64,000 nt of DNA from a virus: positions 1 to 64,000 of the IMG/VR virus record IMGVR_UViG_3300036884_000495; one strand, written 5' to 3'. Positions within the stretch are counted from its first letter, which is position 1. Every line of letters starts with the position of its first letter. Positions 1 through 64,000 of this stretch are shown here, piece by piece. Made by a program: the position numbers and the translations under genes. Below the pieces are notes generated by a model, which was given only the letters and a program-made list of their open reading frames with translations, was not told where the DNA came from and ran no database searches.

Positions 1-64
1 AGCCAACATGCAGCCGAAGTCTGTTCCGAGGCGTAGCAGCAGGATCTTCCTCTAGGAGAACACC

Positions 65-1405
65 ATGGCGAATCAGATTGTGTGCCTTTCGACAACCTAC
101 AGCGCCTCTGGCGACAGCAGCTTCACCGTCTCTGGGGTGTTCTGGCTCGTAGTGCCTGCGAACAACGTGGTGCCGACACCTAAGTTCCAAAGTCAGGTGC
201 CGTTCATCGACGCTGCAACGCTCGTGCAGTTGCGTGCGGGCACGCTATTGGAGCAGTCATTCACGACCGGGTTGTTCGTCACAGGAACATCGTTGGCCAC
301 CATTCAGAGTTCGGTGCAGGCATTGTTCACGACTGCGCAGACGGTGCTGACGAATAGTGCATCACCTCTCGCCGGGCTTGTGGGGACTGAGTACTCCGGG
401 TCTGCGTGGGTGACGCCGCCTCTTGGGGCAGTCTTCGACCCGGCTCAAAACCTGATCTCTGACATGTACTGGGCGGCTGCTTCAGGGAGCATCCCCGGAG
501 TGACCTCGGGTCGTGCGACAGGCTATTGTTCGACGAACTCGTCGACCGTGAGCAAACCAGTCCGTGGGACTGTGTACACGCCACAAGGAACAGCGGCACA
601 ACGAAGTCTCGTGAGTTCTTCCGCGGCTGATTCCGCAAGCGGTATCGGCGCGCAACAAGTGTCGGTCACGTTTCTCGACACCAATTTCAAGTTGCTCACC
701 GAGGTGGTCACCCTGAACGGCACTACTCCCGTGACAATGGGTAGCGCGAACTGCGCGTACGTGGAGTCGATGGTGGTCACTCGTGTGGGTTCCGCGGGGC
801 AAAACTGCGGGGCTATCTCGATACTCACAGGTGCGAGTTCTGGTACCGCATGGGGGTCGATTGCTATCAATCAAGGCACCCCGCTCACGGGCACGGTGAC
901 TACGACGACATCAAGTACTTCGATCACATTCTCAGTCGCACAGACGCTTCCACTAGGACAGAGTTTGTATTTCAGCGGCCAGGGTGGCATCCCATACGTA
1001 CTGGCGAGCGCGGTGGCTAACAGCACCACAGGCACGCTTACAACAGCGGTCACCGGTGCGGGTGGCGCAGGACAGACGACAGTCCTTGCGAACGGTGATA
1101 ATCAAACTATGTGGGCTCACCACTATGTGCCTGCAGGCGTGACTTGCTACATACTGTCTTTTGACATCTCCTCGTTCGCGTTACTAGGCACCGGACTTCT
1201 TTTGACGACAGGGAATCCTTCTGTAGCAAACCAACCCCTCATACAGGTCGGCCCCACGTTGCTGCATCCTGGGGGGGGCTTCCGTGAGCACAGTTTCACC
1301 GCGGCTCTCGCAGTGCCGGGCCCGAACATGATCCAGCTATGCACGCGCCCAAGTACCGCCACAAATGACACCAGTATGGGCAACTTCGAATGGATTCAAT
1401 TCTAG
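65..1405 (+). CDS. Putative virion structural protein (446 aa, S/T/G/A-rich beta-type)
   Basis: AGGAG RBS; long ORF with fibre/decoration-like composition; contains SSSAADSASGIGAQQVSVTFLD...TEVVTLNGTTPV, a segment type I recognise from phage virion proteins. Confidence 0.6.
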   Translation: MANQIVCLSTTYSASGDSSFTVSGVFWLVVPANNVVPTPKFQSQVPFIDAATLVQLRAGTLLEQSFTTGLFVTGTSLATIQSSVQALFTTAQTVLTNSASPLAGLVGTEYSGSAWVTPPLGAVFDPAQNLISDMYWAAASGSIPGVTSGRATGYCSTNSSTVSKPVRGTVYTPQGTAAQRSLVSSSAADSASGIGAQQVSVTFLDTNFKLLTEVVTLNGTTPVTMGSANCAYVESMVVTRVGSAGQNCGAISILTGASSGTAWGSIAINQGTPLTGTVTTTTSSTSITFSVAQTLPLGQSLYFSGQGGIPYVLASAVANSTTGTLTTAVTGAGGAGQTTVLANGDNQTMWAHHYVPAGVTCYILSFDISSFALLGTGLLLTTGNPSVANQPLIQVGPTLLHPGGGFREHSFTAALAVPGPNMIQLCTRPSTATNDTSMGNFEWIQF

Positions 1406-1416
1406 GAGGCATCGAA

Positions 1417-1611
1417 ATGAGAACGGTATTCATAGCTGCTTCCATCACGGAGTTGTTCGCCCTCACTGCGTTGGGGGTTGCGGGCACGCTGTATGACTCT
1501 GTTCCGCAGCCTATGCAGGCTTGGTGGACAGGGTTGCTCGTACTGCTACTCATTGTGTTCTTTGGCGCCGGGTTCACGATGGCCGTCAGCGCGGATAGGT
1601 ACCTGCGATGA
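1417..1611 (+). CDS. Small two-TM membrane protein
   Basis: AGGAGG RBS before ATG 1417; two hydrophobic helices; ATGA overlap with the next gene. Confidence 0.55.
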   Translation: MRTVFIAASITELFALTALGVAGTLYDSVPQPMQAWWTGLLVLLLIVFFGAGFTMAVSADRYLR

Positions 1612-2153
1612 GTTCACAAGTTGCACCCACAGAAACGGCACTCCCCTTGGAACTGAACGTGAGTGAGCTCGGCATCGGGGGGCTCACGGGGTTGTCTCCA
1701 ACGGTGGCCATTCGGAACATCTCCGCTGGTACTCCTGCACGCTACTTGGATTGGAACGACAACACGTTCAAGACTTCCGGGTGGACAACGAAGTACTCGG
1801 TACTCTCCGAGGTCGAACGCGGCACCTACCAGCGCACGCTGAACGTGGTCGCTCTCAGTCTGTCGGCAGGCACGAAGCTGTCGGCGGAATACCACGTAGA
1901 CAACGGTGCGGGCGTCGTGGGGGATGACTCTGAGGTCTTCGAGCTCGTAGCACCCGCGAGCAGCGCGGACACGGTGCTCCTTCGCAAGGGCCTCACGAAT
2001 CGAATGGAGGAGACCCCAGGCAACCCTGGGCAGATCACCCTCTACGACGACGACGGCACCACGCCGCTCCTACGGTGGCCCCTACGTGACGTCTCCGGGG
2101 GCGCGGTGACAGCGACGGCGGGCACGCCCGCAAGGCGCGGAGCAGGCACGTGA
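1608..2153 (+). CDS. Hypothetical (probable virion) protein, 181 aa
   Basis: Coupled ORF in the + strand operon (4-nt overlaps at both ends). Confidence 0.6.
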   Translation: MSSQVAPTETALPLELNVSELGIGGLTGLSPTVAIRNISAGTPARYLDWNDNTFKTSGWTTKYSVLSEVERGTYQRTLNVVALSLSAGTKLSAEYHVDNGAGVVGDDSEVFELVAPASSADTVLLRKGLTNRMEETPGNPGQITLYDDDGTTPLLRWPLRDVSGGAVTATAGTPARRGAGT

Positions 2154-2635
2154 GAAGCGGCTTTCTCGCTCGCTGCGGGATGCTGATTGGCGACGTCCTT
2201 ACCAGCTTCGGGTATGGCGGACTTTGGCAGGGCGGCGGGCACTATCCAGGGCCATGCACCGTCCTTGTGCCCGTATGGACGGTCGCCGTCGACCCCGTAG
2301 GTCTCGGCTTCGTCACACCAGACGTCAGGTCAAGACACGCCTATGTGAAGAACCCCAAGGGCAGCCTACTGATTGCGCCCGCGTATGCGGTGGCAGCCGT
2401 CGTTACGATCTTCGCACCGATACCGACGGTCATTACTACGCGGGAGCCTGTTAGCAAGCACAAGATAGTGAAGGCGCCAATACCCCTTCGCACCGTATGC
2501 CGAGAACCCAGAGGGGTGGCAACTGTGACACCAGCAGCCCCCGAGCCTGTGGCGGTGCGCACGCTGGTCCCCGATCCTGTAGGTCGCTGTACCGTAGCCA
2601 AGGATCCCGTAAGCGCGTACGACGGCTGCCCGTAA
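2150..2635 (+). CDS. Hypothetical P/V-rich protein, 161 aa
   Basis: GTGA overlap with the upstream gene; ends just before the terminator at 2641. Confidence 0.5.
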   Translation: MRSGFLARCGMLIGDVLTSFGYGGLWQGGGHYPGPCTVLVPVWTVAVDPVGLGFVTPDVRSRHAYVKNPKGSLLIAPAYAVAAVVTIFAPIPTVITTREPVSKHKIVKAPIPLRTVCREPRGVATVTPAAPEPVAVRTLVPDPVGRCTVAKDPVSAYDGCP

Positions 2636-2640
2636 TCGTG

Positions 2641-2672
2641 GGCTAAAAAAGAAGGGGAGCAGCCCCTTCTTC
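2641..2672 (-). terminator. Intrinsic terminator between convergent genes
   Basis: AGAAGGGG/CCCCTTCT stem; T-run followed by AGCC on the - strand. Confidence 0.7.
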
Positions 2673-2676
2673 CCGC

Positions 2677-3555
2677 CTACTCCGCGAGGATGTACGCGTA
2701 GTAGTTGTAGCAACCCAAGAGGGTAACTTGCAGTTTGACTGCAGTCCTCCAGTCGTCGTCTTCTGTGGGCCATTGAATGCGCACGAAGGACGCCGTGAAT
2801 TCTGCCTCGAGGTCGTGCACGCCTTCGAAGATACGCAGTGCCGTCGCCCGCACTTCGTATGCGGTATTTGACGGAACCGCCTGCTCTTGTTCGTCGGACT
2901 GTTGCTTCTGGCAGAAGCCAGAGGCACACGTGTCGATCTCGCACTTAGAAGCGAGCAGGATGCTCAGACGATTCGCCATTCCTTGAAGCGCCCGGTGGGT
3001 CACGTCGCAACCTTCCTCGGCCGCTTTCGTGTACTCAGGGATGTTCTCCAGCACGTACTTGCGAGTGATCTCAGACAGGTACTCCGTGCGCACCTGGGAT
3101 GCCTTTAGGACCATTGCTTGCTCTGTGTCCCAAGCAGTTTGCGCTTCTTGTAGCTGCGCGAGGAGCTCGTTGTGTTTCGATTGAACGCGAGGGTCGGCGC
3201 TGGGAATAGGGTTCATACGATAACCCCAGTCTTGTGTGGGGCGCGTGTACCCCGGAGGCGCGTACGTGTATGAGAGGAACTTTTGGATGTCCTCCTCCAG
3301 ACGCTCGACTCTCTTACGCTCTTCTTCTGCATGTTTCTCTGCGATCGCCTCAAGGGCAACGCACGTACTTTGGGACGTAGCATCCTCGACGTACAGGCTG
3401 GCGTAGCCGCAGGTGAGGAGTTCCTTCTTGGCGGGCTCTGAGAGGCCCGCCAGGTCGTTGTCAGTGAGCTCGACTTCCGTACCCCCGTAGTTGACACAGT
3501 TGCGGGCAACTGCAGATGCCTTCGTGATGCACACTTTGACTTTGATAGTTTCCAC
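2677..3555 (-). CDS. Hypothetical protein, 292 aa
   Basis: Long ORF; GTG start with an upstream AGGA; ends at the terminator. Confidence 0.7.
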   Translation of the reverse strand: METIKVKVCITKASAVARNCVNYGGTEVELTDNDLAGLSEPAKKELLTCGYASLYVEDATSQSTCVALEAIAEKHAEEERKRVERLEEDIQKFLSYTYAPPGYTRPTQDWGYRMNPIPSADPRVQSKHNELLAQLQEAQTAWDTEQAMVLKASQVRTEYLSEITRKYVLENIPEYTKAAEEGCDVTHRALQGMANRLSILLASKCEIDTCASGFCQKQQSDEQEQAVPSNTAYEVRATALRIFEGVHDLEAEFTASFVRIQWPTEDDDWRTAVKLQVTLLGCYNYYAYILAE

Positions 3556-3607
3556 TACGTACTTCTTTCCTCGCTCTCCGGCGAGATTGTTCGCGCTCCA
3601 TGCGCGG

Positions 3608-3747
3608 TGCCCTCGGGTGGACTCAAACCACCGGAGCGACCCTAATGAGACATGACTCTAACGACGTCATCACTCGCCGCTGGATACATCAGGATCGCCC
3701 GTCACCCGTTCGCGCCTCCACCCAGTAAAGGCGCGCGCTTCGGGGGC
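3608..3747 (-). ncRNA. tRNA-like structured RNA (acceptor stem plus T-arm, no anticodon arm)
   Basis: Intergenic. 5' GCCCCCG pairs with 3' CGAGGGC-A. T-arm GGTGG-TTTGAGT-CCACC directly abuts the acceptor 3' strand. Internal 11-bp and 14-bp stems. Confidence 0.6.
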
Positions 3748-3756
3748 AAGTTTGTT

Positions 3757-4131
3757 CTACGCTTCTTTCTTTGGCGGCGTAGCGAGTTTTACGGCAGGAC
3801 CGAGATGCAATAGGCACGCTTTGCACTCTAGGGGTTTCTCAGTAGGGTCGAAGTCCACAAGCGGATTTACGGCTTGGGCCTTTTTGCTAGCCGCGAACTG
3901 AGCGAGGGTACTGGAGAGGGCCGTAGTCCACGTGGAACCACAGCCTTCAGCGCTGCACGGTGTGCCCATGCAGCCATCCCAAACCCACGTACGCTTCGGG
4001 GTCGGTTCTGGAAATCCATAGCCAGTAACAATCTGCAAGCCTGGGTGTGCGTTTTCCCAGGCGGCTATTCTATTGCGTACTAGCGGCCCAGGCCAGGGTC
4101 CGCGCTTCTTTGTCTTCGGTTTGGTCGTCAT
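3757..4131 (-). CDS. Hypothetical protein, 124 aa
   Basis: AAGGA RBS; ORF in the - strand operon. Confidence 0.6.
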   Translation of the reverse strand: MTTKPKTKKRGPWPGPLVRNRIAAWENAHPGLQIVTGYGFPEPTPKRTWVWDGCMGTPCSAEGCGSTWTTALSSTLAQFAASKKAQAVNPLVDFDPTEKPLECKACLLHLGPAVKLATPPKKEA

Positions 4132-4247
4132 AGAACGTTCCTTTTCGATGTGTGAGTAGCCTGCTTTGGGCGCAGGGAAACCAAGGGCCTGTGCCCTTCA
4201 ATGTTGTTGTACCCGAAGGCGCCGCATAATTTATGTGTTACTTTGCG

Positions 4248-4283
4248 GGGCTAAAGTAAAACAAGGCGAACCTTGTTTTACTC
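4248..4283 (-). terminator. Intrinsic terminator
   Basis: 12-bp perfect stem AGTAAAACAAGG/CCTTGTTTTACT with a TTCG loop on the - strand, directly after the stop at 4289. Confidence 0.7.
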
Positions 4284-4288
4284 AGTGA

Positions 4289-4936
4289 CTACTTCGCGAC
4301 CAGGAATCTATCCTCGGGATAGCCGGCGTCGTCGACAACGGTGTCGAGCGTACCTGGTGCCCCGCACGCGGTGCCCGCAGGCATAGAGGAGATGACGTCA
4401 CACTCACCCCATGCTATGCCCCCGGGGGAGCCCTTGTTTGCGTAGCGAACAACCACACGTGTGCAGTACACGGTGCGCCTGCCAACGTCAGCGTACACAG
4501 ATGTGTAGACATCGCAGTATAGCGGCTGGCCGTCGCATACTTGCGGTATGGGGATAGCGCACCCTGCGGGGTATCCGGTAAGTGGATCACCCTCTATACC
4601 AGTGGAGCACACCATGGGCACGCTTACCGTGCACGGCGGGTCGACACCCGCTTCTGCAGCAGTAGCAGCGTCGGGCGCCAACGAGCCGCTGTCGGGTATC
4701 TGGGTGTCTGGCATTGCAGCATCCGCGGTCATGGTTGCAGACGCCGACGATGTCGACGACGAAGCCTGTGCGTCTGTTGAAACGCCTCCATCGGTAGAGG
4801 GAATGGGAGCTTCTGTTTCGAGTGCAGTACTGTCCCCACCTGTTTCGGCGGTGACGTAGATGTATTCGATGTTAGCGCCGCCACAGGCGGACACCATGAG
4901 CAATCCAAGAGTCAAAGCGATGTTTGAGTAGAACAT
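4289..4936 (-). CDS. Putative lipoprotein with a Cys-rich C-terminal domain
   Basis: AAGGAG RBS; lipobox-like signal MFYSNIALTLGLLMVSA-C; low-complexity D/A/S linker followed by several Cys. Confidence 0.65.
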   Translation of the reverse strand: MFYSNIALTLGLLMVSACGGANIEYIYVTAETGGDSTALETEAPIPSTDGGVSTDAQASSSTSSASATMTADAAMPDTQIPDSGSLAPDAATAAEAGVDPPCTVSVPMVCSTGIEGDPLTGYPAGCAIPIPQVCDGQPLYCDVYTSVYADVGRRTVYCTRVVVRYANKGSPGGIAWGECDVISSMPAGTACGAPGTLDTVVDDAGYPEDRFLVAK

Positions 4937-5007
4937 TTGATGTCTCCTTGTGGGGGTTTGAAGAGCAGAAAGGGCTCTCCCTTCATTGCTATTATGCCTG
5001 TTTCTGT

Positions 5008-5232
5008 TCAGTAATTGCCTGTGCGCTGCTGAGTGCCTAGCGCGCGCGTAACATACCCGCCATACGCTTCTTCCCACAGATATGTGCGCGCCTTACCCAG
5101 TGCAAAGAGCCAGTCCAAGCAGGTGCAGTCCGCGTAGTCCTCGATCAAAGCGTCAGGGGGCATGTGGTCGTAGTAGTCGTGTGGGCAACCTACTTGGGTC
5201 GTGCACCAAACCACAGTAGGATGCTCGGTCAT
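5008..5232 (-). CDS. Hypothetical protein, 74 aa
   Basis: ATGA-coupled to the upstream gene. Confidence 0.5.
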   Translation of the reverse strand: MTEHPTVVWCTTQVGCPHDYYDHMPPDALIEDYADCTCLDWLFALGKARTYLWEEAYGGYVTRALGTQQRTGNY

Positions 5233-5588
5233 TCCGATACAGCCTTTTGAATCCAGTGCCAGTACCCATCCCGAGGCTTCCCGTCTTCGTTGTACTTACA
5301 CTTGACAGTCTTGAACTGGCGCAGATCATCGGAGATGGCGATGCCCGCCCAATTGGGGCAGACCTTATGCGGGGCGTAGTAAGCGCACTCTGCACACCCC
5401 ACGTGCTTATTGCGCGGAACGCACTCCCCAACTATGCGGAGCACGGACAGTTTCCGCGCATCGATAGCGGCCAAGCGAGCGCGCAGGCTGCTGAACTCGG
5501 TAAGGTCCTCGCCGTCTTTCTTGTCGTATAATTCCTCAAGAGCATCCTCGAGGTGCTGTTCCAGCGTGCGCTTTTCGGGTTCGCTCAT
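5229..5588 (-). CDS. Hypothetical Cys-containing protein
   Basis: AAGGA RBS before ATG 5588 (MSEPEK); coupled overlaps. Confidence 0.55.
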   Translation of the reverse strand: MSEPEKRTLEQHLEDALEELYDKKDGEDLTEFSSLRARLAAIDARKLSVLRIVGECVPRNKHVGCAECAYYAPHKVCPNWAGIAISDDLRQFKTVKCKYNEDGKPRDGYWHWIQKAVSE

Positions 5589-5755
5589 TTGCCTTCCTTC
5601 TTGTACGGGCACACACTCACGGTGGGTGTTCGGCATGTGTAATCAAACGAGCAGAGTACTTGCCCGCTTCTGTGTGCATCTAGTTTCCACTGGGCGCGCA
5701 TACAGCGTACGGAGCACGTACCGTTTTCTTCTGGCGCTGGCTCTTTACTTTCCAT
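5585..5755 (-). CDS. Small Cys-rich hypothetical protein (56 aa, below the ORF-track cutoff)
   Basis: Translated by hand: MESKEPAPEENGTCSVRC...CPYKKEGK; AAGGAG RBS; fills the gap between neighbours. Confidence 0.5.
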   Translation of the reverse strand: MESKEPAPEENGTCSVRCMRAQWKLDAHRSGQVLCSFDYTCRTPTVSVCPYKKEGK

Positions 5756-5963
5756 TGAGGACTCCTTTCAACGCGAGAAGCCCCTTGTGTTCTGGGGCGG
5801 CAGCAAGGCGCACGTCAAGCCATGCACGTACAGCATTGAGCTTCATATGCAGGTGGCGGTTTTCGGCTCTAAAAGCAACGAGGGCCGCTGCATCCGCACA
5901 TCGGATGCAGTAGCCGTCGCTGTCGATCATGTCCCCGCAGGATGCGCAGGAGTATCGAGTCAC
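5745..5963 (-). CDS. Small Zn-ribbon protein
   Basis: CASC...CIRC; GTG start overlapping the upstream stop. Confidence 0.5.
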   Translation of the reverse strand: MTRYSCASCGDMIDSDGYCIRCADAAALVAFRAENRHLHMKLNAVRAWLDVRLAAAPEHKGLLALKGVLNGK

Positions 5964-6355
5964 TTCGCGGGGTCCTTTCCGCAGTAGTCCTGCTGGCACA
6001 TGTCGTAGAGTGCTTGCAGCTTGTTCTGCGCCTTGGGGTTGACCCAGGTGGGGTCTATAACCACTTGCTCTATGCACTTCCAGGACACCGAGCACGTGTT
6101 CGTAGTCGGTTCCTTTGGTGCAAGCGCGTTGCGCACGATGTTCGCGACGTCAGCGAACGTATCCGAATTCCACTGTTCATTCTGCTCCCCTGCGGGCCAC
6201 AAGAGATCGCCAAGCATCAGAAGAGCCCCGTGGTGGCGCTCTACCAGATCGAGACGTCGATAGAAGGCCGCCTCGTCTTCTTCTGTGCCCTGACACGAGA
6301 TGTACGTGTAGTGAGCGGCGAGGGGTAGTTGCGACGGATCATCAATAATAGGCAT
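5960..6355 (-). CDS. Hypothetical protein
   Basis: GGAG RBS before ATG 6355 (MPIIDD). Confidence 0.55.
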   Translation of the reverse strand: MPIIDDPSQLPLAAHYTYISCQGTEEDEAAFYRRLDLVERHHGALLMLGDLLWPAGEQNEQWNSDTFADVANIVRNALAPKEPTTNTCSVSWKCIEQVVIDPTWVNPKAQNKLQALYDMCQQDYCGKDPAK

Positions 6356-6373
6356 AGAAAACTCCATACAGTA

Positions 6374-6424
6374 GAAATAAAAGTGCGGCACGTACAGCCC
6401 ACCGAAAAAAGCCGTACGTGCCGC
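6374..6424 (-). terminator. Terminator/attenuator hairpin in a leader region
   Basis: GCGGCACGTAC/GTACGTGCCGC stem followed by ACTTTTATTT on the - strand. Confidence 0.6.
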
Positions 6425-6503
6425 GGGTACTCCGAGTGTGACCCCGGAGAAGTGTTTGTAGCACCACTAGGATGCCTTCGATGTTGTTATACCGGAAGAG
6501 CCT

Positions 6504-6794
6504 TCAGTCTTTCAGTACAGGTAGGTAGCGACGGCGCCTTCTTGGGAGGGTTGTAGACCCGATGCTTACCGAGACGTCTACGAGATGGGTGTCCTGTGGC
6601 GCGTCTGGTGCTATTTGTTTGTAGGCTGCTTGTTCTTCCTCGGATAGTTGCCACCACAGGGCATCTAGGCGATCCACGTATGCGGACTCGGTGTCCTCCG
6701 GTAGCACGCCGTTGACGCCATCCAATTCGCGAACAAGCAGCAGCTCACCCAGAAGAGCACGATAGCGTTCTAGGTTTGTAGTAAGGGCATCCAT
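6504..6794 (-). CDS. Hypothetical protein, 96 aa
   Basis: ORF with natural composition in the - strand cluster. Confidence 0.5.
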   Translation of the reverse strand: MDALTTNLERYRALLGELLLVRELDGVNGVLPEDTESAYVDRLDALWWQLSEEEQAAYKQIAPDAPQDTHLVDVSVSIGSTTLPRRRRRYLPVLKD

Positions 6795-6876
6795 CAGTTG
6801 GTCACCCAGTACAGAACACAGACGCCAACGATAATGAGCGCGATATCAGTAATCACCCGTGCGCGGTGTTTATCGG

Positions 6877-7176
6877 TCACGGCGTGACCTCGTGTGAGTA
6901 CTCCGGTGCAGTAGGCTGTTGTTCGACGAAACGCTTGACGTGTTCGAAGGAGCCCTTGGCTTTTTCCTTCGTCGTGGTGCTGGCAACGTAGCGAACATGA
7001 ACGGTCATGCGCTTCGTGCGGGCGAGTTCCGCCAGTTCTGCGACACCACGCTCTCGCCCGAGTTCGATGCCCCGTGCGAATGCGTTTCGTTGTCCTTTAC
7101 GCCAAAGCCAGCGAAAGAGATGACCGAGGCAGAAGAGGGCAGCGGCAACCGCCGCCCAAATCATGGCCTCTCTCAC
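6877..7176 (-). CDS. Membrane-anchored hypothetical protein
   Basis: N-terminal TM helix; AGGAG RBS; GTGA overlap. Confidence 0.55.
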   Translation of the reverse strand: MREAMIWAAVAAALFCLGHLFRWLWRKGQRNAFARGIELGRERGVAELAELARTKRMTVHVRYVASTTTKEKAKGSFEHVKRFVEQQPTAPEYSHEVTP

Positions 7177-7547
7177 ACGTGCTCCTGAACGAACCGCACC
7201 CAGTCGTGGTGAACGCCTGTATCGTGCATACGCTTGTCAAGCAACTCCATGATCGCGGTAGTGTCTTCCACGCTCAAGATGCTTGGGATCTTGACGAAGA
7301 TGGTGATGTCCGAGTGCGCGCACTTGGAGCAGCGGTACTCCGAGCGAGCCTCAAGGCGGGGACGCCCCGGGCCGCAGACGTCACGGATAGCGATGGCGCC
7401 ATCGAGAAGAGTCGCCACGATACCTTTGTCGTTGATGATAGCCTCCATAAGGTACGGCAGGTCTTTCTGCTCTGGCAGGTTGTAGAAGCCCGACAACTTA
7501 TGGATGTTGGGGGACATGGCTTCTGAATTCATGTGTTCTTTGGGCAT
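7173..7547 (-). CDS. Hypothetical protein
   Basis: GGAG RBS before ATG 7547; coupled to neighbours. Confidence 0.55.
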   Translation of the reverse strand: MPKEHMNSEAMSPNIHKLSGFYNLPEQKDLPYLMEAIINDKGIVATLLDGAIAIRDVCGPGRPRLEARSEYRCSKCAHSDITIFVKIPSILSVEDTTAIMELLDKRMHDTGVHHDWVRFVQEHV

Positions 7548-7801
7548 CAGGGATTCTCCGGTGTGACTGGGTTGGCGTCGATAAGGACTCCCTCGGCGTC
7601 GAATGTCAGGTCGTAAAGATCTCGATGTCCGACAGCCCAAGAAGTAAGAAGGCCTTCCTCGCTAGGTCCGCGAGTAAGTTTGAAGCGACGTGGGTAGTGA
7701 CTACGCTGTTCTGGTTCTGTACACAACTGCGTTTCGTCGTTGAAGCTCTCGATGGCTGTTATGTGTACGCGGAGGGTCTTTGGTTTCTTACTTGCTGGCA
7801 T
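7547..7801 (-). CDS. Hypothetical protein, 84 aa
   Basis: AAGGAG RBS. Confidence 0.55.
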   Translation of the reverse strand: MPASKKPKTLRVHITAIESFNDETQLCTEPEQRSHYPRRFKLTRGPSEEGLLTSWAVGHRDLYDLTFDAEGVLIDANPVTPENP

Positions 7802-8066
7802 GTATCTCCTTTGCTTGCATAAGGGCCCCTGCCGCGACTAGTGCGGCCAAGACGGTAGTACAGACGTCCACCCGCCCCTGCCGCTTGAGGATGGCATCGT
7901 CGTCGATGACGACAGAGGTGCCGTATCCGCGCCGCATGTCTACCCGTCGCATGGTGCGCATCTTGGCAAGGCCCTGACGTGCTAGGCGTAGGGCCTCGCG
8001 CAGGTCGCCCTTCTCCTGCGCCTTCTCATAGGCCCTATCGGCCCTGGTCTTTCTCTTCCTATCCAT
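7788..8066 (-). CDS. Basic hypothetical protein, 92 aa
   Basis: GAAAGGA RBS. Confidence 0.55.
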   Translation of the reverse strand: MDRKRKTRADRAYEKAQEKGDLREALRLARQGLAKMRTMRRVDMRRGYGTSVVIDDDAILKRQGRVDVCTTVLAALVAAGALMQAKEIHASK

Positions 8067-8080
8067 CGTGTTCCTTTCAC

Positions 8081-8115
8081 AAAGAAAAACGGCACCTTAC
8101 TTTCGTAGGATGCCG
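8081..8115 (-). terminator. Intrinsic terminator
   Basis: CGGCATCCTAC-GAAA-GTAAGGTGCCG followed by TTTTTCTTT. Confidence 0.65.
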
Positions 8116-8135
8116 CTATCGCTGTCTGCGCGCAC

Positions 8136-8345
8136 TTAGCGTTGTGTGCTCGTTGTTGTGGGCGCCTTGAAGTCTTCCCAAGCGAGCAAAGCCATCGCAT
8201 AGCGTTCGCGGGCGCCCCAAAGGCATGTGGCGTACTTACCTGCGGTATTCCCGTTATCGGTGACCGCCCGCCAGTCCTCGAAGGATTTTCTGGCTTCCTC
8301 TAGTTCAGCGTGCAACTCACGCTCTTTGGAAAACGCATCGCTCAT
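8136..8345 (-). CDS. Hypothetical protein, 69 aa
   Basis: GAAAGGA RBS. Confidence 0.55.
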   Translation of the reverse strand: MSDAFSKERELHAELEEARKSFEDWRAVTDNGNTAGKYATCLWGARERYAMALLAWEDFKAPTTTSTQR

Positions 8346-8357
8346 GGTCGTTCCTTT

Positions 8358-8909
8358 CTAGTAGTCGTCTGGCGTGTTGAGCATCATCTCGATGCGCTTC
8401 GCGCGAAACAGTCGGTGTCTGGACTCATTGAAGCCCCAATCACAGCGCCCCGATGCGTACAGGTTTAGTAGGGCGTACTCGTTGGTTGTGGCGCATGCAA
8501 AGCTCATACGAACAATGGCGAGTTCTGTGCGGATGCATTTCTTGCGATCGGACGTGAGGTCCTTACCGGTCCATCCATCAGGGGCACCGTATGTGACGGT
8601 CCCGTCCTCGTTGATCCGGATGCGTCCCTTCCCGATGTTGATTTGTGCGAGGCACCACGACGAGCCCCCATCTCCTTTGCGTGAGCCTTCATCGACATCG
8701 CGGCGAAAGCCGCTTTCAAAGGACATGATGGAGAGCAGCACGGCATCCGTTTTGATGCGCGAGTCATCGTCGTCATACAGCGGCTTTTCCGAAGACGTGA
8801 CGTCATAGATATCTTGCGCAATGGACTCGTGGCGAGCAGCTTCCTGGACGCTCGTAGTCGGCGCATAGGTTTCGATGACGGCAACGATGATGGGAATAAG
8901 TGCGTTCAT
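8358..8909 (-). CDS. Lysozyme/lytic-transglycosylase-like protein
   Basis: SLT-like motifs: helix ending FESGF (catalytic Glu), GDGGSSWCLAQI, LNLYASGRC; GGAGG RBS. Confidence 0.5.
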   Translation of the reverse strand: MNALIPIIVAVIETYAPTTSVQEAARHESIAQDIYDVTSSEKPLYDDDDSRIKTDAVLLSIMSFESGFRRDVDEGSRKGDGGSSWCLAQINIGKGRIRINEDGTVTYGAPDGWTGKDLTSDRKKCIRTELAIVRMSFACATTNEYALLNLYASGRCDWGFNESRHRLFRAKRIEMMLNTPDDY

Positions 8910-8978
8910 TATTGATCCTCCAACTACGGTTGTAGTCGGTCCTGTTGTTCGTTTCAAGCGCGTACGTAAGGGCAGTCT

Positions 8979-9293
8979 CTACGTAGTAGGGGGCTGCCTT
9001 CCTTGTACGAAGAAGCCAGCGTGTTCTGGCTCCGTAATCTGGTAGTTCTTTCCGTCGTGTGAGAGGAGGGCGTTTACGGCGCCTGCGCGAACGCAGACAC
9101 TACGAGCACCCGACCAAACCCACAACACGTCACCGTCACGCCACTCAATACGCGTGTCGGGGGCAGCCAGGCGTATGCCCGCGAAGTACGCCGTCGCCAT
9201 CAGCATTGTGGTGGATGCGTACCCTAGCTTGTCGACGTATCGGTTGTAGAAGGCGGCGCGGCTTCTTCGCTCGCAGGTGTGACAGGTAGACAT
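8979..9293 (-). CDS. Hypothetical protein, 104 aa
   Basis: ORF in the - strand cluster with an N-terminal CxxC. Confidence 0.5.
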   Translation of the reverse strand: MSTCHTCERRSRAAFYNRYVDKLGYASTTMLMATAYFAGIRLAAPDTRIEWRDGDVLWVWSGARSVCVRAGAVNALLSHDGKNYQITEPEHAGFFVQGRQPPTT

Positions 9294-9329
9294 TCTCGTA
9301 GCTTACTGCGGGCAAAGATCCGCTCTAGG

Positions 9330-9902
9330 TTATAGACCGCTTCCCTTGTATCCAGTCTGGGGTCTGGCTTTGCGCCGTAGGCATTCTGGGTTGAACTTCC
9401 AGATAGGAGACGTGAGTACCCACTTCAACTCCATATAAAGAGCTTCTTGTTTGTGTGTGAGCCCTTCGAGTGTGTACTGGTAGCTGTATGCTGCTTGTAT
9501 CTGCGGAGAGGCGAGAGCATCGGCGACCTTCTCTTGTAGCCTCGGGGACATGCCCCAGCGCTTTCCAGTACGCCGCTCGACAGGCGTTGTGATGTCGTAG
9601 TTCTCGACGGCGTACATGCGGATCGCTTGCATAAGCCAGGTGGGTACCCACGCGCTTTTGTCCTTGTACGGCGCGCAGTCTACGAAGGTACTCGCAAGGG
9701 CGTACATACCGCAGCTTGTATGCGCAAGCCCGTAGCCCTCGTCTCGTTTGCGCAGACAGAACTGCAGCTGCAGACACTTGTCATTGGTACGTTGGTGCTG
9801 TTGCAGCCCCCTCTTGTTCTTGCAGCGCGTTTTGCACACAGGGCACACTGCGTGTGTCGCACGTATTTCGTCGGTCGTAGGCATTTTGGGTTGAATTTCC
9901 AT
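9330..9902 (-). CDS. Hypothetical protein with a C2H2-like zinc finger
   Basis: CPVC-x12-H motif (CPVCKTRCKNKRGLQQHQ). Confidence 0.55.
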   Translation of the reverse strand: MEIQPKMPTTDEIRATHAVCPVCKTRCKNKRGLQQHQRTNDKCLQLQFCLRKRDEGYGLAHTSCGMYALASTFVDCAPYKDKSAWVPTWLMQAIRMYAVENYDITTPVERRTGKRWGMSPRLQEKVADALASPQIQAAYSYQYTLEGLTHKQEALYMELKWVLTSPIWKFNPECLRRKARPQTGYKGSGL

Positions 9903-9908
9903 CAGAGT

Positions 9909-9966
9909 GTTTATGCCTGCTGGTGTCGGCTACTTGCTGAAAAAGAGGAGCGTGGCAGGTATAAGG
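9909..9966. promoter_or_regulatory. Divergent pair of GG(T/C)ATAA promoter-like motifs
   Basis: CAGGCATAAAC on - (9919-9909) and CAGGTATAAGG on + (9956-9966), each about 10 nt from a divergent ATG. Confidence 0.45.
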
Positions 9967-9975
9967 CCTACGAAG

Positions 9976-10455
9976 ATGTCATTACATAATAGTTTAGAGG
10001 CCGCAGATGTCGGCCCACTTCTGCTGAAAGGGTACTGGCCACGACTTGCACCAGTGCGCACAGAAAGTGCACACATACCCTTCGAGATGGGCCCCCTACT
10101 TATACAGGTGGCAGCGTTACCAAAGCTGGCGCACGGGACGGTGGACACGTCTACTGAGCGCCTGCCTACAAGGAGGACAGGAACGATAAGTACTAAGGAG
10201 CGGTGGGAACCGGTGGAGTGCGCAGTGCTGTGGCTAATGCGTGTAAAGCGCCACGGCGTAGACGCCGCCGGCTACTCGCGCGATCTTGTACGCTACTGGG
10301 GCGATTCGAACTTGCGTGCGGCGCTACTCACGCAGTACCTTGTGGCAGGGTATATTCGCGAGCAGGTTGCACAAAAACAGATGCGCACTGCGATCGACAG
10401 CGCCCTGAACCTACTCAATCTGAAAATTAGCCTGACATTGAAGGTGGAACCATGA
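9976..10455 (+). CDS. Hypothetical protein
   Basis: First gene of the + strand island; ATGA overlap with the next gene; start uncertain. Confidence 0.55.
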   Translation: MSLHNSLEAADVGPLLLKGYWPRLAPVRTESAHIPFEMGPLLIQVAALPKLAHGTVDTSTERLPTRRTGTISTKERWEPVECAVLWLMRVKRHGVDAAGYSRDLVRYWGDSNLRAALLTQYLVAGYIREQVAQKQMRTAIDSALNLLNLKISLTLKVEP

Positions 10456-10967
10456 GCGAGCTACTTGATTCTCTATCTGCAGAACGCATATTCAGCCTGT
10501 TCATCATCGACCTTGAACAGGTGAAGGAACACGGCGACAGCCCCTACTTGCTGAAGATCGTGTTGCCTCGATACGCCAAGTTTCTAGGCATCTTGAATAT
10601 CCCCTCGCCCCTCGCGGGCTTGGGCCTGCCCGTAGGTGGTGGGCGTGATGCTTACGCGTTTCTTTGTGACCCGAATGAAGTAGAAACGAGCAACTTCTAC
10701 GTCACGCCTTTGAAGCACGACATGGCTTTCCCGTGGGAGCGCCCCGGCGACCTCCTCAAATCCATGCTGGTGCGCTGCACGGCGCTCGCTATGACAGCAC
10801 CAGGGGGCGTTCCAGTCCTGCACGTGCAAACGTCGGTCAACAGAGACAAGTACGAGCAGTTCGAACAAGAAGTGCGCGATGCTGGCTACCTGCTTCTGAA
10901 CGGCATTCCGTACACACAGGCCCAAAGTTTCATGGCATCCATGTTCGCTCCGCCCCTAAAAGCGTAA
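10452..10967 (+). CDS. Hypothetical protein, 171 aa
   Basis: Coupled ORF. Confidence 0.6.
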   Translation: MSELLDSLSAERIFSLFIIDLEQVKEHGDSPYLLKIVLPRYAKFLGILNIPSPLAGLGLPVGGGRDAYAFLCDPNEVETSNFYVTPLKHDMAFPWERPGDLLKSMLVRCTALAMTAPGGVPVLHVQTSVNRDKYEQFEQEVRDAGYLLLNGIPYTQAQSFMASMFAPPLKA

Positions 10968-11044
10968 ACGTGGTTTGCCTCCGAAGGCCCCCGCGCTAGG
11001 CTGGGAGAACGCGATTGAGCACCGCGTACTAACCAGGAGCACAC

Positions 11045-11314
11045 ATGCATGTAGTCAAGCCGGTGGCTTGGTCTCAGACCAAGCCGCAGATGGGTACGTT
11101 TGCGTTTTCGTCGGCGAATGCGAGTAACCACCGCCTTCTGCGTATGACGGGAACGTTCCCCGCGGTGTACGGCGTAGTCACATACGTCGACCCCTACTTA
11201 GACTTTGTTTCGGTCGATGTTCTAGCATCCGACGGTACCCAGTCGTCTTGGGCGGGAACGCACCAACAATGTGACGACACGTGGGAACCCTTTCTGATAC
11301 AAGGAGCTACGTGA
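11045..11314 (+). CDS. Hypothetical protein, 89 aa
   Basis: AGGAG RBS. Confidence 0.55.
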   Translation: MHVVKPVAWSQTKPQMGTFAFSSANASNHRLLRMTGTFPAVYGVVTYVDPYLDFVSVDVLASDGTQSSWAGTHQQCDDTWEPFLIQGAT

Positions 11315-11315
11315 C

Positions 11316-11519
11316 ATGCCCAAACCAAAGACGCGCGCTACAAGCATCGACTTCGAAGACCTCGATCCAGACCTGCAAGAGATTGCAGCGCAATTACGAG
11401 CGTCGCTAGTAGAAGAAATCGACGACGCCACAAAGAATCCGCAGGAGCGAATCGCCATGTTGCGCGATATTATGGAGCGACTCGAAGAACGTATTGAAGA
11501 ATACGAAGACATCGGGTAG
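11316..11519 (+). CDS. Small acidic helical protein, 67 aa
   Basis: AAGGAG RBS; very D/E-rich. Confidence 0.6.
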   Translation: MPKPKTRATSIDFEDLDPDLQEIAAQLRASLVEEIDDATKNPQERIAMLRDIMERLEERIEEYEDIG

Positions 11520-11528
11520 CTTTCTCTG

Positions 11529-11711
11529 TGCCGGTGGCCTTCGGCCTCAAACGAGCAGTTTGCTCAGACCGGCAATTACTTGATGTTCTCAATGAGGTGT
11601 TGGATATGCCGAACTTATGCACTTGTGCATCTCGGCGAGCATCCCCTAGTACAGAAGGAACGACGTCCAACGACCTCTGTACGCGCGCCCTGAGTAGGGG
11701 GAGAACGTCGG
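11529..11711 (+). ncRNA. Candidate structured (pseudoknotted) ncRNA; strand inferred from the terminator
   Basis: Several nested stems plus two crossing stems, many with G-U pairs; directly followed by an intrinsic terminator. Confidence 0.45.
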
Positions 11712-11715
11712 GGAG

Positions 11716-11749
11716 AAGGCAGGGTTACACCTGCCTTTTCTTTTAGCCC
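11716..11749 (+). terminator. Intrinsic terminator
   Basis: AAGGCAGG/CCTGCCTT stem followed by TTCTTTTAGCCC. Confidence 0.7.
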
Positions 11750-11792
11750 ACGATATCGTTGTACACTCATGCAATAGACGTAGGAGGTTTTC

Positions 11793-12866
11793 ATGTCCGA
11801 AGGTTCAGGTCTCTTTACGAATGCGCGTCCGATGAATGCCAACTTGGTGAAGCCCGGGCAGGGCGGCATCGGCGGCGAAGTGGGCGATCTTCGCCAAGAC
11901 GTCGCCAAGACGTTGGCGCCGATGGCTGCCATTTGCATCGCGGAGTACATCAACCCGCTTGCTGCCGCCGCGAACAACGTGATGGCTGCTTCTGTCACTC
12001 CCGCTGCGGGCGTTGTGGCCACGCTGTTGCCTGTGGCGGGCGGCGGTACCAATAAGCTCACGAAGGCAACGACGGACAACCTCAAGATTGCATCGCGACA
12101 ACTAACGTTCACAACGGCGGGCAGTACAGCGGCGAATGCGCCTGCGACGGCGTCGGTGCTGGGCAAGGACGAACATGGCCTTCAGTTCACGGAAGTCGTA
12201 GCCCTCCAGCAGGTTGCAGGGGTGGTCACCACGTCCAACTTCTTCGCCGAGGTGGACAAGATTACGTACTCCGTTGGCAAAGGCGCGGGCGCAACGATTG
12301 CTATCGGGTTGGGGGCAACTTTGGGGCTGACCCGCACGCTTGTCAAACGCGCAGGACGTTACGCCATTCTTCAAGAATCGGCGGCGGGCTCTGTGGTGAC
12401 CACTGGCACCTTCAAGCTCGCAAGCGAGGGTACCGTGGCCACCGCACTGGGCACCGTGGACCTTGTGACGGCAGTGCCCGTTATGCCGACCACGCAAGTG
12501 ATCACCTTTCTTATCGAAGGCGTGACCAAGGCTGTGACCTTCTCAAGCCCCGCGGATCTCGCGGGCATTGTTTCGCAAGTCAACGCCGTCTGTGGCGCCG
12601 GCTTTGCGGCCGCCGGGGGCGTGGCTAGTAAGTTCTTGGCGCTCTCCGACAACGTCGTGGGCGCTGCGGGCAACAGCAGCACAATCGTGGTGGTGTCCGG
12701 CACAGGAACGGGCGGCTCGAACATCCTCACGGTTCTCGGGCTCACAGCAGGTGTCGTGCACTACGGCGCCAGCCAGGGTAAGCGCGGTTCGTACGCGCCG
12801 TCCAGCGCACCCAACGGTGCAACAAGCTACGCCGTGTACTACGAGTACAACGGCGCCGAGCTCTGA
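11793..12866 (+). CDS. Putative virion structural protein, paralog A (357 aa)
   Basis: AGGAGG RBS; A/G/T/V-rich; colinear with the next gene. Confidence 0.7.
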   Translation: MSEGSGLFTNARPMNANLVKPGQGGIGGEVGDLRQDVAKTLAPMAAICIAEYINPLAAAANNVMAASVTPAAGVVATLLPVAGGGTNKLTKATTDNLKIASRQLTFTTAGSTAANAPATASVLGKDEHGLQFTEVVALQQVAGVVTTSNFFAEVDKITYSVGKGAGATIAIGLGATLGLTRTLVKRAGRYAILQESAAGSVVTTGTFKLASEGTVATALGTVDLVTAVPVMPTTQVITFLIEGVTKAVTFSSPADLAGIVSQVNAVCGAGFAAAGGVASKFLALSDNVVGAAGNSSTIVVVSGTGTGGSNILTVLGLTAGVVHYGASQGKRGSYAPSSAPNGATSYAVYYEYNGAEL

Positions 12867-12902
12867 TAGCGGGTACTCGGAAGCTAACTGCAGGAGGTTG
12901 TC

Positions 12903-13976
12903 ATGTCTGAGGGTTCAGGTCTCTTTACAAAAGTGCGCCCGGTGGATGCCTATTCGGTGAAGCCTAGGCTGGGTGGTATCAGTGGCGAAACGAAGGACCT
13001 ACGCAAAGACGTGACGAATGCGTTTGCGCCGATGTCGGCGCTGTGTGTGGAAGAGTATGTCAACCCACTTGCTCCTGCAGTTGGCAACCTGATGGCGGCG
13101 TCTGTCACGCCCGCTGCAGACGTAACGCTCACGCTCCTACCTGTGGCGGGCGGGGGCACCAACGCGTTGACGCTCGTTACAGTCCAAAACCTTACCCAAG
13201 CCCCGCGGCAACTTGTGTTCACTACAGGTGGCGCCACAGAAACGGATGCACCAGCGTCAGCCACGGTCTACGGCCTCGATGAGCGTGGAGTTCAGTTCAC
13301 GGAAGTTGTACCGTTGCAGCAGGTGGCCGCCGCAGCGACTACGTCCAACTTCTTCTCGTCCATTACCAAGATTGTCTACGCCGTCGGCGAGGGTGCAAAC
13401 GCAACGATTGCCATCGGGCTCGGAAGCATCATCGGTATCTCTCGCTCACTCATTATGCGCGCGGGGCGCTACGCCATCATTCAAGAGGTGGCGGCGGGTG
13501 TAGCCGTGACCAATGGTGTGTTCAAACTTGCCAGCGAGTCTTTGCCGGCTACTGTGCTAGGTACTGTGGATCTTGTAACAGCGGTGCCTGTTATGCCGAC
13601 GACGCAGTCCATTACGTTTGAGGTTGGTGGAAGGCAGCGGACTATCACCTTCCACAATCCCGCGGATCTGGCGGCAATCTGCTCGACGATCAGCCACCTT
13701 ATTGGACCCGGCTTTGCTACAGCAGGCGGCACGGACAATAAGTACCTCAAACTCACAGACGATACGCTAGACTGGTCCGGCACGCAAAGTACGCTCCGCG
13801 TAGTATCCGGTACCGGTGTTGGTGCGGATAACATCCTCAACGTTCTTGGCCTTCTTCCCAATGTATTGTACCGAGGGGTCAGCCAGGGTAAGTTCGGCTC
13901 TTATACGCCCAACCACACACCGGATGGCTCGACCAGCTATGCCGTCTACTACGAGTACGATGGCGCTGCGCCCTGA
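12903..13976 (+). CDS. Putative virion structural protein, paralog B (357 aa)
   Basis: AGGAGG RBS; shares the N-terminus MSEGSGLFT and the C-terminus SYAVYYEY with paralog A. Confidence 0.7.
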   Translation: MSEGSGLFTKVRPVDAYSVKPRLGGISGETKDLRKDVTNAFAPMSALCVEEYVNPLAPAVGNLMAASVTPAADVTLTLLPVAGGGTNALTLVTVQNLTQAPRQLVFTTGGATETDAPASATVYGLDERGVQFTEVVPLQQVAAAATTSNFFSSITKIVYAVGEGANATIAIGLGSIIGISRSLIMRAGRYAIIQEVAAGVAVTNGVFKLASESLPATVLGTVDLVTAVPVMPTTQSITFEVGGRQRTITFHNPADLAAICSTISHLIGPGFATAGGTDNKYLKLTDDTLDWSGTQSTLRVVSGTGVGADNILNVLGLLPNVLYRGVSQGKFGSYTPNHTPDGSTSYAVYYEYDGAAP

Positions 13977-13990
13977 TCTAGTGCATTCGA

Positions 13991-14032
13991 GAGCTAAGAA
14001 AAAGGGAGCCTTGTGGGGCTCCCTTTTGTTTT
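13991..14032. terminator. Bidirectional intrinsic terminator
   Basis: AAAAGGGAGCC/GGCTCCCTTTT between convergent genes. Confidence 0.75.
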
Positions 14033-14039
14033 GTAATAG

Positions 14040-14234
14040 TCACGAAAGGATCTTGTGCCCATTGGTTTTGGGCGTGCTTTGCAGGCGCACTTGGCGCGCA
14101 ACGAGGAGGGCGTTCGCATAGGCTGCGGCCACCGACGGTGCGTGGGCGGTTAGGTCGACGATCATGTCAGCGAGTGAATACCAACCGGACCGCACGGATT
14201 CAATAAGCCGGCGGCAGATGTCATAGTTGCTCAT
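14040..14234 (-). CDS. Hypothetical protein, 64 aa
   Basis: ATG 14234 (MSNYDIC) overlaps the end of the methylase gene. Confidence 0.45.
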   Translation of the reverse strand: MSNYDICRRLIESVRSGWYSLADMIVDLTAHAPSVAAAYANALLVARQVRLQSTPKTNGHKILS

Positions 14235-14742
14235 TTGGGATCTTCCACGGTTGGATGATGGGAGCGATTGCTCCGCGAAGGAGGTCGCGCGTGAATACAA
14301 CGAGCATCGAGGGGAAGGGTGCGGCGTCGCCCGCCACACCATCGACCTCGAAAGCGATGCGACCCTCAATGAGGTAGACATCCCCCTTCGTACAGAGACG
14401 ATGGAAGTACTGCGTGTCTGTGCGCGCCGGCAGCAGACAGCACACCAAGTTCGTGTGACCGACACGGACCTCGTCGAGCGCCTTCTCAATCCAAAGGCCG
14501 ATCTTGCGCCCGTACGGTGGGTTCATCCAGACGTGCCCCGTCCACTTCTGTGTAAGGGCGTCGTCGCTTGGCGACCAGAAGCGCGGTACCTTCGCAACAT
14601 GCGAGCTGGCGGCGCAGGCGTCGAGTGTGAACTTCGTTCGCTTCTTCCGGGTCTTACTAAGCAGGTTTTCGACAGCGTGAATAACGTACCAGGGGGTTCC
14701 CCATTCGCTGCTGGCACTTGAAAACATGAGTGCATTATCCAT
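14221..14742 (-). CDS. Phage DNA N6-adenine methyltransferase (Dam-like phage family)
   Basis: EWGTP, FTLDACA, DALTQKW, WMNPPYG catalytic motif, LLPARTDT, GRIAF, APFPS. Confidence 0.9.
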   Translation of the reverse strand: MDNALMFSSASSEWGTPWYVIHAVENLLSKTRKKRTKFTLDACAASSHVAKVPRFWSPSDDALTQKWTGHVWMNPPYGRKIGLWIEKALDEVRVGHTNLVCCLLPARTDTQYFHRLCTKGDVYLIEGRIAFEVDGVAGDAAPFPSMLVVFTRDLLRGAIAPIIQPWKIPNEQL

Positions 14743-15281
14743 TAGGTTTCCTCTTTCATTTCATAGTCGCAGTTGAAGTCACCGGTATCTACTTCGTTGC
14801 CGGTTTCGTTGCCATCCTCGTCGCACTCCGGCTCCATAACCGGTTCGACGTTGACGGCAGTAGCGCGCCAAAGCACGCGCGGGTAGCACGTGCTGATTGT
14901 GATGTTGTCAGTCTCATCGTGCCAAGAGTCCCCGGGGTACTCGGGGCGGCAGGTATCAATGAAGTCCTTGGCGGCTTCGAGCGCTTCCTCGATGCTGCCA
15001 TAGCACTCCGTCGCATCGTTTGGGCTGCTCACCAAGAAGTTTCGGTTGTGGGGCGTGAACGAGAAGATGACCGTTTCATGGCGGCCCGCAGACTCAATCC
15101 AATCCACGGTCACTGTTATTGCGTGTCTCGTGCAGGGTGTGCTGCCTGCTTCGAAACGCACGGTGTCGCCAACGCTCAAACCTGCCATCGCGAAGTTGAA
15201 GCGCTTACGACCGCTGAGGATGGCACTGAATGCCGCTTCAGAGATCTCGATACGAGTTATGTGGCTCACAACGGTATCCAA
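14742..15281 (-). CDS. ASCH/DUF3850-like N-terminal domain fused to an acidic domain
   Basis: FSAILSGRKRF...VGDTVRF resembles the ASCH/PUA-like signature. Confidence 0.45.
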   Translation of the reverse strand: MDTVVSHITRIEISEAAFSAILSGRKRFNFAMAGLSVGDTVRFEAGSTPCTRHAITVTVDWIESAGRHETVIFSFTPHNRNFLVSSPNDATECYGSIEEALEAAKDFIDTCRPEYPGDSWHDETDNITISTCYPRVLWRATAVNVEPVMEPECDEDGNETGNEVDTGDFNCDYEMKEET

Positions 15282-15601
15282 TCTGTACGCCCGCGCTTTT
15301 GCAGGAGGAAAGAGGCTTTCGGGAATAGGGACTGCGCGTGCTTCAGCGCCTTTGGGCTCTTGTCCCGCAGGATGAAGTCGATAGTGCCATCATCGTTGGT
15401 CACCCAGTACACGGGGTCTCCGCCTACGCCGAAGTAGGTGCCGTTCTTGTCGTAGCCCCAGCGGTTGATGTAGACGTTGCTGAAGTAGACCTTGCCGGTG
15501 TACTCGGGGGTTTCTTCGTTGATGGTGGGGCGCCCGAGGGCGGCGCCCCGTGAGGGGTCGCCTCCCCACCCTTTCGGGTCGTTCGTCCTGTAGTCAGGCA
15601 T
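15266..15601 (-). CDS. Conserved-looking phage hypothetical protein
   Basis: RGAALGR...GYDKNGTYFG motif pattern. Confidence 0.6.
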   Translation of the reverse strand: MPDYRTNDPKGWGGDPSRGAALGRPTINEETPEYTGKVYFSNVYINRWGYDKNGTYFGVGGDPVYWVTNDDGTIDFILRDKSPKALKHAQSLFPKASFLLQKRGRTDWIPL

Positions 15602-16512
15602 CAGTTATCCTTCCGTACGCGTGCCTCGGCGAGAATGTCTTCCTCGCCGCCGATCATTTTGCGGTATTGCACCCAGCCCTTTAGATTGCCTATGAAGGGG
15701 GCGGGGGTACGCGGCACGTAGTGGCAGTCTGCGTCTGTCACGGGACGCGCAACGTGCTCAAAGGGGCTCAGATGCCCACTACTAAGCATCTTATGTGCGC
15801 GTTCGATGTCCTTGTTGGGGTCGCTGGTGTCTTCGTGACGAAGGTAGGAGACGCGGGCTACGCGGCCCACGCTGATGTCACGGATCACTTTGATAACATC
15901 TCCAGGGTATGCATCGGGTCCGAACGTGTCGCGGGCGGCCGCGAACGTGTCCGGGTCTTGCGGGTCTACGAGAGGCAAGTGCCACTCGCCGTAGTCGAGG
16001 GGTTCGGGCGTACTGCCATCCATCTCCATCCTCATCAAACGTGCAATGTGCTGGATGTCTGGGTGGGCATCGTGGTGGATGCGCAGGTGGAAGAAGTTGT
16101 CCCATTCCGTTGCCGTGATGACTTCTGTCATCCATTGGAACGGCTCGAGCAACCTGTTGGTCCACTGTTTGTGAACGCCGAGACTTAGCAGCGTGTTCAC
16201 GTGGGTGACCGACGCATCACGTGCCTTGAGCCACGCCAGCTTGGAAGCGGCGTTGTCGAAGTCCGTGAAGTTCGTACCGGCCTGCATCCCAGGCTGGTTC
16301 GCGGCGAACGTCTCAGGGACGTAGGGGTCGTTGATCACTTGTTCGAGAAAGCGCTGTACGGGGATGGCGCGTGAGCTCGCCGCGCACCTACTGAACATCC
16401 TGTGCCTGAGCATCTCACTGTGGATAATTCTCGGGTACGTGCAGCTCATAGTGGTCAAACGAACGCCATCAGGGCTGATGGAGTCCGCTAGGATCTTTGC
16501 GTCGAAGCCCAT
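15601..16512 (-). CDS. thyX: FAD-dependent thymidylate synthase
   Basis: RHR-x7-S motif (RHRMFSRCAASSRAIP), HKQWTNRLLEPF, HLSPFEH. Confidence 0.9.
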   Translation of the reverse strand: MGFDAKILADSISPDGVRLTTMSCTYPRIIHSEMLRHRMFSRCAASSRAIPVQRFLEQVINDPYVPETFAANQPGMQAGTNFTDFDNAASKLAWLKARDASVTHVNTLLSLGVHKQWTNRLLEPFQWMTEVITATEWDNFFHLRIHHDAHPDIQHIARLMRMEMDGSTPEPLDYGEWHLPLVDPQDPDTFAAARDTFGPDAYPGDVIKVIRDISVGRVARVSYLRHEDTSDPNKDIERAHKMLSSGHLSPFEHVARPVTDADCHYVPRTPAPFIGNLKGWVQYRKMIGGEEDILAEARVRKDN

Positions 16513-16859
16513 TATGCGTCTCCGTCATCTTCGTAGGAGGCTTCTGCGATTGTGACGAAGCGGAAGTCTTCTTCACGCACTTGGATGGCGATGCGTACCT
16601 CGCCCTGGTCTTCATCCTTACAACCCTGGCGAAGGGCGGCGTTCACGAGGCCGAGAAAGCCAAGCTTACCGTCCGTTGTAACGATGATGTCTGGGTGATC
16701 TGCGACGGTGTCACTGACCTGAATACGTGTCTCGATAAGCGCCTGGATTGCGGCATACGTGTCTACGTCTGCGTCGCGAACCAAACGATTGAGGCGTTGG
16801 GCAAGATCTTCGGCGAATATCGCGTTGTTCGATTCAACTTTTGGGCTGTCAAAGGACAT
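16512..16859 (-). CDS. Hypothetical protein, 115 aa
   Basis: AGGAG RBS; coupled to thyX. Confidence 0.65.
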   Translation of the reverse strand: MSFDSPKVESNNAIFAEDLAQRLNRLVRDADVDTYAAIQALIETRIQVSDTVADHPDIIVTTDGKLGFLGLVNAALRQGCKDEDQGEVRIAIQVREEDFRFVTIAEASYEDDGDA

Positions 16860-16919
16860 AGCAATCTCCTAGTTCGGTACGTGTTATGGTCGGTGTGAGC
16901 ACAGAGAAAGGATTCCCCT

Positions 16920-17792
16920 ATGCCGTCAGTACAAGATAAGCAAGTTCGATTCAATGCATGGAATGCGACTTTCAACATCGCAATCCCGTTTGGGCGCGGG
17001 CAGTTCACGGCGTTGATTGCCGACGGCGTTCTGGGCCCGAGGTCTACGGCGGCTTTCGCTGCGATGACCGCGAAGAAGCCTGCGTGGCTGTTGGAGACGC
17101 CACCACCCACGATTACTGCGGTGGACTCCCTTTCTGAAGTAAGTGCGCCCCTCCTTTCGCTTGTAACGAGCGCCATCGGGGTCAAGCCAGTGTGGTGGGG
17201 GCGCTACATCAGCGTGTTCAAGGCAGCAGACGTTTGCGCCATCTCCAGCGCAGAAGGTGCTGTACTTGCTGATGCCTCGATTCCTGTGCAGCCTATTTCT
17301 GCCAATGCCGCTCGCTTGGGCCTTCTGAGCAAAGGGGCGGCAACAGGCGCGAGTGAGGCCGTGCGTGACTTGCAGTTGCTACAACAGGTGACGAAGAACG
17401 CGCCGAGAATGACCAAGCGGGTGTTCCTCGACATTGAGGAGAATACGTCGCTCAGTCCGGCGTTCTACGTGGCGTGGTCGACGGCAATGGCCAAAGCAGG
17501 TTGGGAGCCGGCCGTGTACATGCCCAATCGGCTGCACCCAGGGCAGTGGATCGCTTTGCGTACAGCCATCGGCATGGGCGCAGTCTGTGCGGGGATATGG
17601 TCTGCGTGGTACGCCTTCCAGACGCAGGCCGCACTAGATGCGGGTTCGAGCCATTACATGGCCGTTCCATGGGACGCATGCTTCGCAGGGAATGACGACA
17701 GCCATGACTGTGCCTGGCAGTACATGGGCGCCCTCGACGGCGACAAGTGGGATGCGACGGTATTCAAGCCCGGTGTTCAGGCTTGGTGGTGA
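16920..17792 (+). CDS. GH25/DUF1906-like muramidase (putative endolysin)
   Basis: WWGRY, VFLDIEE (DxE), GWEPAVY, IWSAWY and WQY pattern of the GH25-like barrel; N-terminal ADGVLGPRS resembles a peptidoglycan-binding motif. Confidence 0.65.
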   Translation: MPSVQDKQVRFNAWNATFNIAIPFGRGQFTALIADGVLGPRSTAAFAAMTAKKPAWLLETPPPTITAVDSLSEVSAPLLSLVTSAIGVKPVWWGRYISVFKAADVCAISSAEGAVLADASIPVQPISANAARLGLLSKGAATGASEAVRDLQLLQQVTKNAPRMTKRVFLDIEENTSLSPAFYVAWSTAMAKAGWEPAVYMPNRLHPGQWIALRTAIGMGAVCAGIWSAWYAFQTQAALDAGSSHYMAVPWDACFAGNDDSHDCAWQYMGALDGDKWDATVFKPGVQAWW

Positions 17793-17794
17793 AA

Positions 17795-17823
17795 GGGAGG
17801 GCGAAGGCCCTCCCAATCTTCTT
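17795..17823 (+). terminator. Probable terminator
   Basis: GGGAGGGC-GAAG-GCCCTCCC directly after the stop, between convergent genes. Confidence 0.55.
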
Positions 17824-17836
17824 ATCCCCGTTTTGG

Positions 17837-18193
17837 CTAGGCGCTTTCCTGCTGCGGGGTGCGTACAAAGATACCCAATAAGCACTGGAACTGTCCGGCG
17901 CTGATGATGCCGTAGCCGTATTCCGGGTGTTGCTTCTGTAGTTCACGCAGGCGCGCGTGCAACTCCTTCACCGTGAGCGCGGGCTCCGCCTGCGTGCCAA
18001 AGCCAGATACATCGCACAGAAGTGTGCTCTTTGTCAGGTGCCAGCCGGGCGGGGTGTAGTCACCCATGTCGGGGAAGACGAAGCGCCAGTCTTCTATGTC
18101 TTCTGCTTCGAGTACAAGCGGTTCTTGCTTCTTCTTTGCGGCGCGTGATGCCGCCGCAGCATTATCCGCGCGTATATCTTCAAGTGACTTCAT
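17837..18193 (-). CDS. Hypothetical phage protein, 118 aa
   Basis: AAGGA RBS; natural composition. Confidence 0.6.
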   Translation of the reverse strand: MKSLEDIRADNAAAASRAAKKKQEPLVLEAEDIEDWRFVFPDMGDYTPPGWHLTKSTLLCDVSGFGTQAEPALTVKELHARLRELQKQHPEYGYGIISAGQFQCLLGIFVRTPQQESA

Positions 18194-18458
18194 TGGGTTC
18201 CTTGTAAAGGTTGTATTGGCACCATTGAAGACGGTCTTCTTTGGTGAGTGACTTCAAGTAGTGCTCGAAGCGGAGGGCCTGGCTCTGGGTACCGGCCGCG
18301 CGTAGGGCAAGAACGCGCCAAGGCCCACGACCGCGCGTGTACTTGGCGCCCTTCCCCGCGTTGTGCACCTTTAGGCGGCGCACGATATCCACAGTGATCC
18401 CGCAGTACAGCCTGTTCACAGACAGTGACTGCAGAACGTAGACGAACCACTCTTTCAA
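18180..18458 (-). CDS. Stand-alone GIY-YIG nuclease (92 aa)
   Basis: WFVYVL...LYCGIT...RRLKVHNAGKGAKYTRGRGPW; TTG start overlapping the upstream TGA. Confidence 0.85.
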   Translation of the reverse strand: MKEWFVYVLQSLSVNRLYCGITVDIVRRLKVHNAGKGAKYTRGRGPWRVLALRAAGTQSQALRFEHYLKSLTKEDRLQWCQYNLYKEPNEVT

Positions 18459-19066
18459 AACGGTACGTCCTGATCTTCGTAGACCTGTATCTGCTGCCCT
18501 GGGTCGAGCAGCTTCTTCGCGGCCGTCCACATGGCAGGGGGAACGCGCCGACCTCCGTAGGTCTCGTCGTTCTGTGTGAACTCTACGGCCTCTTTGAGCG
18601 CCGCCTTTAGGGGCGCCGCCTTCGTAGCGTAGAAGTTGTTGAGCGCACGGAGGGAAAGCATCCGCCAAGTGAGCTGCGTGTACGGCTCGTAGGCGTTGTA
18701 GCAGTTGCCGTGCTCCGGCCCGAAGATGGGTACGTCCATCATACGCCCCCGGTGAACCATATCCGCGGTACCAGCACCTCCGGGCATGGCGAGGATAGAG
18801 ATGTTGTAGTCGCACGCGATCGCCAGGAGATAGGACAGCATGCGCTGATTGCGCAGCGGGCCTGCTGCCTTTCCTTCTGTGTCCCAGCTTGCGAAGAAGG
18901 TCTGATTGGGCACTTTGAACTCCAGTGCCCAAAGGCGCGCGATTTCGTCTGCACCCGTAGCGCCCCCTTCGGTCAGCGCCGCGATGTCCATGCCTGCCAG
19001 CCACGTACGTAGCATTGTCGCATCCGAGAAGTCGCGGCCACCACAGACAAGAACAGCGTGATTCAC
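18455..19066 (-). CDS. SLOG/YspA-like (DUF2493) protein with a C-terminal extension
   Basis: VLVCGGRDF, EGGATGAD, AAGPLRNQRM, PGGAGTADMV. Confidence 0.8.
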   Translation of the reverse strand: MNHAVLVCGGRDFSDATMLRTWLAGMDIAALTEGGATGADEIARLWALEFKVPNQTFFASWDTEGKAAGPLRNQRMLSYLLAIACDYNISILAMPGGAGTADMVHRGRMMDVPIFGPEHGNCYNAYEPYTQLTWRMLSLRALNNFYATKAAPLKAALKEAVEFTQNDETYGGRRVPPAMWTAAKKLLDPGQQIQVYEDQDVPF

Positions 19067-19428
19067 TTTTCCTCCATGATGGCTTTCATAGCCTCGTAGA
19101 TGCGCACGATCTTGTCATCTGGGATTTTCGTACCCACGTGCTTTGAGAAGCCAAACGCCCATATACCGTTATGGGCCGCAGTCAGGCACGAGGCGTACGC
19201 GTGCTGGTCATCAGTCATAAGACGGCCAACCCAACCTCCGACTGTTTCGTAGCCCTTTTCCCAGCCGCTGTCTTTGTTATATGGGCGCCCGAGGGGGCGC
19301 AAAGGTTGGGAGGCTTGGCATACCTCGATGTACTTGCGCTTGATGGAGAAGACTTGTACGCGCTTTGCGCTGTTTAGATTCACGAGCCAAACAAGGTCAC
19401 CTACTTTACAGTCAGATAGCGTCTTCAT
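19063..19428 (-). CDS. Hypothetical protein
   Basis: ORF starting MKTLSDCKVGDLVW; coupled to the next gene. Confidence 0.55.
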   Translation of the reverse strand: MKTLSDCKVGDLVWLVNLNSAKRVQVFSIKRKYIEVCQASQPLRPLGRPYNKDSGWEKGYETVGGWVGRLMTDDQHAYASCLTAAHNGIWAFGFSKHVGTKIPDDKIVRIYEAMKAIMEEK

Positions 19429-19464
19429 CGCGCGGCCCCCTGTCTGAAACATCTAGCGCAAAGC

Positions 19465-20163
19465 TCATGACGCCTCCAGCGCGGCCATGACGGACGCAAA
19501 CTCGAAGTGTTTTCGCAGAAGGTCGCAATTTACGACGTTCTGCGTTCTGCGGGCGGCGTCGTTGGCGGCGGCGTTGGCGGCGTAAGCGTGGGCGGCGGCG
19601 GCGCCGGCGTAGGCGGCGTAAGCGGCGTTGGCGGCGGCGTTGGCGGCGGCGTAGGCGGCGTCGGCGGCGGCGTTGGCGTTGGCGGCGTCGGCGGCGGCGT
19701 TGGCGGCGGCGTAGGCGGCGTAAGCGGCGTAAGCGGCGGCGTAAGCGGCGGCGTAGGCGGCGTCGGCGTGGGCGTAGGCGTAGGCGGCGTTGGCGGCGGC
19801 GTAGGCGGCGTCGGCGTGGGCGTAGGCGTAGGCGGCGTTGGCGGCGGCGGCGTCGGCGGCGGATCGCGCCGCACGCAGCTCCGCGGTTGTCGCGTCCCCC
19901 GCAAGATGCCGTCGCGCGGTTTCGATCGCGACCCGTGGGCGGTCCTCGCCCGCCGGCACAAATCGCAGCACAGACTCCGCTATGTCGCACACGGCTAGCC
20001 GAAACCGCACGTCGTCGTGCGATATAATCCGTCCGAGCAGCCAGAGCATCCAGTCGGATCGCACACACGTTTCCCACGCGGTGCGTGGGTCGGGTTGCGC
20101 CGCTAGCCATACGGCTCCATTGGCACATGGCTCAAGTTTCTTGAGTTTCGATATGTCAATCAT
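19465..20163 (-). CDS. Ala-rich repeat protein with an Imm5-like N-terminal domain
   Basis: AGGAG RBS; DWMLWL...DRPRVAIETARR...TAEL followed by about 100 aa of A/Y/N/D/H repeats. Confidence 0.7.
   Translation of the reverse strand: MIDISKLKKLEPCANGAVWLAAQPDPRTAWETCVRSDWMLWLLGRIISHDDVRFRLAVCDIAESVLRFVPAGEDRPRVAIETARRHLAGDATTAELRAARSAADAAAANAAYAYAHADAAYAAANAAYAYAHADAAYAAAYAAAYAAYAAYAAANAAADAANANAAADAAYAAANAAANAAYAAYAGAAAAHAYAANAAANDAARRTQNVVNCDLLRKHFEFASVMAALEAS
19551..19860 (-). repeat. Low-complexity (GCC)n/NAC codon repeat with an internal tandem duplication
   Basis: AANAAYAYAHADAAYA is encoded twice; the region is almost entirely GCC/GCT and NAC codons. Confidence 0.9.
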
Positions 20164-20189
20164 TATTTATTTCTCCTCTATTGCAGAAA

Positions 20190-20429
20190 TTATCGGGTCT
20201 CTGCATGTTGTGCGAGCGCAGGCACTTCCGTGGCTAGGGCGCGCGCCTGCGCCAGTACGGAGGACAAGAGCAGCGCGATGTCATCGCTGCCATCGCGAAT
20301 GGCCTCGATGTGCGTACGGTGCTCCTTGTAGAGTGCCGCAAGGCGCGCGATGATCATATCGCGGACTTCTGCGCGGATGTTCGTAGGTACTAGGTCTTGG
20401 AAGTTCGGTTCATTGGGGTCGGTTGGCAT
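20190..20429 (-). CDS. Hypothetical protein, 79 aa
   Basis: AAAGGA RBS. Confidence 0.55.
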   Translation of the reverse strand: MPTDPNEPNFQDLVPTNIRAEVRDMIIARLAALYKEHRTHIEAIRDGSDDIALLLSSVLAQARALATEVPALAQHAETR

Positions 20430-20467
20430 GGTTGGTCCTTTGTGTCGGTTCGTGCACGCGTATGCTG

Positions 20468-21613
20468 TCAGGTTCCAGGGGGCCTTATAGCGATTCCGGT
20501 AGGTTGCATTGGTGTGTTGTCATCGGACAGCTCGAAGTAGCTGACCGTCAGTTGTTGCCCGATTAGGTTGGCAGCATTCGCAAGTATCTGTGCGCGCTCC
20601 TCCATCGTGCCGTTCATCACGGCCTCGAAGGTCTTGCCGTTGGGCGCTTTGCAGACGAAGATAGGCACGCCCGCAAACTTGCCCTTCCCCGTAGTCCAGC
20701 CGACGATCGGGAACTCCGCATCTTGGTACAGCTTGTACTTCAGGAGGTCCGAGCTTCGCTTCCCGAAGTTGTAGATGCCCTCGGGCATTCGAAGAATGAC
20801 GCCTTCGAAGCCGCGCGCCACTAGGCGCGCATGGTGCGCTTTCAGGCTTTCTTCGTCGGTGACTTCAAAGGTCTCGACGCCGCATATTGGGCCCCATGCG
20901 TGCGTGTGCTTTGCCAGCCAGGTTTGCAGAAGATACTTCCGCTGTGTCCAGGGCGCCGCACGCTCTATACCGTGTAGCCATGCCATGTCGTAGACGTTGT
21001 ACGTCAGTAAAAGGCTGTCTGGTTGTGGGCGACGGCACAGGCTTAGAATCTGCTGCAGGCTGGTGCCGTGCGCGTACAACTCGCCGTCGAGGGTGATGCC
21101 AGGTTGCAACAGCTTGGAAAGTGCCTCAGAGACATGGGCAACGCTGTACGCATCGCCGCCCCGAGACTGCAGAAGGATAGGCCCGCCTTCCTCCGTACGG
21201 TATGCGAGGCAGCGCACGCCATTGAGCTTTGGTTGCCCGTCGACAGGCCACGGGATGCGTCCTTTGATGTCGCCGTACTTCTTCGCCAACATAGGCGCCA
21301 GTCGAAGCGTGGTTGCTGCCTGTTCCTCCTGTGCATAGTAGCCTTTCTTCTTGCACTGCTTCTTCCACTTGGAGATGGCTTCCGCGATGGCTTGCTGCCT
21401 GACGTCGGTCGCGTTGGTGCGCCCGACGTTCTTTGGTGTGCACGCGAAGCGAGCATCTTGCATGGCCCCGTCTTTTTGACCGTACTGTGTGCACACGTCA
21501 CCACCCTCTACCCAGCAGATCCACACTTGGATGGCACCGGTGGCCGTCTTTGCGTAGAGAGTGGGCAGCGTCCCCGTGCCATCCCAAGAATCAACATCAG
21601 GTTCATTCGACAT
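20468..21613 (-). CDS. ATP-dependent DNA ligase
   Basis: PMLA, QPKLNGVRC (adenylation Lys), LDGELY, YNVYD, FEGVILR, LLKYK, C-terminal OB domain. Confidence 0.92.
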   Translation of the reverse strand: MSNEPDVDSWDGTGTLPTLYAKTATGAIQVWICWVEGGDVCTQYGQKDGAMQDARFACTPKNVGRTNATDVRQQAIAEAISKWKKQCKKKGYYAQEEQAATTLRLAPMLAKKYGDIKGRIPWPVDGQPKLNGVRCLAYRTEEGGPILLQSRGGDAYSVAHVSEALSKLLQPGITLDGELYAHGTSLQQILSLCRRPQPDSLLLTYNVYDMAWLHGIERAAPWTQRKYLLQTWLAKHTHAWGPICGVETFEVTDEESLKAHHARLVARGFEGVILRMPEGIYNFGKRSSDLLKYKLYQDAEFPIVGWTTGKGKFAGVPIFVCKAPNGKTFEAVMNGTMEERAQILANAANLIGQQLTVSYFELSDDNTPMQPTGIAIRPPGT

Positions 21614-21672
21614 TCAGTACTCCTTCACAGTTCTTATACCCGGTAGGCGGCGTGTGTTGTAGGCTTGTAAGC

Positions 21673-22134
21673 ATGGCAAGCGCACCCGCACTCCCAAACG
21701 TTTCTACGCCAAGCTTACCTACTACACCCACGCTGCCCGCGGCGCCCAATACATCGGCGCCCACCGGCTCGCTACCGGGCGCAGGGTCGCCGCAGGGGCT
21801 GTCTACGGATCAACAGAAGCAGCAAGATCAGATGAAGATGCGGGAGGCACTCGGTGACGCCTACGCAGCTCTTGTGGCGCAGCAGAACACGCAGTCATTT
21901 GTTGCCTTCACATTCGAGGAAGCCGCCGCAAACCAACTAGATCGGTTGACCGGGCCTTCTACCCGGCTACGCCCGAATGAAGTAGACCGCGTAACGCGCA
22001 TCCGCGACAACCTCACAACGGCCATCGCGGCGATCAAGAAGATCCCGCCGGAGGCCTTCCTCGAACCGAACGAGGGTCGCGACGTCAACACACCTAGTGG
22101 TGGCGCGGGCACCCCCGGCACATTATCGGGTTGA
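21673..22134 (+). CDS. Hypothetical protein (first gene of the tail/baseplate block)
   Basis: ATG 21673 (MASAPAL) lies 7 nt after a TAGGCT -10-like hexamer. Confidence 0.55.
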   Translation: MASAPALPNVSTPSLPTTPTLPAAPNTSAPTGSLPGAGSPQGLSTDQQKQQDQMKMREALGDAYAALVAQQNTQSFVAFTFEEAAANQLDRLTGPSTRLRPNEVDRVTRIRDNLTTAIAAIKKIPPEAFLEPNEGRDVNTPSGGAGTPGTLSG

Positions 22135-22252
22135 CAGGCGCATGCGTAAGACGTAGTATGCCTGCGTTGTTGGCTGCGTGCTTCCTGTGCTCCTTGAGGA
22201 CCTGCCGGGTTTTATCCGGCGGGTCTTCATCTTTGTGGTGTAGAATCCTTCT

Positions 22253-22912
22253 GTGGCCATCGATATCCAGACGGTACATCCGCAGAACAGCATTCCAGTC
22301 ACAAGCACGGTGATGATCTTGTTGGGCGGTCTGCGCGCCCTCGACGTCACAGGCGAGGACTTTCGTAGCGTCGATACCGTCTACATCAATGACATGGAAA
22401 GCCCTGATGTCATCGTCGTCAGCCCCACAAGACTGTACGCGCAGCTACCTCCAAGCCTGCAGCAGAACCCAGACGTACAGAGCATCACGGTGCTGAGCCG
22501 TCAACTTACGCTCACAGCTAGTAGCGTGCTGCGTTTCGTTCTGGGGGATACCCCCAGTGCGGTGACGGGGATGCTTCGCCTGATGCAGCTCTTTGTGAAG
22601 CTGCTTCTGAGTGAGCCCGAGAGCGACATCTTCAATCGGGCTCTGGGCGGTGGTCTTCTTCGCTACGTGGGCGCCACGTTTGGAAGCGATGAAGGAGACG
22701 CCATACGTACCAACGCCGTCATCGCCGTGAACTCGGTCGCCAAACAGATCGTATCCATTCAGAGTCGTTTAGGCACTCTCCCGCGGGATGAGCGCCTTCT
22801 AAGCGCAAAGATGCTCGGTGCGACGTTCTCTCGCGCAAGTACTACGATGTTTTTGAGCATCGAGTTGATGAACCAACTCGGTATACCCGCACGCCTCAAC
22901 TTGGAGCTGTAG
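22253..22912 (+). CDS. Putative baseplate wedge protein (Ig/IPT-like plus gp25-like)
   Basis: Directly upstream of the baseplate-J-like gene; N-terminal VTGEDF...VVSPTRLYAQLP is Ig-like; C-terminal part is alpha/beta. Confidence 0.5.
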   Translation: MAIDIQTVHPQNSIPVTSTVMILLGGLRALDVTGEDFRSVDTVYINDMESPDVIVVSPTRLYAQLPPSLQQNPDVQSITVLSRQLTLTASSVLRFVLGDTPSAVTGMLRLMQLFVKLLLSEPESDIFNRALGGGLLRYVGATFGSDEGDAIRTNAVIAVNSVAKQIVSIQSRLGTLPRDERLLSAKMLGATFSRASTTMFLSIELMNQLGIPARLNLEL

Positions 22913-25900
22913 ATGGCAATTCGTGACCTTGAAGCATTCATGCGCCAGTCGGCGGCGAACTACGATTCGAACCTCGATACGACGCCAGGGTCGCCGTTCG
23001 ATACCAAGGTCATGCAGCCGCTCATACAGCGCCTGGGTATCGACCCGTTCTCCGTGGACCTGCAGACGTTCGTGGTGGAGCGCCTTCGGCAGGCTTATCC
23101 GAAGTTGGCGACGAACGAGGGTGACAACATCAATGACCTTCTGGTCAAGCCCGCGACGCTTCTGTGGGATCCCATCATCCGTGAGATCAACAGGGTAAAG
23201 CGCAGCCTCTCTTTTCAAGACCCCACCACGCTGACGAACGACGAAGCGGATAGCTTGGGCGGCAACTTCTTCACGGCGCGGGAGACCGGAGCATTCTCGC
23301 GGGGCGTGGCGCGCATCTACTTTGCAAGCCCACAGCAGGTCACCGTCACCCAGAACAACTTCGTGACGTCGAACACGGGGCTTGTGTACTTCCCCACATC
23401 CATACAGAGCATACGCAGCCAGGAGATGCTCCTGAACATCGATGCGAGCGGCGCGTACTACTTCGACATCGCGGTGATAGCGAGCAACCCAGGGCAGGCC
23501 TACGATGTCAGCACGAATAGCCTGACCGCGGTGGCCAACCTGCCTGCCGCAATTCGCGTGACCAACCTCGCCCGCTTCCAGGGAGGCCTCGACGAGGAAT
23601 CACCTACGGACTACGCAGCACGCTTGAATCAAAGCCTAGGCGAAAAGAGCCTGGTGACTTTGCGTGGTATCGCTGCCAAGTTGCTTGAGGGTTTTCCCAG
23701 CATCAACCGTCTGAATGCCATTGGGTTCAATGACCCGGAGATGCAACGGGATGTCATCAAAGGCGGGGGTACCGGGCCGATCATAGCCTCGGGTATCGCA
23801 GGGAGCGCCATCAGTGACGGGCGGGCGCAGTCGCGCACAACGCGATTTACAACGACAGAAGCAAACTTCGACTTGCTCGTTGGCGCGGGTACCGACTTTG
23901 TTCTGACTGTAGTCAGCGCGGCGGCAGGTACAGCGGCAGTAGTCGACTTGGACGTCGCCGGCGTCGTAGACCAGAACACCATTGATGTCACAACGTCTTC
24001 TCTCATCTTGGCGCGGACGAACATCGCATGGACGTTGCGCCAGAAGTCCCTCACACTCAGTTCTATTCCGGGCGGCATCTTGTTCCCTAATACGGCGAAC
24101 GGCCAGCTCACAGTTCCGAGCGGCACTATCCACATCGGCGGTGCGTACGACACGTATGTTCGTGAGTCGAGCTTCGACGACGCCACGATGGTCCTGCAAA
24201 CGGTTGTAGACGACCAACCGGCTCTTTCGGGTACGCGGCTTCTTGTGACGGACAATACGGGTGGCGGCATAACAGGCACATCGCTCCTCTCCCTGGCGGA
24301 CTACACCTTCGACACCAACTACATCAGCGGGGATACCACCGATGTTTTGTTGGGGATCGCGGAGTACGAGGGCTACGCCCTCCAAGTTCAGGACGGCCCC
24401 AACGCAGGGACGTATCGCGTGCTGGAGTACTTCCCAGGGACGACCGCAGGCGATCAGCCATCCCTGCGCATCGACGGCTCACTCGCCGTGACCTCGCTTG
24501 TTCCCGTGCAGTGGAAGCTGTCTGTGGCAATCTACGTCGACCTCGTGGAACCGAAGGAGACGCGTGTTTCGGGTGGCGACTTGGTGATGACCCAGGGCAC
24601 GAACATCATCACTACCGCAGGTGGCATCGACTTCAGCGCTTTTGGCGTCGCAAAGGGGGACATACTGCGCGTACAGGACGGGCCCAATGCTTCCGACTAC
24701 GCGCTGGTGGCGGACCCCCTTGCGCCTATCTTCGCGACGCTGCAACTTGATCGCACGGCACCCTTCTCCAGTGCGGACACGCGATACACCATCTTCCGTT
24801 CGGAGGCGGTCGCGCTGCAAACGCCGTTTGTGCGTATCAAGACCATCGAGATCCTCGACGCCACAACGCAACCCCAAGGCAGCTACATCCCGTATGCAAA
24901 GCCTGTCGACATCCAGAGCCGCTCCTTTCAGAACCCTGCGCGCGGCGTGAAGCATGACTTCCGCGAGGCACGCGTAGGCCTTGTAAGTGCGCCTGCCAAC
25001 GAAGTGACGAAGACGTTTGTAGTCACGCTGTCCACGAACACGCTGGCTTTCTACATCCCGATACTGCCTACGCCCAACTTCAGTATCGTGCTTCCAGCCG
25101 GCAGTTACCTAGTGGCGGACTTGGTGGCGGCAATCAACAGTGCGGTACTCGCCGCGACAGGGACACTTCCGGGCATCGCAGTACAACTCACAGATTTGCT
25201 ATTCGGTATCCGGCCTGTGGGCAATGGCTTCGCGGCGATCACCGGGGGCAACGCAATGTCGACACTGTTCGGCGGCGTGGACCTGCGTACCACCGCGGAT
25301 ATCAGAACAGACGAGGGCGACGCCGTGAACTATTGGTGGGACACGCTGTCCCCCACCATTGACTTCACAACGGGCCTGGACGTCATTCAAGTAATTGATG
25401 GTCGTGACGTAGGCTTCTACCAGGGGCCGTTCCTCACTGATGTCGTGTACGGGACTCCAGTCTCCCGCGCTTTGATGGTGGGTGCGGACTTCACCTCAGT
25501 CAGGACAGGCGGCGGTACATACTTCGCCCCGGACGCTCACCGACACGTGCTCGTAGGCGCGCGCTCTATTGGCAGTGCACGTGTGTACTTCTTGGAGCCC
25601 ACAACCTTCGAGGTGAACGCCGATACGGTCTTCTCGCTCGATACGGGAGCCACGGGCATCGCGGAGTTCGTGCCGGACCCCACGATGGAGTACCAGCAGA
25701 TTCCGCCACGCCCAAACGGTGTAACCCCAAAAGACGGGACGTCCACTACGGGCGGCACTGTATTCACCAGCGCAGGGCAGGACTTTCTGCTCTCTGGTAT
25801 CAACATCGGCGACAATCTGTACATCGAAACGCAACCCCTGACGGGGGCTCTTGCGCAGACGCTGTACTACGTTGCGAACCTGGCGGGCACCACGCTCATT

Positions 25901-27025
25901 TATGGCATCGATGATGGGCCTGACCGCACGCTGGTTTTCGTGCGCGACGATCCCTCTCTCGCAGCCGACCAAGTATCGACGGCAAGCGTGCTTGAGCAGA
26001 TCAACGCCTCTATCGGCCTAAGCGTCGCGAGCTACGACAGCAATGGGCGTGTCACCTTTCAGACGGCGCTGGCTTTTGTTATTCGCGCATCCAGTACGTG
26101 CCTTCCGTACCTTCTGGGGGACGTTCTGGGATATGCGGGGCCGAAGGCGTTCAACGCGTCCGATACATCGAACGAGTCACCGCACTACGTGGATAGCGGC
26201 TACATAATCAGCGGTGTCGGGCAGACGACGCTTACTGTCCTTACCGCGTTCGCATCGACAGATACGAACTGGCCGGCCACAATCTCCGGCGAGACATTTA
26301 CGGTCACGCGCAAGGGCGTGCAGCGAATCAATACAACGGCAATGGCAGCGCAGACGGCAGAAGCCAGCCTGTACTACTTCGACGTGCAGCTTGTGAGCCA
26401 AGGCACCGGCGACTTCTGGAACATCGCCGCCAGCCAGCAGATGACAGCAGCCGGCTACAAGGCGGACGGCTACTACCTGACGGTGGCGGATTCCGACCTC
26501 ACGTTCAGCACGAACGAGCGCCCGACGCTGGTGATGTCCCGCTCTATCCTTGAACAAGGCGTGGACGACGACCCGCGGAACGCGACCTACCTCACGGGGC
26601 AGAGCGTACAAATCAGCTACGACCGATCCGGCATTGTGAGCGACGTGCAGAACTTCCTGCTGGCGGAAACGGAGCGTACGGTCTGTGCGAGCCCTCTCTC
26701 ACGGCACCTGATTCCGCACTTCGTACGCTTTGACCTCGAGTACTTCGGCGGCAGCACCGAGGATATCGTGAGTAAGGACGTCAATACTTACATCCAACAG
26801 GTCTACCCGGTGGACGGCTTGAACGCCTCACAGCTCGTACAAATCTGCTGCAAACGCGGGGCTACGAAGGTGACCAACCCAATCACCATGCTCGCAATCG
26901 TGCACTACGTGGACCGCACAGTCTACGCACAGCGCTCGCAGAACACGCTGCGCACAGGGCGCTTGAATGCGTTCGTGCCAGACGCCGTGAACATCACAAG
27001 GAACATCTCAGGGAGCGGGCTGTGA
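22913..27025 (+). CDS. Large baseplate J/gp6-like wedge protein (1370 aa)
   Basis: DTTPGS N-terminus, GQAYDV, VTNLARFQGGLDEES-x3-YAARL baseplate-J signature, followed by a long beta-rich insertion. Confidence 0.75.
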   Translation: MAIRDLEAFMRQSAANYDSNLDTTPGSPFDTKVMQPLIQRLGIDPFSVDLQTFVVERLRQAYPKLATNEGDNINDLLVKPATLLWDPIIREINRVKRSLSFQDPTTLTNDEADSLGGNFFTARETGAFSRGVARIYFASPQQVTVTQNNFVTSNTGLVYFPTSIQSIRSQEMLLNIDASGAYYFDIAVIASNPGQAYDVSTNSLTAVANLPAAIRVTNLARFQGGLDEESPTDYAARLNQSLGEKSLVTLRGIAAKLLEGFPSINRLNAIGFNDPEMQRDVIKGGGTGPIIASGIAGSAISDGRAQSRTTRFTTTEANFDLLVGAGTDFVLTVVSAAAGTAAVVDLDVAGVVDQNTIDVTTSSLILARTNIAWTLRQKSLTLSSIPGGILFPNTANGQLTVPSGTIHIGGAYDTYVRESSFDDATMVLQTVVDDQPALSGTRLLVTDNTGGGITGTSLLSLADYTFDTNYISGDTTDVLLGIAEYEGYALQVQDGPNAGTYRVLEYFPGTTAGDQPSLRIDGSLAVTSLVPVQWKLSVAIYVDLVEPKETRVSGGDLVMTQGTNIITTAGGIDFSAFGVAKGDILRVQDGPNASDYALVADPLAPIFATLQLDRTAPFSSADTRYTIFRSEAVALQTPFVRIKTIEILDATTQPQGSYIPYAKPVDIQSRSFQNPARGVKHDFREARVGLVSAPANEVTKTFVVTLSTNTLAFYIPILPTPNFSIVLPAGSYLVADLVAAINSAVLAATGTLPGIAVQLTDLLFGIRPVGNGFAAITGGNAMSTLFGGVDLRTTADIRTDEGDAVNYWWDTLSPTIDFTTGLDVIQVIDGRDVGFYQGPFLTDVVYGTPVSRALMVGADFTSVRTGGGTYFAPDAHRHVLVGARSIGSARVYFLEPTTFEVNADTVFSLDTGATGIAEFVPDPTMEYQQIPPRPNGVTPKDGTSTTGGTVFTSAGQDFLLSGINIGDNLYIETQPLTGALAQTLYYVANLAGTTLIYGIDDGPDRTLVFVRDDPSLAADQVSTASVLEQINASIGLSVASYDSNGRVTFQTALAFVIRASSTCLPYLLGDVLGYAGPKAFNASDTSNESPHYVDSGYIISGVGQTTLTVLTAFASTDTNWPATISGETFTVTRKGVQRINTTAMAAQTAEASLYYFDVQLVSQGTGDFWNIAASQQMTAAGYKADGYYLTVADSDLTFSTNERPTLVMSRSILEQGVDDDPRNATYLTGQSVQISYDRSGIVSDVQNFLLAETERTVCASPLSRHLIPHFVRFDLEYFGGSTEDIVSKDVNTYIQQVYPVDGLNASQLVQICCKRGATKVTNPITMLAIVHYVDRTVYAQRSQNTLRTGRLNAFVPDAVNITRNISGSGL

Positions 27026-27027
27026 CG

Positions 27028-27405
27028 TCAGCGACAGGCGCCAATCACGTCGTCGTCGAGAGGGATACTCCGCATAAGTTCACCCGCTTCTACGATCAGC
27101 CCGCTATGCGGGTTCAGGAGAAGGCGACAGGACAGGCAACGAAGAAGTGCCCTCGGCGTCGGCGAGCCTTCTACCCAGGTAACGCCCGCACCGCGCACGC
27201 CACCCAGAAACTCACGAACCATGTCGCTGCTGCATGTTGGGCAGCGAAACTGTCGGTAGAAGGCGGCGTCAGCTACGGCAGCTGGTGCGATTTCGTCCTT
27301 GTGTCCCTGTATTGCAAGGCGCGCGAGCTCGGGGTCCAACTCCTGAATGACTCCCCGGCGCTTCACGAAGTCCGCAAACGAGGTTCCCTTCTTCATAGGC
27401 ATCAC
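27028..27405 (-). CDS. Zn-ribbon hypothetical protein
   Basis: CPTC...CLSC; fills the gap between two + strand genes. Confidence 0.6.
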   Translation of the reverse strand: MMPMKKGTSFADFVKRRGVIQELDPELARLAIQGHKDEIAPAAVADAAFYRQFRCPTCSSDMVREFLGGVRGAGVTWVEGSPTPRALLRCLSCRLLLNPHSGLIVEAGELMRSIPLDDDVIGACR

Positions 27406-27419
27406 GCGAGGATAACAGC

Positions 27420-29345
27420 ATGGCCATAAGCGCGCTACTCCAGTTCACACAGGGCACAAATGTGGGCGCGCAGGGCTGCGCCCTCGTGGTCACTGCGGGC
27501 ACGCCTGTGGTCATACGAAACTCCAACAACATCAGCACGCAGTCGTACCGCCTTGAGCTTTGCTACGCGCCACCGGGATCTACGTACGCCTTCACCCCCG
27601 GTACCACCGCCCCCACTATTCTGGCACAAAGCAACGGTGCCCCAAGCTTTTCTTTCACGCCCGACGTGGCGGGTTGTTATCGCTTTCGACTGACGGTATG
27701 GAACGGCTTCGGCTACACGGGGCAGCCGGATGTTGACATCCGCAATATCGGCATCGTCTTCGCTAACGGCCTTATCGCGCCCTCGTATCAGAAGTTCCCA
27801 GATCCCTTGCCCCTTCCAGGAACAGTGCTGCCCGGCGCAAAGCCAGGTGAGTTGAACTTCGGTGGGCAGCCTTATGGATGGCAGGGAGATGGAGATCCTT
27901 CGCGCCCGCTGCTGTACCAGGCCCTGCAAGCGATCGGCAGTGGTGGCGGGGGTGGTAGTGTATCGGTTACCGAGCCGCTCGCAGGCGATGGTACGTCAGA
28001 TAGCCCCCTGAGCCTGTCCATAGGGGGTATCTCGCACTCACTGCTCGGCGGGCTTAGCGGCGACGACCATACGGCGTACCTGCGCACCGACGGAATGCGG
28101 CTGGCAACAGGTACGATGGGCATGGACGGCAACCGCATTACAGGTGTCGGGGACCCCACCGACGGAAGCGACGCCACAAATAGGGCGTATGTTGCCGCGT
28201 TCGTTCAGGCGTGGGTGGAAGCAGATTACTTGGCAGACACACCCCTCGGCCCGACATACGCGGGTGAGGTAACGGTGGGTGGTGTCACAACGAGCCTTTC
28301 CCTCCTTTTACTGACAGCCGAAGCAGACGCAAGTAACAACGGCTTATGGCTAACAGGGCCGCTTGACTGGGTGCGCCCTTCTGTGTTTGCGGCAGGATCC
28401 CACGCAGCTGCGCGCTACTTATTCATAAAGGGAGACATGTATGCGGGCACGGGCTGGGTCTGTACGGCAGCCGCAGGCATGGATGTCATCGGCGTCAATG
28501 AACTTCACTGGCTTCAATTTGCACCTGGAGGGGTCCCCATAGGCAGTGGACCGAACACGGTGTACACGAGCAACGGGGAACACAATTCGTGGTCATCGGA
28601 CATTCAAGTCGCCAGCCTCACGATCACGAATGGCTACGGGGGTGCGCTGAATTCCCCAGGGGGCTCACTCACGGTAACCGTGCAAGGGAACGATGTACTT
28701 GTACTCACCAAGTACTCCGCTCTTTTGTCTGCGATGAATCTCACGCAGTTCTCGTCCTACTTCTCGGGCGCACCAAGCACCTCACAAGTTGAACATGCGG
28801 CGTTTCAGGGTGCGACAGTCCTCTCTCCTGTGAGCATCGAAGCGCGCCAGCAGACTACCGCCGTAAGCAGCCTCGCCTACGTAGACCACCCCATTCAGCA
28901 CTGCACCCAACACACGCAGATTCGTGTAGCTGGCAGTGCATCCAGCTTCACCATCAGCCCGTTCGAGATTGCATCGGGTATAGCGTATGCGGGCACGGTT
29001 CGGATCACGCGTGCGTCTTTTGCCACGGGCACAGGGGCAGATCACTTCCAGCACTATGCTGCCGTGACTCTGGGCTTCAACTGTAGTTATCTTGATGGTA
29101 TTCAGTTGGGCTCGATGGCTAACGACCAGACGACCCCGGTCGCTAGCGATTTTGTGCGTATGCAACCAGGGGGCAACACGTGGGACGCCCACGTACTACG
29201 CCAAGTTGCCGCGAGCTCCCCATATAGCGCCTGGTCGTCCACAATTACGAGCGGGGTACCCGCGCTTACTCTCACGTTCTACGAGCTTGGGGTAGTTAGC
29301 GTGTTCGACTTCTACTGGGAATTCTCCGCCATCACGATGCCGTAG
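27420..29345 (+). CDS. Putative tail fibre protein
   Basis: LSGDDHTAYL, NRITGVGDPTDGSDATNRAYV and ASNNGLW fibre-type motifs; divergent C-terminus. Confidence 0.7.
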   Translation: MAISALLQFTQGTNVGAQGCALVVTAGTPVVIRNSNNISTQSYRLELCYAPPGSTYAFTPGTTAPTILAQSNGAPSFSFTPDVAGCYRFRLTVWNGFGYTGQPDVDIRNIGIVFANGLIAPSYQKFPDPLPLPGTVLPGAKPGELNFGGQPYGWQGDGDPSRPLLYQALQAIGSGGGGGSVSVTEPLAGDGTSDSPLSLSIGGISHSLLGGLSGDDHTAYLRTDGMRLATGTMGMDGNRITGVGDPTDGSDATNRAYVAAFVQAWVEADYLADTPLGPTYAGEVTVGGVTTSLSLLLLTAEADASNNGLWLTGPLDWVRPSVFAAGSHAAARYLFIKGDMYAGTGWVCTAAAGMDVIGVNELHWLQFAPGGVPIGSGPNTVYTSNGEHNSWSSDIQVASLTITNGYGGALNSPGGSLTVTVQGNDVLVLTKYSALLSAMNLTQFSSYFSGAPSTSQVEHAAFQGATVLSPVSIEARQQTTAVSSLAYVDHPIQHCTQHTQIRVAGSASSFTISPFEIASGIAYAGTVRITRASFATGTGADHFQHYAAVTLGFNCSYLDGIQLGSMANDQTTPVASDFVRMQPGGNTWDAHVLRQVAASSPYSAWSSTITSGVPALTLTFYELGVVSVFDFYWEFSAITMP

Positions 29346-29348
29346 GGG

Positions 29349-29900
29349 GTGCGTATGCTGGGCGGCTCCTCTGACGTTGGCGACTTGTTGGTGCGTAAGT
29401 GGGTGCGTGATGTTCGCCCTGCGCGCACCTTTGACTTCGGCATGGGCGGCGGCAAGTACGGGGAGATGGTGCACACGATATACCCCGCCGCAAAAGTCTT
29501 TGGCTGTGATACGTGTTACCTCTCCGTAGAGGCCATGAAGATTCTTCATCGCTACGACACTTCTTTTCACAGTGACCTGCGCGAGGAGGTACATGCCGCC
29601 GTTGCGCAGTCTTGTGACCTGTGGGTGTTCGGCGATGTGCTCACACAGATCCCGAAGGAGGATCTTTCGCGTGTATGGGCTGCCGCAAATCTAGGCCCTC
29701 GCCGCATCCTCGTGACCGTGCCTATCGGTGCATGCCTACGCCGCACGTTGTACCCAGAGGAGCAAGAGGTACAACAGTGGAGTTGTACCCTTGACGACGT
29801 GTACGCGTGGCCGCTGCGCATCTTGGCGGTATGTGACCTACAAGCGTCTACGACACAATCTAGTCTGCACGTGCTTGCAGAAACACGGCAGGGCGTATAA
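29349..29900 (+). CDS. Class I SAM-dependent methyltransferase-like protein
   Basis: DFGMGGGKYG motif I, FGCD, DLWVFGDVL, ILVTVP. Confidence 0.6.
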   Translation: MRMLGGSSDVGDLLVRKWVRDVRPARTFDFGMGGGKYGEMVHTIYPAAKVFGCDTCYLSVEAMKILHRYDTSFHSDLREEVHAAVAQSCDLWVFGDVLTQIPKEDLSRVWAAANLGPRRILVTVPIGACLRRTLYPEEQEVQQWSCTLDDVYAWPLRILAVCDLQASTTQSSLHVLAETRQGV

Positions 29901-29932
29901 GCCTAGTGGTACATTCTGGAAAAGGAGTTTGC

Positions 29933-30187
29933 ATGAAAAACCTATCGATTCAACAGTTCGCAATCTTGGGCGCGGTCATCATCGCGATCATAGCCAGCCT
30001 CACGGTCTTGGTCGTCACGGGGCACATGGACCCGTCGATGCTGAAGACGGTCATCGTTGGCATCATGGCGTGGTTGATCCCATCGCCGGCCATCAACCCC
30101 GCGTCGCAGCCGATAGCCTCTGGGGTCATTACTTCTCCCTTTGGCGCCGAGACGGTCCATGTGATCACAAAAGAGGGTGACAAGTGA
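29933..30187 (+). CDS. Holin-like two-TM protein
   Basis: AAGGAG RBS; two TM helices and a charged C-terminus. Confidence 0.5.
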   Translation: MKNLSIQQFAILGAVIIAIIASLTVLVVTGHMDPSMLKTVIVGIMAWLIPSPAINPASQPIASGVITSPFGAETVHVITKEGDK

Positions 30188-30702
30188 TTCGCGCCGTCGC
30201 CCTCTTCGCAGTGTTGCTTTTCGTCACGCTCTCGACAGGCTGCGGGATGACCGTTCAACAGGTCGCCAATGCGGACGTCGTTATTTCTGCAGGTGTGGTC
30301 TCTGCCGCCCAAGCGCTCTGGCCGTCCATCTACTCGCTGATTCCCGCCGCGGATCAGGTGCAAGCTCAGAAAGACTTCAATGTGGCGCTCCTTACTGTGA
30401 GCACACAGGCTGCTGTTGTTCAAGACGGCGTTACCATGCTGTCTACGACGGACTTGCTGAAGCAGCTCGCGCTTCTGGATGATGCCATCATGAAGATCGT
30501 CAATCTTGTGAATGCCTTCAGAAACCTATCGCCTGATCCTCTCATCCAGAAGTCAATCAGGCAGTTGAATGACAAGTGCGCTGGCGCGCACAACATGGCA
30601 GTCGCCATGAAGATTAAGGCGGCCTCGGGCGCCTCGCACACGGAACTGCGCCACATGGCGGTCGCACTGAACGCCGAAGTTACGCAGGGCATGGCGCTAT
30701 GA
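30184..30702 (+). CDS. Putative lipoprotein (helical; spanin-like?)
   Basis: Signal peptide with lipobox LSTG-C; helical body. Confidence 0.55.
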   Translation: MIRAVALFAVLLFVTLSTGCGMTVQQVANADVVISAGVVSAAQALWPSIYSLIPAADQVQAQKDFNVALLTVSTQAAVVQDGVTMLSTTDLLKQLALLDDAIMKIVNLVNAFRNLSPDPLIQKSIRQLNDKCAGAHNMAVAMKIKAASGASHTELRHMAVALNAEVTQGMAL

Positions 30703-30998
30703 GGTACTTTTTCCTACTGGCATTCCTGTCGCTCAACTTGGCGATGGACTGCGCCCCAACGCCGCCCCCCGCGCCGCCCCCAAGCAAGTACACGTGCTCG
30801 GATGTAGCACTGAACCTCGCCAGCGTTGAAGGCGGCACGTGTGCAGACGCTGACGGCATCCTGTACTCGAAGCCAAACAAGAAGGGCGAGCTGTACGTCG
30901 ACACGTGTAGTAGCGCGCTGTCGATTCATGTGCCTGTTCCCCTCACTTGCCTAGCAACCGCAAAGACGTGCGCAGGAGCGAAACAATGTCGACCCTAA
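30699..30998 (+). CDS. Small secreted protein or lipoprotein, Cys- and Pro-rich
   Basis: Signal peptide, C-APTPPPAPPP linker, several further Cys. Confidence 0.55.
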   Translation: MRYFFLLAFLSLNLAMDCAPTPPPAPPPSKYTCSDVALNLASVEGGTCADADGILYSKPNKKGELYVDTCSSALSIHVPVPLTCLATAKTCAGAKQCRP

Positions 30999-31870
30999 TG
31001 TGCATCACACGAACGGGTGTCTCGAACACGCCGTTCCGTCCGTTCGTACCCCCGGAGCACGCACGCATTCGTATGAAGGTTGTGCGCGCGACGTTGGGCA
31101 CACTAGTCGCGCTCATCGGCGTCTCCTACGTCGTGCCGAACATGCCGGGCGTCTACGACCAACAGAGCATCGGCGCGTGCGTGTGGATGGCGACCACGGG
31201 CTGCTACCACATCAAGACGGGCGTGCACCTCAGTGCGCTCTGCGGCTACTACTTCGATCGTTGCTGGCAGGGCCTGCCCACAGTCGATTGTGGCAGCGAC
31301 TCACAGAATGCGATCTACATCGTCAAGAATGTGGGCGTCTGTCGCGATGAATTGATGCCGTTCAACAACGCCATCGTGGATTCCAGCGGTAACGCTATTG
31401 CGCCGCCATTCCCTGATGGTATTCGCGATGCCGCAAACCACAAGATGCCAGACTCCAGCTGGCTTGCCTGTGAGACGCCTGATGATCTTGAGGCTGCACT
31501 CAAGTCAGGTGACGGACGCTCCGTCACCATGTTTGGTTCCGCCGTCTCATCGGACATCCAGAGCTACCAAAAAGGACAAGTCCTTGGCGCTCCTGATGCG
31601 ACGGACATCATTGGTGGGCATGAAACCACCATTGTGGGTGTGATCTACAGGTGGGAAGACACCGCGAAATACCCTGAGGTCTTCGGGGCGCTTCCCGTAC
31701 GGCCTACCCTGCCCGACGGCACCCTCTACAGGGATGGCGATCGCCTTTGGCTGGATCGTAACTCGTGGAGCGCGGACTACGGCTACAACGGGCATTTCCT
31801 GTGCACGGATGCCTTCTTGTTCAACGATACGGCGCTTGGTTCGCACTTCGCATTGATGCAAGCCGCGTAG
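30986..31870 (+). CDS. Papain-like cysteine peptidase (C1 family)
   Basis: DQQSIGACVW (oxyanion Gln, catalytic Cys), GGHE (His), RNSWSADYGYNGHF (Asn); AGGAG RBS. Confidence 0.85.
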   Translation: MSTLMCITRTGVSNTPFRPFVPPEHARIRMKVVRATLGTLVALIGVSYVVPNMPGVYDQQSIGACVWMATTGCYHIKTGVHLSALCGYYFDRCWQGLPTVDCGSDSQNAIYIVKNVGVCRDELMPFNNAIVDSSGNAIAPPFPDGIRDAANHKMPDSSWLACETPDDLEAALKSGDGRSVTMFGSAVSSDIQSYQKGQVLGAPDATDIIGGHETTIVGVIYRWEDTAKYPEVFGALPVRPTLPDGTLYRDGDRLWLDRNSWSADYGYNGHFLCTDAFLFNDTALGSHFALMQAA

Positions 31871-31878
31871 TACGCAAC

Positions 31879-31919
31879 TACACGCGTGGAACTAGTCCTT
31901 CCGCGCGTGTATCTTTTTT
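31879..31919 (+). terminator. Intrinsic terminator
   Basis: TACACGCGTGGAA/TTCCGCGCGTGTA followed by TCTTTTTT. Confidence 0.8.
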
Positions 31920-31943
31920 GTTAGGTACTGCTAGGATCGGGCA

Positions 31944-34900
31944 ATGGCGGGCAGCTTCGGAAACACACCGTGGGGTAGCAACTGGGGCGCGGGGCCCGAG
32001 GCAGGCGGCGGCCTAGCCACCACAATCCCCACGAGCCCCGCATGGGACGGCTTCGACTTGTCCGGCGTACGCAGCCCGCAGGATATCGATAACCTGCAGC
32101 TGTATGCAGGGGTTGTTTCCTTTGGCGGCGATGGTGCCTTCTTCCTCTCCTCTTTCAACATCGCCTCGGGCGGCCCGTATCCGGTAGCAACTGCCGCCTT
32201 GTACATCAGCACGGCAGTCGGCGCCTCCTTCACCGTGCAGTACGACGCGGTCTTCCCAGACCTTCCCGTGGACTTCACGGGGATTGCAGAAGGCGTAGCC
32301 GCCGGTAACTGCCTGTACATGGGCGTGTGGAGCTCACAAGACTACGCGGCGGGCTTCTTTATCTCGCAAGAGGGGTGGGCATACACCGGCGAGGTTACGC
32401 TAGATGGCTCCGGGAACGTGGTACCCGCACAGGCCGTAAACCTGATTCCAGGCAGCGACGGGTGGACGCAGGCAAGTAAGGAGTACAACATCCGCATCAT
32501 CGTCGATGCGACCTCTGACCTTGTCTACGTGTACATCGAGGATGTGGCCGCCAATACAGGGCTGCAGCTCAAGGCGCTTCTAGTCGCTATTCATACGGTG
32601 TCGCCGACCGTGTCCGACGCCGCCGTGTTGGCGGTAAGGGGCGACAGCACACACATCTCTTGGATCGAGCTATTCAACTATCAGCTCTCTTCCAAGGTCC
32701 TTCTACCCAGCCCCCCACCCGTTGCGCACGCAGGGTCCGACCAGGCGATGCTCCGTTGCGCGATTGTGCGCTTAGATGGCGGCAGCAGCATAGACCCTGC
32801 TGGGTACCCGCTCGCATACGAATGGCGGCTGGTAGACGCGCCGGCCACGAGTATCTTCTGCGTCTCAGGCGGCGATGGGCAGACGCTGACAGAGACGGTG
32901 CCAACAGGCTTCACCTTTTCGTTCTACAGCCAAGACCTGGCGGATGCCGATGTCGCCGAGCCCCTGCAGGTAAACGACGTGCTGACGTACTCCGCGGGGT
33001 CGTTCACCATCAAGAGCATCGTGCGTACACCGACCTTCCGCGTGGTCGTAGAGTACGAGCAACTACCCGAAAGCAAGGGCAGTATACCTTTCAAGGTACT
33101 ACGGCAGTCAGGTATCAACGGGCCGCACACCACCGCCCCAACGTTCTACCCAGACGCCCTCGGCTTCTACTCTTTCGACCTACGCGTAAGCGACGGCTTG
33201 GCGAGCTCCAGCCCCTTGGGTACGGATCGCAGCCGCACGCTGATCAACGTCATCGAGAGCCCCCTGCCGCGCGGGTGCTCGGTAGATACCTCGTTCCTAT
33301 TCAACTACCTGCTGTCCTTTTGGAAACAGGTCGAGGACAGCGACCGCATAGCTACCTTCTGGGAGGCCCTCGCGCGCGTGGCGTCCACGGAGCTGTACTC
33401 GCTCTGGCAGATTGAGTACTCGAAGTCCTTGCGGGACATCCAGCGTACGTTCGTGCGCCGATGGCTGCACTACGACATTCTGCTTCCAGAGCCCTCTCCC
33501 GAGCTTACTACGCTGCGCTACCTGTGGGGCGGCGTCACCTCGAACGCTATTACCGGTACCGTAGCGAGCGTGGGCGGGACGACCTTTACTATCAGCTCCC
33601 CCTTCCTTTCGAATACCGTCACGATTCCTTTACTATCCACGAGCGCCACGACGACCCCAGAAGCGTACGCACAGCAGCTACAGGCCCGCCTACGGGAGGT
33701 ACTCGGTCCAAGTGTCGTGAGCAGCGTTTGCTGGACACGTGCAGGAGCCGTTACGGGCGACCTTAGGGGCCTGCGATACCCTGCAGATGTCACGGGGCGC
33801 ACCCTCGTTGTCACCGCAGACGCGGGTGTCGCGCACACTGCGACGATCGGTATGCCCGCTACTTTTGCGGCGTTCGTGCAGGAGCTTGTTGACCAGCTCG
33901 CTGGCGTAGCTGTCTTTGCGAACCCAGACGGCACTGTGCGCATCGGGTCGCCAACGGTAGGCGGTGCTTCGGGAGTTGTTATCGACGCCGCGAGCACGCT
34001 GCTTACAGCGCACGGGGGGCCTGTATCTTTCGATACGCTAACAGCCACCGCTGTCGCCTACGTGCACATCGCCGCGAACATCCCGTTCACGCTGATGTCG
34101 TCATCCTCGGCACCGGCGTTCTCGTATCCGCAGATCAACAGCCTCATAGGCGCATCTAGCGGTGGTGATGTTGTAGGCCCGCGCGCTTTTCGCGTGTCGT
34201 ATTCCTTGGCGAGCACACCACTCAACGAGGATGATCTGCTTGTTGTGGGGCGGGATGCCTACCGCATTGTGCGCATCGTAGACGACGTACGCGACCCCTT
34301 CCCGTATCAGCGCATCGTGGTCAAAGACGACTTGCCCGCGGTCTCCAACTCGGACTGGGTCATACCTGGCTGGGTGGAGTCGAAGTTCCTCAACTTCTAC
34401 GCCGGTTTGGTGGACCGCGGGGACTATGTCGACTTCGAGGTGACTACGCCTGGGGGTGGGCTTACCCTTGTAACTACGACAGTCCTCGGAGCCAACGCCA
34501 CGTTGATAGGGCGTCTCGCAGTCAATACCGCAGTACTTGCAGCACAACTATCCCTAGTCCCAGGGCTGACAGTCTTCCTGGCGCGCGTTCTGCGCCGACG
34601 ATACATCCCAATCGATCCGCTCATTGTGGACATCCCTATCCTCACCGACGTCATCGAGGTGGTGGACACAGACGCCGTTCTACGCAGGAACGCGGACTAC
34701 TTCATTGAGACCTTCCGCGGGCACCAGGCTGTGCGGTTCTGTGTAAACGTCGGCGCCGACCTCGGAGATGTTTGGGAGGGCGACCGCCCACCCGCGCGCC
34801 TGTGGGCGGAGTACACGTACGTAGACAACGCGCCCCTCATACAGGCGAACTTCGGGGCAGCCATCGGGGTGACCCAAGATATGGTGCCCGACACAGTGGA

Positions 34901-36218
34901 CTATCTCAGCGCCGTACGCGGGCTTTGGTACGCCATGTACAACGGCCCCACGATGGCGGACCTGCGTATTGCTTTGCAGGTGTTCTTGGGGCTGCCATTT
35001 GCAGAAGCAGCGGGCACCATCCTAGAAGTCAACACCAACTTCCTCACGCAGCAAAGCCGGCTCTTGATCCAAGATGCTGCGAACAAAGAGCTGGTGCGCT
35101 CGTATGTGTACCCGCGCATACTGAGCGTGGAGACCAACCCAGGCACGGGGGTGGCTTACGTCGTGGGAGACGTCGTCGCGCAGTTCGCCCCGCTGGTCAC
35201 AGGAGCCTCTGTTACGGATTGGGTGAAGGACCCCAAGTGGTTCCAGGGGATAGTCAACCAGGGCGCCTTCTACGAAGTTCAGAAGTACCACACGTTCTTG
35301 GTGCGCGTAGATAGCCAGGCGTTCAACCTAGCCTCTTTGATGTTCGCACAGAAGTTCCTAGCGAAGATCAAACCAATCTATACCGACCCTCTGTACGTTG
35401 TGGCGCTGCCTGCGGGTCCAGATGAAATAGATGTTGTGGACTCCACTTCCTTTGCGCTGACGATGCGGTTGTATGACACCCCTTGTGACCGCATGGGCGC
35501 GAGCTACTACTTTGACGAACCATGGGCGGCGGGTGCAGAGGCGCTCACGATGCCTGGGGGCGCCGAGCGCTCGTATCGGAACAACTTCGACAGAGGCGAC
35601 GACCCTACGGCTCCTGTGCCCGACTACCCAGGCCCTTCGGATCTTGTAACGTGGGGGTTCGATAAGGAGTGGCTTTGTCCTGCAGACCGCCTTGAACTAA
35701 GCCGCAGTGAGGTGTACGCGCCCTCCGCGCTCCCGCGCTACGACAGCGTGTTCGCATTCGATATGCAGGTCACGCAGCAGGTGTTTACGACACTTTCTCC
35801 GCCCTCGTCTTATGGGGCGTTTCTCACCCTCTTCACAGCAGACCGCGCAGCCACTATCACGCGCTTCCAACTGCAACTGAACGGGCCCACACTGGGGGCG
35901 CTGGGAGCGCACTGGGGGGCAGACCTGCTTGTCAACGGCACTGTGCGGCAGACGCACGCCTTTGACGTCGGGTATGTACACCCAGTACTGGGGCTAGTAA
36001 TCACCATGCCCCAAAACATCGAACTGATTGTACCGGCGCTCTCCATAGCGATCTCCATCGGAGACGTTGTGAGCCTACACATCTACCCCACGTCCCTCGT
36101 CACACAGACGCCGGGGTGGACACAGATACTTGCCGCCACCTCTCTTGGCGAGGGGCCGTGGGGGTGGGATGCGCCGTTAGCCGGCGGCACGTACTACAAC
36201 GTCGGAGAGCTGGAATGA
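31944..36218 (+). CDS. Large virion (baseplate/tail) protein with a PKD/Ig-like domain (1424 aa)
   Basis: PPVAHAGSDQ...VRLDGGSSIDP...LAYEWRLV PKD-like motif; lies in the tail block. Confidence 0.7.
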   Translation: MAGSFGNTPWGSNWGAGPEAGGGLATTIPTSPAWDGFDLSGVRSPQDIDNLQLYAGVVSFGGDGAFFLSSFNIASGGPYPVATAALYISTAVGASFTVQYDAVFPDLPVDFTGIAEGVAAGNCLYMGVWSSQDYAAGFFISQEGWAYTGEVTLDGSGNVVPAQAVNLIPGSDGWTQASKEYNIRIIVDATSDLVYVYIEDVAANTGLQLKALLVAIHTVSPTVSDAAVLAVRGDSTHISWIELFNYQLSSKVLLPSPPPVAHAGSDQAMLRCAIVRLDGGSSIDPAGYPLAYEWRLVDAPATSIFCVSGGDGQTLTETVPTGFTFSFYSQDLADADVAEPLQVNDVLTYSAGSFTIKSIVRTPTFRVVVEYEQLPESKGSIPFKVLRQSGINGPHTTAPTFYPDALGFYSFDLRVSDGLASSSPLGTDRSRTLINVIESPLPRGCSVDTSFLFNYLLSFWKQVEDSDRIATFWEALARVASTELYSLWQIEYSKSLRDIQRTFVRRWLHYDILLPEPSPELTTLRYLWGGVTSNAITGTVASVGGTTFTISSPFLSNTVTIPLLSTSATTTPEAYAQQLQARLREVLGPSVVSSVCWTRAGAVTGDLRGLRYPADVTGRTLVVTADAGVAHTATIGMPATFAAFVQELVDQLAGVAVFANPDGTVRIGSPTVGGASGVVIDAASTLLTAHGGPVSFDTLTATAVAYVHIAANIPFTLMSSSSAPAFSYPQINSLIGASSGGDVVGPRAFRVSYSLASTPLNEDDLLVVGRDAYRIVRIVDDVRDPFPYQRIVVKDDLPAVSNSDWVIPGWVESKFLNFYAGLVDRGDYVDFEVTTPGGGLTLVTTTVLGANATLIGRLAVNTAVLAAQLSLVPGLTVFLARVLRRRYIPIDPLIVDIPILTDVIEVVDTDAVLRRNADYFIETFRGHQAVRFCVNVGADLGDVWEGDRPPARLWAEYTYVDNAPLIQANFGAAIGVTQDMVPDTVDYLSAVRGLWYAMYNGPTMADLRIALQVFLGLPFAEAAGTILEVNTNFLTQQSRLLIQDAANKELVRSYVYPRILSVETNPGTGVAYVVGDVVAQFAPLVTGASVTDWVKDPKWFQGIVNQGAFYEVQKYHTFLVRVDSQAFNLASLMFAQKFLAKIKPIYTDPLYVVALPAGPDEIDVVDSTSFALTMRLYDTPCDRMGASYYFDEPWAAGAEALTMPGGAERSYRNNFDRGDDPTAPVPDYPGPSDLVTWGFDKEWLCPADRLELSRSEVYAPSALPRYDSVFAFDMQVTQQVFTTLSPPSSYGAFLTLFTADRAATITRFQLQLNGPTLGALGAHWGADLLVNGTVRQTHAFDVGYVHPVLGLVITMPQNIELIVPALSIAISIGDVVSLHIYPTSLVTQTPGWTQILAATSLGEGPWGWDAPLAGGTYYNVGELE

Positions 36219-36853
36219 ACAACGTCTTCATCGAACACCGACGCGGCGGCACCCTTGTGGAAACAAGAGAGCTGCACAACGTGTGGACCTACTTCGGCAA
36301 ACTGTACTTGTCGCAGTTGGTCTCCAACGTGATCATCGATGACGTTGGTGGCGATGTGCCTGAATCCATCTTCCGTGTGCGCTCCCTGTGTCTTGGCATG
36401 GGTGGCGTAGAAGCTGCGGGCGCCGCGTACGGTGCGGCCTTCCTTACCGCGTACCCTCCGGGGCACGATCCACATGCTACTGCGGGGAACAAGTACGACA
36501 AGAACAACCCCACAGGGCCCGTGATTTCCACGCTAGAACGGCCTGTGCGCAGGTCGGGCGGCTTGACTCCGTATCCAGGCGGCTCCGGCGACGTCTGGCT
36601 GTTCGAACCGCCCAGCGTGCACTACCGGGATATCAACTCCGTGACATTCGAGACCGTCGTAGACTGCACCGCCGGGGACCTCGTGTACAGCACGCTCCCC
36701 TACATGCCTATTTCGGAGGCGGGCCTTTGTCACTCAGGCGCAAACGCAGCCACCGCGTACAATAACGTTGTAGCTTACGTCAACTTTGCTACCATCGTCC
36801 TTCAGAGCGACAGCATCGTGACCTTATCTTGGACCGTGAGGTTGGCATCGTGA
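36215..36853 (+). CDS. Putative tail/baseplate protein, paralog of the next gene
   Basis: ATGA overlap; HNV, TLERPVR, PISEAGL motifs. Confidence 0.65.
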   Translation: MNNVFIEHRRGGTLVETRELHNVWTYFGKLYLSQLVSNVIIDDVGGDVPESIFRVRSLCLGMGGVEAAGAAYGAAFLTAYPPGHDPHATAGNKYDKNNPTGPVISTLERPVRRSGGLTPYPGGSGDVWLFEPPSVHYRDINSVTFETVVDCTAGDLVYSTLPYMPISEAGLCHSGANAATAYNNVVAYVNFATIVLQSDSIVTLSWTVRLAS

Positions 36854-37500
36854 GATTCAACGAAGACATTCAGGTAAAGCAAAACCTCCACCTCGTTGCA
36901 CGTGAGCGCGGAAAGATTGTCGCCCGCCGCGATGGACACAACATCTTCGTGGACTTGGGCCGCGAGTGGCTCTCGCGCCTGATCGCCTACCAAAGCTATA
37001 GTCCTGACGTCTATCAACGCGACGACCGCGTTCGCTATATGGGGTTTGGTATCGGCGGCAACAGGCAGCTGGCGCTGTCTACTGCGAACGCCTTCCCAAT
37101 CGGCGGAGCCGGGAACCCCTACGCGGCGAGCAGCCACACAGGCGTCGGCGCCAACCAGCAGACAGACTTGGACCGCACAGTGACGACGCTGGAACGCCCT
37201 GTGCGCGTGAGCGGTGGGTCTACAGGCTATCCTGGCGTCAGCGGGGACAAGTGGCTCGGGCTGTTACAGGCACCCGCGCAGCACGCGAGTGGCACGAGCG
37301 TGACCTTCGTGCGCATGTTCTTGCCCGCAGATGTGAGCTACTTGCCGTTCGCCTCTGTGCCCCTCAGCGAAGTCGGGTTGTTCACGGCGGCCGCCGACCC
37401 AGGCTTCTACCTAAACACGCTGATCGCCTACGATACCTTTGATACTTTGAGCAAGACTTCGGCCATCTCACTCGAGGTCGATTGGACGTTCAACTTCTAG
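36850..37500 (+). CDS. Putative tail/baseplate protein, paralog of the previous gene
   Basis: GTGA overlap; HNI, TLERPVR, PLSEVGL motifs. Confidence 0.65.
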   Translation: MRFNEDIQVKQNLHLVARERGKIVARRDGHNIFVDLGREWLSRLIAYQSYSPDVYQRDDRVRYMGFGIGGNRQLALSTANAFPIGGAGNPYAASSHTGVGANQQTDLDRTVTTLERPVRVSGGSTGYPGVSGDKWLGLLQAPAQHASGTSVTFVRMFLPADVSYLPFASVPLSEVGLFTAAADPGFYLNTLIAYDTFDTLSKTSAISLEVDWTFNF

Positions 37501-37509
37501 GAGTCCGAG

Positions 37510-39540
37510 ATGCCATTTCATCGCTTTCAAGATCCGACATACAACAGACTCGGTGGCGCCTTTCCCGGCACCATCGGAACACAGACATACAGCCGCATCA
37601 ATGTCACCAATGGCGGTATCGGTGGCGGGGACGGCAGCGCAAATGCAGATGGCGCCAAAGGAAGCGGCCCGAATGCAGGCACGTACTTGGTGGCCTTCGG
37701 CGAGGATGCTACCAGTTCCGCGGCCAATCGCGGTTTGCGTGCGATGGCGCAGAACACGGACGCTATCGATAACGTCATCCGAGGAAGCATCCCGTACGTC
37801 AAGCGCGTGACCGTCACGACCGTTTCGAGCAGCATCGATGTAGCGCTCGGCACTGAGATGTTTGTGGGCGAGCAAGGACTAGGCGCGTCTGCGCCGGTCT
37901 TGGCAGGTCTTGTACATATCGAGAATACGGACGGCACTCCCGTAGCAGGCACAACCCAGCCCACAATCATCTTGATCCATGATGGCACCGGCATCAACGT
38001 GGTGGGCGTGCCGGCGGACGGATTCTACGCAACGCCCACTATTCGCTTCTCAGCGTCTATCCCCGCGGGCACCTACGTGCTCTTCGTCGGTGTGCGTACG
38101 AGCTACGCTGACTTGCTCGAGACCAAGCTCCACTACACGGTCAACGAGCTCCTGGCGAACCGCACGTACAACACGCAGAACTGGTACAGCTTCACGCAGG
38201 GTTTGAACGAGAAGTACCGCCGGTCGACTACCAGGGCTGCGGGGGCGCTTGATACCCCAGGGTCTGGTGCCGTCATCACTCGCGACGGTAAAGCCGTCAC
38301 CGTGGAGATGGTGGAGCACCCATGGGCAACGCCTGTAGCGGGCGCAGACCCGTTCGATGCGGGCATCATCGTGCAGCTTCCGAGCGCGTTCGGCACACCA
38401 GGTACCGCCACTGACTACGATCGAACGCTGCCGGGGAACCTCGGCTACGTGTACGTCACGAATCGCCGCGGGGGCAACAACCCACTTGAGTATACGAAGC
38501 CCTCGCAGCCGTTGGCCGCCTTCGCTATTCTGAATCCCATGGACGTGCACTCCGGCTCGTCGGGTCCGTGGGTTGCGCGCACCTTCATCCCAGAAGGCAT
38601 ATCTGCCACTCTGAACCCAGATGGCGCACACGCCAGCCGTGTGCAGGTATTCACCCCCTACTACTTTCGAGAGTCGTCATATCACACCACCGCAATCCTT
38701 CTCGGCTTCGACGGTTTGCTGATCACGATAGCCGGTGTCACGCAGTGGTACATCATCGATTCCATCGTATCTGACGGGGTCGTTACTGTGGTATTCCCTG
38801 GTGGAACTCCTGCGGGTTTCAGCACGGCGACGTCGGCTACTATTCAGTGGGTGCAGTTTTCTGCCTGCTTTGGTGGCGCAGGGCGCGGCAGCAGCGTCGA
38901 CTCCAAACAGCATTGGGCGGGCTTCGTGTGGACCGATCCCATGCGTCTTATGGCTCCTAGCGGATCGTGGCCGGACGTCGCCGATGGCTATCAAGAAGAC
39001 GCACCTATTCACATCACAAAGACCTCCGGGGATATTGCTTTCCGCGCTGGCGTGTTCAATCCGACGACAGGCAGCTACGATATCGGTTGGTTTCTAACGG
39101 CGGGAGGCGTGCTGTACCCAGGCCCCTCCAACACGCAGTCATCAACGAGCAGCACCGGCGGCTTGCTACTCAAGGCAAACCAGGGGTCGATAACAGATAC
39201 GCACGCGCTGATCACGGGTGGATCGAATAGTGTGCTGATTGACGTGTGGGCCGCATCGTGCGTATTCCTAACGCACGGCACGCTGACTGGGGATGTCTAC
39301 GTTTCCATAGGGCTGACTCACGGCCCAAATTGGTCGGGGACGTCCGGCGACCACATTGAGGTTTTCCTCTACAAGACCACAACGGCACACGCCATCGACC
39401 TAGGGTGGGATCTAGGCCAATTCGCATTCAGCGGTAATGACGGTGTTGTCCCCGCCGGAATCGCCGCAACATACAAGTGGACGGGTACTAGGTCCTTCAA
39501 CGGCAAGTTCTACATGACTCGAACGGATTACCCACTCTAG
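37510..39540 (+). CDS. Putative tail fibre/spike protein (676 aa)
   Basis: AGGAG RBS; G/T-rich; N-terminal GEDATSSAANRGLRAMAQNTD anchor-like segment. Confidence 0.65.
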   Translation: MPFHRFQDPTYNRLGGAFPGTIGTQTYSRINVTNGGIGGGDGSANADGAKGSGPNAGTYLVAFGEDATSSAANRGLRAMAQNTDAIDNVIRGSIPYVKRVTVTTVSSSIDVALGTEMFVGEQGLGASAPVLAGLVHIENTDGTPVAGTTQPTIILIHDGTGINVVGVPADGFYATPTIRFSASIPAGTYVLFVGVRTSYADLLETKLHYTVNELLANRTYNTQNWYSFTQGLNEKYRRSTTRAAGALDTPGSGAVITRDGKAVTVEMVEHPWATPVAGADPFDAGIIVQLPSAFGTPGTATDYDRTLPGNLGYVYVTNRRGGNNPLEYTKPSQPLAAFAILNPMDVHSGSSGPWVARTFIPEGISATLNPDGAHASRVQVFTPYYFRESSYHTTAILLGFDGLLITIAGVTQWYIIDSIVSDGVVTVVFPGGTPAGFSTATSATIQWVQFSACFGGAGRGSSVDSKQHWAGFVWTDPMRLMAPSGSWPDVADGYQEDAPIHITKTSGDIAFRAGVFNPTTGSYDIGWFLTAGGVLYPGPSNTQSSTSSTGGLLLKANQGSITDTHALITGGSNSVLIDVWAASCVFLTHGTLTGDVYVSIGLTHGPNWSGTSGDHIEVFLYKTTTAHAIDLGWDLGQFAFSGNDGVVPAGIAATYKWTGTRSFNGKFYMTRTDYPL

Positions 39541-39549
39541 GAGCTTCAC

Positions 39550-40440
39550 ATGCCCGTATTTCTATCGCCAGTTACGATTCCTTACCCCGATACTAGCGGC
39601 AATATTAGCCTAACAACGGCGGGATCCGCGCATATTGGCGGCGGACTGCAGGTTGACGGCGACGCGATCCTTAGTGGCCACGTGCGCGTTGACGGCGGTT
39701 TTAGTACACCACATATAGCCTTGGGCGCACTTGGCTCATATACGGGTACGGACCGCGAATTGCTTACGTGCACGACGGCAAACGGCCAGCAGGTGTTCCA
39801 GTATGATGCCGGGGATACGATCACACCCACAGCACTTCCGTGGGCACAGCGAGGTCCAGGTGGCGTCGGTTGCTGGAAGGTTGTGAATTACGGGCAGGTG
39901 TGTAAGACTGTGCACGACGCCCAGTATGATACTGATGGTGGGACTGTCGCATACCCCAGCGGCGGTGTACACACGTATCACATATCAGACCTTTCTGTCA
40001 TGAACGGAAACTACGCCATGGGTAGCGGAGCACGCCCAAAGGCAGTTAACGGCTATGAAGTAGATGCACAGCTAACGTGGGCGCTGTTTACCCCGTGGCC
40101 CGAGTCATCCACTATACCCGAGGGTAACAACATCGCAGGCAGCATAGTTGCGCACATCGACAATAATGGGAGCGGCGGGCCAGGTACCTACTACGATCCG
40201 GGCGGAGTAGCCGCGGCTACCTTTGTTACGTCCCGTGGCAGTCTGCTGTACAAGCAAGTTGGTGCTACAAAGTTCACTACAATAGTGAAGCTGCATAGTA
40301 TGCTGTACCTGCCTGCAGGCCCGCTAGCTGTAGATAACATTGAACTGATGGTGCTTATCCGCACGGATCCTGTCGAATTCGCTACGTATGCATTTGGCGG
40401 GTCTGCTATAAGCCTGTGTGTAACCATCAGGGCTTTCTAG
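39550..40440 (+). CDS. Putative receptor-binding/fibre-tip protein
   Basis: AGGAG RBS; GGGLQVDG...GHVRVDGG beta repeats. Confidence 0.55.
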   Translation: MPVFLSPVTIPYPDTSGNISLTTAGSAHIGGGLQVDGDAILSGHVRVDGGFSTPHIALGALGSYTGTDRELLTCTTANGQQVFQYDAGDTITPTALPWAQRGPGGVGCWKVVNYGQVCKTVHDAQYDTDGGTVAYPSGGVHTYHISDLSVMNGNYAMGSGARPKAVNGYEVDAQLTWALFTPWPESSTIPEGNNIAGSIVAHIDNNGSGGPGTYYDPGGVAAATFVTSRGSLLYKQVGATKFTTIVKLHSMLYLPAGPLAVDNIELMVLIRTDPVEFATYAFGGSAISLCVTIRAF

Positions 40441-40445
40441 CAACT

Positions 40446-41306
40446 ATGGCCGAGACCTCCGAATACCACCCGTTTGCGCGGTCCTCGGAGGACGAAACCG
40501 GGGACACCCAGATCTGTGTCTTCACGAAGGGCGGCAAAGAAGTAGCGTCCGCGCTTCTTCGTGAATCCTTGGGCGAGAACGACGGGAACCGTCTGGAGAA
40601 GCTGCAGGTCGACTCTGCGCACCGGGGGCGGGGTCTTGCGCGCCTGCTGTTGCAAGAGGCGAAGAAGCGCGCGACAAAGGATCTGTACATCAAGCCGAGA
40701 CCTTTCGGCGACATGCCCGCCAGCATCGAGGCGCTCAAGAAGCTCTATCGCAGTGAGGGCTTCAAGGAAGCCGACGACAAGGACAACATGGTCTACAAGA
40801 AAGCAGCAAGCGAGCCCACAGGCAGCTACCAGGGTAAGCCTGCGAACCCCAACACGGTGAAGTTCGAGAAGGACTTTCAGGGGCTGAAGATCAAGGTTGA
40901 CCGCCCCAAGGGCTTCACCATGTCTGGCAAAGACCCCGAGGGGAAAGCTTGGGCGCGCACATACCAGTACGACTACGGCTACATACCGCAGACGCTTGGC
41001 GGGGACAACGACGGCCTTGACGTCTACCTGGGTCCGAACAAGACGGCGAAGGATTCCTACTGGGTGGTGCAGACCAAACCCAATGGCAAGTTCGACGAGT
41101 ACAAGGTGTTCCTCGGATTCAACAGCGAGAAGGATGCCGTCGCCGCGTACAAGGCGCACACGCCTGCGAAGCTTCTTCACAGCGTATCGGCGATGTCCAT
41201 CGAGATGATGAAGGCGATGCTGGGAGACAAGAACCCACGAGAAGACCTTGAGAAGAAGGCGATGTGGGGCGGCTTCCTCGACGAGCTCACGCGAATCGGG
41301 GGCTAA
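40446..41306 (+). CDS. GNAT acetyltransferase fused to an inorganic-pyrophosphatase-like domain
   Basis: LQVDSAHRGRGLARLLL (GNAT motif A) and LYRSEGF; then RPKG...YDYGYIPQTLGGDNDGLDVYLG...FDEYKVFLGF. Confidence 0.75.
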   Translation: MAETSEYHPFARSSEDETGDTQICVFTKGGKEVASALLRESLGENDGNRLEKLQVDSAHRGRGLARLLLQEAKKRATKDLYIKPRPFGDMPASIEALKKLYRSEGFKEADDKDNMVYKKAASEPTGSYQGKPANPNTVKFEKDFQGLKIKVDRPKGFTMSGKDPEGKAWARTYQYDYGYIPQTLGGDNDGLDVYLGPNKTAKDSYWVVQTKPNGKFDEYKVFLGFNSEKDAVAAYKAHTPAKLLHSVSAMSIEMMKAMLGDKNPREDLEKKAMWGGFLDELTRIGG

Positions 41307-41340
41307 AAGAAAACGGGGAGGTAGCGGCCTCCCCGTTCAC
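41300..41340 (-). terminator. Intrinsic terminator of the replication operon
   Basis: AACGGGGAGG/CCTCCCCGTT followed by TTCTTTTAGCCC on the - strand. Confidence 0.75.
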
Positions 41341-41532
41341 TCACGCCAATTCAGCGCCTTGCAGCTGCCTTAGTGGCGAGTCTTTCGTGCCGAACACGAC
41401 GATTCCGGCGTCTACTACGATGTTGCGTAGAAGGCCCTCTGGTAAGGATTCGTCCACCATGAGGACGTCTTCCGGCCGGGGAAGAACACACCCCGGCCAG
41501 AGACCCGCCGCATCGGCGTCGACTATTTTCCC
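41341..41532 (-). other. Probable programmed -1 ribosomal frameshift extension (61 aa)
   Basis: G GGA AAA slippery heptamer directly before TAG; downstream hairpins; the -1 frame stays open exactly up to the terminator. Confidence 0.6.
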
Positions 41533-42866
41533 GCAGACTCCGCAGGGAACGCCTGGAGAAGTTCGTTTGCGACCTGCACGTGCGCATTCGCCTTGATCTG
41601 TTGCTTGTACCAGTTGAGGGCCGTGGGCAAGTCGCAGCCGTTCTGCTGTTGCACGAAGAGCACGATCGCCATGAGCGAGAGGTTGTCAATGCGTGCATTG
41701 CCGATCACACGCGCGTGGATGTCCTTCACGTATTCGTCGACGCCCTCTTGCGCCTTGCGCATGGCATCCATCGCCGTTGCGAGCGTCTTCACTTGCGCCA
41801 TCAAGGTCGCAATGTCTGCGCCGCCCGTGGGCGCCGTTGGTTGCGGCTGCGGCATCTGTTGGATGCCTGGCTGCCACTGGGTGGGTACCAGTGGCGCGCC
41901 CTGCATTCCCATGGATGGCGCACCTTGCATCGGCGGTGGTGAGCCCATCGGCGCACCCTGCATTCCCGGAAAGCCGCCACCCATCGGCGGTCCCATTTGA
42001 GGGCTAGAAGTTCCCATACCAGGGATGCCGCCCGTCGGTTGCATCATGGGCATCGTCGGCATCTGTTGGCTGACCATGTGCTGTCCCGTCTGCGCCATTT
42101 GGGGCTGCTGTTGTCCCATCATCATGGGCTGCCCCATGGGAGCGGGCGCTTGTTGTAGGCCGGGGATTTGCTGTTGATTCTGTGCTTGCGGGTGACTGGG
42201 TGCCATGGGTTCTGCTTCCTTCTTCTTCTGATCGTATTCGATGAGTGCTTCGTGTACTGCGGCCGCGCGTTGCTCTTTAGGCATCGCGTTGAACGCCAGC
42301 TTTTGCTCTTGGGTGTTTACTTTTCCTGTGAGGTACATCAATCGGTACTGGTGGGACAGCGGCAGCGCCATGAGCGCGTGCAGTTCACGGGGTACTTCTT
42401 TTATGTCGACAGTGCCGGCCATCATGCTGTTTTCCTTCGGTGTGATGGCTACGTAGGGCGTAGCCAGTTGCAGTTGTTGTAGACGTTGCCTGTTTTGGGG
42501 TGATAGGTTGGCGACACAAGCCACAACTTGCATGTCCATGCATTTGTAGCAAGGCCTCGCATCCTTCTTAGCGGGGTCTGGGTGCCGCATGTTCTTGGCG
42601 GGGCACTTCAGTTGCGCCTGTAGTTGCTGCCAGTACTCGTCGATGAAGGCTATGAGCCCGTTGCGAATGCCATCGATAATGTGCTCCTCGGCAGCTTCGG
42701 GGAGCATGAAGGTGAGTACGCCTAGGTAGTATTCACGAGGCTGATGCGGTTGTACGCACAAGCCAGCTTTGCGACAGCACTGATACAGTTCTGTGGGGTT
42801 GAGCTGCGCGTACCCCTCATAGAGCGCTTGTACTTCTGGTGGCCACGAATTGGGCGATTGGTCCAT
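41523..42866 (-). CDS. Hypothetical protein with a Q/M/P/G low-complexity tract
   Basis: GGGGGAG RBS before ATG 42866; possible internal start at 42425 (AAGGA RBS). Confidence 0.7.
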   Translation of the reverse strand: MDQSPNSWPPEVQALYEGYAQLNPTELYQCCRKAGLCVQPHQPREYYLGVLTFMLPEAAEEHIIDGIRNGLIAFIDEYWQQLQAQLKCPAKNMRHPDPAKKDARPCYKCMDMQVVACVANLSPQNRQRLQQLQLATPYVAITPKENSMMAGTVDIKEVPRELHALMALPLSHQYRLMYLTGKVNTQEQKLAFNAMPKEQRAAAVHEALIEYDQKKKEAEPMAPSHPQAQNQQQIPGLQQAPAPMGQPMMMGQQQPQMAQTGQHMVSQQMPTMPMMQPTGGIPGMGTSSPQMGPPMGGGFPGMQGAPMGSPPPMQGAPSMGMQGAPLVPTQWQPGIQQMPQPQPTAPTGGADIATLMAQVKTLATAMDAMRKAQEGVDEYVKDIHARVIGNARIDNLSLMAIVLFVQQQNGCDLPTALNWYKQQIKANAHVQVANELLQAFPAESAGK

Positions 42867-43290
42867 TCTCAAACTCCCCCCACGCCCATACTTCAACGTA
42901 CGGGTCTTGGCCAGGCATTACTTCTCCTTTGGTGACACTGATTGATATGTGCTGGGCGTCGTCGTAGCCAGCGGCCTCCACGATCGTATCCTCCAATAAC
43001 TTGACTCGGTTACTGGCGTCTGTTTTCTTATGCCGCCGAACCTTGGGGTCTTTCCCCCAGGTTTTGCAGTACACGTCGCCGATGGCGAAGAGCGCGATGA
43101 TAACCACCTCGAACTCCTCGTCCTTCCGTGAGAAGAAGGAGAGGAACTCGGGGTGGTTTCGTCCAAGGAAGTTCTGGACCTCACGCTTGTATGCTTTGCC
43201 TTCCTTCTTTAGAACGCGCATGTTCCTGCCCACGGTGGCATACGCATTGTTAGCGGATGGTGGGAAGAAAGGGACAGTGATGTGGATCAT
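42817..43290 (-). CDS. rusA: RusA-like Holliday junction resolvase
   Basis: PPSANNAY, DASNRVKLLEDTI, DDAQ. Confidence 0.8.
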   Translation of the reverse strand: MIHITVPFFPPSANNAYATVGRNMRVLKKEGKAYKREVQNFLGRNHPEFLSFFSRKDEEFEVVIIALFAIGDVYCKTWGKDPKVRRHKKTDASNRVKLLEDTIVEAAGYDDAQHISISVTKGEVMPGQDPYVEVWAWGEFENGPIAQFVATRSTSAL

Positions 43291-43865
43291 TCAGTGAGCC
43301 TACGCTGCCCCCTGCGTCCGCCCGCAGCGCCTCCGAGTTCGATGCTCTGTCCGCGTAGGGTGACCTGGCGGCTAAGGCCCCGTGCATGACGCTCGAGGCC
43401 CTCTAGCTGAGCGTCTAGGTGTCGTTGCATGATGTAGTAGTCCTGCTCAAGGCGCAGTAGTTCGCGGTAATGAGGGAGCTCCTGTAGGAGGTCCTTCATC
43501 TCGGCTTCCGAGGGCTTCTTTCGTGTCTTCGCTTCCACCTCGAGGCGGACTTGCTTACGAAGGTCTACGCCCATCATCGCCATCTCGTTGCGGATGGTGT
43601 CGAGGCGCCCCTTCACCATGGCGAGCGTGGCCCCGGTGTACGCAAACCAGGCGTCTACTTTCCCCATGAGGATGGAGTACGCATCGCCTTCCAGTTGCGT
43701 GTACGTCTCGGGGTTGATCTGTGGGCAGGGGAACGGGGGCTGCCCAGGAGGGTCGAAGCCGTCTACGGACAGCTTCATGAAGATCTCGTCGTAGCTATCC
43801 CAGGCCGCATGTTCGGCCTGCTGCTGCGACTGGCCAATGCCAATATTCGAAGGTGCTTGTAACAT
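43287..43865 (-). CDS. Coiled-coil protein, possibly a UvsY-like recombination mediator
   Basis: All-helical; KPSEAEMK...PHYRELL pattern; lies in the recA operon. Confidence 0.45.
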   Translation of the reverse strand: MLQAPSNIGIGQSQQQAEHAAWDSYDEIFMKLSVDGFDPPGQPPFPCPQINPETYTQLEGDAYSILMGKVDAWFAYTGATLAMVKGRLDTIRNEMAMMGVDLRKQVRLEVEAKTRKKPSEAEMKDLLQELPHYRELLRLEQDYYIMQRHLDAQLEGLERHARGLSRQVTLRGQSIELGGAAGGRRGQRRLTE

Positions 43866-44728
43866 TACGTGAGCTTCCTTGCCTTTCTGGTGGGTGCGGG
43901 GGCCTGCCTCGCGGCAGCCATTCGGTTGTAGGAGGGCTCACAGGTCTTGGCGTAAGAACACCAGGAGCACGGCATGCCCTCCTCTCTATCCGGCAGGGTG
44001 CCCTGCCGGGCGAAGTCGTGTGCTTGAACCATCCGACTCTCTAGGCGGTTCCAGGTGCCCCTGTCGAATGGAACGATCCAAGGGGTGAGTGGTGGCGTGT
44101 TGTTCGAGTTGCTCTTGTTGTAGTAGAGGAACCAGATCAGGGGCACATCAAAGCACTTCTGGTAGAGCGTGCCTTGCATAACGTGCGGTTCCTTTGGCTT
44201 GTTCGCCTTCTCGAATTCGGGCCCGCTCATGGACTTGATCTCAAGTGCCACCCGTAGGTACGGGTTGTCATGCTCGTCGTAGAAGACGAAGATGCCGTCG
44301 GTGCTGGAGGATACCTGGAACTTCGCGGCGACGTCGCTGGTCTTAGATGTGATGCGCGCTTCGTCCGTGAAGACGATGCGTCCATCTGTCAGCATGCACA
44401 TGCGCTGGAAGTCGTCTTGGATGAGGGCGTGCACCATATGCCCTATGTCGAAGCGCTTCTGCATGTTGATGTTGGCGTTGTCCGTATCTGCGTTGTTCTC
44501 GGTGCCTATCAGCGAGTAGGTAGCCTGGCGAAGGCACCCGCAGATCTCTGAGGCGTGGATACCGGGCGCCCTGTGCCCATCGCCGCCAATGTGGATAGGG
44601 AAGTGGCGGTCACCGTGGTACGTCGCCTTGTACTTATCCCAGATCGCCTGGAGTGCAGCCACGTGATCCAGAAGCGGCTTCCAGTCGTTGTCAGGGGCGG
44701 TCAGATCATCAATCGTCAGAAGTCTCAC
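43865..44728 (-). CDS. Cas4-like PD-(D/E)XK exonuclease (solo, Fe-S type)
   Basis: HASEICGCLRQ, GHMVH, TDG, LEIKS, QGTLY, C-terminal CSWCSYAKTC. Confidence 0.8.
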   Translation of the reverse strand: MRLLTIDDLTAPDNDWKPLLDHVAALQAIWDKYKATYHGDRHFPIHIGGDGHRAPGIHASEICGCLRQATYSLIGTENNADTDNANINMQKRFDIGHMVHALIQDDFQRMCMLTDGRIVFTDEARITSKTSDVAAKFQVSSSTDGIFVFYDEHDNPYLRVALEIKSMSGPEFEKANKPKEPHVMQGTLYQKCFDVPLIWFLYYNKSNSNNTPPLTPWIVPFDRGTWNRLESRMVQAHDFARQGTLPDREEGMPCSWCSYAKTCEPSYNRMAAARQAPAPTRKARKLT

Positions 44729-45227
44729 TCAGTACCTTCTTCCAGTGTTCGTAGGGGACGAGAATCCATTGGTCCTCCACCATACAGGTGCCTTGGTTGG
44801 TGAAGTTGACTTGGAAGAGAGGCACCTCTCCGTAGCCGCACTCGCCGCGGATCTTGGAGAGCTCCTCCCGCGTAATGGTGATGCCCTTTGTGAACCGCGT
44901 TTTGTTCTCTATGCGGTACTTGCCCTTCACTACGCCGTCACCCTTACGCCAAGGGACAGCGCCGGAGCCTCGCTGCCGCTGTCCACCCATGTCTTCTGCG
45001 ACACGGGTTTCTTGCTTCATCGATGCCTTCTTCATCTGCTTGGCAGAAGGCATGGGCGGTGCGGGTTCCTTGAGGATGATGGTGATGGGGCGCTGCTTTT
45101 CGAGGGCGTCGAGCAGTGTGTTGTGGGTGCACTGCCAGAAGCCAGTCGCCTGCCCCACGGCGCATGCAACCGTGTACGTACCCGTAGGGTCGACCCCCAC
45201 GGGCAATAGCTTCAGCGATACAAGCAC
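44709..45227 (-). CDS. Hjc-like PD-(D/E)XK endonuclease
   Basis: QETRVA...GSGA...KGD...IENK; GTG start inferred. Confidence 0.65.
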   Translation of the reverse strand: MLVSLKLLPVGVDPTGTYTVACAVGQATGFWQCTHNTLLDALEKQRPITIILKEPAPPMPSAKQMKKASMKQETRVAEDMGGQRQRGSGAVPWRKGDGVVKGKYRIENKTRFTKGITITREELSKIRGECGYGEVPLFQVNFTNQGTCMVEDQWILVPYEHWKKVLSETSDD

Positions 45228-46501
45228 TGAACGCCCGCTGCTTTGAGGATCTCTTGGCGCAGGAAGAACTCGAAGGTGAGGTCTGTCCAAATGCGCTCTC
45301 GAATCTCGCGGTCGGTCTTGTAGCAAGTAGGTTCGATGGGCTGGCGCGTAGCGGGGTCCGTCACGCGCAAACCATCCCCGAAGTGCATGATGACGCTGTA
45401 GTGGTAGGCGGCCTGTAGCAACTCGCCCGCTTCGTCGGTGCCGAACCACTTCCAGTAGTAGTTGTACGTGCCGGCGACGTTGTCGTGCGTGCCCGCCTTG
45501 CCTTTGGCGGTCTTCCAGTGAATGGCTTTGCCCACGACTTCATCGCCCACTTTTTGCTGGGCGCCGCTGTACACGGTAAGGTCTATGAGCTTGTAGTGCT
45601 TGGTGGCTTCGCTGCCTTTGGCTTCCCACTCAGGCAGGTACTTGGCGGCGTATCCAGCGTTCGCTTTATCACGCTGAACAACCTGTTGAACGAGCATCGT
45701 GGTTGTCACGTTTGTGCCGGCGCGCATCATCGGGTTGAAGCGAAGCCAGAACTCCTTCATCATGCCCGCGGAACCCGCGCGCTTGCTGTCTTCGTCCATC
45801 GTCTTGTCGGCGTCGAAGCGCGATTGGAGACCAGAGATACTGTCCACAGCGACGATGTTGAACACGTTCTCCTTGTTGGCGTTTAGGACACCTTGGAGAA
45901 CGTCGTCACCTGTATCGCCTTTGATGACTTCGACGATACCCACTTGGCGCTTGTAGCTGTCTACCTGCTCGTTTGTGAGCTCGGGTCGTCGCTCATTTCG
46001 CAGCACCTTATTGAGGTCGTCGATCACACCATCAGGGACTGAGATCTTGAACCCAGAGTTGTGCATGTACAGGTAGTCGATTGCGCCCTCTACGTGGGCG
46101 ATGGCGCACGCAAAGGCATTGCCATAAAGTCGCTGTTGTAGCCCGCACATACGCCAAAGTAGATTGCTCTTTGTGGATCCAAAGGGGCCGCTTAGGCAGG
46201 AGGCGCCACCCGCCGGGAAGCCGCCGGCGAGCGCGATATCCAGAGAGATGATGCCCGTAGGGCGACGAAGAATGTACGGGGACGACATGGCATCGATGTC
46301 GACAAACGTCTCCGGGTTCTTCTGGCGAAGAGCGCTGATCTTGCGCATCTTCTCTTCGTACGTGAGGTCCGTGACCCGCTTGTCGACTTCGGGCTCAAGT
46401 CCTTGTAGTTCGTACGCCGGTGCCGCGGGGGCATCCGGCATATGAATCTTCGCGGCTTTGCCTTCTACCTTGACGGGTGCGCTTTGCTTCTTTGCGGCCA
46501 T
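45212..46501 (-). CDS. recA: RecA/UvsX-like recombinase
   Basis: PTGIISLDIALAGGFPAG, P-loop GPFGSTKS, Walker B IVAVDSI. Confidence 0.8.
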   Translation of the reverse strand: MAAKKQSAPVKVEGKAAKIHMPDAPAAPAYELQGLEPEVDKRVTDLTYEEKMRKISALRQKNPETFVDIDAMSSPYILRRPTGIISLDIALAGGFPAGGASCLSGPFGSTKSNLLWRMCGLQQRLYGNAFACAIAHVEGAIDYLYMHNSGFKISVPDGVIDDLNKVLRNERRPELTNEQVDSYKRQVGIVEVIKGDTGDDVLQGVLNANKENVFNIVAVDSISGLQSRFDADKTMDEDSKRAGSAGMMKEFWLRFNPMMRAGTNVTTTMLVQQVVQRDKANAGYAAKYLPEWEAKGSEATKHYKLIDLTVYSGAQQKVGDEVVGKAIHWKTAKGKAGTHDNVAGTYNYYWKWFGTDEAGELLQAAYHYSVIMHFGDGLRVTDPATRQPIEPTCYKTDREIRERIWTDLTFEFFLRQEILKAAGVQCLYR

Positions 46502-46653
46502 GTCTCTCCTTCAAACGGCTCGGTGCCGTGTTTAGGGCACGAAAGTACGTGCCCTAGTTTTTCAAGTTGACTGCCGCATACGGGGCATCCGTGTGCAGCG
46601 CGCTTCTCGAGTTCTTCTTGGTCAACGGTCTCTACTACGCCGAGCTTTTCCAT
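46465..46653 (-). CDS. Small Zn-ribbon protein
   Basis: AAGGAG RBS; CPVCG...CPKHG. Confidence 0.6.
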   Translation of the reverse strand: MEKLGVVETVDQEELEKRAAHGCPVCGSQLEKLGHVLSCPKHGTEPFEGETWPQRSKAHPSR

Positions 46654-46969
46654 GTTCGTTCTCCTTCAGTGCGACCCGTAATTGAGGCGCTTTTGAAAAG
46701 TATATGCGTACCTGGGTCTGGACGTGGAAGCTAGCTGTTGTGCGCTTTCCTGCGAAGTGACCTTGTACGAGGGCCACTTCGTGGTTGAAGCGCGAGACAC
46801 AGCGCCGGAGAGTTCCGACGCCTGGGATGGTGACTACACCGGCCTCCACGAGTTCTTCACGAAGTAGCTCGTAGAAGGCGTTGAGTGCTGTAGCGACCTT
46901 GCGCGGATGAACGCCCGAACGCCGGGCGACTTCACTATGTAGGGCGGCTCTGTTGTTAGTTCTTGGCAT
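46622..46969 (-). CDS. HU/IHF-like DNA-binding protein
   Basis: LHSEVARRSG...VTIPGVGTL...IYFSKAPQLR HU fold pattern. Confidence 0.7.
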   Translation of the reverse strand: MPRTNNRAALHSEVARRSGVHPRKVATALNAFYELLREELVEAGVVTIPGVGTLRRCVSRFNHEVALVQGHFAGKRTTASFHVQTQVRIYFSKAPQLRVALKENEHGKARRSRDR

Positions 46970-46975
46970 GTTGTT

Positions 46976-48985
46976 TTACTTCGCTTCGGCCCAGCTCTTA
47001 CCGCGCCCGCCATCGGCAGGAAGCGGGCAAAGCAGGTCGATACTGAATGGGTGCGCCATCGCGTCTTCAATCTCCCGCAGGCATTCGTCCGCGTGTTCAT
47101 CCGGCACCTCGTACACCAATTCGTCGTGGACTTGGAGCACGCAGTGACAGTCGAAGAAACGATCTAGGCCGATGCAGTCGATGTTGGTCTGCGCTGCGCG
47201 CGTGACGTCTGCCGCACTTCCTTGGATCTGTGTATTTACCGCGAGACGTTCTCCGAGAGCTTGTTCCGCCTTACTCGATGAACCGATCATCGGGATGTTG
47301 CGGCGACGGCCCATCACGGTGAACGCGAACCCGTACTTCTTGCCCTCCTCGATAGCTTCTTTCATGAAGTGCTCGACGGCTGGATATGTGCCCTTGTACT
47401 GTGCGATCTTGTCCTTGGCTTCGCTGACGGTGCAGCCGATGTCCCCCGCGAGCTTGTTTGGACCCATTCCGTAATTTAAGCCGAAGCCGACCGCCTTCGC
47501 GGCAGTTCGCCAGAAGGCGCACTGACGAAGGTAGCCATCGAGGGTCATCTGCCTGTCGGAGGCGCGGGCAAGAACACCAGGGAGTTTGGACTCCGCAGCG
47601 TCGATGGTCTCCCCCGGCGTGCTGCACTTCTTCAACTTCTTGAGGAGATCTTTCGCCTCGTTGATGTCCTCGTAGTCCTTGCTGTTATTGAACATCAGAG
47701 CGGCGTTGCCCGCGTGGATGTCCCACCCCCGCAAGAAGACATCGACCATCGACTGCTCTTGTGCGGCACATGCTAGAAGACGCATTTCCAGCTGTTGATA
47801 ATCGGCGCAAAGTAGGGACCAACCGGGCTCCGTGATGAAGGCGCCGCGAAGGTTCCACTCGTCGTTCTCCGCACGAGGTAAATTTTGCAAGTTCGGATCA
47901 CTGCAGCTAAGACGACCAGTCCTGGCTCCCGCCTGGTTATAGTTCGCGTGGATACGGTCGTTCGGGTCCACAATCTCATTGAGGCCGATGATGTACGTAC
48001 CCAGCAACTTCGAGTACTCGCGTTCTTCGAGCATTAGTTTGAAGAGCGGCACTTCGTGCTCGTAGTGCTCTAGGACCGTGGAGTCCCATGAGGGTTTTCG
48101 CTCGCCTGTCTTGCCGCCTTTGGTCCACTTGATGGGCGGTATCTTTTGCTTCTCGGCGTAGGCAGCGAGTTGCTTCGTAGAGTTCGGGTTGATTGGCTCC
48201 CCTGCGAGGTGCACAATCTCTCGACGTATCTCTTTGATCTTCTCTTCCGCCTCGGGGCGCGCGGCGAGAAAGCGTTGCCGGTCGATCTTCACACCCCGGC
48301 GCTCCATCTTCCACAGCGCCTTCGTGTAGGGGCTCTCTATCTTGGAGAAGAAGTCCCAGAGCGCCTCGATGTACGGGGGATGACGTTGGAAGAGGGAATA
48401 GGTCTTCTCTCGCTCCAACATCTCTTTGAGGGCGAAGTAGCTGCGTAGCGTGCCCCACGCATCATTCGCGGCATACTCAATGAGCAACGCCATGTTCTCG
48501 CGTTCTGCCTTCTCAATGAGTTGCTTGGGGGATTGTGCGGCGCAGATCTTTCCAAACTGGTCCTGGAAGTCGGCCCACGTCCACCCGAGAATGTGCTGCG
48601 CGATGTACTTTAGCTTGTGCGGTTTGTCGTCGAACATGAGGGCGTGCATGACCTGCACGTCGTGCCACTTGCCGAGAATCGAGTAGCCGTAGTTCGCGAG
48701 GATGTGCATGTCATACTTCGCGTTGGCGAGCGGCCACGTGATGTCCGGGTTACCGAAGCACGGTATGAAGTGTGGCAGCATGTCTGCGTGTAGCGTGGCG
48801 CGCTGATTACCCCAGGCCAGAGAGAAGTAGAGGGGGACATCCCGCCACTTCACAAGCCCGGTGGTCTCAGTATCGATAGCGACGACAGGCGAGTGGTACA
48901 CCTCGGTGACAATGCGTTGTATTTCATGTGCGGGCGTTTGGTGTCCGACGTATTGGGCGGTTGGTGCGTCTATATTCCAGGCCAT
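46976..48985 (-). CDS. polA: Family A DNA polymerase (3'-5' exonuclease plus polymerase; no 5' nuclease)
   Basis: AIDTETTG, NAKYD, TGRLSCSDPNLQN, ADYQQLEMR, KAVGFGLNYG, QVHDELV. Confidence 0.95.
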   Translation of the reverse strand: MAWNIDAPTAQYVGHQTPAHEIQRIVTEVYHSPVVAIDTETTGLVKWRDVPLYFSLAWGNQRATLHADMLPHFIPCFGNPDITWPLANAKYDMHILANYGYSILGKWHDVQVMHALMFDDKPHKLKYIAQHILGWTWADFQDQFGKICAAQSPKQLIEKAERENMALLIEYAANDAWGTLRSYFALKEMLEREKTYSLFQRHPPYIEALWDFFSKIESPYTKALWKMERRGVKIDRQRFLAARPEAEEKIKEIRREIVHLAGEPINPNSTKQLAAYAEKQKIPPIKWTKGGKTGERKPSWDSTVLEHYEHEVPLFKLMLEEREYSKLLGTYIIGLNEIVDPNDRIHANYNQAGARTGRLSCSDPNLQNLPRAENDEWNLRGAFITEPGWSLLCADYQQLEMRLLACAAQEQSMVDVFLRGWDIHAGNAALMFNNSKDYEDINEAKDLLKKLKKCSTPGETIDAAESKLPGVLARASDRQMTLDGYLRQCAFWRTAAKAVGFGLNYGMGPNKLAGDIGCTVSEAKDKIAQYKGTYPAVEHFMKEAIEEGKKYGFAFTVMGRRRNIPMIGSSSKAEQALGERLAVNTQIQGSAADVTRAAQTNIDCIGLDRFFDCHCVLQVHDELVYEVPDEHADECLREIEDAMAHPFSIDLLCPLPADGGRGKSWAEAK

Positions 48986-48996
48986 AAAACTCCATA

Positions 48997-49037
48997 GGCA
49001 AAGAAAACCCCCGCACCGGAAAACCGGCACGGGGGTT
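48997..49037 (-). terminator. Intrinsic terminator after the SSB-like gene
   Basis: AACCCCCGTGCCGG-TTTT-CCGGTGCGGGGGTT followed by TTCTTT. Confidence 0.7.
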
Positions 49038-49051
49038 GTTTCAGGTTTCTA

Positions 49052-50500
49052 TCAGCGCTGTCCTGGATACGGCATGCCCGGCGCCGGATACCCCTGTGGC
49101 GGGTAGTAGGGTGCGGGTTGCTGCGCCGGGGGCTGCTGCACCTGTGAGTAGCCGGGGGGCTGCATGTATGCCGGCGGGGGCATGTAGCCGTTCGGAACCA
49201 TCTGTGTCTGGGGCGCTTGCATGTAGCCGCCCGCGGGTTGCTGCACCTGGGGTGCGTAAGCCTGCGGATGGTTCTGTTGCTGCCAGTGCGGCGCCGGAGC
49301 TTGTTGCACGGGGGCAGCAAGAGGAGGTATCGCCGACTGGTCCCCTGTAATCAGCGGGATCCCCCACAATTCCGCCTGCTTCTCGAGCGACGTAGGTGTG
49401 TACTTTGCGAGCAGATCCAAGGGCGCGGGCATCGGTCCCGGGCCTTGGAAGGGGCACGGATTGGAGCGATCGAGGATCTGCAGATTGGTCTGTTGCCCGT
49501 CGCCGCTCTTCACAGCCCACAGCTGGAAGTAGACGTCGAACAGAGTCGCGCGCCGTGGTTGCAAGACCTTGTCCGGGGTGCTGTATTGCGCGCACACCGG
49601 GCAAGCCACGAGCTCTTGAATGAGACCCTTGTGTGCACAGACAGGGCACGTGTACGGCTTCGATTCCAGCTCCTCACGCTGTTGCGGGGTGAGCGTGGAG
49701 TTCTGTGGGTCGTACACTTGGTGCTGGCACTGCGGGTTGCTACACACCTTGCTCACGCAACGGATGGACCCTTTCGTTCCACACGTTGCACAGTCGTGCA
49801 TGATGGTCTGGTCCATGTACTGGACCAGGGTGTCCTTGTGAGTGACGCTCATCGGCCACGCAACGAGACGACCCACACTGCTTTCGTACTGGTTGCGACG
49901 TGGGTCGTTGGCCGCGTCGAAGCTCTGTACGGGCTCCCAATCCAAGAATGGATCCTGCGTACCCTGCTTTAGCACTGGAGCGCCGTTGGCCCCGATGCGC
50001 GGAAGTTTGAGCCACAGTCCCGTGTCGTACCAGTTGAATGCGTACATGGGTCTGCTGGACATGCGATTCGGCCCGCGGCTTTGGTCGCCCCGGTTCTTTT
50101 TCTCACGACGTGCGCGCACGTCTTCCCAGAACACCTGGCATCCGATACAGGGTTCTGCTTTGTTCTTTGCGTCGTAGTACGGGCCCGCGCTGCAGATGGC
50201 GCCGCGCTTGTTAGCGGCGTAGTAGTGCTCGCGGAACATGACGTACTCGAGGGTGACCATCTGCACGCTGTCATCGTCACAGATGTCAGGCTGCGTGTAC
50301 TCGCCGGGGATGAAGCGCCCTGTGCGGTGATGGTCCGTGGGTACCTTGAATTGATCTTGCCAGTAGGCGCTGTTCCCTGTGGAACGGCTTGCGCGGTTTT
50401 GCGCCACTTGATTCTTGCGCACCTTGTCTCGTTGAGACATCGTGCCGGATCCGAATGGGGCGATGCCCGCTGCGTCTCGTGGGTCTTTTCCAAAGCTCAT
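49052..50500 (-). CDS. Putative gp32-like ssDNA-binding protein with Zn ribbons and a Q/P/Y-rich tail
   Basis: AGGAGG RBS; located between primase and polymerase; RFIPG...EHY...C...CIGC...YAFN pattern; four further CxxC-type motifs. Confidence 0.5.
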   Translation of the reverse strand: MSFGKDPRDAAGIAPFGSGTMSQRDKVRKNQVAQNRASRSTGNSAYWQDQFKVPTDHHRTGRFIPGEYTQPDICDDDSVQMVTLEYVMFREHYYAANKRGAICSAGPYYDAKNKAEPCIGCQVFWEDVRARREKKNRGDQSRGPNRMSSRPMYAFNWYDTGLWLKLPRIGANGAPVLKQGTQDPFLDWEPVQSFDAANDPRRNQYESSVGRLVAWPMSVTHKDTLVQYMDQTIMHDCATCGTKGSIRCVSKVCSNPQCQHQVYDPQNSTLTPQQREELESKPYTCPVCAHKGLIQELVACPVCAQYSTPDKVLQPRRATLFDVYFQLWAVKSGDGQQTNLQILDRSNPCPFQGPGPMPAPLDLLAKYTPTSLEKQAELWGIPLITGDQSAIPPLAAPVQQAPAPHWQQQNHPQAYAPQVQQPAGGYMQAPQTQMVPNGYMPPPAYMQPPGYSQVQQPPAQQPAPYYPPQGYPAPGMPYPGQR

Positions 50501-50545
50501 TGTGAGCCTCCTGTAATTGACATTGTGTCGTCCATTTATATGCCG

Positions 50546-51577
50546 TTACGGCGTTGTGATCGGGGCGGTGCCCGTACGTTTCATAAGCCAAGCTTCTGCA
50601 TCGACTGCATCGAAGAACTGTTCCCAGATCTCCTCCGCAGTTAAGTTGTCTGGCTGCGCGTGATCGTCATCCGCGAGCCTGTAAGGATATTCGATGACAT
50701 GCGCATCGATAGTAGAACCGTGGTCACGCATGGTCTTGCAAGCGTCGTAAGTGCCTGTGATGCCGGCATCATTGTTGTCCAAGAAGAAGTACACCCGGCC
50801 GTCGAACTTCTCAATAAGCCAGCGTTGTTCCCACGAAAGATAAGAGCCCATAAGGGCGACCACGTTGCGTATTCCCGCTTGCCACACCCACATGCACGCC
50901 TTGTAGCCTTCTACAACTACTAGGTGCTTCTGTGACGGCGTGTTGTGCGCCTGCTGCGCGGAGTAGATCGTGTGCAGGTTGTACAAGACCTTTCGCTTAT
51001 CCCAAGAGATGCGTGCAGGCAAGCCCCACTTCGTGTACTCGCGATCGTAGATCTTGTAGCGAGGGCGTGTGCCCTCGTAGATTGTGCGCCCGTTGATGGC
51101 TACAAGGCGCCCTTCAACATCGTATATGGGGTAGGTAATGCGCCCATGCCACCTGTCGTAGCCCACATCAAAGTGCCGGATGGTTTGCTCTTCAAAACCG
51201 TTGGCTAACAATGACGTGAGCGTGTACCCGTCGAAGTGCCCAAGTACGCTCTCGTCTAACGGAGAGAGGGAGAAGACTCCAGGGTCCGACGTACTGGGCG
51301 CCGCGGGTGCTGCCCTTCTCGCCTCCGTAAGGAGCTCCTTGTACTGGAGGTCCATCATGGCGCGAGATACGCCCACACCCCGAAGGAATGTGTACAGGTT
51401 TCCCTTCGCGTGGCAGGAGTGACAGAAGTACACCCCGTTCAAGACGTTCATCGCGAACGATGGCGTGTTGTCCTCATGAAAAGGACACAACGACATGATG
51501 TTCTCAGCACCCGAGGGCCGCACATTCTGCAGGTACTTCTGCGCGATGTCTAGGATCTCGGTGCGCGTATCAAGCAT
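50546..51577 (-). CDS. dnaG: DNA primase (CHC2 zinc finger plus Toprim)
   Basis: CPFHEDNTPSF, CHSC, RITYPI, VVVEG, FLDNNDAG. Confidence 0.92.
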   Translation of the reverse strand: MLDTRTEILDIAQKYLQNVRPSGAENIMSLCPFHEDNTPSFAMNVLNGVYFCHSCHAKGNLYTFLRGVGVSRAMMDLQYKELLTEARRAAPAAPSTSDPGVFSLSPLDESVLGHFDGYTLTSLLANGFEEQTIRHFDVGYDRWHGRITYPIYDVEGRLVAINGRTIYEGTRPRYKIYDREYTKWGLPARISWDKRKVLYNLHTIYSAQQAHNTPSQKHLVVVEGYKACMWVWQAGIRNVVALMGSYLSWEQRWLIEKFDGRVYFFLDNNDAGITGTYDACKTMRDHGSTIDAHVIEYPYRLADDDHAQPDNLTAEEIWEQFFDAVDAEAWLMKRTGTAPITTP

Positions 51578-52979
51578 GGGAGATGAGCCCGGCGACGTCT
51601 GCCGCCGCCTTATTCACTTCCGCAGCATCCTTCTTCTTGGTAAGCGCTCGCGCAGGTTTGGCGCCTTTCGCTTCCGAGCTCGCTGCATCTACTTTCAGCG
51701 CGGCCTCCGCTTCCTTCTCGGAGAGCTCGCCGTAGTAGCCAAAGTTGACTGCAGGCATCCCATAGATGCGCAGCCCTCGCAGCTTGTATCGGCGGCTGGC
51801 GCCACCCATAACAAGTGCGAGCGTATTCGCGCCCTTTTTCCACTCGTTGACGATACGAATCAACATCGTGGCGTCTTGGGCAAGAGAGTCAGAGAACGCC
51901 ACTTCCTCGGTGTTCGCCTCCTCGTTCTTTGCGGCTTCACGGTTCGCTTGTACGGTGGCGATGACGGGGATCTTCTTGCGCAGAACCAGTTGGCGCATGG
52001 CGCGACTGACACTGGCGACGCGCTCGTTGTTCTTCTTGGAGCCACTCGCGTCGCTCATAAGGTACATGCCATCCACGAAGATGGCGTGCGGTTGGTACTT
52101 CTCGACTTTCGATTCGAGCCAGGCGACCGTGTCCTGCCCTTGCTTGACGTCCTGCGCGGACAGGCACACGACTACCTGCTGCAGTCGCATGCAGTCCAAG
52201 AAAGACAGCACGATAGCGAAGTTGGCGCGCTCTTCGGGGGTCAGGCGGGCGCCTACGAAGTTCTCGTAGGACACCCCCGCAAGTAAGCAACCAATGCGTT
52301 CGAAGATCTCGTCGGCATCCATCTCCTTGGAGTAGATCAACAGACGGTAATCGGCGCTGGCGTTGATGATCGTGGCCGCCACATAGCAAAGTATCCACGA
52401 CTTCATACTTTTCGGCCTTCCATAAAATATGATATAGTCTGTACTCCGTACGCCGAGCGTGGCCTCTTGTAGGGGCGGCCATGGCCATGGGAAGACGGAG
52501 ACGCGCTCCCCCTTCTCTGCACCGCAGTAGTCGCCCCATACGCGCTCCATCGCGTCGGCGATATGCACGTCCACCTTCTTTGGTGTGCACTCGTTGCGAA
52601 GTCGTGCGGCAGTCTCCTGCAGCATGCTCACAGCATCTACGGGCGCGGAATCTATCAGCTCGTTTGCAGCAACTATGAGGCGCTTGCTCTCGACTCTGAT
52701 CCTATCTAGGCGCACCTCGTGGCATAGGGCCTCGGTGGTCATCGTAGGGTCGTCGCAGAGATGAAAGTGGGGGAATATCTGCTGTAGCGCGTTTGGTCCC
52801 CACACGCTGCCGGCAGTCTCTGGCGCCGAGTGGTACGCGATGATTTGTGTGTAGTAGCCCTTTGGCTCCCCCATCGTGAAGTCATCGGGCGTGATGCCCC
52901 ACTGGATGACGCGGTTTAGGTCACCGCTACGAACGATCCGCGCGACCAGCTGATGCTGAAATGAGTAGGACATCGTCAA
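51570..52979 (-). CDS. dnaB: DnaB-like replicative helicase
   Basis: GRPKSMKS P-loop, YSKEM, IFVDGMYLM, QANR, SDSLAQDA. Confidence 0.85.
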   Translation of the reverse strand: MTMSYSFQHQLVARIVRSGDLNRVIQWGITPDDFTMGEPKGYYTQIIAYHSAPETAGSVWGPNALQQIFPHFHLCDDPTMTTEALCHEVRLDRIRVESKRLIVAANELIDSAPVDAVSMLQETAARLRNECTPKKVDVHIADAMERVWGDYCGAEKGERVSVFPWPWPPLQEATLGVRSTDYIIFYGRPKSMKSWILCYVAATIINASADYRLLIYSKEMDADEIFERIGCLLAGVSYENFVGARLTPEERANFAIVLSFLDCMRLQQVVVCLSAQDVKQGQDTVAWLESKVEKYQPHAIFVDGMYLMSDASGSKKNNERVASVSRAMRQLVLRKKIPVIATVQANREAAKNEEANTEEVAFSDSLAQDATMLIRIVNEWKKGANTLALVMGGASRRYKLRGLRIYGMPAVNFGYYGELSEKEAEAALKVDAASSEAKGAKPARALTKKKDAAEVNKAAADVAGLISHA

Positions 52980-53086
52980 TCACTCTTTCACTAGTAGGCA
53001 CTTCCAGCGCCTGCCGTGTTTTATGTTGTTGATCACGGCGCAAGTTGTAAGGAATATGACATCTACTAACTTCTCCAAGATGGTTA

Positions 53087-53133
53087 TGCCCCACTCACCC
53101 CGGACCTTTTTGCGATCCGAGGTGAGTGGGGCA
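53087..53133. repeat. Long inverted repeat/hairpin upstream of the helicase gene
   Basis: 13-bp perfect stem TGCCCCACTCACC/GGTGAGTGGGGCA plus an inner CGGA/TCCG. Confidence 0.75.
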
Positions 53134-53144
53134 ACGTCGTGTTG

Positions 53145-53483
53145 CTAGAAGCTGGCGACGCCGTCGTCGGAGAGGAACTCCCCTAGACCTGCGGGTGCCT
53201 CTCTTCTCTTTGCCGTCGGTTTGCCAGGGGCGTCAGGGACGTCAGTACCGCCCTCGAATACAACCCGCGCGACATCCTGCTCGAGGCTTTGAATCACCTG
53301 ACGTATGAGCGCCGTGGTTTCCTCGCTCCAGACGTTGCCCCCGAAGGTCAGGCGGGACTTCGTACCCAGTACGGGGTCTGTGAGCGCGATTACAACGTGC
53401 GTCTCCGTCGGGTCCTTTATGAAGTCGAGTTCCAGCTTCACAAGGGATAGGCGCGTGAGCTTGCTGATTCCGTCGATGGACAT
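53145..53483 (-). CDS. Hypothetical protein, 112 aa
   Basis: ORF in the operon. Confidence 0.65.
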   Translation of the reverse strand: MSIDGISKLTRLSLVKLELDFIKDPTETHVVIALTDPVLGTKSRLTFGGNVWSEETTALIRQVIQSLEQDVARVVFEGGTDVPDAPGKPTAKRREAPAGLGEFLSDDGVASF

Positions 53484-53487
53484 TCGC

Positions 53488-53808
53488 CTATCCTACCGGT
53501 GGGAGTTCGAGGGCGTCCGCGGCTTGGTTCACCAGGCGCTTTGCGATGATGAAGGCGGCCTCGGAAGTGAACGAGATACAGGCCTCCGTGCTCGGACAGG
53601 GGCACGTAATTGTAACGGTTACGCGTGCCCGTGAATAGTCCGCAGAAGCAGTAGAGAGTGAGAACGACACGGAGGCCGGGGCGGCCTCCTGTTGTATGTG
53701 CGCAAGTTTCGCCATCTGCGCGAAGGGGTCGAAAGCTAACGGCCCGCCCTGTACTTCAGGAGCCATGCCGTATCTCTCGAACATGGCACGCCAGGTAGGC
53801 TCCGTCAT
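53488..53808 (-). CDS. Hypothetical protein, 106 aa
   Basis: ATGA-coupled. Confidence 0.6.
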   Translation of the reverse strand: MTEPTWRAMFERYGMAPEVQGGPLAFDPFAQMAKLAHIQQEAAPASVSFSLSTASADYSRARVTVTITCPCPSTEACISFTSEAAFIIAKRLVNQAADALELPPVG

Positions 53809-54233
53809 GGCAGGCCCACCGACTTCGGCGTGTGGTACATCTGCGTTTCTGAGACGGTCTCGTCCATAATGTTCTGGGGTACGAGACCTTGCGCGGCCGC
53901 GAGTTGCAGCTTCTTCGCGTCGACTTTGTACGCCACTGCGAAGGCAACGGAGCCGCCTACGGTGATGTACAGGGGGCGCCCCAGCGCATCGTGTAGTGCC
54001 TTGCCATCTACGGCAGGTCTCTTCGAATAAAGATCAAAGTCGCCGCAGGAGACCTGCTGCGCGCGTACTACCTTGTCCGCGGCTTCGAGCTTCTGGTTGT
54101 AGTCCTCAACGAGCTGCATGAGCATGTCGTAGTAGGCGCTGTTGGCTGCTTTGAACTGCATCAGGCGCTGCTTTGCCTGATCAAAGGCAACTACTTCTGG
54201 GATGGCGGATGTGGGAACAACGTTGTGGCTCAT
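53805..54233 (-). CDS. Hypothetical protein, 142 aa
   Basis: GAGGAG RBS. Confidence 0.65.
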   Translation of the reverse strand: MSHNVVPTSAIPEVVAFDQAKQRLMQFKAANSAYYDMLMQLVEDYNQKLEAADKVVRAQQVSCGDFDLYSKRPAVDGKALHDALGRPLYITVGGSVAFAVAYKVDAKKLQLAAAQGLVPQNIMDETVSETQMYHTPKSVGLP

Positions 54234-55103
54234 TCAATACTCCTCGTCGCTGGAGGCAGCGGCGTCGATTTGTTCCATGCTTACGGCTTCACCGGGTAGC
54301 GTCTCGCCGAAGACGACGCGTACATATTCGTTGTAGACCTTGCGTACGTTAGTCATCCCCCTCGCGAATCGATCCTTGGGGCTACCGAGTGCGTTGTCTG
54401 CGGCGCTGCGCAGAACGAAGGAGGGGTGAAGTAACGGGATGACTGGGTACTCCACGACGTCTTGTTCGGTGTTCGCGACCCACTCTTTGCGCACCCGGTG
54501 GTGCCAAACACCTTTCGGAGTAAGAACGGCTTTGAATCCCGCGCCGGGTAAGCGCAGGACAGTACCGGGTTCTCCAGAGGCGTCTGCGCGTAGGTCCCCA
54601 GATTCCATGAGGATCTTCACAGGCCGGCCCAGGATTGTCTCCGCGGCGGCGCCCCCAAGGGTCACGATGAGGATTGGGTCGACTGTGTAGATCTCTTGAT
54701 GTAGTCGGTCGAAGCAGGCCGCCCGCTGCTTGGGGGTGGGTGCTTCGTCTTGATCTACGGGCGTTGACTTGCCGTTGCGCGTGCTAAAGCGCTGATGGCC
54801 CTCGTTATCGTATTGGTAGGCGAAGCTACGGCAGCTCACGGTATTCGTGATGTAAAAGTGGTGCAGTTCGATCTGCTTGAGGATGGTGCGTAGAAACACC
54901 CCACTCTTTCCAACAAAGGGGCGCCCCTCGGCGTCCTCTTCGCGGCCAGGGCCTTCGCCAATAAACATAACCCCACCGGGGGTGCCCTCGCCAAAGACGA
55001 AGGCGCCGCCAGTTGATTGTCGTACTTCACCGAGATTGCAGGCAGTGCATGCCTCCCACTCCTGGCGAAGTACAGTCAGATTCTTTCGTGCATCAGGTAA
55101 CAA
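54234..55103 (-). CDS. udg: Uracil-DNA glycosylase, family 4 (Fe-S)
   Basis: CTACNL, FIGEGPGREED, PFVGKSG, YITNTVSCR, LHPS; AAGGAGG RBS before TTG 55103. Confidence 0.9.
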   Translation of the reverse strand: MLPDARKNLTVLRQEWEACTACNLGEVRQSTGGAFVFGEGTPGGVMFIGEGPGREEDAEGRPFVGKSGVFLRTILKQIELHHFYITNTVSCRSFAYQYDNEGHQRFSTRNGKSTPVDQDEAPTPKQRAACFDRLHQEIYTVDPILIVTLGGAAAETILGRPVKILMESGDLRADASGEPGTVLRLPGAGFKAVLTPKGVWHHRVRKEWVANTEQDVVEYPVIPLLHPSFVLRSAADNALGSPKDRFARGMTNVRKVYNEYVRVVFGETLPGEAVSMEQIDAAASSDEEY

Positions 55104-55548
55104 GTTTCGGTCCTCCTTGCGGGATCGTTTGTGCCACCTGGATGCCTGCCTTTTTCGCACGCGCATGCAGCATGGCCGCGAGGACGCGATCGTATAGCTC
55201 CTTGTAGCGCGCGCCCTTGTCTTCCATGTCCGCGAACAGCCGCAAGTTCGCAATCTGGTACACGTTGATGTCGACCGTGCTGTCTTCCTGGTCTACGGGC
55301 GTGCACGTGGCTTGGTAGCCTTCCTGCAGTCCGGGGCCTTGGGGTGTCATCGCGGGGATAAGGACTGCGTTGCAGTGCAGTTCGATGGCGTCGTACACGA
55401 CGCACGGAACAACGTCGCGTGTGAGCGCGATGCCATCCTCTTCGTAGATCCGCATGGGAGCAATACGACCGACAAGGCGGCGAGTGCCGCTGTCGACTAT
55501 TGCCCAAACAAGTTTGTCGTCGCCTGCATTTTGTTCTTTGATCGCCAT
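55093..55548 (-). CDS. Hypothetical protein, 151 aa
   Basis: ORF in the operon. Confidence 0.6.
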   Translation of the reverse strand: MAIKEQNAGDDKLVWAIVDSGTRRLVGRIAPMRIYEEDGIALTRDVVPCVVYDAIELHCNAVLIPAMTPQGPGLQEGYQATCTPVDQEDSTVDINVYQIANLRLFADMEDKGARYKELYDRVLAAMLHARAKKAGIQVAQTIPQGGPKLVT

Positions 55549-57266
55549 GTGTCGGGAAACCCTATGAGGACTGGTTCATACGGTCCGCCCGCCTCAGTAG
55601 GCCAGGACCGCAAGTGGTTTATCAGTTTACGGGCCATGCCAATGACAGGGCCGATGTTGTCTACGACAGCTAGAAGAACAGGTTGCTTCTTCCCAGGAAC
55701 GGGCCGTGTGGGCCGCCCTATGAGCTGCTGTAGTGCATTCGAATCAGAGAACAGCGACGACAGGATGACCGTGTCGAGGCGTGGGTTGTTCATACCCTCC
55801 TTGCCGTACTTCATGATGGAGAAGATGATGTCGCGTTCTTTTATGAACTTCTGGCGCGTGGCCGGCGGCACCGACTCTGTAAGCATGCCCACGTGCTTTA
55901 CTTCTTTCGTGAGCTGTTGGATGTACTGGCGCTGTCGCTTGGCAAGTTCGTTGTCAAGCTTTACGGCAACTTCGTGTTGCTTTAGCGACTGCAGGCATAG
56001 GTTCAAGGAAGCCTGTAGGGTGGCCGTGTCCGGCCCGCCTGCCGCCTTGGTGATCTGCGCATTGAGTGCCGCTATCTTTCGCTCAAGCTTCTCGCGGTCT
56101 CTCTTTTGCAGCAAGATTGGATTGAGCTGCTCTCCGATATCGGCGAGCGTGGGGAGGGGGATGTCTGTGTACAGCGGGTGTCCCGGGCGTTCCCAACAAG
56201 TAGCTAAGTTGACGATTTCTGCGACGCTGTTTCCAAGTAGCATCACCGTACGCCCGACGGCATGCGCCTCGTGTACAAGACGTAGCATTTGGTTCATCCG
56301 CTCTGGCCACTGCCCGTTGTAGGACGTGAGCTTCGAGAGGTGTACTTCTTGGTTGATGTCCATGACCTTGCCAGCCACCAGCGGGTCACGGAGATTGAGT
56401 TCGAGACCCGTCCACACGAAGCCGAAGGACGGCTGCATCAAGGGAGCCAAGTCTTTGATCAAGACAGGGCCTATGTGGCCTTCGGATAGAACATGCAGAC
56501 CGTCAGAGCGCTCTGGAGTTGCTGTCAACCCGTAGCGCGCTCCGTAGAACATGTCCGCGGTTTTGGAGAACATAGGCGCCGGACAGTGGTGCGCCTCCTC
56601 CCAGAAGATCTGCCCGAACCAACGGCGCGCTTCTTCTGGGATGGTGTCCGCCCAGTTGGCGATGGAGTGGTATGTGGCGAGTACGAGCCCCTTCTGCCAC
56701 TCCTTCTTTCCCTGGCCGAAGATGCCCACACCACCAGGCACGTCGAGGAGGGCCTCTACTTCGCCCATCCACTGGTGCAGAAGGTTGGTGTTGTCGATGA
56801 TGACGAGCGCGGGGACGCGCCCTTGTGCGATCTTCTCAAGGGCGATGACGGTCTTACCTCGTCCACAGGCGAGCTGTACAATACCACCGGGTGCACCGAG
56901 CATGGCATCTAGACTGCGCTGTTGGAGCGTCTCCCCCGTGGGCATCAGCACCTTCTTTCCGTCCACTAGCTGCAGTCGGTGATCGAGTTTGATTCGACTT
57001 TTGAAGTCGATGGTTTGGTGCGTGCGCGGGCGGCAATCGATCACGCGGCATGGAAGGCGCGTGGGGTCCCAGTGGTTCCGAGGAAGAAGCAGATGGTGCT
57101 GCGATTCTTTCCATAGGTAAAGAAGCCGCGTATGGCCTTCACCATACGCGGACGCGATCTCGTACGTGAGCGCGCTCTTTACGCTGTTTTGATCGACGTA
57201 CTTCTTGGGCACCCATAAGAACCTATCCAGATAGGCGCATTCTGGGTCCCTTCTTACAATGTACAT
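55497..57266 (-). CDS. Superfamily 2 (ResIII/UvsW-like) helicase
   Basis: CGRGKT, WEEAHH, GLTATPERSDG, EGMNNPRLDTV, QLIGRPTR. Confidence 0.88.
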   Translation of the reverse strand: MYIVRRDPECAYLDRFLWVPKKYVDQNSVKSALTYEIASAYGEGHTRLLYLWKESQHHLLLPRNHWDPTRLPCRVIDCRPRTHQTIDFKSRIKLDHRLQLVDGKKVLMPTGETLQQRSLDAMLGAPGGIVQLACGRGKTVIALEKIAQGRVPALVIIDNTNLLHQWMGEVEALLDVPGGVGIFGQGKKEWQKGLVLATYHSIANWADTIPEEARRWFGQIFWEEAHHCPAPMFSKTADMFYGARYGLTATPERSDGLHVLSEGHIGPVLIKDLAPLMQPSFGFVWTGLELNLRDPLVAGKVMDINQEVHLSKLTSYNGQWPERMNQMLRLVHEAHAVGRTVMLLGNSVAEIVNLATCWERPGHPLYTDIPLPTLADIGEQLNPILLQKRDREKLERKIAALNAQITKAAGGPDTATLQASLNLCLQSLKQHEVAVKLDNELAKRQRQYIQQLTKEVKHVGMLTESVPPATRQKFIKERDIIFSIMKYGKEGMNNPRLDTVILSSLFSDSNALQQLIGRPTRPVPGKKQPVLLAVVDNIGPVIGMARKLINHLRSWPTEAGGPYEPVLIGFPDTWRSKNKMQATTNLFGQ

Positions 57267-57279
57267 GGTTCTTCCGAAC

Positions 57280-58041
57280 CTAGCCGCCCCACGGAAAATG
57301 GTCCATCATGTTCGCCGCGGTCCAGAGCATCCCCTTCAAACCTGCACGCATCATGCTGTTGCACACCATGGGCAGTAGCTTGCCGTTGTAGGGTTCTGGC
57401 ACCGTGAGATACGCGGGGACTTGTGCGCCCATTTGCACGTGGTTCTGTGGAACAAACGCCGGCATGTGTGCCTGCGCGGGGTCCACCATGTACGTGGGCA
57501 TTTGCTGTTGCGGATACATCGCCTGTGGCTGCTGCGGGTAGGTCGCCTGCGGTACACGCGGTGGTTGCAGCACAGGCTGCGGTTGTTGTACTTGCTGCTG
57601 CGTTATCGGCTGTTGTACTTGCTGCCGGGCGGCGAGTTGTTGTTGCAGGTCCGCTTGTGTGAACGACCTTTGGGGTTGCTGCAGTGGCACCATTGTGGGC
57701 TGCGCGTACTGTGTGGGCATCGGCCGCATTGGTGCAGACGGTAGCGGGGCGCGCGGCAGCTCCCCTATGATTGGCGGAAATCCCACTGTCCTTGTCTGGT
57801 TCAATTGTGTCTCCTGACATGCCCTGTAGTGAGAGCACTGATTTCGTATTGAGCTATTCCCTGTCCAGAATGTTGGGTCTTCCCCTCCTTTGCATTTCAC
57901 GTTTGTGTCGCTGTGTAGCTGTCCGAAGCAGACAGGCCCCGTCCACCCACAGTAATTGCAACGGCTCTCCTCCGAGCCGTCGCTCTTGGCTGTGATGTAA
58001 ACAGTGCTGCATCTGCAGCTCGGACACAGTTTGGTTTCCAT
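57280..58041 (-). CDS. Cys-rich, Q/P-rich hypothetical protein (first gene of the replication operon)
   Basis: AAGGAG RBS; CPSC/CNYC Zn ribbon, further Cys, long Q/P tract. Confidence 0.7.
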   Translation of the reverse strand: METKLCPSCRCSTVYITAKSDGSEESRCNYCGWTGPVCFGQLHSDTNVKCKGGEDPTFWTGNSSIRNQCSHYRACQETQLNQTRTVGFPPIIGELPRAPLPSAPMRPMPTQYAQPTMVPLQQPQRSFTQADLQQQLAARQQVQQPITQQQVQQPQPVLQPPRVPQATYPQQPQAMYPQQQMPTYMVDPAQAHMPAFVPQNHVQMGAQVPAYLTVPEPYNGKLLPMVCNSMMRAGLKGMLWTAANMMDHFPWGG

Positions 58042-58141
58042 GTGTCTCCTTGGGGCTAGGTGTGCTTGCCTCCATTTCTCTTATGCCCGACGCTTCGCTA
58101 CTCTTTCTACTGCGTGATTGTGCTACTTTGAGGCGAGGCCT

Positions 58142-59743
58142 ATGGAAAAGATCAGCGGTTTAGTCCTGGATGTATTCGACGACCCCAGTGGTCACGTGCT
58201 CAAAAGTCTCTACCCGAAGGCGTCGGATCTCCCGGAGAACGTGAAGACGGCATCGGTCGTTTCGCGGGATCAGCTTGATCAGCTCCCTGACGACGTCTTC
58301 GCCCTTGTTTTGCACCAGGGTGATACGACCCTGAGAAAGTATGCCTGTCTTGACAGCGGGCACACGCTGCTGAACATCGGCTACTTCATAATGAATCACG
58401 AGAAGCTGCCTTTGGAGGCAATCAAGACAGCGGCCTCGAATCTTGTTACGGCCTGTCATTGGTACGACATCGAGCCACCAGAGGAGCTGAAGAAGCTCAG
58501 TACAGGGAACATCGATGTCATCGGCCGCCAACGCATCTGGAAGGATACGGACGGCACGACCTACGGCCATGACAACGCCGGCTGGGATCTACACAAGACC
58601 GCTGATGTTGTGGGCACTGCGGATATGCCGAACGCCTTCGGCTTGGACGATCTAAAGAGCCGCCTGAAGACGCCTCTATCCTCGCCCAAGACCGCCGCTG
58701 ACGGCATGACGAACTTGGTGGATACGGACGCCGCCACGAGGGGCGACGAGGATACCATCCTCGAACAAGCGTTCGCCATCCCCGGTATGAATCCTGCGGC
58801 GTTTCCGCAGGTGAAGACTACGCTTAGCCCGCATGTGGACGTGACAAACAAGGAGCCGCCGACGCTCATCGAAGAAAAGAAGGCGAGCTACTACGCGCTT
58901 CCCTACGAACGCCGCTACCCGCTCGATAGCTACGCGCAGGTGAAGGCCGCAAGCGCGTACTTCGACGAATACCAGTGCATGCTGGCCCCCGACGATCGGC
59001 ACACGTTCGCCGTCAACCTTCTTCGTCGCGCGGAGCCTCTGGAGATCTCGGTGAGCGATGCGGTACAGAACTACGGGCAAACGAAGTACGCGTCGGCGGA
59101 GCACCTAGAGGTGTGTGTCGGCCAGCGCATTCAGCTTCTTGTACCTCTTGCTGACGGCTTCAATGTGCTGTCGAAGATCGCTGAGATTGTGCCTACGCAC
59201 GCGCACTTCAAGTCCATGGGCTTGAACGACGCCGATTCCGCGGACATGGCAACCAATTGGCACAAGCTGAAAGCGCATTTGACAGACGCCGATCACCAGA
59301 GCTATCAAGATGCTTTCAAAAAGCACGATGCCTCAAAGACCGCCAGCGTACATGCACTCGGTTTGTACCGTGACTTACTCGTGCAGCGCCCCCTGCTGGA
59401 CCCGGAAGTCTTCGCGCGCACCCTCGGCGAAGTCGATAAGGTAGCCGGCCTCGACGAGTTCTGGGACCACGATGTCATTGACCCCTTTGCATCGACGTTT
59501 CACAAGGCGGCGGAAGAGGACGGCACGAAAGACGCACTCGTCGTGGGTAACGAGTACATGAGCCTCAAGGCGCTCAAGTACTTCGTCATGCAGAAGCCTG
59601 ACGTCCTTCGCCGCAAGTTCAGCGAGGAGTTCGTCAAAGAGTTCCAGGCGGACCCACAGGGCATCTTCGAGTCATTGCCCATCGACCAGAAGATGGTCAT
59701 CATGCGCATTGTGAATACAGCCAATGAAACAACTGCTACATAG
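58142..59743 (+). CDS. Putative head-associated protein with repeated K-x-A motifs
   Basis: First gene of the operon leading to the portal-like gene; GAGG RBS. Confidence 0.7.
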   Translation: MEKISGLVLDVFDDPSGHVLKSLYPKASDLPENVKTASVVSRDQLDQLPDDVFALVLHQGDTTLRKYACLDSGHTLLNIGYFIMNHEKLPLEAIKTAASNLVTACHWYDIEPPEELKKLSTGNIDVIGRQRIWKDTDGTTYGHDNAGWDLHKTADVVGTADMPNAFGLDDLKSRLKTPLSSPKTAADGMTNLVDTDAATRGDEDTILEQAFAIPGMNPAAFPQVKTTLSPHVDVTNKEPPTLIEEKKASYYALPYERRYPLDSYAQVKAASAYFDEYQCMLAPDDRHTFAVNLLRRAEPLEISVSDAVQNYGQTKYASAEHLEVCVGQRIQLLVPLADGFNVLSKIAEIVPTHAHFKSMGLNDADSADMATNWHKLKAHLTDADHQSYQDAFKKHDASKTASVHALGLYRDLLVQRPLLDPEVFARTLGEVDKVAGLDEFWDHDVIDPFASTFHKAAEEDGTKDALVVGNEYMSLKALKYFVMQKPDVLRRKFSEEFVKEFQADPQGIFESLPIDQKMVIMRIVNTANETTAT

Positions 59744-59751
59744 GCGGCCCA

Positions 59752-60585
59752 ATGCCTACCAATTTCTTCCCGGAGCCCGGCGGCCCTGAAACGAAAGCCG
59801 TCGAACAAGTAGCTGCGCGCGGTACAAGCGAGGAAACGCCGAAGACCATCGCACGTCTTGTGAACGCACCCTTGGACGGGGAGACGACGCGCGTAAAGGA
59901 AACCCTAGAACCGCGCACGCATCTGGATGTCAAGCCGGCCCCGCGCATCCCCGCGGGCATGAACCTATTCCAGCACCCGGACGCCCACCCATTCGCCTTG
60001 GATGTCGCGCTGATGAAGGAGTACGGGCCAGAGTGGCTGGAGTGGGAGATGCCCTTGCTCGCCGCGAAGGTCCGCATGGACTTCAAAACACAGAGCATCA
60101 GCACCCTGAACATCGACAAGATCCAAGCGGTGAAGACGCTGCATCTCGTGGACACCTTTTGGTCGGAGTGGCTTGTGTTCAATCCGTGCACGCAGGCGCT
60201 GTCTGGTATGCATGCGGAGTTTCGCGTGCTGAGCGCGCCCACGGTGCCCCAGGCGATGATTGCGGTGGACATCGCGGCGAAGTTGCGAAGTGACCTGCCC
60301 TACAGCCTTGAAGTCAAAGGGTTCTTGTCGGCGGTTCACATTCACGATGGCATGCTTGTACCCATCGATCCGCTCGCCGATTTCGTGGAGGTGGACGCTT
60401 CCCGCTATGATGTGGATGTCGCCCGCGTACGGAAGCTTTGGGAAGGCGTGCGCGCCGCGAACAAGGCGCCCAGTGGGATGACGCCAGAGAACGTACAGCT
60501 ACAACGAATGCTCGAGGCGCATAACATCCTCGAGGATAGCCGGCGGCAGCTCCGCGATCAGCTGCCACTCTTGTACCATGATTGA
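59752..60585 (+). CDS. Hypothetical protein, 277 aa
   Basis: ORF in the head operon. Confidence 0.7.
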   Translation: MPTNFFPEPGGPETKAVEQVAARGTSEETPKTIARLVNAPLDGETTRVKETLEPRTHLDVKPAPRIPAGMNLFQHPDAHPFALDVALMKEYGPEWLEWEMPLLAAKVRMDFKTQSISTLNIDKIQAVKTLHLVDTFWSEWLVFNPCTQALSGMHAEFRVLSAPTVPQAMIAVDIAAKLRSDLPYSLEVKGFLSAVHIHDGMLVPIDPLADFVEVDASRYDVDVARVRKLWEGVRAANKAPSGMTPENVQLQRMLEAHNILEDSRRQLRDQLPLLYHD

Positions 60586-61753
60586 CCCATTCCTCCTCGA
60601 GTACATGCGTCGTGAGATGTGCAAGGAAGCAATTCCGTTCGCCGTCCCCCCTTCCTTGCGGTCGGCGGCTCAAAACGCCGGCCGATACCTTGCCCCCGCA
60701 GCCCAGAGCGCCGGCAAGTACCTTACGCAATCCGCAGGGAACATCGGCGCGGGTATGGGCGTGGGCGCAGTTGCTGGCGGCCTTGCCGGTGGTATCCACG
60801 GGGCAGTCAAAGGCTATCGAGGCAACCCAGAGGAAGAAGGTAGCGGTGGCGTTATCGGCGCCCTTGGCGGTGGTCTGTCTGGTCTGGGTCGCGGCACCCT
60901 GGCGGGAACAGCCATCGGAGGTGCGGCGGGCTTGGCATCCGGCGGCCGCGGGTCGCAACAGGTGCAGCAGCTTACGAGAGGCGCGTACAACCCCCTTGGC
61001 ATCGCCGCGCGCATGGGACAGCGCCAACTGCACTCCGTGACCGGGCTCGTTCCAGGAGGGGCGCAGCGGGGCTCTCAGGAGTACATCAAGGCGCTCACGC
61101 AGATCAATGCGGGCGGGCTTCAAACAAAAGCGCAGGCGCTTGCCACAGCCTCGAATCCGCAGCGGTCCTTTGTGGGTAAGCTTCTTGGGCGTGCGGCGCC
61201 TGTTGCAGACCCCGCGCACGTCATGCAGGCACACCAAGCATACGATGCCGCTGTACAGGCCGCGCACGCAGGGCAGACAAGCGTCGTGGGCCTGGGACAC
61301 AATCTCGCGGAGAAGGGCCTACGGCGTGGCGGCGCTGACATTCTGCACGCGGCTGGTAGCAACCTAAAGCAGCAGGGTGTCGTCGGCGGGGGCCTTATGC
61401 TCGCGGGCGCCGCCGCTCCTATAGCAATGGCGGCAGCCTCTCAAGATGACCCGAACAACCCCACGAAGGGGAGGAACGTAGGGCAGGCAGCAGGCCAAGG
61501 AATCGCGGGTGCGCTCACGCCCATGATCGGTTCTACGGGCGCACAGCTTATAGGGCGTGGCGGTAGTGCAGTAGGCGGTACAATCGGGTCGGGCATCGAC
61601 AAAATAGTAGGTGCAGTTCGCCGCCCTTCTGGTAGTGGTTTTGGTGCAGGTTCAACCACTCCGGGCGCGCAACCCGACTTGGCCTCGCCGCCCGTACAGC
61701 GTGAGTACACCAACGCCGCTCTCGGCAAACCACCTGAAGGTCTCCAGCTATGA
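60578..61753 (+). CDS. Gly/Ala-rich glycine-zipper protein (putative internal virion/ejection protein)
   Basis: Repeated GxxxG hydrophobic segments; directly upstream of the portal-like gene. Confidence 0.55.
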   Translation: MIDPFLLEYMRREMCKEAIPFAVPPSLRSAAQNAGRYLAPAAQSAGKYLTQSAGNIGAGMGVGAVAGGLAGGIHGAVKGYRGNPEEEGSGGVIGALGGGLSGLGRGTLAGTAIGGAAGLASGGRGSQQVQQLTRGAYNPLGIAARMGQRQLHSVTGLVPGGAQRGSQEYIKALTQINAGGLQTKAQALATASNPQRSFVGKLLGRAAPVADPAHVMQAHQAYDAAVQAAHAGQTSVVGLGHNLAEKGLRRGGADILHAAGSNLKQQGVVGGGLMLAGAAAPIAMAAASQDDPNNPTKGRNVGQAAGQGIAGALTPMIGSTGAQLIGRGGSAVGGTIGSGIDKIVGAVRRPSGSGFGAGSTTPGAQPDLASPPVQREYTNAALGKPPEGLQL

Positions 61754-64000
61754 GTTTTTCCTTTGGCAACTTCTCCCTAGGGTCTGCATCGGGCGCAGGG
61801 CGATTAGCCGGCGGAATGACCCGCGGACGCATGCAGGGTGGCAACACTCAAGGGGTCAACTACCCCTCGCCGTTCTTCGATGTAGCGCACACGTATCTGC
61901 CGACAACCGTCAAGCAGATGTTCAAGTTCTGTCGCTACTACTTCATGACGAACCCGTTGATCAACGCGATCGTCTGCAAGCTCTCAGAGTACCCAGTCAC
62001 GGACATCGTGATCGACCACGAAGACCCCGAGGTTGTTCGCCGGTGGACGGAGTACTTCAACGAAACCATTCGCTTTCGGTCCTTTCAGATTGAGTGCGGG
62101 CTGGACTACCACGCGTACGGAACAAGTGCGGTGAGTCTGAGCTTCCCCTTTCAGAAGTACCTCACATGCACCGCGTGTGGCTTCAGCGAACAAGCGCGCA
62201 AGATTCGTGAAAACTGGATATATTCTAGCCACGAATTTCGTCTGACCTGCCCCAAGTGCGGACAGACGGGCGCGGCCACTCCGAAGGACTGGTACTACCG
62301 CGATGCCAGCGCCATCAAACCCGTACGTTGGAACGCGGAGGATATCGAAGTTAGCTACAACGACATCACGGGTGACTGCACGTACTTCTACACGATGCCG
62401 GCCCCCGTCCGTGCAGACGTCACGCTTGGGAAGAAGGACATCGTAGAAACGATGCCCCAGATCTTCTTGCAGGCCATGCGCCAGGAGAAGGGCGTTGTCT
62501 TCAGCAAGGCGAACCTGTTCACGATGAAGCGCCCTGGACTTGCCACGCAAGACCGCGGGTGGGGCACACCACTGATTCTGCCAGTGCTGAAGGACACCTT
62601 CTATCTGCAGATCATGAAGAAGGCCCAAGAATGCGTGGCGCCAGGGACTTTGCTGGAAACGCCAGCAGGCTTGCAGCCCGCCGGTTCTTTGGGCGTGGGG
62701 GATATTGTCCGTAGCCACACGGGCGCTTGGCGCCATATCACACAGAAGAAGCTGCGACCTATGCTGGCCGAGAACGGGGATTATGCAGTCAAGTTTTCCA
62801 TCAGCGGGTTGCGGCAGCTGCCAAGTACGGTCTCAAATACGCACCCGATATACGTACTGCGCAGGAACCAAAAGAATCGCCGTATAGATACGAAGGAGCA
62901 CCGGCGCTCAAGCTATATGCTGCGAAATCCCAGCCTGTACGACCTGCATTTTGTGGACGCCGGAGAGATAGAAGTAGGGCAATATGTCGGGTACCCGATC
63001 GCGCGCAGCAAGGATTGTACGGAAGTAGATCTGGCTTCGTACGCGGGCGACTTCGCGGTTACGGAGAAGTACGTATACAGCGGTGTTAGTCTGGCTACTG
63101 CTACGGCTTTCGAAAGCCTAGAGGCAGGGGAGCGCGTACTTCACAACAATGCAGGGCGTGTAGCAAAGAGGGCTATTGCGGCGGTAGATGCCCCAAAGCG
63201 CGCAGAGCGGTGGCTGGAGTTGGATGAAGACCTGGCATACATCGCGGGCTGGTACGTGGGTGATGGGAGCATCGGTGCGCGCCGCGTGGACTTCTCTATG
63301 GGCCCTGATGACAACGGCGTCGAACTAGAGCAAGCGATTGATCGCGTGTTTGGTTGTGTGTGCACGCATACTCCGTCTGAAACTTCTCGCGGATGGAACT
63401 TGTGCGCATCCGAAACAATCTTTTCCCAGTTCTTTTCCAACTGGATTCCTGGGGGTTCGCATGAGAAGCGAATACCGAGAGAGGTACTAGAGGCACCGAA
63501 TGCCATCGTCCTTGCTTTTTTCCGTGGGTACCTAGAAGCAGACGGGTGGACGCGCGGTGATGGCAGCCGAATAGCTGCATGCCTTTGTAATGGCGGCCTC
63601 GCATATCAGCTGTGGCAGCTGTCGCTTAGTTTGCGCTGCATAGCCACCGTTTCGGAACGAGAGAGTACGGAGACAACCATCACGAACCGCAAAGGGAAGA
63701 AGATGGTGTTAAGTGCCGGGCGTCCCGTGTTCCAATTCGCGGTGAATACAGCGTCTGCCCGGCGCTTGTGCGGCCTAATGGAGGGGCGTGACGTTGACTC
63801 CATTGAAACAGGCAAGAGTGGCTTCTTTCTGGGGGACTACTTTCTAGGGAGAATCAATAGCGTTGAGTGCGTCCCCTGCTCTGAGGTCATTAGCTTCGAG
63901 GTGGAGGAGGAGCACACATTCTGTCTACCTGGCATGGCCACACACAACAGCATTTTACTCGAGCACATAGTCCCCCTGCGTATCTTGTTCCCACAAGCCG
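61750..64000 (+). CDS. Putative portal protein, intein-containing, truncated by the window end (absent from the ORF track)
   Basis: Open from ATG 61750 to the window end; CRYYFMTNPLINAIVCKLSEYPVTD, GLDYHAYGTS and GWGTPLILPVLK are portal-like motifs. Confidence 0.7.
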   Translation, partial: MSFSFGNFSLGSASGAGRLAGGMTRGRMQGGNTQGVNYPSPFFDVAHTYLPTTVKQMFKFCRYYFMTNPLINAIVCKLSEYPVTDIVIDHEDPEVVRRWTEYFNETIRFRSFQIECGLDYHAYGTSAVSLSFPFQKYLTCTACGFSEQARKIRENWIYSSHEFRLTCPKCGQTGAATPKDWYYRDASAIKPVRWNAEDIEVSYNDITGDCTYFYTMPAPVRADVTLGKKDIVETMPQIFLQAMRQEKGVVFSKANLFTMKRPGLATQDRGWGTPLILPVLKDTFYLQIMKKAQECVAPGTLLETPAGLQPAGSLGVGDIVRSHTGAWRHITQKKLRPMLAENGDYAVKFSISGLRQLPSTVSNTHPIYVLRRNQKNRRIDTKEHRRSSYMLRNPSLYDLHFVDAGEIEVGQYVGYPIARSKDCTEVDLASYAGDFAVTEKYVYSGVSLATATAFESLEAGERVLHNNAGRVAKRAIAAVDAPKRAERWLELDEDLAYIAGWYVGDGSIGARRVDFSMGPDDNGVELEQAIDRVFGCVCTHTPSETSRGWNLCASETIFSQFFSNWIPGGSHEKRIPREVLEAPNAIVLAFFRGYLEADGWTRGDGSRIAACLCNGGLAYQLWQLSLSLRCIATVSERESTETTITNRKGKKMVLSAGRPVFQFAVNTASARRLCGLMEGRDVDSIETGKSGFFLGDYFLGRINSVECVPCSEVISFEVEEEHTFCLPGMATHNSILLEHIVPLRILFPQA
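62632..63948 (+). mobile_element. Intein (439 aa) with a LAGLIDADG homing endonuclease
   Basis: N-terminal C-VAPGTLLET, block B VSNTHPIY, LAYIAGWYVGDGS, FFRGYLEADG, C-terminal SFEVEEEHTF...THN followed by Ser+1. Confidence 0.92.

What the first reader, a model, noticed from the sequence alone, without database searches (positions are those of the whole stretch)
3608..3747. 140-nt tRNA-shaped RNA with acceptor stem and T-arm but no anticodon arm
Seen on the - strand, in the gap between two CDSs: GCCCCCG-aagcg-[CGCGCCTTTAC-tgg-GTGGAGGCGCG]-aacgggtgac-[GGGCGATCCTGATG...(ATGAC/GTCAT)...CATTAGGGTCGCTC]-c-[GGTGG-TTTGAGT-CCACC]-CGAGGGC-A-CC. The 7-bp acceptor (one C.A mismatch), 5-bp/7-nt T-arm and discriminator have exact tRNA geometry. 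The D and anticodon arms are replaced by an 11-bp hairpin and a 14-bp stem with G-U pairs. Known: tmRNA has this tRNA-top-plus-long-stem topology, but this RNA lacks the G3.U70 alanine determinant and is too short for a tag ORF. Inference: a novel phage tRNA-mimic ncRNA, possibly processed by RNase P. It could act as a decoy for anticodon nucleases or tRNA-sensing defences, or as an mRNA-processing signal.
Basis: partly seen in the sequence, partly recalled or inferred. Interest (0 to 1): 0.78.

Follow-up and report, generated by a model that had tools for sequence, protein, structure and literature searches.

The report
Orphan tRNA-shaped RNA in peat phage
A 140-base stretch between two unknown genes of an uncultured peat phage folds strongly, on one strand only, into a shape that copies the top of a tRNA much as phage T4's unexplained RNAC does, but no relative carries it, so its tRNA mimicry remains plausible and unproven.

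Summary
On the minus strand, 3608-3747 reads exactly as described and folds into a four-way junction. It has a 7-bp closing stem (one C.A), an 11-bp hairpin, a 14-bp arm, and a 5-bp/7-nt hairpin abutting the 3' strand, followed by A-CC.

The fold is strong and strand-specific: -66 kcal/mol, z -2.9, rank 10 of 5105 windows. The complement folds about 22 kcal/mol worse.

The tRNA likeness is only suggestive. The canonical T-arm/acceptor/NCC set turns up in 13% of simulated genomes. C56 and a D loop are missing. ARAGORN and the Rfam tRNA and tmRNA models give nothing.

No homologue was found, so covariation could not be tested. The element is single-copy and absent from 16 related phage records, as is its downstream gene. 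The one contig with a diverged neighbour gene could not be fetched.

The closest known architecture is phage T4 RNAC (139 nt; 7-bp mismatched closing stem, two arms, T-arm). Its role is still unknown.

My reading (0.4): the RNA is co-transcribed, cut out by host tRNA-end enzymes, and released as an RNAC-like RNA. The main rival (0.35) is a structured mRNA element with no tRNA mimicry.

The scan has noted tRNA-top-half RNAs on other phage DNA, but never this sequence.

The parts
3741..3747 (-). 5' strand of the acceptor-like closing stem (GCCCCCG); U at -1 (3748), 9 nt after the upstream stop codon
   Evidence: pair probabilities 0.56-1.00 for the element alone, 0.29-0.51 in 245 nt, 0.01-0.02 in 451 nt
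3711..3735 (-). hairpin H1: 11 bp (2 G.U) with a UGG loop, in the place of the D arm
   Evidence: pair probability 0.95-1.00 in all three contexts
3634..3700 (-). long arm H2: 14-bp stem (3 G.U) capped by a 39-nt region with two alternative inner hairpins, in the place of the anticodon arm
   Evidence: pair probability 0.55-1.00 in the 140- and 245-nt contexts, 0.05-0.09 in 451 nt, where a fold only 1.9 kcal/mol better competes
3616..3632 (-). T-arm-like hairpin GGUGG-UUUGAGU-CCACC: 5 bp, 7-nt loop fitting U-U-N-R-A, G-C closing pair, U where tRNA has C56
   Evidence: the same 17-mer is the T-arm of 2 ARAGORN-called phage tRNAs (L015, L022) and of one tRNA-shaped RNA (L011)
3606..3615 (-). 3' strand of the closing stem (CGAGGGC, 3615-3609), unpaired A (3608), CC (3607-3606); the next base is G, so no encoded CCA
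3556..3605 (-). trailer: two small hairpins (3605-3593; 3585-3570), the second overlapping the GAGG ribosome-binding site of the downstream gene (GTG start at 3555)
3757..4131 (-). upstream gene P0001 (124 aa, no family); co-directional and ends 9 nt before the element
2677..3555 (-). downstream gene P0002 (292 aa, no family); followed by a terminator-like hairpin at 2667-2652

Best explanation
The element is a real RNA structure, specific to the minus strand, that sits inside a short accessory transcription unit (P0001 - element - P0002). Its closing stem and 3' hairpin reproduce the 7+5-bp acceptor/T-arm minihelix of tRNA. That minihelix is the part that RNase P and the 3'-end enzymes read (established knowledge, recalled). 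Inferred mechanism: the host's RNase P cuts between U3748 and G3747, and 3' trimming occurs near 3606-3608. This severs the two cistrons and releases a stable RNA of about 140 nt, of the kind exemplified by phage T4 RNAC. Shown: the sequence, the fold, its strand specificity, its position between two co-directional genes with no promoter or terminator match beside it, and the architectural match to T4 RNAC. Inferred: transcription, cleavage, stability and any downstream role.
For: The fold is strong: -66.0 kcal/mol, z -2.92, 0 of 200 shuffles. It ranks 10 of 5105 windows on the minus strand and 3825 of 5105 on the plus strand. It is the 4th most minus-favoured window, at -22.2 kcal/mol. Five G.U pairs in the two long helices would be C.A on the other strand. 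For the tRNA-top features (5-bp stem, 7-nt UUNRA loop, G-C closing pair, 0-nt junction to a 7-bp stem, unpaired A, CC), this is the only site in 117.6 kb, both strands, that meets all of them. With a Watson-Crick acceptor it is the only one of 4 sites outside a long ORF. The identical T-arm 17-mer occurs in 2 ARAGORN-called phage tRNAs, so U56 is tolerated in real tRNAs. No sigma-70 promoter or terminator match flanks the element, while terminator-like hairpins bracket the three-part unit. A discrete RNA would therefore have to be cut out. T4 RNAC folds into the same plan at 139 nt.
Against: There are no homologues, so there is no covariation. The model built from the element hits 0 of 16 related phage records at E<=10, and no second copy exists in the genome. 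The canonical feature set appears by chance in 13% of simulated genomes, mean 0.13. Given such a T-arm, a lenient acceptor is found about two times in three (0.13/0.19). C56, U8 and any D loop are missing, and the junction linkers (5, 10, 1, 0 nt) differ from those of tRNA (2, 1, 4-5, 0). The Rfam tRNA and tmRNA models give nothing at E<=10 per genome, whereas T5 RNA1 scores 24 bits. In a 451-nt context the closing stem and H2 lose out to pairings with the coding flanks (probability 0.01-0.09), although the enforced element is only 1.9 kcal/mol worse. The genome fragment has no tRNA genes, so the element is not part of a tRNA cluster as RNAC is. The strain comparison is uninformative: 0 of 7 differences fall in the gap, with about 1.4 expected.
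Confidence: 0.4

Rival explanations
1. It is a structured cis-acting mRNA element with no tRNA mimicry. The hairpins would act as a stabiliser, an RNase III/E processing site or a translational control for the downstream gene P0002. The acceptor/T-arm look would be coincidental.
For: The two robust features in every context are plain hairpins: H1 at 0.95-1.00 and most of the T hairpin at 0.72-0.97 (its outermost pair drops to 0.48 in 451 nt). The closing stem is the weakest helix and has a C.A mismatch. The feature set is expected by chance in 13% of genomes. A trailer hairpin overlaps the ribosome-binding site of P0002. Other windows in this genome are as structured or more so, for example 53001-53220 and 43021-43200. 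The tRNA and tmRNA models are silent.
Against: It does not explain why the 3' hairpin meets the 5-bp/7-nt/UUNRA/G-C closing rule, abuts a 7-bp stem with no spacer, and is followed by A-CC. This is the only such site in the genome. It also does not explain the match to the plan of T4 RNAC.
Confidence: 0.35
2. It is a fortuitous structure in a fast-evolving accessory region, with no selected function.
For: The whole 1-10 kb region is unconserved. P0002 occurs in 0 of 16 relatives, the 262-aa gene in 0 of 14 and the 446-aa gene in 1 of 14. There is no conservation signal and no expression evidence.
Against: 0 of 200 shuffles fold as well. The fold is in the top 0.2% of windows on its strand and strongly strand-asymmetric. 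The element is identical in a strain that differs at 5 sites in the adjacent 375-nt gene.
Confidence: 0.15
3. It is a decayed tRNA or tmRNA gene, or an attP core that copies the 3' end of a host tRNA.
For: A T-arm, 3' acceptor strand and ACC are what an attP core or a gene remnant would keep. 5 of 17 records of this phage clade carry tRNA genes.
Against: There is no exact match to the 25-nt 3' half, with C or T allowed at position 56, in 185,579 species genomes. No integrase domain was found among the neighbours scanned. The inner arms are near-perfect helices, not decayed D and anticodon arms. Position 3:70 is C-G, not G.U. ARAGORN finds no tmRNA and RF00023 gives nothing.
Confidence: 0.05

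Closest known systems
Phage T4 RNAC (species 1 RNA; AF158101 70908-71046)
   Same: Length of 139 against 140 nt. A 7-bp closing stem with internal mismatches (two U.U in T4, one C.A here). Two long hairpin arms in place of the D and anticodon arms. A 5-bp/7-nt T-arm joined to the 3' strand with no spacer. Function unknown (PMC3014915 and PMC9697503, passages).
   Different: No sequence or model similarity. RNAC has the canonical UUCGAAU T loop, where this element has UUUGAGU. RNAC lies in the T4 tRNA gene cluster, whereas this element lies between two protein genes in a genome fragment with no tRNA. RNAC is a shown stable RNA; this element is not.
Phage T5 RNA1 and RNA2 (AY543070, annotated 'tRNA-like stable RNA with unknown functions')
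   Same: Phage RNAs of 125-144 nt with an acceptor stem, a T-arm and extra folded sequence in the anticodon region.
   Different: Both T5 RNAs fold with a D-arm-like first hairpin and have UUCAACU / UUCGAAU T loops; only RNA1 folds with a long extra arm before the T-arm. RNA1 scores 24 bits on the Rfam tRNA model and RNA2 gives no hit. This element has none of these features and scores nothing. They lie in a tRNA cluster.
tmRNA tRNA-like domain (Rfam RF00023)
   Same: An acceptor stem and T-arm mounted on a long helix, with an A discriminator.
   Different: C3-G70 instead of G3.U70. No pseudoknots or tag frame were called (ARAGORN). No RF00023 match. An extra 11-bp hairpin sits where tmRNA has its D-loop analogue.
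YrlA-type bacterial and phage Y RNAs (Chen et al. 2014, PMC4201824, passages read)
   Same: tRNA-like non-coding RNAs, some encoded by phages. The M. smegmatis YrlA, with a 7-bp acceptor stem, is cut by RNase P and receives CCA.
   Different: YrlA keeps conserved D and T arms and lies within 4 kb of a Ro60 (TROVE) gene. There is no TROVE match in the 117.6-kb fragment and no Rfam match. The GNCGAAN0-1G motif is not present; the sequence reads CCCGAAG.

Membership tests
tRNA (Rfam RF00005 / ARAGORN) | Cloverleaf with D arm, anticodon arm and anticodon; model score at or above 29 bits | tested here: not met
   ARAGORN finds 0 genes in the window and in the genome. Rfam gives 0 matches at gathering and at E<=10. 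RF00005 alone gives 0 matches at E<=10 per genome, with the control positive in 14 of 14 genomes.
tRNA (Rfam RF00005 / ARAGORN) | 7-bp acceptor stacked on a 5-bp T stem with a 7-nt T loop, then discriminator and CCA | tested here: inconclusive
   The geometry is met. However, there is one C.A mismatch, U56 in place of C56, and ACCG in place of NCCA. The chance expectation is 0.13 per genome.
tmRNA (RF00023) | G3.U70 alanine identity pair | tested here: not met
   Position 3:70 is C-G.
tmRNA (RF00023) | Tag reading frame with pseudoknots; model match | tested here: not met
   ARAGORN finds no tmRNA, standard or permuted. RF00023 gives no match at E<=10. A 15-codon AUG frame inside H2 has no ribosome-binding site and no alanine-rich end (read by eye).
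YrlA / Y RNA | Ro60 (TROVE) gene nearby; conserved D and T arms; GNCGAAN0-1G motif | tested here: not met
   No PF05731 match in the fragment, which is estimated 63% complete. No Rfam match. The motif is absent.
Phage tRNA-like stable RNAs (T4 RNAC, T5 RNA1/RNA2 kind) | Closing acceptor-like stem plus abutting T-arm, with non-decoding arms between | tested here: met
   T4 RNAC fold; T5 RNA1/RNA2 folds.
Phage tRNA-like stable RNAs (T4 RNAC, T5 RNA1/RNA2 kind) | Homology in sequence or model to a known member | tested here: not met
   Model R1 finds only the element itself (176.6 bits) among the T4 and T5 loci. blastn against 50,697 phage records gives no match.
Phage tRNA-like stable RNAs (T4 RNAC, T5 RNA1/RNA2 kind) | Located in, and co-processed with, a tRNA gene cluster | tested here: not met
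   No tRNA in 117.6 kb. The element lies between two CDSs.
Phage tRNA-like stable RNAs (T4 RNAC, T5 RNA1/RNA2 kind) | Accumulates as a discrete stable RNA | not testable with these tools
   Only assembled contigs of RNA runs were available, and these cannot show ends or levels.

The most novel reading that the evidence does not exclude
The three-part unit (P0001 with a hypervariable middle, the tRNA-top mimic, and P0002) is a phage counter-defence module. The RNA would be cut out of the mRNA by RNase P. Lacking an anticodon arm, it would act as a non-decoding tRNA look-alike that occupies or misleads a host tRNA-directed enzyme, possibly together with its two flanking proteins. This would be an mRNA-embedded, tRNA-cluster-independent relative in kind of T4 RNAC, and it would give that 50-year-old orphan class a testable function.
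Probability: 0.08. Interest if true: 0.75.

Novelty: new variant of a known kind. Interest (0 to 1): 0.33.

Why it matters
Small phage RNAs that keep only the top of a tRNA have been known since T4 RNAC and the T5 stable RNAs, and they still have no assigned role. If this element is confirmed, it would show that the design also occurs outside tRNA clusters. It would then be embedded in a protein-coding accessory operon of a phage lineage far from any cultured phage (DNA polymerase at most 31.5% identical to GenBank phage records). That placement points to a role in transcript cutting or in phage-host conflict. As it stands, this is a single unreplicated sequence. Its value is as one more candidate for a class that needs an experiment, not as evidence about that class.

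Tried and rejected
Homologue hunting gave nothing usable.
- blastn of 3300-4200 against phage records: no match.
- The search for related loci with P0002, P0001, the P0002/P0003 alignment and PolA in viral contigs: none. The alignment in JGI metagenomes and in species genomes: none.
- The exact 25-mer of the 3' half in viral contigs: 0 hits.
- The 17-mer T-arm in viral contigs: 25 hits, none homologous. Two are true tRNAs. L011 is a tRNA-shaped RNA with a canonical D arm. Seven are one hairpin family preceded by an A-run, which I read as a terminator on the other strand. Eight share one other context that I did not characterise. The rest are singletons.
- The anchor pattern in metagenomes: 9 hits, none with a T stem by eye, about the number I estimated for chance.
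- P0002 has 1 homologue in 5.8 billion proteins (P0003, 45% identity, on a 75-kb contig). Its DNA could not be fetched.
- P0001 has 2 near-identical homologues.

Relatives found through a PolA alignment lack the element, P0002 and the flanking genes. A motif scan of 335,336 bases from three of them gave 7 hits, all overlapping ORFs of 90 aa or more. One of these is a true tRNA, so that ORF flag is crude.

Expression: two RNA-library runs (X16, X17) hold contigs only over 4431-4818 and 2892-3179, and none over the element. Contigs cannot show absence, and DNA carry-over is possible, so I draw nothing from this.

Strain variation: the X4 contig covers 3271-4291 with 7 differences, 6 of them listed, none in 3556-3756. 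This is not significant.

Neighbour function: Pfam, PHROGs, PADLOC and NCBIfam found no family for P0001, P0002, P0003 or the 262-aa protein, nor for small ORFs on the opposite strand. Of the ten other neighbours scanned against Pfam, two had only weak matches below the curated cut-off. The Atlas gave no usable hit. The AlphaFold2 model of P0002 has pLDDT 52.9, so no fold search was run.

No SmpB or CCA-adding enzyme was found in the fragment. The host would supply these, so this is not informative.

ARAGORN at a relaxed threshold returned 333 calls, which is noise. tRNAscan-SE and R-scape were not available. Supplementary files of papers were not consulted.

Full report
WHAT IS THERE

The window is the first 64 kb of a 117,624-base IMG/VR virus record, estimated 63% complete. 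Contigs at least 99% identical were laid from two further peat metagenome runs of different studies.

On the minus strand, a 124-aa gene (P0001, 4131-3757) stops 9 nt before the element. A 292-aa gene (P0002, 3555-2677) starts 52 nt after it. Both boundaries are backed by homologues. P0004 and P0005 have the same length as P0001, and P0003 shares the METIKV start of P0002.

RNAfold returns, as both MFE and centroid, a four-way junction:
- a closing stem of 7 positions with one C.A;
- an 11-bp hairpin (H1);
- a 14-bp arm capped by a 39-nt region (H2);
- a 5-bp/7-nt hairpin joined to the 3' strand with no spacer.
An unpaired A and CC follow.

IS THE FOLD MORE THAN CHANCE? YES.

- The MFE is -66.0 kcal/mol, z -2.92, and 0 of 200 dinucleotide shuffles fold as well.
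- I scanned 5105 overlapping 140-nt windows. This covered the first 102 kb only, because the script hit its time limit.
- After GC correction the element's window ranks 10th on the minus strand (z -3.13). Its complement ranks 3825th.
- The strand difference of -22.2 kcal/mol is the 4th most minus-favoured. Folded alone, the plus strand gives -51.5.
- The asymmetry comes from five G.U pairs in H1 and H2. This is what a structure selected at the RNA level on the coding-sense strand would show.
- Caveats: several other loci in this genome are as structured. In a 451-nt context the ensemble prefers pairings between H2 and the coding flanks (probability of H2 and the closing stem 0.01-0.09). The fold with the element enforced is only 1.9 kcal/mol worse, and such long-range pairs with translated sequence are doubtful.

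IS THE tRNA LIKENESS MORE THAN CHANCE? ONLY SUGGESTIVELY.

- Acceptor plus T-arm geometry alone (G.U allowed, one mismatch, insert 40-160 nt) occurs 4080 times in the genome.
- Adding a UUNRA loop leaves 20 hits. Adding a G-C closing pair leaves 3, two of which are alternative registers of this same hairpin. Adding N-CC leaves only this site.
- In 200 first-order Markov genomes the full set occurred 0.13 times on average, and 13% had at least one.
- Given such a T-arm, a lenient acceptor is found about two times in three, so the closing stem adds little.
- With a Watson-Crick acceptor, 4 sites remain, and only this one lies outside an ORF of 90 aa or more.
- Missing features: C56 (U here), U8, any D loop, and tRNA-like junction linkers.
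- In its favour, the identical 17-nt T-arm is used by two ARAGORN-called phage tRNAs and by one tRNA-shaped RNA in IMG/VR. U56 is therefore not disqualifying.

KNOWN FAMILIES

- ARAGORN finds no tRNA or tmRNA in the window or the genome.
- Rfam 15 gives nothing at gathering, or at E<=10 on 451 nt.
- RF00005 and RF00023 searched alone give nothing at E<=10 per genome, with positive controls.
- As a sensitivity control, T5 RNA1 scores 24 bits on the tRNA model and T5 RNA2 scores nothing.
- Position 3:70 is C-G, so the alanine identity pair of tmRNA is absent.
- No TROVE/Ro60 gene is present, which argues against a YrlA-type RNA (features taken from passages of PMC4201824).
- No bacterial species genome holds the 25-nt 3' half, with C or T allowed at position 56. 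This argues against an attP core copied from a host tRNA.

COMPARATIVE EVIDENCE: NONE OBTAINABLE

- The element has no second copy in the genome.
- P0002 has one homologue in 5.8 billion proteins (45% identity, on a 75-kb contig).
- P0001 has two near-identical homologues.
- Scans of viral, metagenome and genome collections with the neighbour proteins and with DNA patterns from the element found no homologous locus.
- A PolA alignment did reveal a clade of phages of about 160-200 kb.
- In the 16 closest IMG/VR records (PolA 44-65% identical, three complete), a covariance model of the element finds nothing at E<=10.
- P0002 is absent from 16 of 16 of these records. The flanking 262-aa gene is absent from 14 of 14, and the 446-aa gene from 13 of 14.
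- The element therefore sits in a fast-turning accessory region.
- Five of the 17 records carry 1-4 tRNA genes. The own fragment and the four closest relatives carry none.
- A strain contig (run X4) differs at 7 positions in 3271-4291, none of them in the 201-nt gap. About 1.4 would be expected, so this is not significant.

CLOSEST KNOWN THING

Earlier notes of this scan pointed me to the T4 and T5 stable RNAs. I fetched and folded them.

T4 RNAC (139 nt) has a 7-position closing stem with two U.U, two long hairpin arms, and a T-arm that abuts the 3' strand. This is the same plan as here, at nearly the same length.

There is no sequence or model similarity between them. RNAC has a canonical UUCGAAU loop and lies in the tRNA cluster. 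Its role is stated to be unknown in PMC3014915 and PMC9697503 (passages read).

The T5 RNA1 and RNA2 folds show a D-arm-like first hairpin, and RNA1 a long extra arm, so they are further from this element.

That RNase P needs mainly the acceptor/T-arm stack, prefers U at -1, and pairs with the 3' CC is recalled textbook knowledge, not tested here. The element offers U-1, G+1, the 12-bp stack and A-CC.

HOW IT MOST LIKELY WORKS

No promoter or terminator match lies beside the element, while terminator-like hairpins bracket the unit P0001-element-P0002. Any discrete RNA must therefore be cut from the mRNA.

My best reading (0.4) is that host tRNA-end enzymes do this, severing the two cistrons and releasing an RNAC-like RNA.

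The main rival (0.35) is a structured mRNA element (stabiliser, nuclease site or translational control) whose tRNA look is coincidental. An accident (0.15) and a decayed tRNA/tmRNA gene or attP core (0.05) follow.

Neighbour proteins match no family in Pfam, PHROGs, PADLOC or NCBIfam, and the P0002 model is too poor to search with.

VERDICT

The element is not a member of the tRNA, tmRNA or YrlA families. In architecture it is a variant of the T4 RNAC kind.

It is a single orphan sequence with no covariation and no expression data, so interest is modest. The scan has reported tRNA-top-half RNAs on other phage DNA, but no look-alike of this sequence or its neighbours.

Noticed in passing
window 3892-3978 (-), inside P0001: P0001's homologue P0005 is identical over residues 1-39 and 90-124 but differs at 13 of 29 residues in positions 52-80, including three cysteines. 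A second strain (P0004, matching run X4) has three further substitutions. This is a localised hypervariable patch in an otherwise fixed small protein.
   Followed up: partly
window 19552-19862: A GGC-rich tandem repeat (period 12 or 21, about 15-25 copies) lies inside overlapping minus-strand ORFs. It makes the plus strand fold about 54 kcal/mol better than the minus strand, the most extreme asymmetry in the genome. The true reading frame was not settled.
   Followed up: partly
window 53001-53220 and 43021-43200: These are the most structured 140-nt windows of the genome on both strands (GC-corrected z -3.0 to -4.0). They lie inside or beside the replication gene block, and being strong on both strands suggests DNA-level palindromes.
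   Followed up: no
window 4245-4275 (-): An AAAACAAGG-UUCG-CCUUGUUUU hairpin followed by a short T-containing tail (ACTTT) lies right after the 262-aa gene. It is a likely terminator that separates that gene from the P0001-element-P0002 unit. The consensus scan did not list it.
   Followed up: partly
L011 157-310 (-), IMG/VR contig of 94 kb: A tRNA-shaped gene with a canonical D arm (UAGUUCAGUUGAUAGAACA), an insert of about 100 nt, the same 17-nt T-arm as the element, and an encoded CCA. ARAGORN does not call it. It looks like the tRNA-with-insert class that earlier notes of the scan describe.
   Followed up: partly
G005:C1:20036-20107 and G009:C1:142678-143426: In two relatives the tRNA genes lie about 36 kb downstream of PolA on the opposite strand. 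The matching place in this window would be near 11 kb on the plus strand, close to the structured locus at 11529-11749 that another first-reader note flags.
   Followed up: no
window 46976-49030 (-) and relatives: Several PolA homologues of this clade are 800-1050 aa long and carry intein or homing-endonuclease domains (PF14890, PF13392, PF07463). The window's own PolA is uninterrupted. The open ORF at 61750-63999 has a LAGLIDADG match.
   Followed up: no
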